Made by a program: the position numbers and the translations under genes
Notes under the pieces: generated by a model
Database searches by the model: none
Told to the model about the DNA's origin: nothing
What the model saw: the letters and a program-made list of their open reading frames with translations, nothing else
From: Promethearchaeota archaeon
Lineage (GTDB): Archaea; Asgardarchaeota; Lokiarchaeia; Sigyniarchaeales; SOKP01
Assembly: GCA_019058365.1 (NCBI GenBank)
Contig: JAHPZE010000009.1
Span: 32,001-96,000, forward strand
Length of the DNA: 64,000 bases
Direction: 5' to 3'
In this document: piece after piece, positions 1-64,000 of the stretch
How the letters are laid out: each line of letters opens with the position of its first letter
Position numbering within the stretch: the first letter of the stretch is position 1

Positions 1-1034
1 AGTCCGCCAATGTTAATATTACAAAAATCGGTATAAGTATTGCTCTCTTCAGCAGTTACTCCAACCTTTGGAGGAGCAGGTTGATTATTAAACTTCACCC
101 AAAAAGCTTGAAGTAATTCATATGCATCTTCCTTGGTCAATATACCATTAGCAATATCATCTTTGTAAAATGGATAGAGATGTTGATCTAAGCGTCCAGG
201 ATTGAAAGAATCCCATGTATTATATTCAGTTATAACACCTAAATGAATGAACCAATAGTGTTGGAGGGCCTCCCAGAATGTTCTAGGTGCCAATGCAGGA
301 ACTCTAGAACATATCTCCGAAATCTTTTCTAATTCACTTTTTCTAATTGGATTTGCTTCATTTACAGCTAAAAATTTGGCTTCTTGAGCATGGCGTTCAG
401 AAAAAGCAATTATCGCATCTGCAACGATAATCATCGCAGTTAGCTGTTCCCTCTTATCAAAAGCTTGAGGATCATTGAAAAAATCTAATTTTTCTATACT
501 TTCTTTTATTTCGTTCTTAAAATCTAAAAATCCTTTATTCCATATGTTTTTTCCACCAACCGTATGTCCAGGTGCTCTCTGTTCCATAAACTCTGTGAAA
601 ATTCCCGCTTCATATGCATCAATCCATTCATCATCAACTTGGGTGAAGATTTTATCACGAATAGATCTTCCTTTCCAAAAGGGAATAATTAGATCTGCTG
701 TTTTTTGTCTTATATCTTCTGAAACTTTAAATGAAATTTTTTTACGGGTATTTAAAATCTCTAAATCTCGTAAACTATGGCAACAAACTTCTGGATATGT
801 AGATGTAGCTTTTGGTTCTGGGCCACGTTCGCCGATAATTAACTCCCCTTTATTAATGCAGATCTTTTTATTTTCCATAATGTGCTTAAAAGCTTTAGCT
901 CTCGCAATTGGAGCTGAAAACTTATGTGCAGCACCCATTTTATAAAACTCTGTCATTAATAAAGCACGTTCCAATGATATATAAGGAATTGCTTCACGAC
1001 TTTGTGTTCGTAGGTTTTTAATTCGTTCATTCAT
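1..1034 (-). CDS. hypD: Glycyl radical enzyme, trans-4-hydroxy-L-proline dehydratase type (5' part; runs off window start)
   Basis: Not in the ORF track; translated by hand from ATG at 1034: MNERIKNLRTQSREAIPYISLERA..., MEQRAPGHTV, WDSFNPGRLDQHL, WVKFNNQPAPPKVGVTAEESNTYTDF. These match HypD active-site segments. Confidence 0.85.
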   Translation of the reverse strand, partial: MNERIKNLRTQSREAIPYISLERALLMTEFYKMGAAHKFSAPIARAKAFKHIMENKKICINKGELIIGERGPEPKATSTYPEVCCHSLRDLEILNTRKKISFKVSEDIRQKTADLIIPFWKGRSIRDKIFTQVDDEWIDAYEAGIFTEFMEQRAPGHTVGGKNIWNKGFLDFKNEIKESIEKLDFFNDPQAFDKREQLTAMIIVADAIIAFSERHAQEAKFLAVNEANPIRKSELEKISEICSRVPALAPRTFWEALQHYWFIHLGVITEYNTWDSFNPGRLDQHLYPFYKDDIANGILTKEDAYELLQAFWVKFNNQPAPPKVGVTAEESNTYTDFCNINIGG

Positions 1035-1109
1035 AATATGCTTATTAACTGAAATAATAAAACCAGATCGTTAATGATAATAAAGAATTGAAGTAATAAA
1101 AAAATAATT

Positions 1110-2798
1110 TTATCTATTTTTTCTTTTTTCAGCTCCTTTAGTTTCTTTGTCTCGGATTACTCGTCTTAAGACTTTTCCTATGGCGCTTTTTGGAAGAGAA
1201 TTTACAAATTTTACTATTCTTGGATATTTATAAGCAGCCATTTGCTCTTTAGACCAATCAATAATCTGTTGTTCACTAATTTTTCCTTTATATTCTGTCT
1301 TAAGAATAATATGTGCCATAATATTTTCACCTCTTTCTGGGTCTTTAATACCAATTACAGCACATTCTTGAATTGCAGGATGTTCATATAAAACTTCCTC
1401 AATTTCTCTTGGATAAACACTATGACCTTTATATTTTATCATATCTTTAACTCTATCGATTAAAAAAATATAACCTTCCTCATCCATTTTTGCAAAATCA
1501 CCTGTCCGTAGCCACCTATAACCCCCTGCTTTAAAAAATACATTTTTATTCTCTTCGGGTCGATTATGATATCCCAACATAACCTGAGGTCCAGCAACAA
1601 CTAATTCTCCAGATTCTCCAATAGGCAAGAAATTAAGATTATCATCAATAATCCCACATAAAGTATTTGCAACAGGAATGCCACAACTACCAAGCTTTTT
1701 AATAGCCCAAGGAGGACTATTTGTGACAGTGGGGCTTGTTTCACTAAGTCCATAACCTTCTCCTAATGGAAATCCTGTTTTTTTTTCCCATTCTTTAGCG
1801 ATTTCTATGGGCATTGCTGAGGCTCCTACATTAGCATATTTTAAGCAAGAAAAATCTACATCCTTACTTAATGGCGAATTTAACAGATTAATAAACATCG
1901 TTGGTACTCCTAATAGAGTATTTGGCTTTTTTTCTTTAATAGTTTCGATAATCCGAGGAATGTCAAATGTAGGAAAGATAAATCCTTTTCCTCCTGTCAT
2001 AGGACCTTGAATAAGTTCACATGTTTGTCCATAGATATGATACCAAGGAAGAATACACATATTTACAAGATCTCCCTTAATATAAGTTTCTTTCATATAA
2101 TCTGATATCTGCTTCATTTGTAATATATTAGCAATAATATTATAATGAGTTAAACATGCCCCTTTAGGATCCCCTGTTGTCCCACCAGTATATTGAATAA
2201 CTGCTATATCTTCTTTAGGAGTGATATCAACTTTGAAATCTGGAAGTGGCTTTGGATTTTGCTCCAATAATGTATTGTAATGAATTATCTTAGTAGTTTC
2301 AGGCACATCTGGAATCTCACCGGCAACATTAACAATAACAATTTTCTCCAATTCCAGTTGATCTTCTACTTTCTTAAATTCCTTGATAAACCTATCAATC
2401 ATAATTAAATATTTTGCTCCAGAATCTTTAATTTGATATGCCATTTCTCTTGCTACAAATAGAGGACTTATGGCAGTTAACGTTGCTCCTAGCCCTAAGG
2501 CAGCAAAATAACAAATACTAAAGTGTGGAGAATTTGGTAACCATAGGGATATCACATCACCTTTTCTTATACCTAATTGTAAAAGGCCACTAGCAAATCT
2601 TCTTGTTAAGCTATCCATCTCTTTGAATGTAAATTCTCTCCCAAAATAATCCATTGCGACTTTATCACCATATTCTATAGCACCTGTCTCGAATAAGTCA
2701 ATTAAGGACTGGTCTTCTGGGATATCAATATCTAATGTAATTCCATCTGGTAAATAATCTTTCCAAATTCTGTTTTTAATATAATCCGGGAGTTCCAT
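1110..2798 (-). CDS. Long-chain fatty-acid--CoA ligase
   Basis: YTGGTTGDPKG AMP-binding loop, EGYGLSET, RTGD, GKVLRR. Likely start is ATG 2798 (MELPDY) rather than the TTG at 2864. Confidence 0.92.
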   Translation of the reverse strand: MELPDYIKNRIWKDYLPDGITLDIDIPEDQSLIDLFETGAIEYGDKVAMDYFGREFTFKEMDSLTRRFASGLLQLGIRKGDVISLWLPNSPHFSICYFAALGLGATLTAISPLFVAREMAYQIKDSGAKYLIMIDRFIKEFKKVEDQLELEKIVIVNVAGEIPDVPETTKIIHYNTLLEQNPKPLPDFKVDITPKEDIAVIQYTGGTTGDPKGACLTHYNIIANILQMKQISDYMKETYIKGDLVNMCILPWYHIYGQTCELIQGPMTGGKGFIFPTFDIPRIIETIKEKKPNTLLGVPTMFINLLNSPLSKDVDFSCLKYANVGASAMPIEIAKEWEKKTGFPLGEGYGLSETSPTVTNSPPWAIKKLGSCGIPVANTLCGIIDDNLNFLPIGESGELVVAGPQVMLGYHNRPEENKNVFFKAGGYRWLRTGDFAKMDEEGYIFLIDRVKDMIKYKGHSVYPREIEEVLYEHPAIQECAVIGIKDPERGENIMAHIILKTEYKGKISEQQIIDWSKEQMAAYKYPRIVKFVNSLPKSAIGKVLRRVIRDKETKGAEKRKNR

Positions 2799-2983
2799 TT
2801 TAATTAGCACTTTAATATTGTTTCTATAAAATAATGAATTTCCTTTAAAAATTAAATTTTTCAATTCTCAGATTCATAAATTCTACTTTACAAATTATTT
2901 TTTAATGAGTTATTATTATAAATTCAAGTATCTTTGAAAAACTCAAAATAAAATTTCTAAATTTAATTTCTAGGTTTAAGATT

Positions 2984-4594
2984 TTGAAATCACAAGATGA
3001 ATTAGGTGTTCCAATCCCAGCAAATAAACCATTAGTAGTAAGGACAATAAAAAAAGTTACAAAGGAACAACGTGAGTATGTACTCAAAAAAACTGAATAT
3101 AGTATGTTTTCTTTTCCAGCAGATTTAACTTTTGTAGATTTTTTGTCTGATTCGGGCTCTGGAACTATGACAGATTATCAATGGGCTGCTTTATTTCATG
3201 GGGATGAGTCTTATGCTCGCAATAAGGGTTATTACGTTCTTTTAGAAGCTGTTCGAGACACATTTGAGCGAGGTGATAATCCAAAAAGATCTATAGATTT
3301 AATTCTTACTAGTGAAACAAATGTAAAAAAACTCATTGATGAGCTTTACATAACTTCATATGAGGGAGGTTTTGCAAATGGAGGTATTCATCAATTAACC
3401 CGTCCTAATGCTTTCATTGTTCCACAAGGACGTTGTGCGGAACATTTACTATTCTCAACAATAGCTCCCCTCTTAAAAGAAAATAAAAATATTACTTATT
3501 ATATCCCAAATAATGGACATTTTGATACTACTGAAGCTAATATAGTAACAAACGGCATCCAAGCTATAAATTTGTTTTCAGCAAATCTTATGGAAGATTT
3601 TCCTTATGATGAAATGGATAAAAGAAATCCCTTTAAAGGTAATATGAATCTTGAAGGACTTGAGAACCTAATTCAAGATAAGGGTGTCGAATCAATTCCA
3701 TTAATTTATGTTACAATTACAAACAATGTAGCAGCTGGTCAACCAGTCTCAATGAAAAATATAAAATCGGTTTATAAAATCGCTAAAAAATATAATCTTC
3801 CTTTTTTCTTTGATGCCTGTCGTTTCAGTGAAAATGCTAATTTTATAAAAGAATTTGAAGAAGGATATAAAAATCACTCAATCCAAAGTATTGTACAAGA
3901 AATGTTTTCTTATGTTGATGGTTTTACTATAAGTTTCAAGAAAGATGGCCTAGCTAACATGGGTGGCGGACTTTTCTTTAGAGATAAAGGTCTTTTTCAT
4001 AAAAAATTTTCCATAAATGGAGATATTGGAATTAGACTGAAAGAAAGACAGATATTAACTTTCGGAAATGATTCATACGGTGGAATGAGTGGTCGAGACA
4101 TAATGGCTTTAGCTGCAGGGCTTTATGAAGTTATAAAACAACCTTACTTAAATGAACGAGAATATCAAGTAAGAGAATTTGCACGAAAGCTCGCAAAGAA
4201 TGGTATTCCTGTCATTCTTCCAGCTGGTGGTCATGCTGTATACATTAATATGGACAAATTTTTTGAGGGAACAGATATAAAAATCGAAGATTTTGGAGGT
4301 GTTGGATTTACTATCGAACTTTTAAAACACTTTGGTATACGAGCTGTTGAATTAGGTCCGTTCGCTTTTGAGTGGGATAAAAAAACACCCGAACAACGAA
4401 AAGGGATTTTGAATTTAGTCCGTTTTGCAATGCCTCGGAATTTATATAATGCTTCGCATATAGATTATACTGTAGCAGCAATTACTGAACTTTACCATAA
4501 TAAAGAAAAAATTCCTAAAGTTAGAATTTCTCGAGGCGCAGATTTACGTCTGAGACATTTTCAAGCAGGACTTCAACCGATTTATAAATCTTAA
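2984..4594 (+). CDS. tnaA: Tryptophanase (beta-eliminating PLP lyase) with an N-terminal-region insertion
   Basis: DFLSDSG, GDESYA, QGRCAE, SFKKDG (PLP lysine), YGGMSGRD, GGHAVY. C-terminal LRHF is tryptophanase-type, versus LRFF in tyrosine phenol-lyase. Confidence 0.8.
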   Translation: MKSQDELGVPIPANKPLVVRTIKKVTKEQREYVLKKTEYSMFSFPADLTFVDFLSDSGSGTMTDYQWAALFHGDESYARNKGYYVLLEAVRDTFERGDNPKRSIDLILTSETNVKKLIDELYITSYEGGFANGGIHQLTRPNAFIVPQGRCAEHLLFSTIAPLLKENKNITYYIPNNGHFDTTEANIVTNGIQAINLFSANLMEDFPYDEMDKRNPFKGNMNLEGLENLIQDKGVESIPLIYVTITNNVAAGQPVSMKNIKSVYKIAKKYNLPFFFDACRFSENANFIKEFEEGYKNHSIQSIVQEMFSYVDGFTISFKKDGLANMGGGLFFRDKGLFHKKFSINGDIGIRLKERQILTFGNDSYGGMSGRDIMALAAGLYEVIKQPYLNEREYQVREFARKLAKNGIPVILPAGGHAVYINMDKFFEGTDIKIEDFGGVGFTIELLKHFGIRAVELGPFAFEWDKKTPEQRKGILNLVRFAMPRNLYNASHIDYTVAAITELYHNKEKIPKVRISRGADLRLRHFQAGLQPIYKS

Positions 4595-4659
4595 TATAAT
4601 GTAATCTAAATTAACATTATTCTATATTAATTAAAAAAGTAGAAATTAATTAAAAAAAT

Positions 4660-4971
4660 TTAAATATCTAACATTCGTAATTTCTGCGAAATATCCTTTC
4701 TTCTAAGTATTTTCATAAAGTCATCTTTTCGCTGTTGAAGACGAGTCAAAAAAGTATCCAGTTTATCAAAATTATTAAAGAAAAATTCCCTGCCATCATT
4801 TATAATCTTAACACCTTTTTTATCGTTTTCAATAATTGCATATATTCCTCCTACTCCCTCAGAATGTTTTATAAATACTTTCTCTGCATCAGGAATTTTT
4901 TCATTCCCTTTTTTCGCCCAGAAATTATTTTTCAATAAATATGACCTATACATACTCATTTTTCCACACAC
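4660..4971 (-). CDS. Hypothetical protein (~100 aa)
   Basis: Protein-like composition; GAGGT SD-like motif upstream; true start may be ATG 4959. Confidence 0.7.
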   Translation of the reverse strand: MCGKMSMYRSYLLKNNFWAKKGNEKIPDAEKVFIKHSEGVGGIYAIIENDKKGVKIINDGREFFFNNFDKLDTFLTRLQQRKDDFMKILRRKDISQKLRMLDI

Positions 4972-5272
4972 AACCTCTTTTTTTTAATTATGATGAGTCA
5001 TTGAGATATGTTTATTAATATACTCGTTATGACCATCGGCATATAGTTCCGAGTAATATAAAATTCAAGTCGATTATAACATCGTGTAATATGCAAAGAA
5101 CATATCACCGACATATTATACGACTTTAACTTTATATTCCACAAGAAACATAGTTACAGAAATCCCTTATAAATCATTAAGTAAAAAGCCCAGAACTATT
5201 TACTAAATTATTTTTACTTGGGGTTATTTAAATAAAATTTCAATTGGAAAATTTCATTAAAATAAAATAAAA

Positions 5273-6064
5273 TTAAGGATATTTTTCATGTAAGCTTTTT
5301 ATAAAATCATCTAATTCCTTTATAGTTTTTTTCTTTGAGTCATAAGCTACTTTCCCACATTCATCTTCCATATCAAAACATGATTTAATATAAGCTTTAT
5401 TCATAATCGTTAACATAGTCTTTGTAAAGAAGATAAATTCTGTCTGATACTTAACAATCTGCTTCGCGAAATTAAGAGTTTCAGTATCAAGGTGATCGAG
5501 TGGAAAAATTCTTGCTGGAAAATTAATGTTCAGTAATTCATTCACACCAAATTTATCTGTAGTAAAAAGGAGATTCTTTGCATAGGTCAACCCTAGTCCT
5601 AATAAGGGTAAAAGAGTCGCTCCAGTCTGAGGAAAAGCTGAAATTGCGAGTTCTGGTAATCTCAAATATAATTCATCAATAGGTCTATCAGCAAAAATCC
5701 TTATATCAGAAGCCATAATCACCATTACTCCAAAACCTATAGCAATGCCTTGAATCTGTGTAATTACTAGTTTTTTCATAAGAACAATAGTCTCATTGAC
5801 CTTTCTACCCCATTCAGTTATTTGTACTACTTTTTCAGGAGAACCTTGTATTTCTTTAAGATCATACCCTGCTGAGAAAAATCTTTGTCCCGTACTCTTA
5901 ATCAAAATACACTTAACGTTCTCATCTCTGTCAGCACTAATTAAACTTTCATATATTAATTTTAACATAGGAATATTGCACGCATTCGCCTTATTTGGTC
6001 TGTTTATTGTAATTGTAGCAATACGCCCTTTTACTTCATATAGAATAAATTCTTGTTCACTCAT
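5273..6064 (-). CDS. Enoyl-CoA hydratase/isomerase (crotonase family)
   Basis: ITINRPNKANA, FSAGYDL, AIGFG, ASD, PE motifs. Confidence 0.9.
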   Translation of the reverse strand: MSEQEFILYEVKGRIATITINRPNKANACNIPMLKLIYESLISADRDENVKCILIKSTGQRFFSAGYDLKEIQGSPEKVVQITEWGRKVNETIVLMKKLVITQIQGIAIGFGVMVIMASDIRIFADRPIDELYLRLPELAISAFPQTGATLLPLLGLGLTYAKNLLFTTDKFGVNELLNINFPARIFPLDHLDTETLNFAKQIVKYQTEFIFFTKTMLTIMNKAYIKSCFDMEDECGKVAYDSKKKTIKELDDFIKSLHEKYP

Positions 6065-6414
6065 AAGATCTTTAACTCACGATTTAATATAAACTATATA
6101 AAGATACGTAGATATTATTTGAGTTTTAATTGTATGTTTATTAGATTAATCTTATAATTTCGGATAATTATGATTACTAATAATATTCAAAGAAGTTAAA
6201 TGGATTGTACAAATTGAAAAAAAAATTTGATGAAATTAAGGATTTTAAAAAAATTATTGGAAAAATGATCCATTTCGTCTATTTTAAACGGATTCTAATA
6301 TGTTAGTCTTACCATAACGGAAAATATCTGAAATGATTGGATTAAAATGTATTAATCAATACATATATAATTGCTGAAGCAAGGGAGAAGTGTGTATTTT
6401 TCATAACATAAGGA

Positions 6415-6735
6415 TTGAGGTGGTATAAGCTAAAAATGATAGCTGAAATAGAGTTTTTTACGGAAATTTTCGAAGAATTTCTGGGTATGGACAATCAAAT
6501 TTATGAGAATGAATTATGGAAAGCTCATTCAATAATTAAGTTAATGCGAGTTTCAAACGAATTTGTTGATAAAGAACTTGTAGAAGAAGGTTTAAAAATA
6601 ATTATTAATTTATGCAGATTTAAAGAGTGCGGAGATCTGTTAGACTCTTATGAAAAAGAAAGTTATCCAATAAATGAATTAGAAGAATCAGAAAAAATCC
6701 TACTTGGATCAATTTTAAAAGCAGAATTTACTTAA
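6415..6735 (+). CDS. Acidic hypothetical protein
   Basis: 106-aa ORF, helical and acidic; likely start ATG 6436 (MIAEIE). Confidence 0.6.
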   Translation: MRWYKLKMIAEIEFFTEIFEEFLGMDNQIYENELWKAHSIIKLMRVSNEFVDKELVEEGLKIIINLCRFKECGDLLDSYEKESYPINELEESEKILLGSILKAEFT

Positions 6736-7234
6736 ACTGTTTCTCAAATTCCCAAATAGAATCTTGGATTGTGTGAAGATTCCTTATAACTTTTCCAGAG
6801 CTTTTTATTTCCATTTCAGGAGCATCAAACATTGCTTTTCCAATAGCTAAAGCTCTACTTTTAGTTTCTTCTATAATCACTACGATATCTCCTTTTTTGA
6901 TATCAGGATCTATTTTGGTAATGCCTGGTCGCATTATATCAGCACCATTAGCAACATGTCGAATAGCTCCAAAATCAACAACTATGGTCTTCAAATCTAC
7001 TTGATTATTCAATAATAATGTTAAGACTGGAATATATCCCTCCTTTGATTTAAAGAGCTTTAACACATTGTTTATTGCGTATAATGTGTCTCCTGCTTCT
7101 GTTTGAATGACTTCTATATTACATTTTTTAGGAAATATTTGATTAACGAACTTTTCATCATATTGCTTTAAGATTTCGTCTTTCAAGGGTTTTAATTCGG
7201 ATTTTCGTATGAAATGTCTTTGTTTTATCTTCAT
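6728..7234 (-). CDS. PUA-domain RNA-binding protein (archaeal MCT-1/Tma20-like)
   Basis: N-terminal KQRHFIRKSE; PUA signature VVDFGAIRHVANGADIMRPGI; C-terminal LHTIQDSIW. Confidence 0.9.
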   Translation of the reverse strand: MKIKQRHFIRKSELKPLKDEILKQYDEKFVNQIFPKKCNIEVIQTEAGDTLYAINNVLKLFKSKEGYIPVLTLLLNNQVDLKTIVVDFGAIRHVANGADIMRPGITKIDPDIKKGDIVVIIEETKSRALAIGKAMFDAPEMEIKSSGKVIRNLHTIQDSIWEFEKQFK

Positions 7235-7311
7235 TAGATAAAAAATAAAATTTAAGAAAATTAAAATTTAGTATTTTATGAGATAAGACATAATTTATTT
7301 TTTGTGTAAGA

Positions 7312-7860
7312 ATGATGAATAAAGTTTACACATCTGCGGTTGTTATTATTCCTCCACAAGAAAGTTGGGCATCAATTCAAGAAATTCGAAAAATTTATGA
7401 CCGAAATGTTAATAGATGGATGCCTCACATAACTTTACTCTATCCATTCAGACCTGAAAATGAATATATGGCACTTGAAAAGAAATTTTCAGAAGTATGT
7501 AAAAAAATTCCCGCATTTGAAGTCACTCTTCAAGATTTTCACTACTTTAACCATGGACATCAAATTTTTACATTATGGCTTAAGCCAAAGCCATTTGATA
7601 AAATTCAAGATTTACAGGCTAAAATTCTTAAACTAATACCAGACTGTAATGATGTAAATAATTTTAAGAATGGCTTTAACTCGCATTTAAGTGTAGGTCA
7701 AATTAAGGGTAAAAATAATCTCTTAGAGATTACTAAAAATTTAGAAGGTAGATGGAAAATAATTAAATTTTTTTTGAGTGAAATTTTTTTTATCTCCCGT
7801 GAACAAAATAAAACTTCAAGATTTGAAATAAAAAAACGAATTCAACTTAGAATAGAATGA
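7312..7860 (+). CDS. 2H phosphoesterase (2'-5' RNA ligase/LigT-like)
   Basis: Two HxT/S motifs: PHITLLYPF and SHLSVGQ. Confidence 0.85.
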   Translation: MMNKVYTSAVVIIPPQESWASIQEIRKIYDRNVNRWMPHITLLYPFRPENEYMALEKKFSEVCKKIPAFEVTLQDFHYFNHGHQIFTLWLKPKPFDKIQDLQAKILKLIPDCNDVNNFKNGFNSHLSVGQIKGKNNLLEITKNLEGRWKIIKFFLSEIFFISREQNKTSRFEIKKRIQLRIE

Positions 7861-7926
7861 TTAAAATTTTTATATTCGAAACTCATTAATTAATTAATTA
7901 AAAATTGAAAAATTTCAAAAAGATAC

Positions 7927-8517
7927 TTGAGAAAAATCATGACAGATGATAAGAAAGAAGGACAATTAGTGTTTCATGGGCGTACAGAAATGATCTTTAA
8001 GATAATCGTGATCGGAGACCCCGCAGTTGGTAAAACCAGCCTTTTAACAAATTTCTGTGGTGAAAAATTCAATTATGAGTATATACCAACCGTAGGTGTT
8101 AACATCACGAAAGAACCAGTCACAATAAAGAACGATATGGGTAAAGATATAAAAATTAATCTAATGATTTGGGATATAGCTGGTCAGCCTCAATTCTATA
8201 TGTTACATCGGCCATATTTCAACGGTGCTGATGGAATGATGTTAGTTTATGATTTAACTCGCTCAAGCTCTTTCTCAAATATAAATAATTGGTTTTCAAC
8301 CGCAGTTAAATATGGACTTTCGGGAATTCCACGTCTTTTAATTGGTAATAAAATAGATTTGAATGAAGAGCGAAAGATTATATTACCCATGGCAGAGCAT
8401 TTAAGTGAAAAAATTGATGCGCCATTTTTCGAGACTTCGGCATTAACAGGAAAAAATGTTAAATTAATTTTTGAGAAGATGGCTAAACTTACCTTTAGTT
8501 CAAAATTGGAGGAATAA
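7927..8517 (+). CDS. Rab-like small GTPase
   Basis: G1 GDPAVGKT, G2 PTVG, G3 WDIAGQ, G4 GNKID, G5 ETSAL; no CaaX; likely start ATG 7939. Confidence 0.95.
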   Translation: MRKIMTDDKKEGQLVFHGRTEMIFKIIVIGDPAVGKTSLLTNFCGEKFNYEYIPTVGVNITKEPVTIKNDMGKDIKINLMIWDIAGQPQFYMLHRPYFNGADGMMLVYDLTRSSSFSNINNWFSTAVKYGLSGIPRLLIGNKIDLNEERKIILPMAEHLSEKIDAPFFETSALTGKNVKLIFEKMAKLTFSSKLEE

Positions 8518-8632
8518 GTACATTTTTCACAATCTACTTCTATATCATTAGTAATTTTTGTTTTAATCTCATAAACCGTAGGATTTAAATATATAGTAAT
8601 TTAAAATTCATTAACAAATTTGATCGCTATTT

Positions 8633-8653
8633 GCCTCTTTTCAGAAGAGAGGT
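8633..8653. terminator. Short hairpin between convergent genes
   Basis: cctctttt-cag-aagagagg inverted repeat (one G-U pair) between the converging Rab-like and 200-aa genes. Confidence 0.3.
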
Positions 8654-8806
8654 TAAAGAGAAGCTATTATTCCATTGATTTCATTTACTTTTTTTATAAT
8701 ACTACTTATCATTAATTCTCTCTAACAGTGTTAATTCGCTTTTAAAAGATGGCTATTATAAAAATGATTCTTAAGGATATATAATTAAATTTTAATTTAT
8801 ATGACG

Positions 8807-9409
8807 TTAGAGTTTATTTATCCAAAATACGATCTTTTCTTTTAATGAATCTTTGATATCATCGGAGAGATCTTCTTGACCAATTAACATCTTTCCAAAT
8901 TGTGAGATTTCATATAGAATTCTATGACCTCCTTTAAAGATAAATATATCTTCTTTTATATTCTCGAGTTGTCCAATAACCACATCAGGTTCCTTAATAT
9001 CATCAATTTCATTCTTTAGAGTATTGAATTGTTCAATAATTGATTCTTTTTTATCAGTTGCAGATGCGTCCCGATCTACTTCTCCACGTTTGTCTTCTTT
9101 TGAGTGAAGTGATATCTCTGATCTTTGAATCAAAGACCTGATTAAATCAAGTTCTGCTTCTAAAATTTTTTGATTTTCAATCACATTCTTAAATTGAGGA
9201 GTTAATGATTTAATATCGAGTGTTGCTTTACTCAACTCATTGATTTTGTCAGTTAGCATATTGATTTTTAAATTCGTTTGTCCCATCTTGGTAATAATAT
9301 CAAGACCAAATTTTTCTAGAATTGAGGCGAATTTATCTATTTTTTCATCCGCTTCTTTAATGAAGGTAATCGCTTCTTTTACATCTATTTTATCTGTATC
9401 TCCCATCAA
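8807..9409 (-). CDS. Coiled-coil protein with C-terminal four-helix domain
   Basis: Heptad-rich N-terminal half; C-terminal ~80 aa resemble the C-terminus of 43279..45486. Confidence 0.8.
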   Translation of the reverse strand: MMGDTDKIDVKEAITFIKEADEKIDKFASILEKFGLDIITKMGQTNLKINMLTDKINELSKATLDIKSLTPQFKNVIENQKILEAELDLIRSLIQRSEISLHSKEDKRGEVDRDASATDKKESIIEQFNTLKNEIDDIKEPDVVIGQLENIKEDIFIFKGGHRILYEISQFGKMLIGQEDLSDDIKDSLKEKIVFWINKL

Positions 9410-9708
9410 TTATCCTCTTTTCGATATTTTATAACGAGATCCATCAATTTGGAAATATATTTTTCATTTAAGAATTATTTTTCATATAAAATTCTTATTT
9501 AAATAATTAAAATGCTCTTATAAAAAATTTCTTACCAAAAAATTACTGTGAAATTCAAGTTTCTCAAAATTCTATTGTTTAGATTTTTCTGCAATAAGTA
9601 CTCCTAAAAACAAAAATTTATGTTCATTTTATTTTTAATAGTAAATATTCAGTTATATTGAAATAAAATAATAATAATAAAAGCCCTAAACCAGCCGTAA
9701 TCCTCAAT

Positions 9709-10578
9709 ATGATCCAGTACATTAACATTCTTACGAAAGACGGTAAATCGTTGTTGTTTAGGAACTATGGTAGTTCTGAAGTTGATAGAGATTTGTTAGC
9801 GGGATTTCTAAGCGCCTTTTCAGGCTTTATGAAAGAAATTAGTCAAAGTGATATTAAAAGTACACAAACTGAGGATTTCAAATATTATTATACAATCATT
9901 GACACTATTATAATTGTGGTATGTACGGACCTCGAGGACGATGATTCGGTCGTGAATTCGAAGATATTAAGCATAAGAACAAAATTTAATGATAAGTATG
10001 GGAAAATTCTTGAGAATGAAAGTTGGGGAGGAAATCGTAGTATTTTTACTGAATTTGAACATGAATTAGATAATATTATTTTAGGTGCTATTAAAGTATC
10101 GATTATAGGATTTGGGGGCGTTGGGAAAACTACATTAACAAAATTAATCTGTGGAAAGAATGTTGACCTTGAATATGTTCCTACAATTACAGCTGATATT
10201 GCTGCTTATGATGGCGATGAATTTGAAAGATCTATAACATTATGGGATTTTGCAGGACAATCCCAATTCAGATCTTTATGGAAAAGTCTTTTACAGGGAA
10301 CTGATATTACATTACTGGTTACAGATTCTACATTTGAGGGGATTAAGAATTCAAAAGAAATAATCCATGATATTTTAGATAAATTTTATCATGATAAATT
10401 AGTCATAGGCATTGCGAACAAACAAGATTTACCAAATAGGCTTACACCAGAATTTTGTGAAAAAATCATCTCCAGCGAAAGCCGTGTTATTAAGACTTAT
10501 GGTATGATTGCGATTGAACCTATGTATCGAGAGAAAATTTTAGCAATTTTGAAAGAAGCTATTAAAAAAATTTCATAA
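9709..10578 (+). CDS. Longin domain-small GTPase fusion
   Basis: N-terminal longin pattern (INILTKDGKSLLFRNY...DLLAGFLSAF); GFGGVGKT, WDFAGQ, ANKQD. Confidence 0.9.
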   Translation: MIQYINILTKDGKSLLFRNYGSSEVDRDLLAGFLSAFSGFMKEISQSDIKSTQTEDFKYYYTIIDTIIIVVCTDLEDDDSVVNSKILSIRTKFNDKYGKILENESWGGNRSIFTEFEHELDNIILGAIKVSIIGFGGVGKTTLTKLICGKNVDLEYVPTITADIAAYDGDEFERSITLWDFAGQSQFRSLWKSLLQGTDITLLVTDSTFEGIKNSKEIIHDILDKFYHDKLVIGIANKQDLPNRLTPEFCEKIISSESRVIKTYGMIAIEPMYREKILAILKEAIKKIS

Positions 10579-10619
10579 ATTTTTAATATAAATAAAAAAA
10601 TGATTTCAATCTGTTTTAG

Positions 10620-12380
10620 GTGTGTAATTTGATTGATTTTGAAAAAGAGGATATTAAATTCGAACAGAAGGAAGAGGGAATAAAAATTTTAAAATTACCC
10701 GAATTAACGGAAGAAGAAAAGGAAATTGTCGACCCAATTGTTGCTCCTACGTCAGGATTACGAATTCAACTTCTTGACATTAAAATCACAGATGAGAAAG
10801 AAAAATATGTTTTGACCAATAGAAAACTCTTTCTATTTCTTAGAATGTTCAAAGCTATCAGTCGAAAATTTAAAGAAATGAAAAACAGTCAAAATTTAAA
10901 AATTTTAATTTTTACAGATGACCGACCAACTAAAGATCTATTACTACAATATTGTTCTGAAATTTTCGCTTATGATGGATTTGAGATTTATTATCAGAAA
11001 GATAATCCCGGAGAATCAAAGATTTCTTCTCCCTATGGAGCAGCATCAGTTGCTTTATATGAAGATATAAAATTAGTTATTGTCTTAACTGCAAGCCATA
11101 ATGATTTATCTTGGAATGGTATAAAACTATATATTGATTATCCTATCCCAATATCAGGTGATTTACTCAAGGATATTTCAAAAAAAGCACTTAAGGTGAA
11201 AGAAATTTCATTTAAATCAGACTTCATACCTAGATCTCTTGAAGCAGAACAAAAAAATAATGATTATGTAATTAACTTGTTATCAAAAGTAATAGAAATA
11301 AACAATATAAAAGGTAAGAATATAGTTATTTGGCCTTATTTAGGTAAAGCTAGAGGTATTGTAAACCTATTTAAGCAATATGGAGCAAATCTTACTGTTG
11401 TCGATGAAGAGCTTAATCCACCTAATCCTTTAAAAAATATAAAAGAATCAAAACTTCAACAGATAATGACTCAAGCCGACTCAAATATTGCAATTTTATT
11501 AGATGCTGATAGAGATAGAATTGTTTTATATGTTAAAGAGAATGAGAAATATTTTACATATATACCAAATGAAATCTATTCTGCAATGCACAATATTTTA
11601 GCAAAGGAATTTAACAAAAAAATTATAAATGTTAGGACAATCCCTAGTGATTTACGGGGAGATGATTCCAGCTTTATAAATATTTTAACTGGGGTAGGAT
11701 ATAAACATTTAGGTATAATAATGTATTTTCTTCTTGGAATTGAAGTAGACCAGTCAAAAATTGATACTGCAATAATGTATTTTGAAGATGAGAATAAAAA
11801 TTTAATAAAGATTAACAATTCTGCTCCACTTAGACAACAAATTATTCAATTAATGGAAAATAGGCATCTAGAAGAAGAATCTTTTTTAATGGTATATTGG
11901 GAAGAAAGTGGAGGACATACATTAAATATCTTAAACGTTTCAAAAAATAAAAATACAGGGATTTATGACTTTAAAACTGATTTTACAATCATTGCAGACA
12001 AGTATCCTGTTCCAGCACTAGCGTTAATCACCGAACTTATTTGTATGGGACATAATATTTCGGAATCAATTGATTGGTCAATTAAAGGAATAAACCGCAC
12101 TATACCCGCTAATGACGAAGAAAAAATCAAAATTATGAAGCATTTTGAAAAAAATAATGGAAAACGAATTACCATTTATAATAAGGATTATGAAGTTCAA
12201 GCATTATCAGATAATAATGGCATGATTGATATTTATCAATTGAAAAGTAATGACTCAACTCTTTATTTCAGGCCAAGCGGAACAGGTCCAGAGGTTAGAT
12301 TTTATATTTTTGGAAAGGTAGAGACTCACTTAGATGAAATTGAAAGAGTTCAAGAATATGTAAAAGAAAATTATAGTTAA
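10620..12380 (+). CDS. Divergent phosphoglucomutase/phosphomannomutase
   Basis: TASHN catalytic Ser, DADRDR metal loop, WEESGG sugar loop, RPSGTGP phosphate loop. Confidence 0.85.
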   Translation: MCNLIDFEKEDIKFEQKEEGIKILKLPELTEEEKEIVDPIVAPTSGLRIQLLDIKITDEKEKYVLTNRKLFLFLRMFKAISRKFKEMKNSQNLKILIFTDDRPTKDLLLQYCSEIFAYDGFEIYYQKDNPGESKISSPYGAASVALYEDIKLVIVLTASHNDLSWNGIKLYIDYPIPISGDLLKDISKKALKVKEISFKSDFIPRSLEAEQKNNDYVINLLSKVIEINNIKGKNIVIWPYLGKARGIVNLFKQYGANLTVVDEELNPPNPLKNIKESKLQQIMTQADSNIAILLDADRDRIVLYVKENEKYFTYIPNEIYSAMHNILAKEFNKKIINVRTIPSDLRGDDSSFINILTGVGYKHLGIIMYFLLGIEVDQSKIDTAIMYFEDENKNLIKINNSAPLRQQIIQLMENRHLEEESFLMVYWEESGGHTLNILNVSKNKNTGIYDFKTDFTIIADKYPVPALALITELICMGHNISESIDWSIKGINRTIPANDEEKIKIMKHFEKNNGKRITIYNKDYEVQALSDNNGMIDIYQLKSNDSTLYFRPSGTGPEVRFYIFGKVETHLDEIERVQEYVKENYS

Positions 12381-12506
12381 AATAATTAAAGCTAAATTCT
12401 CTCTAACTCCTTTTTATTCTCAAAGATTTAATTGTAATAAAAAATTTAGACTAATTAATATAAGTACTTTCAAATTTTAAAAATTATAAATGAAATTGAC
12501 GAAAAA

Positions 12507-13766
12507 ATGTTTCAAGAGAAAATTGTTAATGATCAAATTCTCGAGAAGATGTCATTGGAAAATGTCTTCAAAATCTTTAATGATAATGTTTTTCCAATGC
12601 TAAATAACGAAGAACAAGAGTATTGCAATAAACTTCAAGAATTTTGCTTAGATTTACATCCAAAAATCGATAAATCAAAAGATGTCTATGGGCTACTTCC
12701 AGAACTTGGAAAGCATGGTTATATACAACGAATAAATCCATGGAAAGACTTCAAACCCTATGGAATGAAAAAAGAAATATTATTAGGCGCTCATCTCTCG
12801 TTGTTAGACCCTCAATTGGAACTTGCACGATTAGCAACCGGAATATTATGCGGAAATCCTACTTTTCATTATTATGAACATGGAGGAGGTTCTGATATTC
12901 CTTTGAAAGTGCAAGATGAGCTTTTATCTGGACAAAAAATTGGCTGTATAGGTATTACTGAACCTGAGAGAGGTTCTGATGCTGTTAATCTGACAACTAA
13001 ATGTACAAAAACCGATGAGGGCGTTATATTTAACGGAGAGAAAGTTTATACCACCAATGGTGCGGTTGCTGATTATTTTGCATGTTATGGTGTGTATGAT
13101 GAAGGAAATCCAAGAGATACGATGGTACAAGCTATCATTGCCCGTGATTTTGGAGTAAGAACCGAACGATTAAAAATTAATTCGGTACCGCGAGTCCAAA
13201 TTGCACATACTATATTAGATAATGTTTTAGTACCTCGAGATTATGTACTTGCAGATGATGGACTTGGATATAAAAGACTTTTTGAAGGATTAGTTCCTGA
13301 GAGACTATCAATAATGGGAAGTGGAGTAGGAATTTGCTGGGCAGGATTAGTTTATGGTATTATTTATACCAATTTAAGGAAACAATTTGGTAAACCAGTG
13401 ATCAGATATCAAGGTGTCGGATATGGATTGGCAGATTTATTAACAAAAACAAATGCTGCGACCGCTTTAGCTCTACAAGCCGCAACTGTATACGATGAGA
13501 GAATCTTATTTGCAGAAAAACCTTCTAAAGAAGCAGAAAAATGGGTTGCGTCTATTTCTTCTCAGGGTAAATACTATTTAGCAAAACTTACGCATGAAGT
13601 CTGCTATGAAGTTCAACAACATATGGGGGGTATATCAATTACAGATAATACCCCTGTTGATGAATTATCCGATATCAGTAAAATTGAAGAAGTAATTGGC
13701 GGATCAAGAAACATCCAACTTCTTTTAATTCAATCCCAAATTCAGAGATATACTGGATTATTATAA
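12507..13766 (+). CDS. Acyl-CoA dehydrogenase
   Basis: ITEPERGSD, NGEKVYTTNG, ERL, RKQFGKP, QHMGG. Confidence 0.92.
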   Translation: MFQEKIVNDQILEKMSLENVFKIFNDNVFPMLNNEEQEYCNKLQEFCLDLHPKIDKSKDVYGLLPELGKHGYIQRINPWKDFKPYGMKKEILLGAHLSLLDPQLELARLATGILCGNPTFHYYEHGGGSDIPLKVQDELLSGQKIGCIGITEPERGSDAVNLTTKCTKTDEGVIFNGEKVYTTNGAVADYFACYGVYDEGNPRDTMVQAIIARDFGVRTERLKINSVPRVQIAHTILDNVLVPRDYVLADDGLGYKRLFEGLVPERLSIMGSGVGICWAGLVYGIIYTNLRKQFGKPVIRYQGVGYGLADLLTKTNAATALALQAATVYDERILFAEKPSKEAEKWVASISSQGKYYLAKLTHEVCYEVQQHMGGISITDNTPVDELSDISKIEEVIGGSRNIQLLLIQSQIQRYTGLL

Positions 13767-13892
13767 TCCCTTTTTTTATTTTTAAAAATTAAATATTTAT
13801 CAAAATTTTTAAAAGTGTAAAGAGAGAGGTAGTCTAGACGTTAAAACTTATTTTTTGATGTTATTGTTTAAATGGAGTAAATTATACGAAAA

Positions 13893-15083
13893 TTATCTTC
13901 TCATTTTAACGAAATTACCAGATTTCATTAGCTTACAGGGATTAAGATAATTCTTTCCGGTCTTTTCTGCGACATCTTCTAGCAATTTGGACCACTTTTC
14001 GAAATTAAGTTTACCAGCACTAAATGGACCAGGCATATTAGTTCCTTTTAACATAATCTCATCAATAATTTTATAGCCAGAAACGATCCCCTCTTCCAAA
14101 AGCTTACAACCTTCATTTAATTGTATTGCTAAATGAATTTCAGGGTTAAATAAGCCTGCTTTTTTACTTAAATTTACATTTGGTCTCCCGGTCGTCCAAT
14201 CATAAAAGCCTTTTCCTGTCTTTTTTCCAAAATTTCCTTCTGTTATGAGTTTAGTAAGCACTTTACCTGGAGCAAAATCAGGTGAAATATATTTTTCATA
14301 ACTCTTCAGACTATTATAACTAACATCTATTCCAAGATAATCATTTAATTGACATGGACCCATTGCTATTAACTGTCCTGCTCCAGCATCAGCATCAATC
14401 TGTTCCCATGGAATGTCCTTTTCATATGCTTGGTCAAAAATCCAGTTTGAATATATAAGTGAAGGAATTAATAATCTATTCGCAATAAATCCTGGGCTTT
14501 CCTTTTCAATTCGTACTGAAAGTCTGTTTCCTTTAACACAAGGTAATTTTTCACCAATAGCTACACATATATCTAATACTTCATCGGAAGTTCTTTCCCC
14601 CTTCATTATTTCAACACAGCACTGATTAGCAACTGGAGGAAAAAAATGCATTCCAATAACCTGTTCTGGTCTTTTTGACTCTTCCGCAATTTCAGTTATT
14701 CTAAATGTTGATGTATTTGAGGCAAAAATACAATGAGAAAGTGAATTTTGCATTACTAAGTTACACACTTTTTTTTTAATCTCTATTTTCTCCACAACTG
14801 CTTCAAATACAAAATCAGCATCCTTAACTGCAGAAATCAAATCTATAGATTTTGCACAGTTTCTTAAAAGATCGTCAGTAGAGATACCTACTCCCAACTT
14901 TCCCTTATTTTTGATCCTTTCTAAGCCTTCCTCAATTTTTTTGAACCCATTATCTACAATTTCTTCTTTTAAATCAATTAAAATGACATTATAGCCTGCC
15001 ATTAGTGCTACTTGAGCAATCCCATGCCCCATTATTCCTGCTCCGACCACACAAATATTTTTAATTTTGTTAATATCAAGCAT
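13893..15083 (-). CDS. 3-hydroxyacyl-CoA dehydrogenase
   Basis: GAGIMG Rossmann, EAVVE, ASNTS, GMHFF, GKKTGKGFY. Confidence 0.92.
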   Translation of the reverse strand: MLDINKIKNICVVGAGIMGHGIAQVALMAGYNVILIDLKEEIVDNGFKKIEEGLERIKNKGKLGVGISTDDLLRNCAKSIDLISAVKDADFVFEAVVEKIEIKKKVCNLVMQNSLSHCIFASNTSTFRITEIAEESKRPEQVIGMHFFPPVANQCCVEIMKGERTSDEVLDICVAIGEKLPCVKGNRLSVRIEKESPGFIANRLLIPSLIYSNWIFDQAYEKDIPWEQIDADAGAGQLIAMGPCQLNDYLGIDVSYNSLKSYEKYISPDFAPGKVLTKLITEGNFGKKTGKGFYDWTTGRPNVNLSKKAGLFNPEIHLAIQLNEGCKLLEEGIVSGYKIIDEIMLKGTNMPGPFSAGKLNFEKWSKLLEDVAEKTGKNYLNPCKLMKSGNFVKMRR

Positions 15084-15198
15084 TTTTAATCAACAATAGG
15101 AATCTATCTCAATTCTTCGTTTAATTATTAATAGATACTTGTTATATAGAATTTTTTTTTAAAATTTCTTGAAGTGAAAAAAAAGAAAATTATACTGT

Positions 15199-15645
15199 TT
15201 ATTTATCTAAAATTTCCTTTGCTGGAAAAGCTAATCCTGCTACTAGCAGTCCTAATCCAACTATAAAAGTAATCATACTAACGCCATAATAACCTATGTA
15301 TATTTTATATATTATGAATGTTCCCCAAGTTAAAGCTCCTGAAATTAAAAGTGCATACCAAGACCATTTTTCACCAATTTTATAACTCTTATTGTTTATG
15401 AAAAGAACTAATACTCCATTAGCTAATAACACAAATCCAATCAATTTCTTTGTTATTATATAGATCTCCGCGTAGGTGGGGTTACTAGCTAAGTAACTCG
15501 CATAGGTCTCATTTGTGTACCACAAAAAATCGCTCACAAACATAATTTCGGTTACGAATATCCACAAAACGCCCATAATTAGGATATAAAATCCCATAAA
15601 ATTCATTAAAAAATGTCCAATTTTAAGGTTTTCCATAAATTTCAC
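15199..15645 (-). CDS. Four-TM membrane protein
   Basis: Four hydrophobic segments; GEKWSW motif. Confidence 0.8.
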   Translation of the reverse strand: MKFMENLKIGHFLMNFMGFYILIMGVLWIFVTEIMFVSDFLWYTNETYASYLASNPTYAEIYIITKKLIGFVLLANGVLVLFINNKSYKIGEKWSWYALLISGALTWGTFIIYKIYIGYYGVSMITFIVGLGLLVAGLAFPAKEILDK

Positions 15646-15769
15646 TTGAATTGCTTATGTAGTTTTGTTATTTCTAAAAGAATATAAATTTATTTCAGAT
15701 TTATATAACTGTATTAGTGAATGCTTCTTCTAATGGTTAAAAAAAGAAAAGAGAATTTTATAAGTGAAA

Positions 15770-18616
15770 TTATTTTCTCTTAAATGAAAAGTTTTTAAGT
15801 TTCTCCAGTGAAATTTTCCCCTTTTTTAAAAGTATTCCCAAAATTACACCAATTATAGCTATTCCACCAACTATTGATACAACAATAATAATTATAACAG
15901 TTGGATCTAATCCTCCAGAGGGAATACCTTTTATTATTATTACTTCTTCAAATGCTTCATTTCCTACAATATCTCTCGCAAAGAACGTGATGGTAACACT
16001 ACCTTCAGGTAGTACATCCCAAGCAGCTTGATTAATAGTTCCGTTTTCTGTAAACGTATAATTATTTAATCCGCCATCAAGTGTATACCACATCTCATAT
16101 ACATAAATATCAGTTACTTCTATGTTGAAATTGGGAGCTGTATTGCCAAATCTCTCACCTTCTAAAGGTGAATTAATAATTATCCTTGGTGCACCATCTT
16201 CAGCTATTGGCAAATAATCGATACTTCCCGCAGAACCACCTATATACGTATATGGGTTATCCACAATCCCATCTTGTGGGCTTACATCTGGACCTGTGTG
16301 ATTATCCCAGTAATTACCAATTATGGTATCATTCCACTTGTTATCAGATCCATCATCAACAGCATGTTTTCCATTTTTCAGAAAGAAATTTTTATAAACT
16401 GAATTGCTACCGCAATTAGATTCAAAAAATATTCCTTGGGTGTTATTATATATAATGTTTCCAATAATAAAATTCTCATTAGAATCATCCTGGATATATA
16501 CCCCTGTATTCTTGCTATTGTCAACTGTATTTCCCGAGATTGTATTATTATTGCTTCCCTCCAGACCTATTCCAAGTTCATCATTATTGTTTGCTGTATT
16601 TCCTATTACATCATTAAAATCACTGTAATATAAATACATTCCTTCCTGATTCCCATTAAAATAATTTCCTAAAATAATATTATTATAGCATTCATCCTCA
16701 AGAAAAATCCCATTATAAATATTATCATTTGCAGAATTCTCGCTAATATAATTGTGATCACTCCTACTTAAATAAATTCCTGCCCTATCATTATTATTTG
16801 CTATATTTTCAATTATACAATTGTAATCACTATCCTCTAAATGAATCCCATCGCAATTTCCATTTGCTATGTTTCCAGAAATAGTATTATTATAACAAAA
16901 ATACCATAAAACTATCCCTTGATCGTTATCATTTGCGCTATTTCCTGATAATGTATTATTATAACATTCTTCTAAATATATTCCTTCTTCAGTGTTTCCA
17001 TTTACAATATTATCGATAATATAACTGAAATTGCATATGTTTATATAGATCCCCTCATCATTATTATTTGCGGTGTTTCCTGTAATATTGACGTAGTTGA
17101 TTGCATATCCATAAATCCCATCAATATTATTATCATTTGCAGTGTTTTCATAAATAGTGATGCTATTGCTATATTCTACGTATATCCCATTATCATTATT
17201 AGAACAATTATTATTGATTAATCGAGAATTATTCACATTATCAAAATAGATTCCTGCTTCATCAGAATTATAAATCAGGCACTCTTGAATTATGAAAGAG
17301 ACATTTGAATTTCTGATATCAATGCCATATTTTTCTGTTCCAAAACCGCTAATTATAAGATTTTCAATGATATATGGATCCAAAGATGTTCCTGTTCCAG
17401 AGCACCAAGGTTGACTTTTTGCCCACGTCCAATTATGTGCACCAACTCCAGTAGCATAATCATTTATAAAAATTGGTAATTCCACTGTAGGAGATGAGCA
17501 ATCGTTATATTCTATAATATTTCCTTCGCAGTAGGTTTCATAAATACACCAATTATTATCTTCTAAGGAATTTCCTGTGATATTATTATAGTTACTATTA
17601 TAATCAAGTCTTATACCTAAATCGCTTTTATTTATTGTATTATTCTTAATCTCATTGCTATCAGAATTATAGTATAAATATATCCCTATTTCAAGGTTAT
17701 TATTGATGGTATTACCTATGATATTACTATTATCGCAATCCTGTAAATATATCCCACGTTTATTATTGTTAATACTATTACCAGTTACATTAATATAATG
17801 ACAAGTATCCAAACAAATCCCTATTCCTCCATTATTATTTGCTGTATTGTTGATAACGGAATTTTCATTATTATTATATCTGATATATATGCCATTAACA
17901 TTGTTCTCATTCGCTGTATTATTTAAAATAATGTTATTATCGCTTCCACCTTGAAAGCTGTTTATAAATATACCATATTGATTATTGTTGTTTACAATAT
18001 TTAGTGTAATGTTATTATAATTACAGTCAGTTTCCAGTTGTATTCCATCATTATTATTATTTATTACATTCCCTGTAATGTTATTATATTCGCAGTTCGT
18101 ATCGAAATATAATCCATTCCATTCATTATCTTTTAGTGTATTCTCTATGATTTTATTTCCATCACTATCAATTAAATAAATACCCTGTTTATTACCTGAA
18201 ATAGTGTTATTTATGATGGTTCCATTATTTGTATTCTCCAGCCAAATTCCCGAATCAAAAAAAGAGTGATCTGCATTGAATATCGTACAATTCCTAATAA
18301 TAAAATATTCATTCACCGAATTATTTATTAAAATTCCATTTCCTGTAGGTGAATCACTTGCATCAATAGTTACATTTTCAATAAAGTAAATTCCATTCTT
18401 AAAATAACACCAAGAATAATTACCAGCAGTCCAAGACCAATTTTTAGGATTACTATCATCAATATGGATGAATGAAAGATTATAACCTCCTGAGCTTTTA
18501 GGATCAATTTTAATAGATTTATGATTATCAATTAAATTCATATTTTTACTTATCGATAAAGGAACTAAAAACCCCAATATTATTAAAATTACTAATTTAT
18601 ATCTTTTAGACATCAT
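15770..18616 (-). CDS. Membrane-anchored parallel beta-helix (NosD/pectin-lyase-like) surface protein
   Basis: Signal-like N-terminus; many GIYL..S.NN.I..N repeats; GNYWD; Ig-like domain (WYTLDGG); C-terminal TM plus basic tail. Confidence 0.9.
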   Translation of the reverse strand: MMSKRYKLVILIILGFLVPLSISKNMNLIDNHKSIKIDPKSSGGYNLSFIHIDDSNPKNWSWTAGNYSWCYFKNGIYFIENVTIDASDSPTGNGILINNSVNEYFIIRNCTIFNADHSFFDSGIWLENTNNGTIINNTISGNKQGIYLIDSDGNKIIENTLKDNEWNGLYFDTNCEYNNITGNVINNNNDGIQLETDCNYNNITLNIVNNNNQYGIFINSFQGGSDNNIILNNTANENNVNGIYIRYNNNENSVINNTANNNGGIGICLDTCHYINVTGNSINNNKRGIYLQDCDNSNIIGNTINNNLEIGIYLYYNSDSNEIKNNTINKSDLGIRLDYNSNYNNITGNSLEDNNWCIYETYCEGNIIEYNDCSSPTVELPIFINDYATGVGAHNWTWAKSQPWCSGTGTSLDPYIIENLIISGFGTEKYGIDIRNSNVSFIIQECLIYNSDEAGIYFDNVNNSRLINNNCSNNDNGIYVEYSNSITIYENTANDNNIDGIYGYAINYVNITGNTANNNDEGIYINICNFSYIIDNIVNGNTEEGIYLEECYNNTLSGNSANDNDQGIVLWYFCYNNTISGNIANGNCDGIHLEDSDYNCIIENIANNNDRAGIYLSRSDHNYISENSANDNIYNGIFLEDECYNNIILGNYFNGNQEGMYLYYSDFNDVIGNTANNNDELGIGLEGSNNNTISGNTVDNSKNTGVYIQDDSNENFIIGNIIYNNTQGIFFESNCGSNSVYKNFFLKNGKHAVDDGSDNKWNDTIIGNYWDNHTGPDVSPQDGIVDNPYTYIGGSAGSIDYLPIAEDGAPRIIINSPLEGERFGNTAPNFNIEVTDIYVYEMWYTLDGGLNNYTFTENGTINQAAWDVLPEGSVTITFFARDIVGNEAFEEVIIIKGIPSGGLDPTVIIIIVVSIVGGIAIIGVILGILLKKGKISLEKLKNFSFKRK

Positions 18617-18805
18617 TGTATATTTTTATCAAATTTTTTTTGGTTAAATATGTTGATGAGAATGAAATATTTAAGATTTTTGAAATCTGAATTTATTATC
18701 TATTTTAGTTAGAATGCTGTGAAGGACGCATAACCAATTGTGTTTATATGAACACTATTTAATTATAAAACTTTTGAAATGAACACATTATACCAATTCG
18801 TAAAA

Positions 18806-19588
18806 TTAAAACAAATGAATTAAAGCAATAATTGATAAGATAATAGATTTTAAACCGATCACTAAAAGAAACAAAATTACAGCAATCTGAAATTTCTTAA
18901 CAGAGATTTTAGGTGTTATTTGATGACCTAATTTAGTTCCAAGAAATATAATTGGAAATACCAATATAAATACGATGAGAAGTTCATATGGGAAGATATC
19001 TCCAAGAAAGTAAAATGGTATCCTCGAGAGTGACAATATAGTCCCAATAGCACCAAAATTTTCGATAAAACTTTCTCGGTAATGCCCTGTCTTTTCTAAT
19101 AAGGCTACATTAATAGGTCCCGCTGCACTAATTAAACCCGTTAATAATCCATAAGAAAATCCGCCAAAAAAGATAATGGGGGATGTTGTATTAATTTTAT
19201 TTTTAATTACCATATTTTCGGGATTTTTAAAGTATATAATGAGCTTTAAAGAAGAATAAGTGAGAATGAAAATTCCCAGAACCAATTCTATCCATTCTAC
19301 TCGAAAACTTATAATTAAATAAGTTCCTAGGATTGTTGCTGGAATGCCTAATGATAGGAATCGGAAAAAATAACCTTTATCCAAAAATTTACGGTATTTT
19401 ATAAAATTCAATAAAGCAGGAAAAGTTCCCCAGATATTTACCAGTATTACTGCATTTTTAATCCCTATTATGGGAGTTATAATAGGTATTAAGACTAAAG
19501 CATCTCCAAATCCGATAATACCGTAAACCATACTCGAGAAAAAGATTGCAATCAATGAAAGATAAATAATCATATTATGGGATTTCAA
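18806..19588 (-). CDS. TauE/SafE family (sulfite exporter-like) membrane protein
   Basis: GIIGFGDAL and GLLTGLISAAGP internal repeat motifs; ~8 TM. Confidence 0.85.
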   Translation of the reverse strand: MKSHNMIIYLSLIAIFFSSMVYGIIGFGDALVLIPIITPIIGIKNAVILVNIWGTFPALLNFIKYRKFLDKGYFFRFLSLGIPATILGTYLIISFRVEWIELVLGIFILTYSSLKLIIYFKNPENMVIKNKINTTSPIIFFGGFSYGLLTGLISAAGPINVALLEKTGHYRESFIENFGAIGTILSLSRIPFYFLGDIFPYELLIVFILVFPIIFLGTKLGHQITPKISVKKFQIAVILFLLVIGLKSIILSIIALIHLF

Positions 19589-19675
19589 AAATTAGATAAT
19601 GTAAAAAGCTTTTTAGATTAAGACTTTTTACAAAAAAATCAATTATTCAGACATTTTTTAAAATTTAAAAAAATC

Positions 19676-20416
19676 CTAATATTCTTCATTAATCCTTTTT
19701 TGAGGACTTTTTTTCTTTTTACCAAAAAGAAGCTTTTGGTTTTTTTCTAAAAACTTAGGGCCGAATCCAGTTAAATCCTCCAATGGTCCTTTTATTCCTT
19801 TAATTCGACCTGTCCTTGTATATACGATTTCAGTATATTTAATAGCTCTAAATACTTCATATGGTGTTTTAAAATTATCTATTAATGTACTTGCCTTTTT
19901 AGAACCTATATCTGCTAAACCTTCTATTATAAAAGACCTTCTTTCTTTTTTAGACATTGATTTAGGCGCTTTTCTTGAGAATATAGGCATACTATCTTTT
20001 ACTTGTTCCCTATAAGCTATTCTCTCAATAACTATTGCAGTATCCTCCAGATTTCTAGTAGGGATTACAGAAATCCCTAATTTGTAAGATATAAAAGAAA
20101 GAGCACCATAAATCGAGGAAATTTTCATACCTGTATTTTCAAATACCTCATCATTCAGACCTTCCAATATCAAAATCGGATATTGATATGTATCTTTTAA
20201 TCGAAGTAATTGTTCGAATAATCTATTATCCATAATTGATGATACAAAATCAAATCCTTCTTTTCTTTCTATTGCAACCTCGCTGGAAACAACAATATCG
20301 GCAATATCTAATTGTTTTGAATCATATGTTATTACATCTTTCTTAGTGTCTAATAGAGCCATTAATTTCTGTTCTCTATTATCAATAATTACATGGAGTA
20401 GTTTATTTTCACTCAT
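19676..20416 (-). CDS. ERCC4 (XPF/Mus81-type) nuclease, short form with HhH
   Basis: IIDNRE, ADIVV, IERK, DNRLFEQL; HhH LADIGSKKA; no helicase domain. Confidence 0.88.
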   Translation of the reverse strand: MSENKLLHVIIDNREQKLMALLDTKKDVITYDSKQLDIADIVVSSEVAIERKEGFDFVSSIMDNRLFEQLLRLKDTYQYPILILEGLNDEVFENTGMKISSIYGALSFISYKLGISVIPTRNLEDTAIVIERIAYREQVKDSMPIFSRKAPKSMSKKERRSFIIEGLADIGSKKASTLIDNFKTPYEVFRAIKYTEIVYTRTGRIKGIKGPLEDLTGFGPKFLEKNQKLLFGKKKKSPQKRINEEY

Positions 20417-20512
20417 ACTACTATTTAAAAATTAATGAGTTAAGTATTAAATATTTCACATTTTAGTTATTAAACTATTAATCTTAAATTTAAAAATAAA
20501 AATTTTCAAAAT

Positions 20513-21043
20513 TTAGCTAGGAATTTCTTTTTCTTTAGAAATCATAATTAATGTTTGATTAAATCCTTTCAAATAATTTGTAATATCTCTTATATGGTAT
20601 AATTTATTATGTACTACAATAAATAATATAAATAAAAGCCCCGCAATCTCAGTAATTATCACTAATGGATCTGTCCATAATTTTCTAAGCCAATAAATGA
20701 AGGGTTCTTCAATGTAAGGAAAATCATAAGAAAAAAAGGGATAAAATAATGGGACATATGGAAGATCCAATATGATATGAGAAATGAGTCCGAAAAGAAA
20801 GGGAAGAGAAATACTTTTATTTCTTTTAGTGGAAAAATGGACAATTAAAAAACTTATAATTACAAAAAGTAGGTTATGAGAATAAAGTCTTCCTCCTCCT
20901 AAATCTAAAAGGAATAGTGGTTTATCAATTATATCTGGAAGTAACGCACCAATTATCAATGATAACCGATTGATTTTTAATCGTTTAATTCGCGGAATTT
21001 CCGTTAAAACTAAAGGCAGAGCAACATGGAATATTAGATAAAT
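20513..21043 (-). CDS. Membrane metal-dependent hydrolase (YdjM/DUF457-like)
   Basis: GALLPDIID, YSHNLL, SHIILD. Frame extends upstream to IYLIFHVALP, possible ATT start at 21043. Confidence 0.8.
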   Translation of the reverse strand: MYLIFHVALPLVLTEIPRIKRLKINRLSLIIGALLPDIIDKPLFLLDLGGGRLYSHNLLFVIISFLIVHFSTKRNKSISLPFLFGLISHIILDLPYVPLFYPFFSYDFPYIEEPFIYWLRKLWTDPLVIITEIAGLLFILFIVVHNKLYHIRDITNYLKGFNQTLIMISKEKEIPS

Positions 21044-21065
21044 ATTTTATCACGCTTTTCTTCAA

Positions 21066-22346
21066 TTAAAATAATGCTATTTTTAAAAAGTATAATAAAT
21101 AAAACACTAATCCAAACAAAACTAAAAATTCAATAGCTAATTTTAAGGATCTTTTAATCAAATAACTATAAGGAATTAATTTTTCATGAAATAAACCTAA
21201 TTTCTCGAATAGATCACTAATTCTTATAGTTCCTAATCCTTGAGCAGTTGGGTCAAAATTCAAATCTAATCTGGATGTCTTTATTAAATCTATTATAGCA
21301 TTATATGAAATTTGAGGATTAAATTCTTTAATTAATGCTATTATCCCTACTGCAATTGAAGCAGAAACACTAGTACCGGTAACTCTTACCCGTAAATTAT
21401 TCGATAATGGCACAATTATATTTGAACTAGGCAAACATAAATCGGGTTTTATTCTTTCGTCTAAGGTAGGACCTCTTCCGCTAAATCTAGGTATTGTAAG
21501 TTCTTTTGTAAGAGCTCCAACTGTAATAACTTTTTCTGCTGCCCCAGGACTTCCTATAGTATAAGAATCAGGACCAAAATTACCTGCAGGGCTCACTATG
21601 ATTAAACCATTATTAACATATAGATTGCAAGCTAACGATAAGATATCTTTTCCATCAGATGGATCTTTAGTTGTTAGAGAAATTAAAAGAATGTCAATGT
21701 GAATTCTATCCTTATTAATCTTTTCAAATATTTTTAAAACATCAGAAATATGATATTCCTCATCTAATTTAGTTAATTTTAAATCAATTAGATTGATATT
21801 TGGAGCAATTCCAATAAAATTATCATCAATATCCTTAAACTGGTTGCTGATTATACTTGCCATAATAGTCCCATGAGTAATGTCTTTTATTGGTTCCTCA
21901 TTTTTATTTCCTTTTTTATTTCCATCTAAAGGATCCTTCAGCTTAGGTATTGATGGTAAACTTTCGTTTATCCCATCATCTACAATTCCTACATTAATAT
22001 TTGTTCCTCTATATATGATGTGGGAATTTTGATAATCATTTAGTCCTAAAATCTCTGAAACATCTAGCATTGAGAAATGAAGCTTTTGATCTTCTTCGAT
22101 TTGGTTTATTAACTTTTCTTTTTCAAAATGATAAATCTGGTCTTTCTCTAAATTAGCATAAATTGAAGGTATAATATCAAACTTACCCAAAATTTTCAAA
22201 TCTTTATATTTTTCTACGAATATTTCTCGATTTGACAAATCTTTAAATGAAATTATTACCTGAAATTTTTGATCTTTATGTTGAGTTTCAATCTTTTCTT
22301 TAAATGGACTATAAATTGTCATAATCTCAATTTTTATTAAGTTCAT
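21066..22346 (-). CDS. S8 subtilisin-family peptidase with C-terminal TM anchor
   Basis: Triad VDDG / HGT / GTS; oxyanion PAGN; I9-like prodomain; hydrophobic C-terminus. Confidence 0.88.
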   Translation of the reverse strand: MNLIKIEIMTIYSPFKEKIETQHKDQKFQVIISFKDLSNREIFVEKYKDLKILGKFDIIPSIYANLEKDQIYHFEKEKLINQIEEDQKLHFSMLDVSEILGLNDYQNSHIIYRGTNINVGIVDDGINESLPSIPKLKDPLDGNKKGNKNEEPIKDITHGTIMASIISNQFKDIDDNFIGIAPNINLIDLKLTKLDEEYHISDVLKIFEKINKDRIHIDILLISLTTKDPSDGKDILSLACNLYVNNGLIIVSPAGNFGPDSYTIGSPGAAEKVITVGALTKELTIPRFSGRGPTLDERIKPDLCLPSSNIIVPLSNNLRVRVTGTSVSASIAVGIIALIKEFNPQISYNAIIDLIKTSRLDLNFDPTAQGLGTIRISDLFEKLGLFHEKLIPYSYLIKRSLKLAIEFLVLFGLVFYLLYFLKIALF

Positions 22347-22362
22347 TAAAATTTTATTTGGA

Positions 22363-23934
22363 TTACCATGGCTTTTTTAATGTAGTTGACCTACTCATTT
22401 TAGATTTTTTTGGATAATCTATATTAAAATGAATTCCTCGGCTTTCTTTTCGTGATATTGCACTAACAATAATAATCTTTGCAACAGTTGCCAGATTTCT
22501 TAATTCAAGTAAATTTTTTTCTATTTTAAAATCCCAGTAATACTGGTTAATTTCATCTAATAATAAGTTAATTCTCTTCTTCGCTCTTTGTAAACGCAAA
22601 TCAGTGCGAACAATACCAACGTAGTTCCACATAAATCTCCTAATTTCATCCCAATTCTGTGAAATTATAACTGCTTCCGTAGATGGGACAGCATGGCCAG
22701 GTTCCCATTCGGGAAATTCTTTTATTTTCAATTTAGAAATGTTATTCTTAAGTGTAATGCTACATTCATGGGCGTTGACTAATCCCTCTAATAATGAATT
22801 ACTCGCTAATCTATTCGCTCCATGCAGTCCTGTACATGAAGATTCACCAATGACATATAGATTTTTAACTTCTGAAGTCCCATCAATCCTAGTTATCACA
22901 CCTCCGCAACAATAATGAGCAGCGGGGACGATAGGAATTGGTTCTTTGGTAATATCAATGTTAAATTTCAGACATTGTTCATAAATCCCTGGAAAATGAC
23001 TGATAATAAAATCTGAGCTTTTGTATGAAGCAATGTCTAATAATACATAATCATCGCCAGATTTCTTCAATTCAGCATCAATTGCTCTCGAAACTATATC
23101 CCTAGGTGCTAATTCTTTTTGGGGATGATAATTTTCCATAAATTGCTTTCCGTTAAAATCCTTTAATATTGCTCCTTCTCCTCGCATTGCTTCAGAAATT
23201 AAAAATGATTTTGCATATGGATGATATAAACATGTTGGATGAAATTGATAAAACTCCATATTTGAAATTGAACATCCTGCACGATAAGCCATAGCTATTC
23301 CATCCCCTGAAGCAATATCAGGATTAGTAGTATAGAGATATATCTTACCTGCACCTCCTGTTGCTAATATTGTAGCTCTTGCGGCAATATTATGGATCTC
23401 GCCACTATCTTGGTTTAAAACGTAAGCACCAAAACATTTGAAATTCTCAGCATATAAATTTACAGCGCAGCATTTTTCTTTTATTTCTACATTATGCAAT
23501 TTTTTAACTTTATCGATGAGTACTTGTTCAACACTTTGCCCTGTCTGATCATTTATATGAAGAATTCTTCTTTGGGAATGCCCTCCTTCTTGCCCTAAAT
23601 CGTATTCTCCTTCTTCATTGCGTGTAAATTCAATCCCTAAATCTATTAAATCTTTAATTCTATTAGGAGCTTGAGTAATTATCTCTCTAACAACGTTTTC
23701 ATCACACAAACCATCACCAGCTATTATCGTATCATGAATATGCTTTTCAAAATTATCACTTTTATCCCATACACAAGCAATGCCTCCTTGGGCATAGAAT
23801 GTACTGCTTTCATGTAAACTTTCTTTTGTTATCAATAAGATTTTTTCTTCAGGTACTAATTTAGAAAGATTTAATGCTAAAGAAAGTCCAGATATTCCAC
23901 TTCCAATAATTAAGAAATCTGTTTTATACTTCAA
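22363..23934 (-). CDS. nadB: L-aspartate oxidase
   Basis: GSGISG, YAQGGIA, EGGHS, QFHPT, LAPRDIV, AAHYCCGG, HGANRLASNSL, ESRG. Confidence 0.95.
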   Translation of the reverse strand: MKYKTDFLIIGSGISGLSLALNLSKLVPEEKILLITKESLHESSTFYAQGGIACVWDKSDNFEKHIHDTIIAGDGLCDENVVREIITQAPNRIKDLIDLGIEFTRNEEGEYDLGQEGGHSQRRILHINDQTGQSVEQVLIDKVKKLHNVEIKEKCCAVNLYAENFKCFGAYVLNQDSGEIHNIAARATILATGGAGKIYLYTTNPDIASGDGIAMAYRAGCSISNMEFYQFHPTCLYHPYAKSFLISEAMRGEGAILKDFNGKQFMENYHPQKELAPRDIVSRAIDAELKKSGDDYVLLDIASYKSSDFIISHFPGIYEQCLKFNIDITKEPIPIVPAAHYCCGGVITRIDGTSEVKNLYVIGESSCTGLHGANRLASNSLLEGLVNAHECSITLKNNISKLKIKEFPEWEPGHAVPSTEAVIISQNWDEIRRFMWNYVGIVRTDLRLQRAKKRINLLLDEINQYYWDFKIEKNLLELRNLATVAKIIIVSAISRKESRGIHFNIDYPKKSKMSRSTTLKKPW

Positions 23935-24042
23935 TTGAGTTAATCTATTTTTTCCATAATATAATTAGAATTTATTTTAGAATACAATTAATAAAATTAA
24001 AATTTTATTACAATTAAAATAAGAGAAATCATTTTTAAGGGT

Positions 24043-24162
24043 TTATTTTCTTAATTTTCTATTTATTTCGTTAATATTGTTCTCTACTACTTCAATACAT
24101 TGTTTTTGTTCCTTTTTGAAATTATCCAAAATTCTTTTTTGATAAAAAATATTTATTATCAA
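24043..24162 (-). CDS. Possible 39-aa small ORF or gene remnant
   Basis: Hand translation from TTG: LIINIFYQKRILDNFKKEQKQCIEVVENNINEINRKLRK*; amphipathic and coding-like. Confidence 0.3.
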   Translation of the reverse strand: MIINIFYQKRILDNFKKEQKQCIEVVENNINEINRKLRK

Positions 24163-24170
24163 TTAAGGAA

Positions 24171-24686
24171 TTGGAATATCAAAATATTCTTATGATAAAA
24201 CGTGTACTCTTTTACTGTGCGGGAAACACTTGTAGAAGTCCTTTTGCTGAAGCATATGCAAATTGGTTAAAAAAAACTAAGTTTAAAAAAGAACTACGAG
24301 AAGTAGAATTTGATTCCGCTGGGATCTACCACTATTATAAAACTGCTCAACCTGGAACAATAAATTATCTAAAGTTAAAAGGCATTGATATTAGTGATTT
24401 TACAACAAAAAAAATTAATTCAAAATTACTTGAGAAGCAAGATCTAATTTTAGGGTTCGAGCAAAAACATCACATTAACAAATTGAAAAGAAAATTTAAG
24501 AATCTTAAAGGAATTGACGATAAAGTCTTCTTATTATTAAAATATGTTGGTGAAAAAGAGAATTTAGAGATAAAAGATCCTTTTTATTTACCACAAGATG
24601 AGTATAATAAAATTCTTGAGAGGATCGAGAAAGGAGTATTGAAACTCATAGAAAAAATTATTGAAGTTAATAGAAAGGAAGAATAA
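24171..24686 (+). CDS. Low-molecular-weight protein phosphatase (LMW-PTP family)
   Basis: P-loop CAGNTCRS, DSAG, general-acid DPF; likely start ATG 24192. Confidence 0.92.
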   Translation: MEYQNILMIKRVLFYCAGNTCRSPFAEAYANWLKKTKFKKELREVEFDSAGIYHYYKTAQPGTINYLKLKGIDISDFTTKKINSKLLEKQDLILGFEQKHHINKLKRKFKNLKGIDDKVFLLLKYVGEKENLEIKDPFYLPQDEYNKILERIEKGVLKLIEKIIEVNRKEE

Positions 24687-24710
24687 GATCTAATTAATTT
24701 TATTTTTAAT

Positions 24711-26366
24711 TTATAAAAATTCAGAATACTTTTGACTGAAATATTTTTTTATTATATATTTAGTTGATGCAAATTTCTGAATATTTCCCTGAAAGTTCTT
24801 AAGGTCTTTAGAAAATGTTTGTTCAAACTCTTGTGAAAAATTATCAAGTTTTTTGAATAAAACAGGTAAGTCCGTAGTGGCTATTAAAGCAGCAATATGA
24901 TATTTTCCGAATGCAAAAAAAAGATGGTTTCCTTCTTTATCAATTTTCTTAATATACTTTTTACTTTGAGTTATTTCAGAGATAATAGTTATTATTCCTG
25001 ATAATGCGCCAGAAATAAGATCTTCATCAATTACACATTCAGTTTCCTCTTCTTTAGGCTGATATTTTTGTATAAAACTATGATTATAAATACAAACTCC
25101 ACTATTGCTGAAGATAAAAATGCTCTTTAACGCCTTTGCCCAATCTCTTTCTTTAGAAACCAAAATATCTTTTCCCGCCATTATCCAAACAAGAGTAATA
25201 ACTAAAACAAATGAATTGAGTAGGTTAGGCAAGTTTGGTAACACAGTTTCAATATTTGTTTCTGCATAAAGGACATCAATCCATCGATATAATAAATATC
25301 CTAAGGCAAGCCCAAAGCACATCAATGACATAAAAAGACCATTTATTCCTCCTCTATATTTTAAATTACCTCTTTCAGTCGAAAAATCTCCAGAGATTGT
25401 AATTATTGCTAATATTAGTGGAAGAATGGCCAAAGCGTAATGAATCGAGATATGGATTTTTATCGGAATCCAAAATACAGATTCTACATTTGGAAGATAA
25501 AAGGAACTATGCGATATATAAAAAAAGGAAACTACTAAAATTCCTATAATTAATGTATTCTTTCGGCCAACATTATCAAAAAACCAACCCGCAGCAATAA
25601 CATAAAAAAACGATATTACTGAAAAAGTTATAATATCAATGTTATACCCGTTGAAATAATCCAAGGATGTATACAATAAACCTCCTAAAATGCCACTTAA
25701 AAGGGCAAAAGTAATCGAATATCGAGAAAAATGTTTCTCAAAAATTAATTTTAAATATTTCTTATCAGATTTAAGTCTCTTTTCAGTCTCAATATATTTA
25801 TAGGTCCTTGAAAACCATACTATAATGATTAAGAAAATGGCTTCTATAATGATAAGAAAGATGAATAAATCCTTAAAAAAAATAAATATAAGCCCCGTTA
25901 AGCCTATAAGAAAGCAAGTCATTAATAATATTGCTGATATTCTTCCTCTATTTAAGATAGTTGTTTCATGAACTAGCGTTGAAAACCAAACTATAATTAA
26001 TTGAGGGATCGAAATCAATACAATTATTAAACTAATCAGATTAGTTAAAGGATATGAAAATGTACTTAGATACAAGCCTAATATACAAATAGACAGAGTT
26101 ATAATGTACAATCTTGTTTTATTTTTAATGATATCAACAAGGAATCCAGATAATAAGAAAATGAGAGAAATTACAAATAAGATGATAATTACTGGAATCT
26201 CTCGAGCAAACTCATGGGTCATATTAACAAAATAATCGAGTATAAAAAATTCAACTATTAAAATAATAGCAAGAAAAGAGAAAAACAAATAAAAAAATGA
26301 TTTCTTTCCTATGTTTAAATCTTTAGCAAATACTTTTCCAAACCAATATTTTATACTTTTTTTCAT
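24711..26366 (-). CDS. MFS-fold membrane protein fused to C-terminal longin domain (paralogue 1)
   Basis: ~12 TM; MFS motif A GWFFDNVGRK; soluble C-terminal ~140 aa with longin pattern (IFIFSNSGVCIYNHSF...DEDLISGALSGI). Confidence 0.8.
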   Translation of the reverse strand: MKKSIKYWFGKVFAKDLNIGKKSFFYLFFSFLAIILIVEFFILDYFVNMTHEFAREIPVIIILFVISLIFLLSGFLVDIIKNKTRLYIITLSICILGLYLSTFSYPLTNLISLIIVLISIPQLIIVWFSTLVHETTILNRGRISAILLMTCFLIGLTGLIFIFFKDLFIFLIIIEAIFLIIIVWFSRTYKYIETEKRLKSDKKYLKLIFEKHFSRYSITFALLSGILGGLLYTSLDYFNGYNIDIITFSVISFFYVIAAGWFFDNVGRKNTLIIGILVVSFFYISHSSFYLPNVESVFWIPIKIHISIHYALAILPLILAIITISGDFSTERGNLKYRGGINGLFMSLMCFGLALGYLLYRWIDVLYAETNIETVLPNLPNLLNSFVLVITLVWIMAGKDILVSKERDWAKALKSIFIFSNSGVCIYNHSFIQKYQPKEEETECVIDEDLISGALSGIITIISEITQSKKYIKKIDKEGNHLFFAFGKYHIAALIATTDLPVLFKKLDNFSQEFEQTFSKDLKNFQGNIQKFASTKYIIKKYFSQKYSEFL

Positions 26367-26565
26367 ATTTCTCTTATTTAGCGATATGCTTAAATCTAAA
26401 AAAAAAAAAATAGCTTTTCTATGAATATTAGAATAGTGTTGATTTGAATTGCATATATTTGATATTTGTACTATTTTTAGGACGTCTTTTTATTTAATAT
26501 TTTTCCCATAACTATTTGAATTAAAAAAGGTTATTAAATAATCAGAAAAGAGAGTTGTTTACTAA

Positions 26566-28209
26566 TTATTTTATAAATTCACTATACTTTTGACTGAAAT
26601 ATTTTAATATGAGAAATCTTGCAGGTTGAAAGTGTTGAACATTGCCTTGAAAATTTTTAAGATCTTTACTGAATTTTTGCTCAAATTCTCTTGAAAACTC
26701 ATCAATTTTTTTAAATAAAACGGGTAATTCCATTGAAGTAATCAATGCAACTATATGATACTTTCCATAAGTAAATAGGAGAGTAGCCTCTTCTTTTTGG
26801 ATTTGTCTAAGCTGTCTTTTACTATGAGTTATTTCGGATATTATAGTAATTATTCCACTTAAGGCTCCACTAACAAGATCTTCATCGAAGTTTTCGTCAA
26901 TTGTATCTTCCTTTATTTCACTTTTATGCTCAAAACTGTAATTATAAAGACAAACTCCACTTTTATTAAAAACAAAAATATTTTTAAGAGAATCTGCCCA
27001 ATTTTTTTCTGTAGATACTAAGAATTCTTTCATCGTCATCATCCAAGCCAAAAGAATAACCAATATGAATCCATTTAGAAGATCAGGAAAATCCGGTACA
27101 AAATTATTAAGATTAGGAAATCTATTATACAAATCATTTATAAAAATATTAAAAATATATCCCAGAATTGTTCCAAAGAACAATAATGACATAAAGAGTC
27201 CATTTATTCGACCCCGAAATTTCAAATTACCTCTCTCCGTAGAAAAATCTCCTGAAATTGTAAAAATAGCAAGTAAGAGGGGCAGTATTGAGAAACCATA
27301 ATGAATAGAGAGTACAATTTTTCTTGGCATACCAAAAATATAGTCTGAATCAATAAATGAGCCATACGAAATAAGAAAAAATGAAAGAACCACAATTCCT
27401 AATACAATTGATATTTTACGGCCAATATTATCCAAACAGCATCCCGCAGCCATAAGATATAAAAATGATGCTAAAGCAAATATAAAAAAATCTACTTCAA
27501 ATCCATATCCCGCTAATAAATTTCCTAAAATGAAACTTAATACAGTAAAACTAGAAGAGTATCTAAAAAAATGTTTTTCGAAAATTATATTTAAATATTT
27601 TTTATCAGATTTCAATCTTTTTTCCGTTTCTATGTATTTGTATTTACGGGAATACCAAAAAACAATTACAAAAATGCCTAATTCTACAACGCCTAAATAA
27701 ACATATAAAAATTCAAAAATGATAAAAATAACAGAAATAAATCCTAAGGAAAAACCACAAATCATTAAATAGGTCGTTATTCTTCCTCGATTTAAAATAT
27801 TGGTTTCATGAACTAATATCGTAAACCATAATATAATTAAATGAGGAATGGTTAAGAGCACAAGCAATAAACCTAAATAATATAAAATTAATCTAGGAAT
27901 AGCACTTATAAAAAGACCAGAAATGCAAATCAGAAATATTAGATTAAAGCATCTGGTCCTATTCTTTATTTTATCCACGACAATACCAGATATGAGAAAA
28001 CCAATAGCAAGAATTACTAAAAAAACATAAATTTCTAATCCTACAACTAAAACACCGCTAGTTAATATTGTATACTTAAATAAAAAAGCTTCAGCTATTA
28101 ACGTTATAGCGAGTAAAGAGAAAAATAAATAAACTAAATTAATCCTGGGCAAATTAATGTCTCTTGTGAAAACTTTAACAAACCAGTGTTTTAACGATTC
28201 TCTTTTCAT
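26566..28209 (-). CDS. MFS-fold membrane protein fused to C-terminal longin domain (paralogue 2)
   Basis: ~12 TM; motif A GCCLDNIGRK; longin IFVFNKSGVCLYNYSF...DEDLVSGALSGI; colinear with 24711..26366. Confidence 0.8.
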   Translation of the reverse strand: MKRESLKHWFVKVFTRDINLPRINLVYLFFSLLAITLIAEAFLFKYTILTSGVLVVGLEIYVFLVILAIGFLISGIVVDKIKNRTRCFNLIFLICISGLFISAIPRLILYYLGLLLVLLTIPHLIILWFTILVHETNILNRGRITTYLMICGFSLGFISVIFIIFEFLYVYLGVVELGIFVIVFWYSRKYKYIETEKRLKSDKKYLNIIFEKHFFRYSSSFTVLSFILGNLLAGYGFEVDFFIFALASFLYLMAAGCCLDNIGRKISIVLGIVVLSFFLISYGSFIDSDYIFGMPRKIVLSIHYGFSILPLLLAIFTISGDFSTERGNLKFRGRINGLFMSLLFFGTILGYIFNIFINDLYNRFPNLNNFVPDFPDLLNGFILVILLAWMMTMKEFLVSTEKNWADSLKNIFVFNKSGVCLYNYSFEHKSEIKEDTIDENFDEDLVSGALSGIITIISEITHSKRQLRQIQKEEATLLFTYGKYHIVALITSMELPVLFKKIDEFSREFEQKFSKDLKNFQGNVQHFQPARFLILKYFSQKYSEFIK

Positions 28210-28329
28210 TAGAACTAAATAGTATTGATTTCAGTATTATTTGTTAGGGTAACTTGTTATTTAATCTTTATGTCAGAACTTTCTCATAAATTTTAATTGA
28301 AATACAATTCTTTTTATACTTGATAAAAC

Positions 28330-28809
28330 ATGAATAAAATAAAGCGAGTTTTATTTGTTTGTCTAGGAAATATTGCAAGATCTCCAGTAGCAGAATACTT
28401 AGCTCGCTACTATGCTAGAAATCTTGAAGCAGATTTGAAAATCGATTCATGTGGCTTTTTCAATGCTTTTAGTTATATGCAACCAGAATCTCGTAATTAT
28501 TTGGATTCAAAAAAGATAAATCACTCAAACTTTATTCCAAAAGTAATTAATCGTAATTTATTAAAGTCCCAGGATTTAATCCTTACAATGGAAAGAACGC
28601 ATTCGAATGATATTAAGAACAATTTTAGTGATATTATTGATATTGAAAAAAAGACTTTTACATTAATGGAGTTTAATGGGGAAACTCATAATGTCGATAT
28701 TATTGATCCCTATTGTACCACTGATGACACCTATATAAAAGTTCTTAGAATAATCGATGAAAATGTTGAGAAAGCTATTATAAAAATTATTAAAATTAAT
28801 GAATCATAG
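28330..28809 (+). CDS. Low-molecular-weight protein tyrosine phosphatase
   Basis: P-loop CLGNIARS, IDSCG, DPY. Confidence 0.9.
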   Translation: MNKIKRVLFVCLGNIARSPVAEYLARYYARNLEADLKIDSCGFFNAFSYMQPESRNYLDSKKINHSNFIPKVINRNLLKSQDLILTMERTHSNDIKNNFSDIIDIEKKTFTLMEFNGETHNVDIIDPYCTTDDTYIKVLRIIDENVEKAIIKIIKINES

Positions 28810-28899
28810 AAAATCGTAATTTAAAAAGATAAGGTTTTAATTAGATAAGCGTCTTTCCAATAAAAAAATATAAATATAATTTCAAAGGTTCTATTTTTA

Positions 28900-29445
28900 A
28901 TGAATCAATTATTATTAAACAATTCTATTCTTGAAATTTTCGTAGGAGATTTAACCAATATCGAACAATATGATGCACTCGTTATTCCAACCAATAGTAG
29001 ACTATTACCCAGTGGCGAACTAAGGTGTAAAGTTTTAAGAAAAGCTGGAACACAGGTTCAAGTTGAATGTAATAGAATAATCAATAAGATTGTTCATATT
29101 TCTGTAGGATCATCTGTAATGACATCGGGAGGAAATTTAATAAAAAATATTATACACACGCATGGTCCAAGACCAGGGCAAGGAAACGAGGGAAAGAAGT
29201 TAATATTAGCTACATGGAATTCATTAACATTAGCAGATGAAAGTGGAATAAACTCTATAGTATTCCCCCCAATATCTATAGAGATGCGTGGTTTCACCGC
29301 AAAAGTTTGTGCTGAAACCATGTTACCTGCAATAAAGAAATATCTTTTGGAAAAAAATGAGAATTTAAGAAATGTTTCAATTTGTTTAGAAACTGAAGCG
29401 GATTATAAGGAATTTGAGAAAATTTTAGATACTTTATCTCATTAA
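28900..29445 (+). CDS. Macro domain protein (degenerate)
   Basis: VGDLT, DALV, TSGGNL, IIHTHGP, SIVFPPIS; catalytic-loop motifs altered. Confidence 0.85.
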   Translation: MNQLLLNNSILEIFVGDLTNIEQYDALVIPTNSRLLPSGELRCKVLRKAGTQVQVECNRIINKIVHISVGSSVMTSGGNLIKNIIHTHGPRPGQGNEGKKLILATWNSLTLADESGINSIVFPPISIEMRGFTAKVCAETMLPAIKKYLLEKNENLRNVSICLETEADYKEFEKILDTLSH

Positions 29446-29619
29446 TATTGCCTTTTTCAAATTGAAACACTCCTTTTTTAGTAATTTTATAATATTTGTT
29501 CTCTAATAACTAACTTAATTTTTTTGAATTAAGTTTTTAAATAAACTAAATGCTAATAATTATTAAATAGATATTTGTTAATTTTTATACTTAATTTTAG
29601 AAATTAGGGTTTATAAATA

Positions 29620-30147
29620 TTGGAACAATATAAAAAAGAGTTAAATGAAAGAATATTTAATCCAATTGAAAATATTAATTCAGTTAAAGGATTTGAAATT
29701 ATAACTGAATCCTTAGTCTATAAAGTTTATGATGTATTTGGCCGTAATAGCTTACTTTCAATTCTATATCAAACTGGAGTCTTTCCTGGCACTATTATTG
29801 CGGAGAGAATAAAAAAGGAATATAATAAAGAAAAATTTGAAATCATGGAAGCTTTAGTAATTCTAATGGATGAATTAAAAGAATTTTATTCAATACAAGT
29901 TCGAGATATTGAACAATATGAAGATAGATATAGGGTTATCATCGAAAATCACTGCTTTTTACGTAGACCAATAAGTCATCGCGAAAAGCTAGATTATGGA
30001 AAAGCATTTTGTAGGATTAATAAGGGATATTTTGAGACTGCCTTCCAGAAACTCTTAGGGGATAATGTAAAGAAAATTGAAATAAATTTTCTTGAAAATG
30101 ATGCTGAGAAAGACGTATGTGTAGAAGAACTTACTTTTTATATTTAA
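29620..30147 (+). CDS. V4R-domain (TRAPP/Bet3-related fold) protein
   Basis: LYQTGVFPG helix; NHCF...FCRINKGYFE...DVC Cys pattern typical of V4R. Confidence 0.72.
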   Translation: MEQYKKELNERIFNPIENINSVKGFEIITESLVYKVYDVFGRNSLLSILYQTGVFPGTIIAERIKKEYNKEKFEIMEALVILMDELKEFYSIQVRDIEQYEDRYRVIIENHCFLRRPISHREKLDYGKAFCRINKGYFETAFQKLLGDNVKKIEINFLENDAEKDVCVEELTFYI

Positions 30148-30352
30148 TATAATCTTTAATATTTTTTAGAAATTAAGGATATAAAAACAGGTTTTTAATT
30201 TTTTTATAAATATAGAAGACGAATTAAATACATTAAATCGATTAAAGAAAACATATCATTTTCTTTTTTTGAAAAAAAAATATAATATATGTTAAATTAA
30301 ACATAACAAAATTCTAAATTAAAATTAATATTTAAGAGGTTGAAATATAAAA

Positions 30353-31528
30353 ATGACTGATATTAAAAAGATTGTAGCTTTAGGTGTAGGGCTTATGGGT
30401 GAAGGAATTGCCCAAGTTGCTTTAATGGCAGGCTACAATGTTACATTAGTAGATATCAAGGATGAGCTAGTTAATAAAGCGTATTCAGGCATAGAAATAG
30501 GTTTGAAAAAGTCTGAGGAGAAAGGGCAATTAGGTGAAGGTGTGACTGCTGCAGATGTAATGGCAAGATGTAAAAAATCAACTGACTTAGCTTCTGCTGT
30601 GAAAGATGCTGATATGGTTATTGAGGCAATAGTTGAAAAAATGGCTCCAAAGAAAGAAGTATGTAAGACAATAATGCAGAATGGACCCTCGCATATCATT
30701 TTTGCGTCTAATACTTCCTTTATGAGCATAACTGAAATGGGAAAAGATAGCGGAGCTCCGGATAGGGTATGTGGAATGCATTTTTTCAATCCCGTTCCTT
30801 TAATGGCGTGTATTGAAGTAATTAAAGGAGAAAAAACTTCCGATAATACATTTAATAAGGCAATGGAAGTTGCTAAATCACTTCCTGTTCTGAGAGGTAA
30901 AAGATTCATCGCACCTGTATTGAAGGATAGACCTGGATTTATTGTAAATAGAATGAATGCTCCTGGAAACATATATATAAACTGGATCCTTGATAAAGCT
31001 GCAGAGAAAGGAATTGCATGGGATCAAATAGATGCTGATGTGGGAAAACTTGCTGCTATGCCACCTTGTGTTTTAATGGATTATGTTGGGATTGATACTA
31101 TGGTACATGGAATGAATTATAATGCTGAACTTCTACATCCTGATTTTAAACCAGGAAAAGTACTCACTGAAATGTATGAAAAAGGCAATTTAGGGAGAAA
31201 AACTGGTAGAGGTTTCTACGATTGGAGTAAGGGTCGACCACAGCCTGATTTATCTAAAAAGTCTGGATTATTCAATTTAAATGCGCTATTTGCAATTGCC
31301 TTAAATGAAGGTTGCCGTATTTTAGAAGAAGGTGTTGCAAGTGGTTTTAAAATAATCGATGATGCAAATATGGCAGGAATGAATACTCCTGGTCCATTTG
31401 GAGCAGGTAAAAATAAATATGGAGAATGGTCTGAATTACTAGAAAAACTTGCGGTTGAGACAGGAAAGGAATATTTAAAGCCTTGTAAATTGATGAAATC
31501 AGGAGAATTTGTTAAAATGCGAAAGTAA
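30353..31528 (+). CDS. 3-hydroxyacyl-CoA dehydrogenase
   Basis: GVGLMG, EAIVE, ASNTS, GMHFFNP, GRKTGRGFY; paralogue of 13893..15083. Confidence 0.93.
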   Translation: MTDIKKIVALGVGLMGEGIAQVALMAGYNVTLVDIKDELVNKAYSGIEIGLKKSEEKGQLGEGVTAADVMARCKKSTDLASAVKDADMVIEAIVEKMAPKKEVCKTIMQNGPSHIIFASNTSFMSITEMGKDSGAPDRVCGMHFFNPVPLMACIEVIKGEKTSDNTFNKAMEVAKSLPVLRGKRFIAPVLKDRPGFIVNRMNAPGNIYINWILDKAAEKGIAWDQIDADVGKLAAMPPCVLMDYVGIDTMVHGMNYNAELLHPDFKPGKVLTEMYEKGNLGRKTGRGFYDWSKGRPQPDLSKKSGLFNLNALFAIALNEGCRILEEGVASGFKIIDDANMAGMNTPGPFGAGKNKYGEWSELLEKLAVETGKEYLKPCKLMKSGEFVKMRK

Positions 31529-31685
31529 ACTAAAAGAATTTAACCTATATATTCTCATTTTTTTTTTATTATGTTAAAGTACGATTATTTCAAAAATCAA
31601 TTTGAAAATTTTTAATTCGAAAAAAAATAATACTAGATATTTTAAAACAATAAATAATGAGAAATAAAATAATAGAAATTAAAAG

Positions 31686-32654
31686 GTGGAAAATAAAATG
31701 GCTGAAGAATCAAAATTTGAGCATTTAAAAATTGAATGGCCCACAGCAGTAGATGAGGAAGGAAATGTTATAAGAGAAGGTACAATTGATGGAAATTATG
31801 CTGTAATTTCAATAAACCGTCCAGATAGATTGAATGCCCTAACTGACAAAGTAGTTGCTGAAATTTCTCAAGCACTAAGATTGATGGAATGGGACGGTTC
31901 AATACGAGCAGTTGTATTACGAGGTACAAAAGAGATTACAAAAAAACCATCCTTTTCTGTTGGAGCGGATTTAACTGCGTTATTTGATCCAAGATTAAAA
32001 CCAAATATCCCTATGCACATGAGTCAAGCAATGAGAATACGACATAGAGATTATGATGAATTAGAACAATTTACTAAACCTATAATTGCAGCAGTTGATG
32101 GATTTGCATTAGGCGGAGGATTTGAACTTACTCTATGTTGTGATATTATTATTGCTTCTGATAGATCTGTATTTGGAATACCAGAAATTAACAGAGGGAT
32201 ATTTTCAGCTAATGGAGGAGTAACTAGATTAGCAGCAAGAGTTGGGCTTAATAGAGCAATGAGAATGGCAATGTTTGGAGAACATTTTGATGCAAAAACA
32301 ATGTTAGAGTGGGGATATGTATCTTGGATTGCTCCTGCTGGTGAAGAATTTGAAAAATTTGTTCATGAGAAAGCTAAATGGTTAGGAGATGCTCCAACAA
32401 CATCTTTATTTGTAATTAAAAAATGCGTTAAATTTGGTACTCGATATCCTCAATTAGGGATAATGATGGAACAAATGGGCTTTGGGATAACATTTGCTGG
32501 AAGTCAGGATGCTAAGGAAGGAATTTTAGCTTTCAATCGTAGAATTAAATGTCCTATATGCGGTGGAAAGGGTAAAATGGAGGATGGAAGTACCTGTAAA
32601 AACTGTGGCGGTAGCAGGAAAATAAAAGATACTCCACACTTCAAAGGAATCTAA
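31686..32654 (+). CDS. Enoyl-CoA hydratase with C-terminal CxxCxGxG zinc finger
   Basis: INRPDRLNAL, FSVGADL, ALGGGFEL, PEINRG; CPICGGKG...CKNCGGS; likely start ATG 31698. Confidence 0.9.
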   Translation: MENKMAEESKFEHLKIEWPTAVDEEGNVIREGTIDGNYAVISINRPDRLNALTDKVVAEISQALRLMEWDGSIRAVVLRGTKEITKKPSFSVGADLTALFDPRLKPNIPMHMSQAMRIRHRDYDELEQFTKPIIAAVDGFALGGGFELTLCCDIIIASDRSVFGIPEINRGIFSANGGVTRLAARVGLNRAMRMAMFGEHFDAKTMLEWGYVSWIAPAGEEFEKFVHEKAKWLGDAPTTSLFVIKKCVKFGTRYPQLGIMMEQMGFGITFAGSQDAKEGILAFNRRIKCPICGGKGKMEDGSTCKNCGGSRKIKDTPHFKGI

Positions 32655-32774
32655 TTTGTCTATAATTTTTAAAAATATTTTTTCTTTTATTTAGCATTGT
32701 TGTTATCTTTTTCTTTGATACATTTATAAATTACAATTTCAATATAGGATATAACTATCTTTGAACTTGACAAC

Positions 32775-33332
32775 ATGACTTCTAATGTAAAATTAGTTGA
32801 AGAAATTAGTGATGGAAATCTTTTTCTTAGAAAAATTTCTAAAAATGATATAGATTTTGTTTTTGAAAGTTTAAATGATGATAGAATAACTGCTTATTTA
32901 TCTATGGAGCCATTGAAGACATTAGAACAATCTAAAAGATTAATTAAAAGTTATTTAAATTATTGGAATGTAAAAATTCAATTTAATTATATAATAGAAC
33001 TTCTTGAAGCTGATAAAGTTAAAATTGGCTCTGCTAGTCTTTGGAGTATAAGTTGGCAACATTATCGAGCCCAAATCGGGATCTGGTTAATTCACTCGTT
33101 TTGGGATAAAGGATTTGGAGAAAAATCTTTGAATTTAATTAAAAATATTGCATTTAATCATCTAAAATTAAACCGACTTGAAGCCTACATTGCTATCGAG
33201 AACAAAAGATCTCAATATCTTTTTGAAAAATGTGGATTTAAAGAAGAAGGAACATTAAGGCAATATTTGAATTTTCAAGGGAAATATCATGATGCTGTAA
33301 TATTAGCTTGTATAAAAAAGAATTGTCTCTGA
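32775..33332 (+). CDS. GNAT acetyltransferase (RimJ/RimL-like)
   Basis: LFLRKI, IGIWL...FWDKGFG, NKRSQYLFEKCGFKEEG. Confidence 0.9.
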   Translation: MTSNVKLVEEISDGNLFLRKISKNDIDFVFESLNDDRITAYLSMEPLKTLEQSKRLIKSYLNYWNVKIQFNYIIELLEADKVKIGSASLWSISWQHYRAQIGIWLIHSFWDKGFGEKSLNLIKNIAFNHLKLNRLEAYIAIENKRSQYLFEKCGFKEEGTLRQYLNFQGKYHDAVILACIKKNCL

Positions 33333-33443
33333 GATTGTTTAATTTACTATTTTACTTGCAACTAAAAGAAGAGTATTTCATTTATTAATGGTAATCTTCT
33401 TTAATTATTTGTATTTAATTATTCAATTGTCTTAAATTCTATT

Positions 33444-36400
33444 TTATTCTGATGGAACAGATTTGTCTTTAATTGGGGCTGTTATTTCAGTCTCTTTTTG
33501 TTGAGTAGGTTTCTTTTTAGGGACTGGTGGTTTTATTTTTAATGTGCTGGATGTTTTATTTAATTCATTTTGATAAACGGAATTGAATGCTTTTTCACGA
33601 TTAATTATATTTATACTAGGAGCCGTTTTACGCTTCAAACTTTTTCTGAATTTCCGAACTTTTCTAACAGCTTTTGGAAATCTTAAGATACGCATATAAA
33701 CTACTAAATATGATACTAAAATTCCTGCTGCTATTGAAATACCGATAAGTAATCCTAGCCACAATAGTGTATTCTCTTTAGGTCTAATTACGCTTAGAAC
33801 TATTTCATATGGTTCAAAATTATAATGTTCACCGGAATATGCATATATAGTTATAATAAATGAACCTACTGGTACATTTGTTATGACTGCTTCATAAATA
33901 CCATCATTATCAGGATCTGTTAAATCAGCTTCTCCATATTGCCATCTATAAGTTACTGCTGCTCCTTTAATAATACCACCAAAATCTAAATCATATAATA
34001 CTATTCTTAATGTAATAGATTTACCTGGTGTAGTAGAAATTGTTGTTTCTCCTGATACTGTCGTTATATTTGTACTAATCCGTCTAATATTTATATAAAT
34101 ATTTTGAATGATATATGATTGAAAATTCGGTCTTTCAGCTATGATACTAAAAACATTTATACCGATATTTAATTGAGTTGTATTAATAATAAGATAATAT
34201 TGTTCTAAAGTAGCACTCTCATTTAAAACGTCCGTTAGATCTCCATCTATTCGGATCGTTGCCCCAGGAATATACTCTCTTGTCCTACCATCAAGAAACC
34301 TTACAGTCAAATTTAACAGACTTCTAATAGGAAGTTCGAGATATGGATCAGCTGTTTTGTTTATTCCATTTAGAAATAATATACCCATCGATTCTCTTTC
34401 AACTACTTGTACAAAAAATTCTATTAATGCATATTCATAATTTTCTAATTGTGCTCGTATAGATAATCTGTTAAGTTGTTTTTCTAAATCAAATACATTT
34501 ACAGTTATATTATAATATTCTAAAATATTGTTCTCATCTAAGAATCCTTTCCCAATTAATTCAATAGTTGCATTATTAAGAAATGTTTTTGTAACATTAT
34601 CAAGATACTTTACAGTAACATTGAGTTTATCATTAATTTCAGCTTCTATTGTCTCACCATCAAAATATTGAGTACCATTTATAAATAATTGTATTGTAGT
34701 TTTCTTTTCTTCAATCATAAGTGTTATTAAAGTTGTAGAAAGTGTATAATTGTCTTTTTTTGCTGTTATGGTTAAAAATTTAACACCTGCTCCTAATTTT
34801 TCCATTTCAAAAGTTATACTATAAAAATCAAAGAATAGACTTTCATTTACGTCATACAGTTTACCTGATTCAATTAATTGTACCGATGCTAAATTAATGA
34901 ATAAATCAGTATCCAAATCTTTATAGAACACTGTTATATTCAGATATTCACCTACAGAAGTATTATAAAACTGAGATGCTGTATACTTTGAATTATTGAT
35001 ATAAATTTCTAAATAAGTTTGTCTTTCTAAAACAGAGACTGTAATAATTCTAGTTGATAAGCTATAATTATCTTTTTGGGCTGAGATCGTCAAAAAATTA
35101 ATCCCAAGGTTTAGCTTTCGAGTGTTAATATCTATCGAATAATTTAATGGAGAATTATCAGTGAAGTTTCGTGAGATTCTAGTACCTGTAAGGAGTACTA
35201 AAGCATTATTAATGAAATTATTAGTATAAGTATCATTATATGTCATAATTATGTTTAAAGTTGTATTCCATGGAATTTCTATGAAGTTAGTTTCCGTGTT
35301 ATTTAAAAATATTTTATCAATGTAAGAACTTCTTTCAAGCACTTCAATCTTAAAGCGAATAGATTGAGATGTATAATTTTCTTTTTCAGCACTAACAGTT
35401 AAATAAGTATTTCCCAATCCTAAATCTTTTGTATCAATGATTATTGTATATTGTGGGAGTACTGGGTCTTCAGACACATTCTTGGGGGCTCCCAGTCCTG
35501 TTAATTCTACAGTCGCGTTACTAATATGGACAGAAGGTAGTATCTCTTTATCTTTATACGTTATTGTTATATTCCCACTATTCCCATAAATCATTTGGAT
35601 AGACTTATCCAAAGTTTTATCAGTTTTATCTAAATAAAGCTGTAATTCAGTTTCTCTTGCAATTACTTCAATATTAATCAGAATAGATATTGATTCATAA
35701 TATTTCTTACTCGCAGATAAAGTTAAGAAATTATTTCCAAGACTTAATTTAGATGTATGAATAGTGATATTATATTGATTATAAATATCATCTTCTGACA
35801 AATCTTTGGGAGATCCTAACCCAATTAATTGTACTGTAGCATTTTGAATAAATTGTGATGATGTTTGGTTCATGTAAATGAATGTGATATTAACAGGATC
35901 ACCCATAGTGACCTCGATTGATTTTTCCAAGGTTTTATCTATAGAGTTTAGAAATAGATTATAGGATGTTGTATCTTCTACAACGTTTTCTGTATAAGAA
36001 ATTAATAAACTTGCATTATCTATTGATATTATAATTGTTTCATTCAAAGTAAATGTATCTGCTAAATATACCTCTATTGAGACACTTATATTATCATCTT
36101 TTGATACTATATCTTTAACATCAAAGCCTCCACTTTTAATGTCTCGAAATTCAGACCATGCCTTACTTAATTTAACGGTTTCTGAATGAATTCTATTATT
36201 AATATAAACTCGTATTTCTGAATTAGGAGATAAAACTGTCCAATTTTTATCAATTTTATATTTAAAATTTAAAGTTGCATTAATTATATCAATTGTACTT
36301 CCTACAGTTTTATGTGTAATTTTATTCCCAACCTGATTCCAAGATAGTGCAGTAAGCTGATTAATTTTTTTCTCAAAAGTAAAATTTAAACTTACTGACT

Positions 36401-37334
36401 TTATTATTAGCAATTTCCAATTGTCCGCATCTTGTGGAAAATTATCCTCACACCAAATTCTCATTCCTATTAAGATTGTGAAATTGTTAAAATTATAACT
36501 GAGTACTGACGTTAAATAGAATATTAAAATATCTTCAGGGATAGTTACCATAAGCGTATCGTTTATGTGATCAATTATAGGAGAATCCTGACCCAGTTTC
36601 CAGGTTTGATTATAAGCAACCTCAAAAATACTATTATTTGCTATATCAGATATCCAAACATAGAATCGGACATAATCTCCTGTTGATGCTTGAAAGTCTG
36701 CTGGATCAATTCCAGAATCGCTTAATACATCAATAGCACCCGTAAAATCGTCCCCAGGTTGATCCCAAGAGGGTGTTGCTTGAACTGTGGCATTAAAAAT
36801 CGCTGTAAGATTTGCAGATGTAATAACATAATCTGACATATCAACCGGCATATTAAGTATTCTATACCAATTTACAGCTACAGACTGATCAGCACTCTCA
36901 TCCCAATAATGGCTAACACAAGCACCACTAGCATTAATGTTAGTAGTATCTGGATAAGCTGGGAAGTTTGGATTTTTTGATTTAGTCCAATTTGAATCTT
37001 GTGTTAAATCAGAATAAAACTCATAATCATACTTTTTACCTAATACTTCATAATTTGCCTGATTGAGAGTTGTCGTAGCATTAATATCAGAAATATCTCC
37101 TTCTGTTGTATTATACCATGGATCTATGGGTGTTTCAAAAGTAGGATTATCAAGCCATTCTTTTGTATATAGATCTTGTACAATACCTTGGCTATTAGGT
37201 GCTGAATCATAATTTATATTATTGTTAGTATTTTGATTTAATAAGTAACTACTTATTAAAATATTGGATAGCAGTGAGGAAGTAATGATAATAAAGATTA
37301 AAATCCTTTTATTCTTACAGTAATTATTTCTCAT
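33444..37334 (-). CDS. Large type-I membrane surface glycoprotein with tandem Ig-like repeats
   Basis: N-terminal hydrophobic signal; ~100-aa repeats (NITV.Y.D...I.NATV.L...Y.I.I.T..L..G.N.LT..A.K.NY); many NxS/T sequons; C-terminal TM plus basic tail. Confidence 0.88.
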   Translation of the reverse strand: MRNNYCKNKRILIFIIITSSLLSNILISSYLLNQNTNNNINYDSAPNSQGIVQDLYTKEWLDNPTFETPIDPWYNTTEGDISDINATTTLNQANYEVLGKKYDYEFYSDLTQDSNWTKSKNPNFPAYPDTTNINASGACVSHYWDESADQSVAVNWYRILNMPVDMSDYVITSANLTAIFNATVQATPSWDQPGDDFTGAIDVLSDSGIDPADFQASTGDYVRFYVWISDIANNSIFEVAYNQTWKLGQDSPIIDHINDTLMVTIPEDILIFYLTSVLSYNFNNFTILIGMRIWCEDNFPQDADNWKLLIIKSVSLNFTFEKKINQLTALSWNQVGNKITHKTVGSTIDIINATLNFKYKIDKNWTVLSPNSEIRVYINNRIHSETVKLSKAWSEFRDIKSGGFDVKDIVSKDDNISVSIEVYLADTFTLNETIIISIDNASLLISYTENVVEDTTSYNLFLNSIDKTLEKSIEVTMGDPVNITFIYMNQTSSQFIQNATVQLIGLGSPKDLSEDDIYNQYNITIHTSKLSLGNNFLTLSASKKYYESISILINIEVIARETELQLYLDKTDKTLDKSIQMIYGNSGNITITYKDKEILPSVHISNATVELTGLGAPKNVSEDPVLPQYTIIIDTKDLGLGNTYLTVSAEKENYTSQSIRFKIEVLERSSYIDKIFLNNTETNFIEIPWNTTLNIIMTYNDTYTNNFINNALVLLTGTRISRNFTDNSPLNYSIDINTRKLNLGINFLTISAQKDNYSLSTRIITVSVLERQTYLEIYINNSKYTASQFYNTSVGEYLNITVFYKDLDTDLFINLASVQLIESGKLYDVNESLFFDFYSITFEMEKLGAGVKFLTITAKKDNYTLSTTLITLMIEEKKTTIQLFINGTQYFDGETIEAEINDKLNVTVKYLDNVTKTFLNNATIELIGKGFLDENNILEYYNITVNVFDLEKQLNRLSIRAQLENYEYALIEFFVQVVERESMGILFLNGINKTADPYLELPIRSLLNLTVRFLDGRTREYIPGATIRIDGDLTDVLNESATLEQYYLIINTTQLNIGINVFSIIAERPNFQSYIIQNIYINIRRISTNITTVSGETTISTTPGKSITLRIVLYDLDFGGIIKGAAVTYRWQYGEADLTDPDNDGIYEAVITNVPVGSFIITIYAYSGEHYNFEPYEIVLSVIRPKENTLLWLGLLIGISIAAGILVSYLVVYMRILRFPKAVRKVRKFRKSLKRKTAPSINIINREKAFNSVYQNELNKTSSTLKIKPPVPKKKPTQQKETEITAPIKDKSVPSE

Positions 37335-37577
37335 ATTTTATAAAACCTCAATTAATATTTAAAAATTTTATATTAAGATATAATTTTTCCATATATTCTT
37401 ATTAATTAATATTTCAATATATTTTATTATACTTTTCCCTTATTTTAAAAATTTCATCCATTTTAATCTAAGTTTATATTAAATTTGGAAATTTGTCAAA
37501 CTGAAATTAAAACGCAGTAAAAAACAAGAGAACAATATATTTTATGCAAAAGATTTGATTTATAAAAGAACTTACAT

Positions 37578-37631
37578 TAGACCAGTGCGTGAATTTTCAT
37601 GGAAAATTCCGTGATACTGTAGTGTTGGCTA
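37578..37631. other. Intergenic stem-loop between the two giant surface-protein genes
   Basis: Perfect gaattttc-atg-gaaaattc core (37591-37609), extendable by cagt/actg or tagaccag/ttggcta; locally GC-richer than flanks. Confidence 0.35.
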
Positions 37632-37691
37632 GCTGAAAAGAAGAAATTAATTAAATTTTTAAGATTTAATAGTATTAGAAGGTTTTTTAGA

Positions 37692-40600
37692 TTAATCTTT
37701 AATCAATTCATCTAATTCTTCCTTTTTCTTAATAGTTTTCTCAGTTAATTGATCTGGTACTATTTTAGACTCTGTTAGCTGTGGTTCCAATTTTTTTAAT
37801 GGCGATGAGGGCTCTACAGGTTTAGCTTTTAATTTTTGAACTCCCCCTAATTCTTCCTTATAAAGCATGGAAAATGCTTTTTCTCGGCTTGTAATATGTA
37901 CACTAGGAGTTGATTTTCTTTTTAATGTTCTTTTATATTTTCGGACCTTTCTTACTGGCTTTGGATATTTGAGATATCTTTGATAAGCGTAGAAATAGCT
38001 TCCCAATATAGTTGCTCCTATAACCGAAATTATAAATAGGATTAGAAATAAATTATCCATTGTTGGTTGGGCGATTACTGTTACAATAATCTCATACCTC
38101 TGAAAATCATAATCGTCTCCTGCAAATGCAGTTATTGTTATAGTAAACGAACCAACTGGTATATTAGAGATTTTCGATTCATATATTCCATCGTCGTTAT
38201 TGTCTGTTAATACTCCTTGACCATTTTGCCATCGATATTCTACAGTTGCATTTAAAATTAAGCCTCCAAAATCTAAATTATTAAGTTTGATTTTCAAATC
38301 AACAGACTGACCCTCGTTGATATTGATAACGTTAGATCCTGATAAGGTTGTAATATTAGTTATAATGCGTCTTATGTCTAATCTAATATTAATTATTTTT
38401 AGTTGGTAATTATTTCTTTGTGCTACAACAGTTAATAATCTTACTCCTATATCTAATTGACGTGTATCTAATAAAGTTGTATACTGTTCTAAACTAATAC
38501 TTTGATTTAATGAATCAGATAAACCTTCACCAAGAAGTTTCACATCAGCATTATTAATAAAATTACCGAGCAAATCTGAATATTTCACGGTAATATTCAA
38601 TGATGATCCAATAGGTAATTCTAAAAATGGATCTCCAGTTTTATTATTACCATTAAAAAACAGTTGAAGATTTGCCATTCTTTCGGTGATCTCTACGGTT
38701 ATTTGAGCAGGTTGAGATTGATAATCACTCTTAGTCGCAATGATATTCAAAATATCAATTCCTTGACCCAAAATACCCGCATCTATAGTGAAATTATATT
38801 GTTCTAAGGAAGGATTTTCATCAAAATATCCATGTCCTAACAATTCTATTGTAGCATTACTTAAGTGCGTTCCAGTTATGAAATCGGTATATATAACTGT
38901 TATATTGATTTTTTCCGAAACTTCAACAGTAATATAATTATTTGGATATATTGCTCCATTTAATAAAACAACTAACGATGTTCCCCTTACATCAAGATAT
39001 AGTGTCAATACTGTAGCAGATGAACTATAGTTTTGTAATTGCGCTGAGACCGTGAGAAATGTAGCCCCAACATGCAAAAGGGATGTATTAAATACTATTT
39101 CATATTGTGAATAAATATAACTTTCGTTTATAATCTTAGAAAGTCCTCCTCCAACAACTCTAGCAGTTGCTCCACTTAGAAAGTCGCCAGAAATTTGATC
39201 TTTATAGCTAAATGATATGTTTAACAGTTCACCAGACGTAAGAGTTATACTCTTATCCGTTATTTTTTCAATTCCATTAAGAAAAACATTATCAATGTAC
39301 GTTTCCCTTTCAATTATTTCGATTTTAATTAGAATATTCTGAGATTCATAGTTGGATTCATTTACACTAATTATTAGCGAATGCATTTTATTTACTTCGT
39401 ATAAAGAACTATTAAACTCCATATTGTAGATTCCTGGTGACATCATAGTTGTAGATGATTCTCCTAACCAATTACTTGTAGGAGAAGTAATTATCCCATT
39501 TCCCGTTGTAGTTTCAGTGTAATTCAAATGAATAGTGAAATTTTCATTCCAAGGTACTTGCAAATATGGAAATTCTTGAGCTGTTAGCGAAGTCTTGAGT
39601 ACCAGATTTATAGTAATTAGATTAGAATTATTTTGATATAAAGATGAATTTGCATATATAGTAAGCAAATTGTCACCAGCGACACCTCCAGAGGTATTAA
39701 AGTCTAATAAAACATAAAATCCTGGGCTAATTTCATTAAAATATTCTCTACCACCCAAGAAGTTATCGGTATAGATTATAGCGTCTCTAATTGCATCTCC
39801 ATTCTCTTTATCATTAAAAGACACTAAAAGATTGATAGTATCCCCCTCAAAAATATTAGAATAATAACTCTGATCAGGTGTAAGTGTTGAGAAATGTTTT
39901 ACTGTAAATTTTTGTGTTATAATACCTGTTTCATTCAATCCGAATATTGAATAAGAGTTGTTCCAAGTAATAATGATTTCATACTCTCCAACTTCATAAT
40001 TTGGTGGAGTACTTGGTATTTGAAAATAATTAAAATCAACATTACCGTTCGAATCTGGAGATTGTAACTGATTTACTGCTGCCCAAATTGAACCATTTGG
40101 AAATCTAACCTGAAGTTTCGCTTCAGTTTGTTGAATATAGCCAGAAACTAAAAGAGAATCTGTTATCTTTGCAGTTATATTAATATAATCTCCACTAAAA
40201 AATTCTGATTCCTGAACCCAATCATTTCCCGTAGGTATACTGGTTGTATTTTTAAATATCTGTAATTCTTCACAGTAATTGGGTGATTCTGCATTAAATT
40301 TCCAGAAACCATCGGGAGTTGTTGATATTGAATTTACTGGAATTAATAATAGTCCGGCTGTAGAATTGTCACATTGAGTTAGTCTATTAACACTTGGTTG
40401 CTGGGGTTCAGATACCCAATATAAATCTATATCTGTAGGAAATTCAAGCCTCATGGTAGCTTCTTCATATCCAGTAGGAACTGCAAAATAAGCATAACTT
40501 TCCCAATTAACTAAACTGTTATTTTCTACTGAAAATTTAGTACCTTCTGAAATGATATTTGTTTCATAACTCGTCTCAGGACTATCTTTAAAAGCATATA

Positions 40601-41789
40601 AATTTAAATCTGTATCTAAGTCTATTTCATAGCTACTCAGATCCCATGTGTCATCACAACTAAAGTTTGCATACACTTTTGAAGATTGCCAATTACCATT
40701 CAATTCTAAAGAACCTTTTCCCCAATCTACATCAGTTACACTACTGTCATTTAATTTTAATTGAATTTGACTTGGTTTAACTTCGGTTTTTAATATTAAT
40801 TGAATATTATCAATGAAAATTTGTTGATAATTACCATATGTAAAACCATTATATGTTGCAGTTATTGGAGTATATTCCCATGAAAATTCGATTTGCACTG
40901 AGGAACTATTTAGTGGATTACTATAAATGTTTGAAGAATTTGTCCAAACACCCTGAGGAATACTGAAACTATGCCAACCAGTCCCAAATCGATATAATGT
41001 TAGCGAGCCAATTGAATAAATATCAATACCATTGATAGAAAATGATAAAAGATGCGAATTAAATTCCATTAGATGGTAGGGACGTACTTCAAAATATAAT
41101 TCACTATCTAATACTCTACCTCTCGGGATATTAATAGTAGATTGCCATGAGCAAATATCTCCATAATGATATGTATATGAATTAGGAGATCCTTGTCCAT
41201 CCATTCTAAGTTCTAAACTTTCCCTACCAGCAACAGACGAACTATCCATATAATTTCCACTCATAGTATTAGTCCCTGAATCAATAAATGTCCAATTTTG
41301 ATATGGATTTTCTATATCAAGTGTATCATTTTCGCCTGCGGCATATGTATTATCATCAGGTCCAAAATCGAATGTACCATTGTTCCAATTTCTAGAATCA
41401 TATAAATTCTTTATAGATGTATCTAATTTGTACCCTGTCCAATCAATTCCTAGTGGAATTTCTGCTGTATCGTATGTACCATTTGCAAAATTCACTGGTA
41501 AATCATAATCTGTTCGATTAGCATAATGGGTAACATTCCAGGAGGTTCCTATTCCACTCAAGTGATTTTCAGAAGATAAACCCTGATCGTTTAATTTGTT
41601 AATTTCAGATTTATAATTATTATTTGATTTAAAATCTACGAGATTAGTTTTATTTGGATTGCTTAAAATTATGTTCAAAGATAAGCCAAATAAAATAAAT
41701 AAGATTATAATAAACTGTTTTCTTTTACAATAATTTGATATTTTTCTCAATATATAACACCTAATAATTATTATTCTTATAATTTGCAC
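37692..41789 (-). CDS. Large type-I membrane surface glycoprotein with Ig-like repeats (paralogue)
   Basis: Same repeat type and C-terminal TM/tail as 33444..37334; likely start TTG 41750 after an AGGTG SD. Confidence 0.88.
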   Translation of the reverse strand: MQIIRIIIIRCYILRKISNYCKRKQFIIILFILFGLSLNIILSNPNKTNLVDFKSNNNYKSEINKLNDQGLSSENHLSGIGTSWNVTHYANRTDYDLPVNFANGTYDTAEIPLGIDWTGYKLDTSIKNLYDSRNWNNGTFDFGPDDNTYAAGENDTLDIENPYQNWTFIDSGTNTMSGNYMDSSSVAGRESLELRMDGQGSPNSYTYHYGDICSWQSTINIPRGRVLDSELYFEVRPYHLMEFNSHLLSFSINGIDIYSIGSLTLYRFGTGWHSFSIPQGVWTNSSNIYSNPLNSSSVQIEFSWEYTPITATYNGFTYGNYQQIFIDNIQLILKTEVKPSQIQLKLNDSSVTDVDWGKGSLELNGNWQSSKVYANFSCDDTWDLSSYEIDLDTDLNLYAFKDSPETSYETNIISEGTKFSVENNSLVNWESYAYFAVPTGYEEATMRLEFPTDIDLYWVSEPQQPSVNRLTQCDNSTAGLLLIPVNSISTTPDGFWKFNAESPNYCEELQIFKNTTSIPTGNDWVQESEFFSGDYINITAKITDSLLVSGYIQQTEAKLQVRFPNGSIWAAVNQLQSPDSNGNVDFNYFQIPSTPPNYEVGEYEIIITWNNSYSIFGLNETGIITQKFTVKHFSTLTPDQSYYSNIFEGDTINLLVSFNDKENGDAIRDAIIYTDNFLGGREYFNEISPGFYVLLDFNTSGGVAGDNLLTIYANSSLYQNNSNLITINLVLKTSLTAQEFPYLQVPWNENFTIHLNYTETTTGNGIITSPTSNWLGESSTTMMSPGIYNMEFNSSLYEVNKMHSLIISVNESNYESQNILIKIEIIERETYIDNVFLNGIEKITDKSITLTSGELLNISFSYKDQISGDFLSGATARVVGGGLSKIINESYIYSQYEIVFNTSLLHVGATFLTVSAQLQNYSSSATVLTLYLDVRGTSLVVLLNGAIYPNNYITVEVSEKINITVIYTDFITGTHLSNATIELLGHGYFDENPSLEQYNFTIDAGILGQGIDILNIIATKSDYQSQPAQITVEITERMANLQLFFNGNNKTGDPFLELPIGSSLNITVKYSDLLGNFINNADVKLLGEGLSDSLNQSISLEQYTTLLDTRQLDIGVRLLTVVAQRNNYQLKIINIRLDIRRIITNITTLSGSNVININEGQSVDLKIKLNNLDFGGLILNATVEYRWQNGQGVLTDNNDDGIYESKISNIPVGSFTITITAFAGDDYDFQRYEIIVTVIAQPTMDNLFLILFIISVIGATILGSYFYAYQRYLKYPKPVRKVRKYKRTLKRKSTPSVHITSREKAFSMLYKEELGGVQKLKAKPVEPSSPLKKLEPQLTESKIVPDQLTEKTIKKKEELDELIKD

Positions 41790-41991
41790 TTATTCATATT
41801 TACATAAATATTTTGATCTTACTTTTAGGATTCAATTACATTCTATCACAAATTAATTGGAAAATCTAAATGTGTATTTTATATTAATTTGAATAAAGTT
41901 TAATTAAATTATAATAATAAATAATACTTAAGAAATAATTATATAGTTTTAAGTTAAAAAACTTATTTATAAAGATTTTAAAGTGATATAA

Positions 41992-43245
41992 TTGATCCAA
42001 GGCATTTTGACATTTCAGTTCAAAATTAATCAAAAAGAGACGGGCGAAATAGCACCAGAGTTTGAACCCATTCAATTAGTATTCCGGGAAGATAAATATG
42101 ATGAAAATAATTTTTCAGAATTACTTGCTCAAAATGATATTTTTGCGATTTTTTACCAGCACACTACGGGACTTTTTGGAGTTAAATACAGTTACAGCAA
42201 TTTTTACGAGGGAAGATTAAAAGAAACTCCTTATCAAGTGTTATCTTATTTTAAACAAGTTGCTGATGGGACTCAGTATTTAGCCATTTCAATATTTGAA
42301 TTAGATGATGAAATTGATATTTTTGAAGATCTAATTAAAGAGATGGGAAAAAGATTAGATGTCATATTTGATAAATTAACAAGAGCAAGGAACTCAAAAC
42401 AACTTTCATTAATCGAGAATATTAATATTAGATTAAAAAATGAAGTAAAATTCACTATTTTTCAAGTTGACCGATTATCGAATTTAGATAAACTTCAGAA
42501 AATCGCGCTGATTTATAATAGTGTGGAGCGTTTGAAAATTTTGGAGATCTTACGGGAATATCCAATTTCAAAAAAGAAACTGAAAGGAATACTAGAAAAA
42601 ATGAAAATTAATGTAAATGTGGATATTCTTCTTCAACCCTTTTTAGAGTTGAATCTCATACGTCGGGATTGGATAAAAGGAGAGAAAAATAAAAAATCGG
42701 GAGAGATAACACATCAAGGAGAATATTTATTTCTAGTCAAAGATTTATTGTTTGCTCGTGTTCCTAATGAAAACTTGTTAAACCACTTTAAAGATACCAA
42801 AAATGAATTGTTACCCTTATACAAACAAAAGGTTATTGAATATTTCTCAAATTATGATCCTTATACTCAGCCTATTGAAGAAACGAAAAAATTAGCCTCA
42901 ATTCTTCTCAATCCCGATGTATATGATTTTTTTGTGTTGATGAGACATAATCATTACCCACTGGATAAAATTCCCAAAATTTTTTCAGAATTCGCTGTTA
43001 CAGAAATCTTATTAGATGATTTAAAGAATTTAAATATTATTACTGAGGTTATAGACGATAATGATAGAAAATGGATATGTTTATTAACTGATATCAAACC
43101 ATTAATAGTATTTCCAGAATATTTACTTCCTAAAATTAGAGCAGCGTATAAGGATCAAGATTCTGATGGAGCAATTACTTATGAAATTGCTAAAAAAGCG
43201 CTTAGTTTATTAGAAATAACATATCCAGAAAAAGTAAATTTTTAA
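41992..43245 (+). CDS. Hypothetical protein, putative longin-like N-terminus plus tandem winged helices
   Basis: ERLKILEILREYPISKKKL...LLQPFLELNLI and DFFVLMRHNHYPLDKI...LLDDLKNLNII resemble wHTH units. The ORF is secure; the domain call is inferred. Confidence 0.75.
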   Translation: MIQGILTFQFKINQKETGEIAPEFEPIQLVFREDKYDENNFSELLAQNDIFAIFYQHTTGLFGVKYSYSNFYEGRLKETPYQVLSYFKQVADGTQYLAISIFELDDEIDIFEDLIKEMGKRLDVIFDKLTRARNSKQLSLIENINIRLKNEVKFTIFQVDRLSNLDKLQKIALIYNSVERLKILEILREYPISKKKLKGILEKMKINVNVDILLQPFLELNLIRRDWIKGEKNKKSGEITHQGEYLFLVKDLLFARVPNENLLNHFKDTKNELLPLYKQKVIEYFSNYDPYTQPIEETKKLASILLNPDVYDFFVLMRHNHYPLDKIPKIFSEFAVTEILLDDLKNLNIITEVIDDNDRKWICLLTDIKPLIVFPEYLLPKIRAAYKDQDSDGAITYEIAKKALSLLEITYPEKVNF

Positions 43246-43278
43246 GGTTTATACATCAAAAAGAGATGATTTTTAAAA

Positions 43279-45486
43279 ATGTATCTATTTAAAGATAAAA
43301 ATATAGTTGAAGTCCCTATTACATGTAAAATTTGTTTAAAAGAACTTAAATTTCCAGTTTCGGCGGATGAGTATAAACAAATTACAAAGTTTCCTATTAA
43401 AAAAGAACATATTCATGGTGACCCTCCACATAAATTAATAGTCTTTATCAATCAGTATTTGGAAGTTGAGAACTTTGAGATAAAAGATGTTATAGAAAAA
43501 GTAAAAGATGTGGCTTATTCTAAAGAACTAACTAAACAAGTATTAAGTGAGATTGATCTATCAGATGAGGAAATAGAACTATACTTTCGTACTACAGGCA
43601 GAGAAGCAGTATCAATAGGAGAAATGTCAATTTTAATTAACAAACCAAAAGAAAAATGTAAAGAAATTGCAGATAAATTTGTCGAGAAAGGCTTATTTAG
43701 AGAGATCATAGGCGCAACTCCCCATTATCAAGCATTACCACCATATGCAGCTTTAATTGCACAATTAAAGAAATTTTATACTTATATTTCTGATATAAAA
43801 TCTACCATCCCTCAACAATTAGATAAATCATTTGCTCAACTTGAAACTGAAGCTAAGGGCATGGAAAAAATGAAAGATACAGGTGCAGTAATGACAGATT
43901 TGAAAGAAAAAATGCTTTCTCAAATCCATGCTCAGAAGAAAGAATTTGATAATACAATTTCAGCAATCGATCAAATTAAAACAATCACAGAAGATATCTC
44001 AAATCTTGGAGATTTTACTAAAACTTTATCTGATGATCAAATTGGATCATTATCCAAGCAATTTGAAAATCTTAATGTTAGAACCTCCCAAATAATTAAA
44101 AATCAAGTTGATGATCTAAGAAATCAATTTGGTGATATCAAAAGTACAATTACTGATAATTTACAAAAATTAAAGTTAGGTGTAATTCAGCAAGCTGTAG
44201 GTGATGTTATTGATAAAGTTATTGCTACTCGTTTAAAAGATATTACTGATAATCTAAATGTGCAATTAAGTGTTAGTCAGACTGTATTTGCAGATGAATT
44301 GAATAAGGCGACAAAAGGAATAAACACAGAAATTATTTCTAAACTGAAAGATTCTCTTGAGGATGCGACAAAGAATATTGAATCACTTACCTCTAAATCA
44401 GGAGAAGATAAAGAACGAATTTTTGCAGATATTTCTGAAAATTTTAATAAAGCTGTAAAGTTAGCAGAACAGCGAATTGATGGTCTTTCTGGAGGTATAT
44501 TTGAATCTTTTGGAAATATAAAAGATATTTTTGGAAAGGGAATTGTTGATACACTAGATCAGACTTTATCAGATATTTTGCAACGGTTAGAAGTAAGCGA
44601 AATTACTACTCGAGAATTTTGGGATCAAGCTAAAGGCCAACGTGGATTTACTATGAAAGATATCTGGTTTATTCGATCTCCAGAAGCGGCTAAAGCTCAT
44701 ATAAATGAAGAAATATTAAATGCTAAGATGAGAGTTTTAATTGTTGCTCCAAATCTTTCAGATATAGACATTGAAACAATTAAAACTCGGCCTTCACGTG
44801 TTAACTTTAGAATCGCAACTTATATTGACCCAACTATCCCGGAACATGAAGCTATTATGCAAGAGATGGATAATATGGATAATGTGGATTATAGAAATCG
44901 AGCTCTGCAAAATCTTTGGGGAATTAATAAAGATTATGAAGAAGTAATCCTCTGTGTTCTTTCAAAAACGGAATTTAGAGGAGAATCTGTTACTGAAATA
45001 GCTGGTATAGGAAGCATAATTGAAGAACATATCAAAATATTTGTCCCTATACTTGAGGATGCTTGGGTTGGAGCACGAAAGGAAGTTATGCGAGGAATAA
45101 AAAAGCCAATCTCATTAGAAACAAAACCCATATTAGAAGAACCTTTAAAAGAAGAACCTATTATTACTAAACCTGCAATAACAATCCCATCGGAAGAACC
45201 TAAAGAGATAGAGAAAGACACAGCTGAAATTCCAAAAGATACTTTCTTATCAAAACAATTCCATGATGTTTTAAATAATCTCGAAACTATGACCGGAAGA
45301 GAAGTTTCAGAGGCATTAGAAAGATTTCAAAATGAATATGTTAAGAGAGAAGGATATAACAGTGTATTAAAGAACATTCATAACGCTGGCACCGGACTTA
45401 AAGATAAAGCAGAGATATTAAGTCGTCCTGAAAGGGATGATCTAAAACTTTCAATGAAAATATGGAAGCAAAAACTAAATCTTTAA
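43279..45486 (+). CDS. TrmB-like regulator with Zn-binding N-terminus, long coiled coil and C-terminal helical domain
   Basis: CKIC...HIHGDPPH; TrmB HTH (LSDEEIELYF...KFVEKGL...YQALPP); ~300-aa heptad region; TrmB/PLD-like domain (IWFIRS...NAKMRVLIVAP). Confidence 0.75.
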   Translation: MYLFKDKNIVEVPITCKICLKELKFPVSADEYKQITKFPIKKEHIHGDPPHKLIVFINQYLEVENFEIKDVIEKVKDVAYSKELTKQVLSEIDLSDEEIELYFRTTGREAVSIGEMSILINKPKEKCKEIADKFVEKGLFREIIGATPHYQALPPYAALIAQLKKFYTYISDIKSTIPQQLDKSFAQLETEAKGMEKMKDTGAVMTDLKEKMLSQIHAQKKEFDNTISAIDQIKTITEDISNLGDFTKTLSDDQIGSLSKQFENLNVRTSQIIKNQVDDLRNQFGDIKSTITDNLQKLKLGVIQQAVGDVIDKVIATRLKDITDNLNVQLSVSQTVFADELNKATKGINTEIISKLKDSLEDATKNIESLTSKSGEDKERIFADISENFNKAVKLAEQRIDGLSGGIFESFGNIKDIFGKGIVDTLDQTLSDILQRLEVSEITTREFWDQAKGQRGFTMKDIWFIRSPEAAKAHINEEILNAKMRVLIVAPNLSDIDIETIKTRPSRVNFRIATYIDPTIPEHEAIMQEMDNMDNVDYRNRALQNLWGINKDYEEVILCVLSKTEFRGESVTEIAGIGSIIEEHIKIFVPILEDAWVGARKEVMRGIKKPISLETKPILEEPLKEEPIITKPAITIPSEEPKEIEKDTAEIPKDTFLSKQFHDVLNNLETMTGREVSEALERFQNEYVKREGYNSVLKNIHNAGTGLKDKAEILSRPERDDLKLSMKIWKQKLNL

Positions 45487-45533
45487 GAATATTCTTTTTT
45501 TAATTATTTTAATCTTTTAAATCTATTAGACTA

Positions 45534-46604
45534 TTGATTTTTTATAATAAAATACTTATTATAGTATTTATAATTACTTTTTTTATGGATAAAGAGGTTA
45601 TAACTTTAAAATCTGGGAAGATTAATGAATATCTCCATCACATTGACATGAAAGCATATGGAACAACAAGGATGTTATCAATTTTCCTAGCAAAATTCGA
45701 TGATTGTTCAATTCTCTTTGATTGTGGTTCTTCTTTGGATATTAGAAAAGGATTAAGATATTTTAATAAAAATCATATTCCATTATCATCATTCAAATAC
45801 TTAATAACATCACATCATCATTTTGATCATAATGGTGGAATGTGGAAATTGTATGAGGAAATAAAAAAGTTTAATCCGCAAGTAAAAATTCTTACAAACT
45901 CCCTCACAAAAACGCTTTTAAATGATTATGAACATCATTTAAGTCGTGGAAGAAGTACATATGGAAATCTAGTTGGTGAGATGAAGCCTATTGAAGATAA
46001 TGCGTTTAAAATTATAGAACCAAGTATGAAATTTAAGAAAAATGCAGATGGATTAGATGTGATTGAGGAATTTACTTTCAATGGATCAGAGATAAAATTA
46101 GCGATATTAGGGACATCTGGTCATACTCCAGATCACCAAACTCCTGTTTTGATTAAAGATAATTCAATTGATTTCATTTTTCTTGGAGAAGCTGCTGGTA
46201 CAATTCAAAATTACTCAAAATTGTTAACTCTACCAACATCCATGCCAATATATTACAATCATGAAGCATATATGAAATCGTTAGAAAATTTAAAACAACT
46301 CTGTCCATTAAAAGCGGGTTTTGGGCATTTTGGAGTAGTAAATGGAAAAGATAATGTTCGAAAAATTCTTTTAGAGCATGAATCCTTTATGGAAAAGTAT
46401 AAATCTTTAATTATCAAATATTACAATGAAAAATCTGAAACTAAGTATATTCTTGAAAAGATATTACCAACCTTACTCCCTAGAACTGATCTATCTATTG
46501 AAGATGTTCCTATTTTTAAGAATATAGCGTTAGGGATTGTATACGGAATGATGATCTCTCTGGGATTTCGATCAATCCCTCAAGAAGAAATGAAATATTT
46601 ATAG
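45534..46604 (+). CDS. MBL-fold metallohydrolase
   Basis: SHHHFDHNGG, GHTPDH, GEAAG, GFGHFG; likely start ATG 45585. Confidence 0.9.
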   Translation: MIFYNKILIIVFIITFFMDKEVITLKSGKINEYLHHIDMKAYGTTRMLSIFLAKFDDCSILFDCGSSLDIRKGLRYFNKNHIPLSSFKYLITSHHHFDHNGGMWKLYEEIKKFNPQVKILTNSLTKTLLNDYEHHLSRGRSTYGNLVGEMKPIEDNAFKIIEPSMKFKKNADGLDVIEEFTFNGSEIKLAILGTSGHTPDHQTPVLIKDNSIDFIFLGEAAGTIQNYSKLLTLPTSMPIYYNHEAYMKSLENLKQLCPLKAGFGHFGVVNGKDNVRKILLEHESFMEKYKSLIIKYYNEKSETKYILEKILPTLLPRTDLSIEDVPIFKNIALGIVYGMMISLGFRSIPQEEMKYL

Positions 46605-46665
46605 TTAAAATTTTAATAGATTCCTTCCGTAAACTTCTAATTATTGATTATCATTAGATTTTATA

Positions 46666-47865
46666 ATGGATAGAGAACTAGCTACTTTTGATATATGTAT
46701 TATTGGAGGAAGCATTGCGGGTAATTATTTGAGCTATCTTTTATCCAAAACAAATTTAAAGATACTAGTTATAGAAGAACATAACCAAGTAGGGTTACCT
46801 CTTCAATGTGCCGGTATTGTTTCTCAAAAGTTGAGTAGATTAATTGATTTACCTCCCAAGCTCATTCTAAATCGAGTACATACAGCTAAAATTGTAGCAC
46901 CATCAGGAATAAATATTAAACTAACTGGAAATGAAAAACCATATATAATTGATAGGATTGGCTTAGATTGTTTGTTTTATGAAAAGATAAAAGAAAATAA
47001 TAATATCAAATATAGTTTTGGAGAGAAATTTAAAAATTTTCAAATTGTAAAACATCGTAAGGAAAAATTATTATTAATTGAAACTAATAAAAGAAAAATA
47101 AAAGCTAACATTTTGGTTGGATGTGATGGACCATTATCCTCCGTAGGAAAGATTTTAGGAGTAAAAAATGATAATTTATTTGCTACTCAGATTCGCATTG
47201 AAGGCCAATTTGATGAAAATGAAGCAGTAATGTTTTTTGATCCACGATGGAGAGAATTTTTTGCGTGGATTGTCCCGGAAGGGAAGAATATTTATCGTAT
47301 TGGAATGGCAAGCTCTAAAAACATAGTTAAAAATTTCCGTATTTTTCTAAATAAATTAAAAATAAATTTGGACCAAAAAATTGATCAACAAGGCGGGCTA
47401 ATACCATACGGTTTAATGAAGAAACTTGCTTTTAAAAATGTTTTATTAGTAGGAGATTCAGCGTGTCAAGTGAAAGCAACTACAGGGGGTGGCATTATAA
47501 TGCTTTTAACAGCTGTAAAATATGCTGCTAACTGTGTTAAAAATTGTTTTAAAATAAAGAAGTTTTCAAGAAGAATAATCAAAAAATATTATGAAACTCC
47601 ATGTAAAATTAAAATTGGGCGAGAATTGAAAATCCATTATTTAATTCGAGCATTTTTAGAAAAATTTTCTGAAAAAGATTTCGAAAAAGTATTCCAAATA
47701 ATAAAAACGAGTAAAATTGAAAATTTGATTTCTATTTATGGAGACATGGATTTTCCTAAATTATTTATCTATAAATTAATAAAAAATCCATTAGTGATTC
47801 CTTTTCTAATAAAATTTTTATTAAAAAATACTCATATTATTGTTGATGTTATTAGAATGCTTTAG
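46666..47865 (+). CDS. Geranylgeranyl reductase family FAD oxidoreductase
   Basis: IIGGSIAG, PLQCAG, GCDG, FAWIVP, VGDSACQVKATTGGGI. Confidence 0.88.
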   Translation: MDRELATFDICIIGGSIAGNYLSYLLSKTNLKILVIEEHNQVGLPLQCAGIVSQKLSRLIDLPPKLILNRVHTAKIVAPSGINIKLTGNEKPYIIDRIGLDCLFYEKIKENNNIKYSFGEKFKNFQIVKHRKEKLLLIETNKRKIKANILVGCDGPLSSVGKILGVKNDNLFATQIRIEGQFDENEAVMFFDPRWREFFAWIVPEGKNIYRIGMASSKNIVKNFRIFLNKLKINLDQKIDQQGGLIPYGLMKKLAFKNVLLVGDSACQVKATTGGGIIMLLTAVKYAANCVKNCFKIKKFSRRIIKKYYETPCKIKIGRELKIHYLIRAFLEKFSEKDFEKVFQIIKTSKIENLISIYGDMDFPKLFIYKLIKNPLVIPFLIKFLLKNTHIIVDVIRML

Positions 47866-47867
47866 TT

Positions 47868-48221
47868 TTAAGAAGGAGGAATCATCGCAAAGAAAGCAAT
47901 CTGACCAAAGATAAAATACCAAATTAGCATAAACCCAATTATTACCAATGTTGATACCAATCCAAAACCTTTTACACCCCTTGGAATACCGAGCCCCTCT
48001 TCATTTTTCCTTTGAATAAAGGCTCTTATCATTGCTACAATGTATATTAGAACAACTATTATTGCAACGATCCATAAAAATAACATAAACAATGATAAAG
48101 TATACACAGGAAAACTATTTAACCACACCCAAAACCTTATTATTAAATAAGTGGGAATTGTGGAATAGATAACTGCTGTAAAAAAGAATACAACTCCCCA
48201 TGCTATTCCTTTAAATGCCAT
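47868..48221 (-). CDS. Three-TM membrane protein
   Basis: Three hydrophobic segments. Confidence 0.75.
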   Translation of the reverse strand: MAFKGIAWGVVFFFTAVIYSTIPTYLIIRFWVWLNSFPVYTLSLFMLFLWIVAIIVVLIYIVAMIRAFIQRKNEEGLGIPRGVKGFGLVSTLVIIGFMLIWYFIFGQIAFFAMIPPS

Positions 48222-48362
48222 TTTTGCAAATTTAAATTATTATTTAAGGTTGAATGCTATGCTTTTTTTATTTATTATATTTATGATAATTTAAAAGATT
48301 TGCTGGAGGTTTAATTTAATGAAAAAAAGTATTAATTATTGTCTTTATAATTGAATTTTATA

Positions 48363-49403
48363 TTACACTATTTTTCGTATTAACCATCGTATAGCGGTCA
48401 TAACTTTTTCATCTTCTTTTAAAATGTTTATTGGAAAATACTTTATCTTAATACCAAGTTCTCTTAATTCATTAATTTCAAATGTTTTGTTAATAAATTC
48501 TTGTTCAAAATATTCCCTACCATGAAATTTATTTCCTATAATTAAAATTGGGACTAATTCAGTCTCAATTTCTAACCGTGTATTATCAACTATCTTAAAA
48601 ATTTCCTTTGTTTGAATTATTGAATTTTTATCCGATACATTAAAAAGAAGTATAAATCCCTGTGCGAAATTTACACAATTTTCTAAATTCTCAAAATCTT
48701 TGCATTCAAATTCTCTTATCTGATTATCATATTGTAAAATTTCGAGGTTCTCAATAACAACCTCATAAATCCTACTTGGTAAATCATTTCTTTTAATATT
48801 TAAGAATTGTATTAATTCAATATTCTTCAAAAACGTTGTTTTACCCGCTCTTGGGGCACCTATGATAAAAATTTTCTTTATAAGGCGTTTATCCCTTATA
48901 GGGGTCTCTAATCGATATTTAGGGGCTAATTTTTTAAAATATTTGTTGAAAATATCTAAAAATCTACTTTTTAATTCCTCATTGGCTAATTCTAAAGGAT
49001 ATTCACTAGAAATAGCATTCTTCTTTGTATGCAAAATTATTGCTAAATCATTTTTTAATTTGCTAATCTCAGAAGCAAATTCTTCTAAAACTGGTGCTTT
49101 AGAATCCAAATATTTAAATACATCTACGATCTCATCCTTAAAGATTGCTGTTTTGATCATATAAGTAATCATCATTAACTCTTTGCCCCCCCTTGCTAAA
49201 TCAGAATCAATATGAAAGATATGATTAACAGTTTGAAATTTTCTGTAAGCAAAAATGAAAGTGCCTTCCTCATCATTGAATTCAAGAATTCGATTTATAT
49301 CAGGTGTATCTAAGCTTTTTACTAATGGTTCGCTTGAATATAATGTATTTGGACCGATAACTTGATCAAAATAGGTAATACACAATATCTGGTTTTGTGT
49401 CAT
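48363..49403 (-). CDS. uDENN/longin-type domain fused to a degenerate small GTPase
   Basis: N-terminal YFDQVIGP and ARGGKE; G1 GAPRAGKT, G4 GNKF; no DxxG G3. Confidence 0.78.
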   Translation of the reverse strand: MTQNQILCITYFDQVIGPNTLYSSEPLVKSLDTPDINRILEFNDEEGTFIFAYRKFQTVNHIFHIDSDLARGGKELMMITYMIKTAIFKDEIVDVFKYLDSKAPVLEEFASEISKLKNDLAIILHTKKNAISSEYPLELANEELKSRFLDIFNKYFKKLAPKYRLETPIRDKRLIKKIFIIGAPRAGKTTFLKNIELIQFLNIKRNDLPSRIYEVVIENLEILQYDNQIREFECKDFENLENCVNFAQGFILLFNVSDKNSIIQTKEIFKIVDNTRLEIETELVPILIIGNKFHGREYFEQEFINKTFEINELRELGIKIKYFPINILKEDEKVMTAIRWLIRKIV

Positions 49404-49497
49404 TGTTGAAAAGATAAGACTTATTCAAATTTAAAATTTTTAATTGTCATATATGGAACTCTTTTTAGTTTCAATAAAATCAAAAAAAAATGGAAAT

Positions 49498-49717
49498 TTA
49501 AATTTTATTAGTGAAAAAAGCCAAAGATGAAACTTAATCCACTTTGATAGGGTTATATTGTGCAAATCAGTAATGTAAAGAATAATGTATTGACGAGAGC
49601 TCCAGCAATTATATTTCCGCTTTTTTGATATATTAATATTGAGAAAAAACCATTTATCAGAAATAATGGTATTGCCAAAGGTATAAAATTACCAAAGTAG
49701 AAAAAACTCCCCATCAT
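49498..49717 (-). pseudogene. Decayed 3' remnant of a membrane-protein gene
   Basis: MMGSFFYFGNFIPLAIPLFLING, then a frameshift to SILIYQKSGNIIAGALVNTLFFTLLICTI*PYQSGLSFIFGFF; in-frame TAA at 49553-49555. Confidence 0.5.
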
Positions 49718-49794
49718 AAGTGAGAAAATTAAGAAAATCTAGAAAAAATTTAAAGATAGCACTTTTCTTAATATTTTAAAAGAAATAATAAAAT

Positions 49795-50676
49795 GTGATT
49801 CAAATGGGAGATTTTAAAAAGATGGAGCAAGCTTATAAAGCTTCTTCTAAAATACTGGAAAAAAGAATGGAAAAAGAACGTCCGATGGATCTCGACATAT
49901 TGAGAAAGGTGAAAGAATCATCGATAATTATAGTTGCTGGTTCTTATGACAAAATTGAGTTAGTTTTAGAACTAATAAACGTTCCATTCATTTTAATTCA
50001 ACCTTATGAGGTTAGTCAAATTGAATTAAGATCAGATCAAATCTTAATTATTAATTGTCCAGGGAATGTAAATGATGACGCATTGCCCAAAATTAAAAAT
50101 TTTGTTAAAGATGGAGGATTCCTCTTTACTACTGATTGGGCTTTGCAAAATATTCTTGAAAAAATATTTTCTCGTTATTTAAAATACAATCGACGACCCA
50201 CTGGAGATGATTATGTAAGAGTAGAAATATTAGATAAGAGTAATAAGTTTTTAGAAGGTTTATTTGATGAAAAAGCTGATCCAATTTGGTGGTTAGAGAG
50301 TTCTTCATACCCTATTCAAATATTAGACAAATCTCAAGTTAAACTTTTAATTGTAAGTAAAGAAATGCAAGAAAAATATGGTGAAGCGCCAATTGTTATT
50401 ACATTTGATTATGGTAATGGGACTGTTCTGCATATGACTTCCCATTACTACTTGCAAAGAGCGGAGCTTCGCACTAAAAGACATAAAATGAGTGCTAAAG
50501 AATATGCCATGAAAGAAATTGGATTATCTGAAGATGAAGCTGAAATGGATGAATTGGAAGGTTTAAGTCTTGGTGAAGCTGAATCAGCATATTCTACTAC
50601 GCAATTTATTAGCAATGTGATTGTAGAACAACAAAAAAAAATTGCTAAAAGAAAAAAGGAGAAGGAGGATAAATAA
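49795..50676 (+). CDS. Hypothetical protein with class I glutamine amidotransferase-like fold
   Basis: ILIINCPG...IKNFVKDGGFLFTTDWA and YGNGTVLH pattern. Confidence 0.7.
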   Translation: MIQMGDFKKMEQAYKASSKILEKRMEKERPMDLDILRKVKESSIIIVAGSYDKIELVLELINVPFILIQPYEVSQIELRSDQILIINCPGNVNDDALPKIKNFVKDGGFLFTTDWALQNILEKIFSRYLKYNRRPTGDDYVRVEILDKSNKFLEGLFDEKADPIWWLESSSYPIQILDKSQVKLLIVSKEMQEKYGEAPIVITFDYGNGTVLHMTSHYYLQRAELRTKRHKMSAKEYAMKEIGLSEDEAEMDELEGLSLGEAESAYSTTQFISNVIVEQQKKIAKRKKEKEDK

Positions 50677-50764
50677 CAATTTTTTTTAACTAAATTCTTA
50701 AGAAATATAGTTCTACTCCTTTTAAAATCGATAATTTAATTTGTAATAAATTAATTATTTTATC

Positions 50765-52222
50765 ATGGTTGAAAGCCCACGGGAATTGCATGGAATGCGA
50801 CTCATAGGTTATGCCTTAGGTAACTTTGGCTTAATTTTGACAAATATGTTCATTGGAGTATTTCTTTTTCAATATTATGTTTATACCATCAATTTGGACT
50901 CAATCCTTACATCGGTTGGAATTTCTTTACAACTTATTTTTTCAGCAATTTCTTCAATAATTTTTGGAATCCTTGCTGATAATAAAAAACCAGCAAAATT
51001 TGGAAAACGTCGGCCTTTTCTCCTTTATGGATTGCCAACATGGGTTTTAACCAGTATTATCCTATGGTTGCCACCTAAATGTCCGCAAAATAATTCACTG
51101 TTTATCCCTACTGTAGCTTTTTTATGGAGTATATTAATCATTCAATCAATATCTGGATCATCAATGATGACAGTTCATTTTTCTATGCTTACTGAACAAT
51201 CACAAACTCATCAAAATAGAGAAAAAATTGCTGCTGCTATAACTTTCTTTCAAATAATTGCTTCTATTTTAGCTTTGATGTTACCTCTAATCATTGAAAG
51301 TATTTTACCAAATCCTGAGAATGTAAAATGGTGGGAACCTTCAGGGCAAATAGTTTTTTCTTATATGCCTTGGATAGGAACCTCATTTACATCATTTGGA
51401 GTTATTAGTATTCTAATAACATTTTTCTCAGTAGATGAGAGTTTCCATAAAACAACAACTCTTAAAATTAGCCAAAAAAAAGCAGCATTAAAATCATTTA
51501 TTCATCAAATGAAAACACCCTTATGGGACAAAAAATATCGAAATTATTTATCCGTAAGGTTATTTACTAGCATATCGGGAAAAATATTGGGTGTAATAGT
51601 GATACCTTTTCTGACATATACACTATTATTTACTGGGAGTAAGTATTATATTTATGTAGGTGTCTCGATTATAAGTAAAATGATAGGGTTTTATATCTGG
51701 CGGAAATTACTTAAAAAGAATTCAATTCTTAAAATATATATGATATGTATAATATCTTCTATAATTTCTTGCTTGCTTGAGCTAGTATTTTTAATTAAAC
51801 TCCTTTCTGTTGAATTTGAAATTGCTTTCTTCATTTTTACTATGGGTACAATTTTGGGTTCTATGTATGGATTGGGATTATTTGAACCGCCTTTAGCGAG
51901 TGCTTTAATTTATGAAGCTGCCGATAGGATTGAAGATTTAGATTTCGATGAAGCAGTTTCAAAAATTTCTGGAGTTTATTTTGGACTGAACTCTTTTATT
52001 ATGGCAGCGGGTCAATCAATGGCATCTTTTATAATAGGAATAATTCTTACTGGGCGAAATGCTGAGAATTCTACAATAATTACAATTACATTAGCTTCAA
52101 TGGGGATCTTTTATTTACTTAGTCTATTTTTTTTGAAGCGAATTAAATTAGAGAAGAAATTCATAAGCAAAGAGGCTTTAAGCTCTGGAGTCTCTGAAGA
52201 TGATTTTTCTCTTAAAGAATAA
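50765..52222 (+). CDS. MFS transporter, GPH/MelB family
   Basis: GILADNKKPAKFGKRRPFLL motif; 12 TM; GVYFG. Confidence 0.88.
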   Translation: MVESPRELHGMRLIGYALGNFGLILTNMFIGVFLFQYYVYTINLDSILTSVGISLQLIFSAISSIIFGILADNKKPAKFGKRRPFLLYGLPTWVLTSIILWLPPKCPQNNSLFIPTVAFLWSILIIQSISGSSMMTVHFSMLTEQSQTHQNREKIAAAITFFQIIASILALMLPLIIESILPNPENVKWWEPSGQIVFSYMPWIGTSFTSFGVISILITFFSVDESFHKTTTLKISQKKAALKSFIHQMKTPLWDKKYRNYLSVRLFTSISGKILGVIVIPFLTYTLLFTGSKYYIYVGVSIISKMIGFYIWRKLLKKNSILKIYMICIISSIISCLLELVFLIKLLSVEFEIAFFIFTMGTILGSMYGLGLFEPPLASALIYEAADRIEDLDFDEAVSKISGVYFGLNSFIMAAGQSMASFIIGIILTGRNAENSTIITITLASMGIFYLLSLFFLKRIKLEKKFISKEALSSGVSEDDFSLKE

Positions 52223-53287
52223 TTATATCTTAGCAGGATTTCGTATAAAAGTCTCAATAAGCTGAATAGTTTTATAAATATCATCAAGCTTTAGTAATGA
52301 TGTTGGTGAATGAATATATCTACAAGGAACAGATACAACTGTACTTGGGACACCACTACGACTAAATTGAATTTTTCCTGCATCAGTCCCGCCATACATT
52401 GGCTTTTTATATTGATATTGAATATTCTCATACTCTGCATTTTTAATCAGTCTTTTATTCACTTTAGGATTTGATATTACCGATCTATCCGCTACTGTAA
52501 TTGCTGGTCCTTTTCCTATGCTTAAAGGGTTTTCAGAATCTTTTATCCCTGGTACATCTGCTGCAGATGTATTTTCGATTGCAATTGCCATTGTAGGTTT
52601 AAGTTCATAAGCACCAGTTATCGCACCAAAACCTCCTACTTCTTCCTGTACCGCAAAATTGAAAAGAACAGTATCAGAATGCTCTTTTTCCTTTAAGAGC
52701 ATCATTATGTGCAGGAGAACATTACAACCTGTACGATCATCAAAAGCTTTTCCACGAACCATACCATTAGGAAAATCAACAAAAGGACTAAATAATGTAC
52801 CTATACTTCCAATATTAATATTGTTATTAAGTACCTCATCTTCGGAAGTCATCCCAATATCAATATACATATTAGAAATATTAACAACTTTTTTTCGTTC
52901 TTCAATTGTAGTAAGATGAGGTGGCTTTGATCCAATAATCCCATGAAATACTTGATCATCCCCTGATTTCAAAATAACAGACTGCCCTAAAAGAATTCTG
53001 TCATCCCACCCACCAATTGATACGAAATGTAAAAAACCTTTCTTGTCAATGTGAGATATCATAAATCCAATCTCATCGATATGAGCATCTAATAAAATCC
53101 TATTTTGTCCATTTGTTCCTTCTTTTACTGCTAAAACATTTCCAAGGGGGTCTATCAATGACTTATCAGCTAAGCCTCTATTTTCAATTTCTTCAAGAAT
53201 AAAAGTTCGTACTTCCTCCTCATGTCCCGATACGCCAAGTAGATCAGATAACTTTTTCTGTAATTCCTTAATACTTTCAATATTCAA
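52223..53287 (-). CDS. M42 family aminopeptidase (TET-like)
   Basis: AHIDEIG, KAFDDR, QEEVG, GGTD, RYIHSP. Confidence 0.93.
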   Translation of the reverse strand: MNIESIKELQKKLSDLLGVSGHEEEVRTFILEEIENRGLADKSLIDPLGNVLAVKEGTNGQNRILLDAHIDEIGFMISHIDKKGFLHFVSIGGWDDRILLGQSVILKSGDDQVFHGIIGSKPPHLTTIEERKKVVNISNMYIDIGMTSEDEVLNNNINIGSIGTLFSPFVDFPNGMVRGKAFDDRTGCNVLLHIMMLLKEKEHSDTVLFNFAVQEEVGGFGAITGAYELKPTMAIAIENTSAADVPGIKDSENPLSIGKGPAITVADRSVISNPKVNKRLIKNAEYENIQYQYKKPMYGGTDAGKIQFSRSGVPSTVVSVPCRYIHSPTSLLKLDDIYKTIQLIETFIRNPAKI

Positions 53288-53445
53288 ATTATTTCTACTT
53301 ATTAGTAAATGTCTTTTAATTTAATAATTAAACTATTAGCAATTCACATAAAAAGTTTAAGGTAATTAAAAAATGTTAGTTAGAACAACAAAATCATTAA
53401 ATAAAAGAATCTAAAAGAATATAGTAGTAATAATATAAAATAAGA

Positions 53446-55122
53446 TTATTTTTTTCGCTTTTTTAGTTCAGCTATTGATTTCTCAGCTAAGATTAGAGCA
53501 TTATCGTATTTTGATTTGTATTTTTTAACCTGTGCGTCCAGTTCTATTATTCGATTATTTAAATCTAATACCATTTCGCTATTATTATCTAAAGGGGCCA
53601 CATTTTCTCCACCTTTCTCTGCCATTTCTTTTAGAAAGTTGTATTTCTCTTTCCATACATTTATTTCGGTTTGTAATTCTTCTATAGTCTCATCAGTAGC
53701 AACAAGTGGTATATCTTTTCCTTCTTTTACATCAGCTACTTTTTGTTTCAAACGATTAACTTCATCCTCTAATTCTTTAATTCTCACTTTTAATGTAGAA
53801 ATTTCATCTAAATAATCAACAGCTCCTTTTGGCTCAAGCATTTCTTCAAACATAGATTTTCCAGTTTCTAATTCATCAGCAGATTTTCCTCCTAAAAGCC
53901 TCTCTTTTCGCCTCTTTAATTCTTCAACTGTTTGATCTGAAAGGAAATCTAACGGATTAAAGCTGACACCCCCATGTTTTGTTCGCCTTTTTCTAATTTT
54001 CACAAAGAGAGGAATGCCCTTAACAGCTTCACCGCATATTATTGCTTGCCCTTTATCTAGTCCAGAGATGTCTGATTTATTATCATTACTTAAATCTTCA
54101 GCACTGGAAATAGTAATTCCGATATCTCTAATATCTGAAAGATTGTGAACAACCCAAGTTCCCGCTTGAGCTCTTATTGTAGTGTCTAATAGTTGTGGAC
54201 GCTGTGTTCCTATAACAATATTAGCACCAAATTTTCTTCCTTCCTGTGCGAATAATTTAACGACTTCACAAGTCTCTGTCTGCTTCTTTCCAGCAAATAA
54301 GTGAGCCTCATCTAAAAATAAGTAGAATGGAGGTATTACTCTAGTTGTGCTAGCTTCATATAATTTTTTCAGTAATTTTCCAGCTATAGCTTCTTGAACT
54401 TCTAAAGCCATACCATTTAAATTTACTATAGTACACAAATTCGGCGCAACAATATCTGTAGGTTTTAATGAAAAAAGGTATTCTATATCTACATCCCCAC
54501 CTTTATTTTTCTTTAAATCAGAAAATTCGATTATACCATCAACAAATTCACTTTCACCTTCCGGTAGATCTTCACCGGCAACCTTTAAACTACCATATTC
54601 TCCATGTCTATCTAAAATTACAAGAGGAATTCCCTTCTTAAGAAATTCTTCACATAATACTCCCATTGTATAAGATTTACCAGAACCAGATTTTCCAGTA
54701 ATGAAAATCCTACCAAAATTTTTAATTAATAAATACACTTCATAAGGATATCCAATTAAATTCCCTAAAGAAAGTGATTCTTCCGGCGGATTAAATATAC
54801 CTAAAATTTTTGCGATTTGTTGTTCTTTTGCCATATAAACATCTAGCCCAATTTCAAATGGTCTTTTTGGTCTTTCTCCTAATACCGCTAATTTAGCCAT
54901 TCGTCCCTTATCTTCGGTCCACATATCAGTAATATAAAGAACAAAATACTCTCTATTTCCTTTTTCATCTCTCTCTCCATAAATAGTTAAATAATTATTT
55001 CTTTCAACTGGAGGACCTTCAAATACAACGGTGACTGTATGAGTTGTTGTCTTTCCCGTTAATCTACCAACGGGTTTCTCTTCTTGCAAACTATTATTAT
55101 CTTCATCTAACATAAAAATCAT
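53446..55122 (-). CDS. HerA/FtsK-family ATPase with C-terminal coiled coil
   Basis: HAS-barrel-like N-terminus; GKSGSGKS, DRHGEY, DEAH, EGRKFG, TQRP; ~130-aa heptad tail. Confidence 0.88.
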   Translation of the reverse strand: MIFMLDEDNNSLQEEKPVGRLTGKTTTHTVTVVFEGPPVERNNYLTIYGERDEKGNREYFVLYITDMWTEDKGRMAKLAVLGERPKRPFEIGLDVYMAKEQQIAKILGIFNPPEESLSLGNLIGYPYEVYLLIKNFGRIFITGKSGSGKSYTMGVLCEEFLKKGIPLVILDRHGEYGSLKVAGEDLPEGESEFVDGIIEFSDLKKNKGGDVDIEYLFSLKPTDIVAPNLCTIVNLNGMALEVQEAIAGKLLKKLYEASTTRVIPPFYLFLDEAHLFAGKKQTETCEVVKLFAQEGRKFGANIVIGTQRPQLLDTTIRAQAGTWVVHNLSDIRDIGITISSAEDLSNDNKSDISGLDKGQAIICGEAVKGIPLFVKIRKRRTKHGGVSFNPLDFLSDQTVEELKRRKERLLGGKSADELETGKSMFEEMLEPKGAVDYLDEISTLKVRIKELEDEVNRLKQKVADVKEGKDIPLVATDETIEELQTEINVWKEKYNFLKEMAEKGGENVAPLDNNSEMVLDLNNRIIELDAQVKKYKSKYDNALILAEKSIAELKKRKK

Positions 55123-55294
55123 ACTAAAATTGATATTTTAGCATTATATGAAAATTCAAATATATTAATAAGATCTAACTATTTTTTACAATTTAAAAAG
55201 AATATATAAATATTCATAAATCCATTAGCTACTTTTATTGGTTTTTAGTGGATGCTCTTTTGTAAACATCAATAGCACTTGGAAGAAGCTTTAT

Positions 55295-56227
55295 TTATTC
55301 TTTTATATGATATACTATACTCTTCTTGATCATTCTTATTGGTTTATAAGACTCTTTTGCTCTTCTTAGCCCTTCAATGCCTAAATCTTGTTCTCTATTA
55401 ACATAAATAGCATCTACACAGCAATTTTTTAAGAAGAAATTATTGATTGCTTGATAAGAGCCTTCATATTCCATATGAGCCTTCTCAATATGAATCACTA
55501 AAGTCTTATCATTTAACATTTCACCAAATGTATAGGCAGCACATTTATCATCAACACACAATAATCCACCAGTAAAACCAAGTTTCTCAAAATTGTTTAA
55601 TGCCTCATATATTGCGTCTTGTTCTGCTTCTAAACTTTCATCTTCGGTACAAGCTCTTATTATACACCATTCTAATTGAAGCTCTTTGCATTTTTCGATA
55701 AGATCTACTGTTAATACTTTGAAATCATACTTATAATTTTCTAAAAATTTTCGTAGCCATCTTCTATTTTGCCTGTATTTGTTTCCCGCTAAATTTATGA
55801 TCTCTTTCTTGTTATGTATATAATCCCAATTATTAGGATCTTCAAGACAATCCAAATTTAATTCAGAAAATTTCTCGTTTTCTTTTAAACTAATACAGAT
55901 ATCCTCTGGAACTCTATGAACTTCTATATTTCCAATATCCTCAAATAATTCAATAATGATTTTATCAGGATAAGGACCAATCGGAGGAAAGAAGTAAATA
56001 TAATCTCTAGAATCTGTATTTATAGGTTTTCTCCTACTTTTTAAATAATCATTAGAATATAAGATTAAATGCTCCTTGAATTCCATAAATAGAAAATTAT
56101 AATAATTCCTCCACATAAAGAGATTAGTAAATGTAAATTCAGAAATTTCTGGAGGATATTTTTGAAGATACTCGTCAAATAGCTTTTTATAAGATATTTC
56201 AATTGCTTTTCCCGTGCTAAGATCCAT
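55295..56227 (-). CDS. DUF2156 (aminoacyl-phosphatidylglycerol synthase C-terminal-like) protein
   Basis: SEFTFTNLFMW, DYIH...LAGNKY, HIEKA, NREQDLGIEGLRRAKESYKP. Confidence 0.88.
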   Translation of the reverse strand: MDLSTGKAIEISYKKLFDEYLQKYPPEISEFTFTNLFMWRNYYNFLFMEFKEHLILYSNDYLKSRRKPINTDSRDYIYFFPPIGPYPDKIIIELFEDIGNIEVHRVPEDICISLKENEKFSELNLDCLEDPNNWDYIHNKKEIINLAGNKYRQNRRWLRKFLENYKYDFKVLTVDLIEKCKELQLEWCIIRACTEDESLEAEQDAIYEALNNFEKLGFTGGLLCVDDKCAAYTFGEMLNDKTLVIHIEKAHMEYEGSYQAINNFFLKNCCVDAIYVNREQDLGIEGLRRAKESYKPIRMIKKSIVYHIKE

Positions 56228-56318
56228 GGTTATTTTATTATTTAAAGAACTTTAAAAGGATTATCCTTTTAGAGAGAGACTTGAAATAAATCGATTTTCT
56301 AAAATATTTCAAAATACA

Positions 56319-56747
56319 TTAATATTGTTTTTTAATTAATTTCAATATTTCTCTAATGAAATTTTCTACATCAGTTAATCTTTCTTTTGTAAACATTAGA
56401 ACTCTTGAATTGTCAATTTTAGCATATCCATGGACTAATACATTTCTGAACCTAGCCATAGAAGCTAAATTGTTACTCAATGGTTCTTTAATAATATCAT
56501 TACTATCAAGAATCTCAAACATTTCAGCATAGCTTTCTGCTCTTTGAAACCCTTTTACTGAAATTATATGTGAAGCGATATCAATACAAGTTTCAATTAT
56601 TTCAAATAGTGAGTATTTAATAGCTTGAATATCTTTATAGCTACTTAAAAGGACAGATTCAATTTTTTCTTTTTATGGGTTTAAAAAAGCTATATTTCGT
56701 TCAATAATATCTATTTTACCATGAATTAATTGCTTATCTATTTGCAT
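56319..56747 (-). pseudogene. hepT: HepT (HEPN/DUF86) toxin interrupted by an in-frame TAA
   Basis: 143 codons from ATG 56747 (MQIDKQLIHGK...FLNP*KEK...CIDIASHII...RNVLVHGY); TAA at 56673-56675; Rx4HxY motif. Confidence 0.85.
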
Positions 56748-57153
56748 ATCTCAACTCTCTCATATTATTGTAAATTTCAAAATGTGGCTTAATATCTAAA
56801 TATTCTTTCATAATTTTTGCTTCAAATTGAATTCTTATGGTCTCATCACTCGAGTAAATAATTTTAGAATTTTTAAGCATTGAAAAAAGAAATCTTAAAG
56901 GTTTTTTATTTAAAATTCTTATATCTACTGGTGTAATCCCTCCAAACGTATCTCTAAGCTTATTTTCTAATCTTCCAGCTAATTCTGCTTCATACATTAA
57001 CTTCGGGTTAAAATTATCGCTAATTAATAATCCAATATCAATATCTTCATAAAAATCACTATATAATACAGAACCATAAAGATAGGATGCGATAATCTCC
57101 TTATTTCCTGATAAAATTTCTGTTAATGCCTTCTTTATTTCTTCAATATTCAT
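56734..57153 (-). CDS. mntA: MntA minimal nucleotidyltransferase antitoxin
   Basis: YLYGS...EDIDIG and VDIRILN; overlaps the hepT start. Confidence 0.88.
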   Translation of the reverse strand: MNIEEIKKALTEILSGNKEIIASYLYGSVLYSDFYEDIDIGLLISDNFNPKLMYEAELAGRLENKLRDTFGGITPVDIRILNKKPLRFLFSMLKNSKIIYSSDETIRIQFEAKIMKEYLDIKPHFEIYNNMRELRYANR

Positions 57154-57294
57154 TTTATAATAATTCTAATGTCCTTTCAATTAAATATATTTTATGGGAA
57201 CAAACAAAAAATTTATCTTCTTTTTGGTTAAAAAGTAGAGTTACTAACTTTCATTAGTTTAAACTTTTTTATTAAATGTAACTCTCAATTCTTT

Positions 57295-57582
57295 ATGGAT
57301 TTTTGGTTAATTTTAAGAATTATTTTCGTAATTTTTCTGATAATTTTAGGAATTTTCTTTTTCATTATATATATTATATTAAGAATTATCCAAAGGTATC
57401 ATAAATTTCTAATCCCAGGTTTTATGACGCGTATAATTGATAATCCTATTAGAAGAAAATTTATACAAAAACCTGAAACTGTTGTTAAACGAATGAAACT
57501 CGAACCTAGTATGGTTATTATTGAGATCGGATCAGGAGATTGGTTTATTTATCAATTAAGCTTTAAAAAAAGGAAGACTTAG
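57295..57582 (+). pseudogene. Truncated class I SAM methyltransferase (N-terminal TM plus motif I only)
   Basis: DNPIRRKFIQKPE...LEPSMVIIEIGSG, then a stop about 14 codons later. Confidence 0.6.
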
Positions 57583-57584
57583 TA

Positions 57585-58139
57585 ATGAAAATTAACGGAT
57601 TAAAATTACACAGAAAAATATCTTGGTTGGTTGCATTTTTTTCATTAGTTGTACTAATTATAGTGAGTTCACATAAATTTCTTGAAATTTACGACTTCTA
57701 CCCTGTTTTTCATTTGAGTCTGGAATGGACTTTAATGGGATTATTTATTATACATTGCATTCTTTCACAAAAAAATTTGAAACTTTGGTTCCCTCGTATA
57801 TTTAAAGGGTTAAAAAATGAGAGAACTCGTCCCATATACATTTTTAGATTGATACAACTAATTACAAATAGAGTAATTATTATTTTAGGCGCACTAGTCG
57901 TAATATCTGGTTTAGGATATTATAAGTGGTATGCTAAAAGTATTGGAATAGTAATACCATTTAGTTTGCATGTATATTATGATTTTTCTATGATGATATG
58001 CATCATAATTCACATTGCAGTTGGATTTAAATTCATGTCCATAAGAAGGAGAATAAGAACTCGGAGTTCTAATCTATTTATAATTCTTTTAAGTAGCATC
58101 TTAATAATTATGATTACTCTTCTAAATTTTGTACTATAG
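57585..58139 (+). CDS. Membrane protein with TM histidines (cytochrome b/DUF4405-like)
   Basis: Duplicated H-x13-H pairs (FHLS...IIHC; LHVY...IIHI); ~5 TM. Confidence 0.65.
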   Translation: MKINGLKLHRKISWLVAFFSLVVLIIVSSHKFLEIYDFYPVFHLSLEWTLMGLFIIHCILSQKNLKLWFPRIFKGLKNERTRPIYIFRLIQLITNRVIIILGALVVISGLGYYKWYAKSIGIVIPFSLHVYYDFSMMICIIIHIAVGFKFMSIRRRIRTRSSNLFIILLSSILIIMITLLNFVL

Positions 58140-58176
58140 GAAAAAAAATAAAAAAAGGATTAGATAAATTAAATAT

Positions 58177-59184
58177 TTATAATCTTTTAATAATCAATTC
58201 AGCCATTCGGTTAGAGAAACCCCATTCATTATCATACCAGCTTAACACAAAAACTTCATCCTCTACTACCTTAGTCCAAAGACCATTGAATATTGAGCTA
58301 TGTGAATTACCTATAATATCACTACTTACAATTGGGTCATCGGTATATTCTAATATACCCTTTAAACTATTATTGGAAGCTTCTTTCATCTTAGAGTTTA
58401 TGTCCTCAACAGTACATCTATTTTCTACAATTGCTTTTAAATCAACCACGCTACCATCAAGTGTAGGAACTCTCATAGCTATACCATCTAATTTACCTTT
58501 AAGTTCTGGAAACACTAATCCAATAGCTTTAGCAGCTCCTGTAGATGTAGGAATCATATTTGAAGCAGCAGCTCTCCCACGGATCATTTTGGAAGCATCC
58601 CCCGCCCGAGCAATATCTGCTGTTGTCTGATCGTTAGTGTAAGAGTGAATCGTCGTCATTAGACCATATTTAATTTTATAATTCTCATGTAATACTTTAA
58701 CAACTGGAGCTAAACAGTTCGTAGTACAGGATGCATTCGAAAGTATCTTATGCTCATTTGTTATTTTGGCATCATTACATCCTAACACCACTGTAATATC
58801 AGGGTTAGTTGCTGGAGCACTTATTAAAACTCTTTTTGCTCCCGCAGTTAAATGTTTAGATGCTCCATCCCTATCAGTAAATCTACCAGTTGATTCTACA
58901 GCAACATCCACACTCTTACTTCCATGTGGTAAGTTTGCAGGATCTCTTTCAGCAGTAATTGGAATTTCTTTGCTACCTATTACTAATGATTTTTCTTTAG
59001 CTTCCACTTTACCTTTAAATCGGCCAAAAACAGTATCATATTTCAAGGAATAAGCCAAATACTTTGGTTCAAAAAGATCATTAATCGATACAATATCGAT
59101 ATCATTCCAAAAATTATCATATACTGCTCTAAAGAATAATCGACCGATTCGACCAAAACCGTTGATTGCGACTCTTTTCGCCAT
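58177..59184 (-). CDS. gap: Type I (bacterial/eukaryotic-type) glyceraldehyde-3-phosphate dehydrogenase
   Basis: NGFGRIGR, SNASCTTNCLAP, TGAAKA, WYDNEWGFS. Confidence 0.96.
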   Translation of the reverse strand: MAKRVAINGFGRIGRLFFRAVYDNFWNDIDIVSINDLFEPKYLAYSLKYDTVFGRFKGKVEAKEKSLVIGSKEIPITAERDPANLPHGSKSVDVAVESTGRFTDRDGASKHLTAGAKRVLISAPATNPDITVVLGCNDAKITNEHKILSNASCTTNCLAPVVKVLHENYKIKYGLMTTIHSYTNDQTTADIARAGDASKMIRGRAAASNMIPTSTGAAKAIGLVFPELKGKLDGIAMRVPTLDGSVVDLKAIVENRCTVEDINSKMKEASNNSLKGILEYTDDPIVSSDIIGNSHSSIFNGLWTKVVEDEVFVLSWYDNEWGFSNRMAELIIKRL

Positions 59185-59563
59185 TTTATATCACTTTATT
59201 CTTTTTTCAATTTAATTCGTTTTATTAGAAATAACAATCTAAATATGTGGTAGATAGTTTTTTAATTTTCTAGTTTTAAATCGTAAATTTTTGAATTCTA
59301 AAGTCAAAAAAATAAAAAAATCTAAAAATATGGTTATAGCATTCTATTAATCACATCTTCAAAGATGATTAAAAAAGCCCAATTTGTTGCTAAAAAAGCT
59401 TACTACAAAAATCATCTTCCTTATTGGCATTTCTTTAGAAAGGAGAAAAAAAATTGATTACCTTTAAAGGGACTATATTATTTTCTTAACCTAAATTTTT
59501 ATTTAATTAAAAATTCTATTTTTATTAAAATTTATTTAATAAATTTTTCAACAGAATAAGGAT

Positions 59564-60994
59564 ATGAACAATATGGAAGAAAAAAAAGAAGAGGAAATAA
59601 GAGATATTCCCGGTAGAACAGGTACGCAAGTTACAATAAATCTCGCAAATATTATTGATAATGCTGATGGTCAAATTTTTCCTTCTGTTTATGAACAAAT
59701 TCAATCTTCACCATTAAATTTAAGTGTTGTACAATTAGGGAATTTAACAGGTATTAGATCATTATTGCAAGCTGTCACAACCCCACTATGGGGTTGGTGG
59801 AGCGATAAGCATTCAAGAAAGCGAGTATTGGCTCTGGGGTGTTTCTTTTGGGCAATTTTTACAATTTTAATTGCTTTTAGTGTTTCTTATATGGATATGC
59901 TTATATATAGGGCAATAACAGGAATAGGTCTTGCTGTAATTATTCCTACCGCTCAATCCCTCATTGCAGACTATTTTTCTCCTAGTAAACGAGGAAGAGC
60001 TTTTGGATGGTTAGGTCTTACGGGTGTACTTGGGAGTATTCTTGGAACCATATATGCAACAGCATTAGTTGGTGCTTATACACAAATTCTTGGTATCGAG
60101 ACTTGGAGATTTATATTTATTATCTGGGGAGTAATAAGCATAATTATTGGTCTTTTGGTTTGGTTATTTGCTAAAGATCCTATTCGTGGTGAAATGGAAC
60201 CAGAATTACGTAAAGTTTTGACTTCAGAAAAAGCAAAAAGGTATAGCTTAAAAATCTCAGACTTTAAACAGATTCTTACAAATAAAACATTCCTTTTAAT
60301 TGTTCTTCAAGGCACTGCTGGTTCAATTCCATGGAATGGTATCTTTTTTATGATAATTTGGTTTGAATACATTGGATTTGATCCATTAACTGCAGGGTTA
60401 GTTTTTTCTGTTATTGCCATAGGTGCAGCCTTAGGCAATCTTTTTGGTGGATGGCTTGGAGATAAAGCAGCTAAATGGAGTCCTAATCGTGGAAGGATAT
60501 TAATTGCGCAGATATCAGTTTTTGCAGGAATTCCCTTAACTATGGTAATATTTTTAATGATACCGCAGACAATTAATTCTATGTTAATGTATATCTTGGT
60601 TGGGGCTATAACTGGCTTCTTAATCTCTTGGTCTGCAGGAGGAACCAATAACCCAATTTTCAGCGAAATCTTTCAACCTGAAATTAGAAGTTCTGTCTTT
60701 TCAGTAGATAGAGTATTTGAAGGCGCTTTTGGTGCCTTGGGTACGGTGTTCGTGGGATTTGCTGCTGCGAGCTTTGGATACATCACCCCTCCTATTAATG
60801 TAGACATAAGTACATTACCGCTAGCATTTCGATTATCGAACATGACAGCATTAGCATGGGGTATGTTTATTACTGCATTAATTCCATGGATTATTTGTTT
60901 AATCGTATATACATTTATCTACTTTACATATCCTAAAGATTATGAAAAGATGCGTGTTTTTCTAGAAAATAGAGCTAAAAAATTAGAAGAATGA
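59564..60994 (+). CDS. MFS transporter (Spinster-like)
   Basis: GWWSDKHSRK, RAITGIG, ADYFSPSKRGRA, GGWLGD; 12 TM. Confidence 0.88.
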   Translation: MNNMEEKKEEEIRDIPGRTGTQVTINLANIIDNADGQIFPSVYEQIQSSPLNLSVVQLGNLTGIRSLLQAVTTPLWGWWSDKHSRKRVLALGCFFWAIFTILIAFSVSYMDMLIYRAITGIGLAVIIPTAQSLIADYFSPSKRGRAFGWLGLTGVLGSILGTIYATALVGAYTQILGIETWRFIFIIWGVISIIIGLLVWLFAKDPIRGEMEPELRKVLTSEKAKRYSLKISDFKQILTNKTFLLIVLQGTAGSIPWNGIFFMIIWFEYIGFDPLTAGLVFSVIAIGAALGNLFGGWLGDKAAKWSPNRGRILIAQISVFAGIPLTMVIFLMIPQTINSMLMYILVGAITGFLISWSAGGTNNPIFSEIFQPEIRSSVFSVDRVFEGAFGALGTVFVGFAAASFGYITPPINVDISTLPLAFRLSNMTALAWGMFITALIPWIICLIVYTFIYFTYPKDYEKMRVFLENRAKKLEE

Positions 60995-61217
60995 ACATTT
61001 ATTTTTTTTTTAATAATTTATATATTAAATTAGATATTTTAGAAATTGAATAAAATTTTATCCATCAGAAGACAATGTTATTAAATCGCGTAGAAAGAAA
61101 TATTGAGCCAAGTTCTTTAGTCACTTTTTATCAAAAGGATGATTAAAAATATTTGCATCCAATAAAATAATTTAAATTAATATAAAAAAAGATTTATGGA
61201 TTTAAGGAATTTTGATC

Positions 61218-63590
61218 TTACATTTTTTCTTTTGCATGTTCGATATTTCTCAAAATAGTTTGTGCTAATGGAATTTGACTTAAACCAATTTGTTGTAGAA
61301 TTTGTAAAGCTTCTTGATATTTTTGTATCGCAGCACCATAGTTTTTTTGATAAAAATCAATAGTTCCAATGTTATGGATAATACCTGCCATTCCTACAGA
61401 ATCACCTAATTGTTTATATAATGTGAGTGCATTTTCATACATCATAAGGGCTTCAAATAAATTTCTCTGGTCTTCTAAAATCATCCCAATATCCTCTAAA
61501 CATTTTGCTTGTAAATTTGGCTGATTCATCTTAGCACTTAATTCTGAAGCCTCTTCGAATGCTTTTAAAGCCTTTTTACGATCTCCTTTCTCACGATATA
61601 CCCCCCCTAAATTTATAAGTGTATTTGCCTTTCCAAGCTGATATCCTACACGTTCGAAAATCTTTAAAGTTCTTTCCCAAACTTTCATTGCCTTTAATTG
61701 GTCTCCTTGATAAAAATATACTAATCCTTCATTACTGAAGGTTGTACCTTCGAGTAAGGGATCATTTAACGAATCTCCTAATTTTAAAGCCTCTTCAAAA
61801 TAGTTCAATGCTTCATTAAAGTTGCTAAGGTTTGTATATATTAACCCAATGTTATTAAGAGTAGATACTCTTTTTGATAAAGATCCTATTTTTATAGAGA
61901 TATCAAGCGCTTGTTTGAAATATTCGAGTGCTTCATAAAATCTGCCAATAGCACGGAATAATTCACCAATTGTATTTAAACATGCAACTTTACCGTCAAG
62001 ATCAGATAGAAGATCATTAATATGAAGTGATTCTTCATAACTCTTATAAGCCGCATCCACATTACCTAAACTTAATTGAATCATTCCTATAATCATAAGC
62101 ATATCCGCTTTATCAGACAGTTTTCCTAATTGATCAAAGATTTGAAGCGATTCAGTGGCTTTTTTTAAAGCCTCAACATTGTTTCCCATATTTTTAATAA
62201 TTGAACTAATATTTCTAAGAGTTATAGCTTTGGAAAAATAGTCATTAGTTTGTTCAAATAATGGGAGAGCTTCATTAAAATATTTTAAAGCCTCAGAATA
62301 TTTACCCCATGCATTATATATATTCGCAATATTATTATAACAGGCGGCTTTCCATTCCTTAGGTTCTATTTTTTCTGCAGATTTTAATGCTTGATTATAT
62401 AATTTTAGAGCTTCAGAGTAATTTCCTTGCTCATAATGAATTTTTCCTATTAGATTGAGTGATTTTATAATCATGACTTCATCTTTAATTTTTTCTGAAA
62501 TCTTAAGTAATTCTTGCGCACATCGGAGTGAATCCTCCATTAAATTAAAATCGAAATATATTGTTTGTGGAATAAAGTATCTCATAAGATCATTTGGTGG
62601 AGTAATATTTTCTTTTAGCCATTCTAAGGGTGAAATTGAAAAATTATCTTGACTTAAGTTTGGGGAGCCACTTAATAATTTATTGGCTAATCTTGATGTA
62701 TTCACATCAACCCTATAAACGTTCTTTACATTATTCATTTGTTTTATTTCTGTAAGAATTTGATCTACTTTTTCCATACTTTTTGACCTCTCTATATCAG
62801 TGGATTCAATTTCATAGATTATCTCCCTTCCCATGTCGTCCCATATAAAATTAATCCATACTAGATTCTCGATATTATGTAATTTCTTTAAAGTAGGAAC
62901 AACATCAAAATCATCACTCCCAGAATAACCCATGACAATTAATGAGCGCCCGCTTGAGATATTATCAAATAAAGATCGTTTAAATGGCTCCACTTGAAAA
63001 ACACTCATTCCTTCTTTATTTGATCCAAATGCCTGTATAGTTGCAACTAAGGTATCTCTTGTACTTTCATTAGAAATTATATTTTTTGTAGAACCATGAA
63101 TTTTGTAGACTGTCTTTAGACCATTTAAAAATAAGTCTGAAGGAACAGCGTAATTTTCGAAGTCTTGTCGTGTAATAATAATCTTTATTTGTTCTTTAGG
63201 TATATCTAACTGGAGTAGAGCCTGTTCTATTAAAAAATCGAAATTTGTTGTCATTAAAAAATGTCCTTGAGTAATCTTTTCAGCAAGATAAAAATGTTGA
63301 GAGTTTGGTTTATTACACAACCCATAATAATCAATAATTTTTAACTCTGGATCCAAATTATCTCTTATGATCTCTACTAATGCTTCAAACCGAAGTTCTT
63401 TTATCATAAGTATTTTCTCTACTTCTGATTCAGCACATATAAATTTTATCATGGCATCCATCATTGAACGACCAGCAGGTTGACAAGAGGGAGCATCTAC
63501 AGAACAGCCAGCACCAATTAAAAATGTCAATTTCTGGTTATTTCCTAAAAGGTCTTCTATTTTTAAATTAGCTTTTTTCATGTTAATCAT
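61218..63590 (-). CDS. SIR2-like domain plus TPR repeat protein
   Basis: FLIGAGCS, TTNFD, KIHGS, GYSGSDD, followed by ~11 TPRs (NNIG.IY...G.Y.EAL.YF). Confidence 0.9.
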   Translation of the reverse strand: MINMKKANLKIEDLLGNNQKLTFLIGAGCSVDAPSCQPAGRSMMDAMIKFICAESEVEKILMIKELRFEALVEIIRDNLDPELKIIDYYGLCNKPNSQHFYLAEKITQGHFLMTTNFDFLIEQALLQLDIPKEQIKIIITRQDFENYAVPSDLFLNGLKTVYKIHGSTKNIISNESTRDTLVATIQAFGSNKEGMSVFQVEPFKRSLFDNISSGRSLIVMGYSGSDDFDVVPTLKKLHNIENLVWINFIWDDMGREIIYEIESTDIERSKSMEKVDQILTEIKQMNNVKNVYRVDVNTSRLANKLLSGSPNLSQDNFSISPLEWLKENITPPNDLMRYFIPQTIYFDFNLMEDSLRCAQELLKISEKIKDEVMIIKSLNLIGKIHYEQGNYSEALKLYNQALKSAEKIEPKEWKAACYNNIANIYNAWGKYSEALKYFNEALPLFEQTNDYFSKAITLRNISSIIKNMGNNVEALKKATESLQIFDQLGKLSDKADMLMIIGMIQLSLGNVDAAYKSYEESLHINDLLSDLDGKVACLNTIGELFRAIGRFYEALEYFKQALDISIKIGSLSKRVSTLNNIGLIYTNLSNFNEALNYFEEALKLGDSLNDPLLEGTTFSNEGLVYFYQGDQLKAMKVWERTLKIFERVGYQLGKANTLINLGGVYREKGDRKKALKAFEEASELSAKMNQPNLQAKCLEDIGMILEDQRNLFEALMMYENALTLYKQLGDSVGMAGIIHNIGTIDFYQKNYGAAIQKYQEALQILQQIGLSQIPLAQTILRNIEHAKEKM

Positions 63591-63752
63591 TTAAACTTCT
63601 TCTGTTATTTAAGATTTTTCAACTAAAAGTTAGAATTAATTTTTGATAATTGGAAGCTTATAAAGTACAATATAAAGAATGATAAAAAATTGAATTATAT
63701 AAACTAATTGATTAAAAATTAATAATATGAAAAGTATGAAAATAATTTTTTT

Positions 63753-64000
63753 TTAAGCTTCCTCTTCTTCTTCAAATTCTTTACCCATTAGACGCATAAC
63801 AGCATCAGCAAGCTTGTTTTGACTTCGACTCATAATACCTTTTACTTTTCCTTCTTTTCCAAGAACTCTTAGCATGATGCCATTCCACACGGAAGAAGGT
63901 TCTCCTTTTATACTTTTAAACCTATCTCGATGAACCTCAACACTAATGTTATCATAATTCTTAGCAGCTTCGGTACATTTAAAGCATAGAATGCATTTAT
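63753..64000 (-). CDS. 3' end of a protein with a ferredoxin-like CxxCxxC motif (partial)
   Basis: Hand translation KCILCFKCTEAAK...MGKEFEEEEEA*; open to the window edge. Confidence 0.7.
   Translation of the reverse strand, partial: KCILCFKCTEAAKNYDNISVEVHRDRFKSIKGEPSSVWNGIMLRVLGKEGKVKGIMSRSQNKLADAVMRLMGKEFEEEEEA

Follow-up and report, generated by a model that had tools for sequence, protein, structure and literature searches.

What does a longin domain, a fold that serves eukaryotes in docking small GTPases, do at the end of a transporter? Two adjacent genes, A and B, raise this question in the window analysed here, a stretch of 64,000 nucleotides from the lokiarchaeial assembly GCA_019058365.1 (contig JAHPZE010000009.1, positions 32,001 to 96,000). 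Asgard archaea possess many small GTPases and many longin/roadblock domains, and gene order seldom helps in finding which of these pair up (PMC10933270). A longin domain attached to a transporter gives the action of such a platform a physically defined site, the cytoplasmic face of the carrier, and so offers a tractable entry point. The features of the locus are as follows.

24711..26366, minus strand: gene A, MFS-longin fusion, 551 amino acids (ORF, AF2 model and tree)
25161..26366, minus strand: MFS domain of A, residues 1-402 (12 predicted TM helices, both termini inside)
24714..25160, minus strand: predicted cytoplasmic longin domain of A, residues 403-551 (model pLDDT 76 and fold matches)
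26566..28209, minus strand: gene B, MFS-longin fusion, 547 amino acids (ORF, identity to A and tree)
27019..28209, minus strand: MFS domain of B, residues 1-397 (placed by full-length alignment with A)
26569..27018, minus strand: predicted cytoplasmic longin domain of B, residues 398-547 (Pfam Sybindin and 62% identity to the A tail)
24171..24686, plus strand: PTP1, LMW protein-tyrosine phosphatase (Pfam LMWPc, E 1e-25)
28330..28809, plus strand: PTP2, LMW protein-tyrosine phosphatase (Pfam LMWPc)
26474..26513, strand not given: 40-nt element upstream of gene A (repeat family D9)
28241..28280, strand not given: 40-nt element upstream of gene B, within the B/PTP2 divergent spacer (repeat family D9)

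Two MFS proteins with longin tails

The AF2 model of A (pLDDT 80.9, pTM 0.75) contains 12 long TM helices in two six-helix bundles, residues 189-210 forming the central loop, and matches VMAT1/2, NorA, LmrP and YajR (Foldseek E down to 2e-7; target TM-score about 0.73, range 0.6-0.74). As modelled, A is a DHA1-like MFS fold of 12 TM helices running into a longin domain, the architecture for which the original prediction had proposed structure modelling as a check. Pfam MFS_1 (PF07690, clan MFS) matched A marginally (33.9 bits, gathering cut-off 33.4) and B under the cut-off (16.4 bits against 33.4), and precomputed PF07690 matches are present in many homologues. A feature search of the ESM Atlas returned ordinary archaeal MFS clusters only. 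The 12-TM fold (target TM-score about 0.7), a conserved acidic residue in TM1 and a motif-A-like D-x-x-G-R-K loop are common to these proteins and the DHA1-type carriers VMAT1/2, NorA and LmrP, but identity to the latter is just 13-17%; the window proteins differ in a degenerate motif A in the TM2-3 loop, an unusually conserved central loop and the added longin tail. Motif A itself (pattern G-x3-D-x2-G-R-[KR], TM2-3 and/or TM8-9 loop), which had been claimed for both proteins, is indeed present in both as the C-half copy, G..[FL]DN[VI]GRK, in the TM8-TM9 loop, where D264, G267, R268 and K269 are invariant; D78 is likewise invariant in the degenerate canonical TM2-TM3 copy (G74...D78..KNKTR). 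TM5 showed no antiporter motif C. Conserved residues within the membrane, i.e. E39 in TM1 (89%), E175 in TM6 (76%) and H309/Y310 in TM10 (87-93%), fit a proton-coupled, working carrier, and the sequence leans against a loss of transport.

Positively charged residues (K+R) number 28 in the inside loops and 3 in the outside loops, which by the positive-inside rule predicts that the longin tail is cytoplasmic; an extracellular tail does not agree with this distribution. The same succession of an MFS part and a small soluble cytoplasmic domain is found in YajR (3WDO; fold match over 531 columns). The YAM domain of YajR has a ferredoxin-like fold and not a longin one.

The soluble C-terminus had been proposed to be a longin domain, and in the models this fold is confirmed. 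The C-terminal 149 residues of A adopt a beta-beta-alpha-beta-beta-beta-alpha order in both models (DSSP: E413-420, E425-430, H448-466, E474-477, E480-486, E490-496 and H501-517) and not the permuted alpha-beta-beta-alpha-beta-beta-beta order of Roadblock. The best structural match of the A tail was the first longin domain of Fuzzy (Z 13.3, rmsd 2.7 A over 127 residues), followed by Sec22 (Z 11.8), TRAPP Trs23 (Z 11.7) and VAMP7 (Z 11.6), the longin matches overall spanning 111-127 of the 149 tail residues at Z 10-13. Foldseek matched the tail with TRAPP (E 2e-5), Mon1-Ccz1 and AP sigma subunits. At the sequence level, a tail profile searched against PDB sequences retrieved Trs23 (E 0.014) and TRAPPC1 (E 0.065); Pfam Sybindin (PF04099) matched B (E 0.0011, 19.4 bits, cut-off 25) with no match on A, and Fuz_longin_1 (PF19036) was weak in both proteins (14.5-15.7 bits, far under the cut-off of 26.1). 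Since the Sybindin match lies under the Pfam cut-off, we do not file the proteins as members of the Sybindin/TRAPPC1-C4 family, which is the nearest relative only.

By sequence and fold, the nearest relatives of the tail are thus longins of GEF type, TRAPP Bet5/Trs23 and Fuzzy/Mon1/Ccz1. The TRAPP subunits Bet5/TRAPPC1 and Trs23/TRAPPC4 (3CUE, 2J3T, 7B6D) have the same longin fold (Z 11.7 to 3cue_A and 11.4 to 7b6d_C) and form the only family with a sequence-level signal to the tail. These longins pair up and bind Rab, but they are soluble subunits whereas the tail is fused to a 12-TM transporter, and no Bet3-type partner is demonstrated for the window proteins. Fuzzy, Mon1, Ccz1 and HPS1 (7Q3D, 5LDD, 9RS7, 8ZWC), the group giving the best structural match, are tri-longin GEF subunits with three longin domains, against the single, membrane-protein-fused one seen here. 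MglB (6HJM, 3T1R), the MK-D1 Roadblock 9JUE and the Lokiarchaeota Roadblock-Longin 8YQG share a related core fold (Z 9.4-10.6).

Related tails are fused to many other architectures, in proteins of 157 to 2638 amino acids, with about eight further copies in the window genome and 68 in genome G128. The longin subfamily to which the tail belongs is found in Lokiarchaeia joined to a wide range of membrane and multidomain proteins. The fusion of the tail to an MFS protein is real, and we found no paper describing such a fusion. The roadblock/longin proteins described so far are not transporter-fused (the words transporter, MFS and transmembrane are absent from PMC10933270), and a survey of Asgard transporters mentions longin once, in general terms only (PMC7997004).

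The tail as a candidate GTPase platform

The fusion with its two folds and topology, the conservation pattern, the accessory nature of the locus and the non-obligate pairing of A and B are established, and on them we base a tentative explanation of the whole (probability about 0.4), in which we infer transport, dimerisation and docking: A and B would be MFS carriers with a tail platform that docks a GTPase. Both would work as secondary carriers, probably proton-coupled and DHA1-like, with the last TM helix continuing into the longin domain. The tails would first self-associate through their nearly invariant central helix, which differs so little between A and B that homodimers and mixed dimers would both be possible. 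The tail dimer would then form a platform fixed at the membrane, to which a small Rab-like GTPase or a GTPase regulator could dock, so tying the location or conformational state of the transporter to the GTPase switch or allowing the GTPase to control the transporter. The conserved loops TM2-3, TM4-5, central, TM8-9 and TM10-11 are moving parts in the transport cycle and would be natural candidates for contact with the tail.

Within the central helix of the tail G457, E464, I465 and T466 are invariant. The central helix is the dimerisation element of roadblock and longin proteins, which assemble into dimeric platforms; these domains are numerous in Asgard genomes, where some are GTPase-fused, and Asgard longin/roadblock domains crystallise as dimers (PMC10933270). 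Two of these dimer structures, 8yqg and 9jue, were among the structural matches of the tail. From the invariant helix and, by analogy, from these solved dimers we infer that the tail dimerises.

A Rab-like GTPase is the divergent immediate neighbour of the MFS-longin gene in one sublineage (genomes G240, G246, G267 and G245 and metagenome loci L002 and L003), within which G238 has no GTPase neighbour. Complex prediction with two copies of the G240 tail and its neighbouring GTPase, i.e. with proteins of this relative and not with A and B, and scoring the GTPase partner alone, gave 0.53 (runs of 0.55, 0.46 and 0.53; best control 0.01), a value in the weak band. Contacts agreed in at least 84% between runs, with a partner pLDDT of at least 78. 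In the calibration, 58 of 80 solved complexes and 2 of 110 mismatched pairs scored high enough to pass; scores of 0.60 or less comprised only 7 of the 80 solved complexes together with both mismatches that passed. The score may also reflect memory in the model of the solved TRAPP-Ypt1, Mon1-Ccz1-Ypt7 and MglA-MglB complexes.

Of the 7 other loci that carry this longin subfamily in the window genome, 4 have a GTPase gene within 5 kb, against a 15% background. In G128 the enrichment did not recur at 2-5 kb (a GTPase gene within 5 kb at 5 of 45 loci, background 13.6%) and a weak signal appeared only at 10 kb (p 0.03), and we dropped the enrichment as support for the subfamily as a whole. Chance proximity is common, since the window genome encodes 84-87 small GTPases, about one per 54 kb. 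No GTPase gene lies closer than 14 kb to A and B. Overall, we regard the evidence that links the MFS-longin pair to a GTPase as weak.

A second explanation, for which we think the odds fall well short of even although it deserves serious weight, needs no GTPase. Here A and B are ordinary regulated transporters whose tail serves only structure or regulation, much as STAS does in SLC26 transporters and YAM in Escherichia coli YajR; it would dimerise the carrier, gate it by packing on the cytoplasmic face or direct its placement in the membrane. There are precedents for MFS proteins that end in a soluble domain, YajR (3wdo) itself being among the fold matches, and the conserved cytoplasmic loops could dock the protein's own tail. 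The distance from any GTPase gene in the window, the failed replication in G128 and the dispensability of the locus within the genus (see below) all suit this explanation, as does the fact that longin domains also have roles unrelated to GTPases, e.g. in SNAREs (PMC10933270). Against it stand the GEF-type longins that are closest to the tail, and the sublineage with an adjoining Rab-like GTPase whose complex prediction weakly passed. Should the GTPase link prove absent, the fusion would simply add to the known MFS carriers with a regulatory tail; should it be found, solute transport would have been coupled to GTPase switches before eukaryotes arose.

A stronger form of the platform explanation, which we consider rather unlikely, is that the conformational state of the MFS part sets whether the dimeric tail platform binds, activates or inactivates a Rab-like GTPase. 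If true, a single archaeal polypeptide would parallel the transporter-to-GTPase nutrient signalling of eukaryotic SLC38A9-Ragulator-Rag, or else the membrane-bound TRAPP-type GEFs, and the same tail on dozens of lokiarchaeial membrane proteins would be a general output module for the expanded Asgard GTPase network. SLC38A9-Ragulator-Rag and the fungal transceptors link a protein of transporter fold with small GTPases and a roadblock/longin platform, but they do so through separate proteins and with a carrier of APC/LeuT-type fold. The likeness to MFS-longin proteins is a functional analogy and implies no homology.

Conservation and pairing of the paralogues

A and B are 52% identical over their full length, and this identity is distributed unevenly. 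It amounts to 0.70 in the cytoplasmic loops, 0.91 in the central loop and 0.62 in the longin domain, and along the helices declines from 0.60 in the cytoplasmic third through 0.52 in the middle third to 0.32 in the outer third, reaching 0.22 in the outer loops. Cytoplasmic parts had been noted as the better conserved, and taken together the cytoplasmic side scores 0.64 against 0.29 for the outer side, a difference matched in none of 10,000 permutations. MFS transporters in general conserve their cytoplasmic gating loops, motif A among them, which weighs against a receptor-like reading of the gradient; the gradient given here is that of the A/B pair alone. Every near-identical cytoplasmic motif quoted in the original prediction was found in both proteins, namely HET[TN]ILNRGRI, YKYIETEKRLKSDKKYL, SGDFSTERGNLK, DEDL[IV]SGALSGIITIISEIT and KYFSQKYSEF. 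Across the family Y191, in the central loop, and Y216 are invariant.

This pattern had been taken to mean that A and B are more receptor-like than carrier-like, either with different ligands feeding one intracellular partner or as a heterodimer joined through the longin tails. In its full form, in which A and B sense two different external ligands without transporting them and feed one partner as an obligate heterodimer, we consider this improbable. The far better conserved cytoplasmic face and tail would suit it, as would the independent origin of tandem pairs on at least two occasions (A/B in several genomes and B/B' in G185). The outer half, however, is also variable inside each orthologue group (44-51% variable columns) and only 8 of its 141 columns are type-II sites, most of them with conservative substitutions, which points to relaxed constraint and not to two tuned ligand pockets; paralogue-specific pockets were not borne out. 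The titratable intramembrane residues described above speak for a carrier. The idea of a single shared partner fares better: not one of the 149 tail columns is a type-II site that sets the A group apart from the B group, and the tail occurs on many architectures, observations that would fit shared self-association too.

The heterodimer is ruled out as an obligate arrangement by the distribution of the two types. In the tree, the branches of the A-type group are long and the members seen all come from the genus of the window, and the B-type group is widespread and often single copy. The A-type gene is solitary in G226, B-type genes are solitary in many genomes, G185 carries its B/B' pair and the deeper lineages have a single MFS-longin copy.

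The flanking phosphatase genes

PTP1 (P-loop CAGNTCRS, Asp motif DPF) and gene A are convergent, their stop codons 24 bp apart, and PTP2 (P-loop CLGNIARS, Asp motif DPY) is divergent from gene B across a 120-bp spacer. We treat them as flanks of the A/B pair. In G188, G190, G219 and G187, four genomes of the window's genus, PTP1 and PTP2 are 6 to about 340 bp apart, without an intervening MFS gene, within an intact synteny S8-NadB-PTP1-PTP2-(Macro)-175-aa gene, Macro not being found in G190 and G219. This adjacency argues for an insertion of the MFS-longin genes into, or their deletion from, a core PTP tandem: judged from gene order, the phosphatases are core genes and the A/B pair is a 3.6-kb accessory insert or deletion. 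No target-site duplications or flanking repeats were found around the 3.6-kb insert.

It is very unlikely that the phosphatases dephosphorylate Y191 and Y216 of the transporters, with the four genes as one signalling cassette, for, although the window genome has no clear LMWPc genes besides PTP1 and PTP2, which directly flank the pair, although the order PTP2/MFS-longin/PTP1 recurs in most loci of two genera and although both tyrosines are invariant, the two phosphatase genes stay together in the same synteny without the MFS genes, 130 of the family's 135 genomes have LMWPc genes, with or without the fusion, and no PTP was found near MFS-longin genes in genus g2 (flanks of 1.5 to 8 kb) or in deeper clades (up to about 7 kb, less at contig ends). 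With the pair an optional insert between core phosphatase genes, this attractive but misleading four-gene reading falls.

The 175-aa gene downstream was considered as a V4R/TRAPPC3-like partner and rejected (Pfam V4R 13.4 bits against a cut-off of 31, and in 2 of 13 orthologues only); its profile found no relative among PDB sequences. The 40-nt elements upstream of A and of B are 73% identical, so the duplicated unit probably carried its own upstream region.

Architecture and fold of the two proteins

Two MFS-longin genes, A and B, lie between two flanking LMW protein-tyrosine phosphatase genes (PTP1 and PTP2), as follows:

24171-24686, plus strand: PTP1
24711-26366, minus strand: gene A, an ORF of 551 amino acids
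26566-28209, minus strand: gene B, an ORF of 547 amino acids, co-oriented with A
28330-28809, plus strand: PTP2

A and B share 52% identity over their full length, and all motifs listed in the original prediction were recovered in both. Pfam MFS_1 scores were 33.9 bits for A and 16.4 bits for B (cut-off 33.4), while the final 140 residues gave sub-threshold matches to Sybindin and Fuz_longin_1. The AF2 model of A, computed from an alignment of 55 sequences (pLDDT 80.9; pTM 0.75), displays 12 TM helices followed by a C-terminal beta-beta-alpha-beta-beta-beta-alpha domain. At a target TM-score of about 0.73, its membrane part resembles YajR as well as the DHA1-type carriers VMAT1/2, NorA and LmrP. 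The C-terminal tail of A, modelled separately (pLDDT 76), matched Fuzzy longin-1 (Z 13.3) and the longins of Sec22 (Z 11.8), Trs23 of TRAPP (Z 11.7) and VAMP7 (Z 11.6), with roadblock proteins scoring slightly below the longins, and these matches bear out the longin fold proposed for this domain. Among PDB sequences, the tail profile was closest to Trs23 (E 0.014) and TRAPPC1 (E 0.065). The membrane part carries 28 lysine and arginine residues in inside-assigned loops vs 3 in outside loops, and the tail is therefore cytoplasmic rather than extracellular, as had also been predicted. The MFS fold, the longin fold and Asgard longin domains are all well known; no description of a transporter-longin fusion turned up in full-text searches of the literature.

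The reading we favour, with a probability of roughly 0.4, is that A and B are working MFS carriers bearing a cytoplasmic longin tail, which would probably self-associate through a central helix that hardly varies and would probably offer a platform for docking, its likeliest client being a small GTPase. Intramembrane residues conserved family-wide, i.e. E39 (TM1), E175 (TM6), H309/Y310 (TM10), Y255 and N384, are compatible with a proton-coupled carrier.

Distribution of the fusion and its GTPase neighbours

A word-index search returned 119 homologues, every named source being an Asgard MAG; labels were Promethearchaeota or Promethearchaeia (Loki_b31, Loki_b32 and others), with a few titled under other Asgard phyla and one under a bacterial name that is plainly out of place. 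Locus L127 (DATKTW010000003.1), from a MAG bearing the name Candidatus Nanopelagicaceae bacterium, has an MFS-longin gene of 51% identity; its bacterial name probably reflects mis-binning or a wrong label rather than transfer to a bacterium. Clear orthologues (E below 1e-100) were confined to the window's own family, where the window's genome and 22 of 53 others in the genus carry them; families and classes elsewhere in the phylum have MFS-longin fusions that are more distantly related. On its own, the tail is widespread as a module: exhaustive search found it in host proteins of 157 to 2638 amino acids, most of them without a Pfam domain. About eight more copies exist in the window's genome, the majority in proteins that also have TM segments, and a second genome, G128, gave 68 matches to the tail profile. 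Among the G128 matches are a family of open frames of roughly 1130 amino acids, many of which have one in-frame TAA within the matched part, and an array (C5:1285034-1291641) of about six TM-longin genes, each encoding 360-380 amino acids, which directly adjoins two GTPase genes (C5:1291717 and C5:1292471). At 6 of 10 loci of a deeper clade with a single copy of the fusion (L036-L043), a small GTPase gene lies 2.6-3.8 kb upstream on the same strand, and at least two of the four GTPase-negative loci end at contig ends.

The window's genome encodes 84-87 small GTPases, the closest in the window lying 14 kb from the A/B pair; the nearest GTPase-like ORFs in the genome are at 7927-8517 (196 amino acids) and 9709-10578 (289 amino acids), 14-16 kb away. 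A Rab-like GTPase gene is the divergent immediate neighbour of the fusion in one sublineage (genomes G240, G246, G267 and G245, and metagenome loci L002 and L003), one member of which, G238, has no GTPase neighbour. Complex prediction was applied to one natural combination of a tail with its adjacent GTPase, that of G240 and thus a relative's proteins rather than the window's: two tails with the GTPase gave a controlled score of 0.53 (runs 0.55, 0.46 and 0.53; best control 0.01). This rates as weak support, in the band at or below 0.60 where passes are oftener wrong than right unless the guess is likely a priori. Contact agreement between runs was at least 84% and partner pLDDT at least 78; similarity to solved longin-GTPase complexes already familiar to the predictor can produce such a pass.

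Elsewhere in the window's genome, a GTPase gene lies within 5 kb at 4 of 7 other loci of the longin subfamily (background 15%). This enrichment was not replicated at 5 kb in G128 (5 of 45 loci vs a 13.6% background), in agreement with the published gene order of MK-D1, in which GTPase genes do not as a rule share operons with roadblock or longin genes (PMC10933270). At 10 kb, 17 of the 45 G128 loci had a GTPase nearby vs a background of 24% (p 0.03). Beside the Rab-like neighbour and the G240 score, which point towards a GTPase client, must be set this failed replication and the main rival, i.e. a tail that is purely regulatory or dimerising with no GTPase involved, which we regard as a serious if tentative alternative.

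Conservation across the membrane

Identity between A and B drops stepwise from the cytoplasmic to the outer side.

A/B identity by region
Cytoplasmic loops: 0.70
Helices, cytoplasmic third: 0.60
Helices, middle third: 0.52
Helices, outer third: 0.32
Outer loops: 0.22
Longin tail (A residues 403-551, B residues 398-547): 0.62
Central loop: 0.91

The two sides differ (0.64 cytoplasmic vs 0.29 outer) to an extent equalled in 0 of 10,000 permutations, and the invariant positions of the membrane part lie almost exclusively at the cytoplasmic surface (D78, H133, R140, R142, Y191, E193, Y216, D264, G267-K269, G326-S329 and R338). Since conservation of motif A and of the gating loops is general among MFS proteins, some of this cytoplasmic conservation would be expected in any of them. 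The original prediction took this contrast to indicate a receptor with two ligands and a shared intracellular partner, or a heterodimer through the longin domains. Comparison of 14 A-type and 23 B-type orthologues showed that 44-51% of columns in the outer third and outer loops vary inside each group and that 8 of 141 sites there are conserved yet group-different, mostly through conservative changes; the outer face is therefore less constrained, and seems not to be tuned to two different ligands. In the tail, 0 of 149 columns were conserved but different between the groups.

A variable slot between two phosphatase genes

Along the window the genes run S8 protease, NadB, PTP1, A, B, PTP2, Macro and a 175-aa gene. 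This genome has no clear LMW-PTP genes besides PTP1 and PTP2, and across the family LMWPc genes occur in 130 of 135 genomes, with or without the fusion. In four genomes of the same genus (G188, G190, G219 and G187), PTP1 and PTP2 are same-strand neighbours separated by 6 to about 340 bp with no gene in between, and synteny is kept except for Macro, which was not found at the locus in G190 and G219. A and B with their spacers span 3643 bp, antisense to the flanks, and were either gained by insertion into a core PTP tandem or, where absent, lost from it by deletion, since the tandem is adjacent in intact synteny without the fusion. Comparison of the slot (24687-28329) with loci L054-L059, L063 and L070-L085 revealed six states.

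States of the slot between the PTP genes
Empty
B-type alone
A-type alone (G226)
B + A
B + B' (G185)
Rab-like GTPase + one MFS-longin gene (L002 and L003 add OsmC and a 69-aa ORF)

The B/B' pair is an independent duplication, its copies being 67% identical to each other and 72-77% identical to the window's B. No flanking repeats accounting for repeated gain or loss were found at the locus. In genus g2 and the deeper single-copy clade the fusion is located elsewhere, with no PTP gene nearby. A-type genes were found only in the genus of the window, on branches longer than those of the B-type group. A related 40-nt element precedes each of A and B, and the unit that was duplicated thus probably included the region upstream of the gene.

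Outer-face variability within groups and the independent B/B' duplication are, with the empty sites, the failed replication of GTPase proximity and the G240 complex score, the new evidence here; the first two, together with slots holding A-type or B-type alone, weaken the model of a two-ligand receptor and obligate heterodimer, which we consider improbable. A phosphatase cassette is likewise a poor prospect, as the empty sites between adjacent PTP1 and PTP2 count against it.

The P-loops of the two phosphatases differ (CAGNTCRS in PTP1; CLGNIARS, lacking the second cysteine, in PTP2), both retain the DP[FY] Asp motif, and some relatives have a third tandem LMW-PTP copy (L011, L016, L057 and L059). 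The conserved 175-aa gene downstream of Macro (29620-30147) encodes two invariant motifs with cysteine (C112-F-L-R and F130-C-R-I-N-K-G-Y-F-E); Pfam V4R matched it far under the cut-off and no relative was found among PDB sequences. In genus g2 (L061 and L062) a homologue of this gene is separated from the MFS-longin gene by about 3.3 kb, with the PTP genes elsewhere. Two adjacent, very large minus-strand ORFs are also present in the window, at 33444-37334 (1296 amino acids) and 37692-41789 (1365 amino acids).
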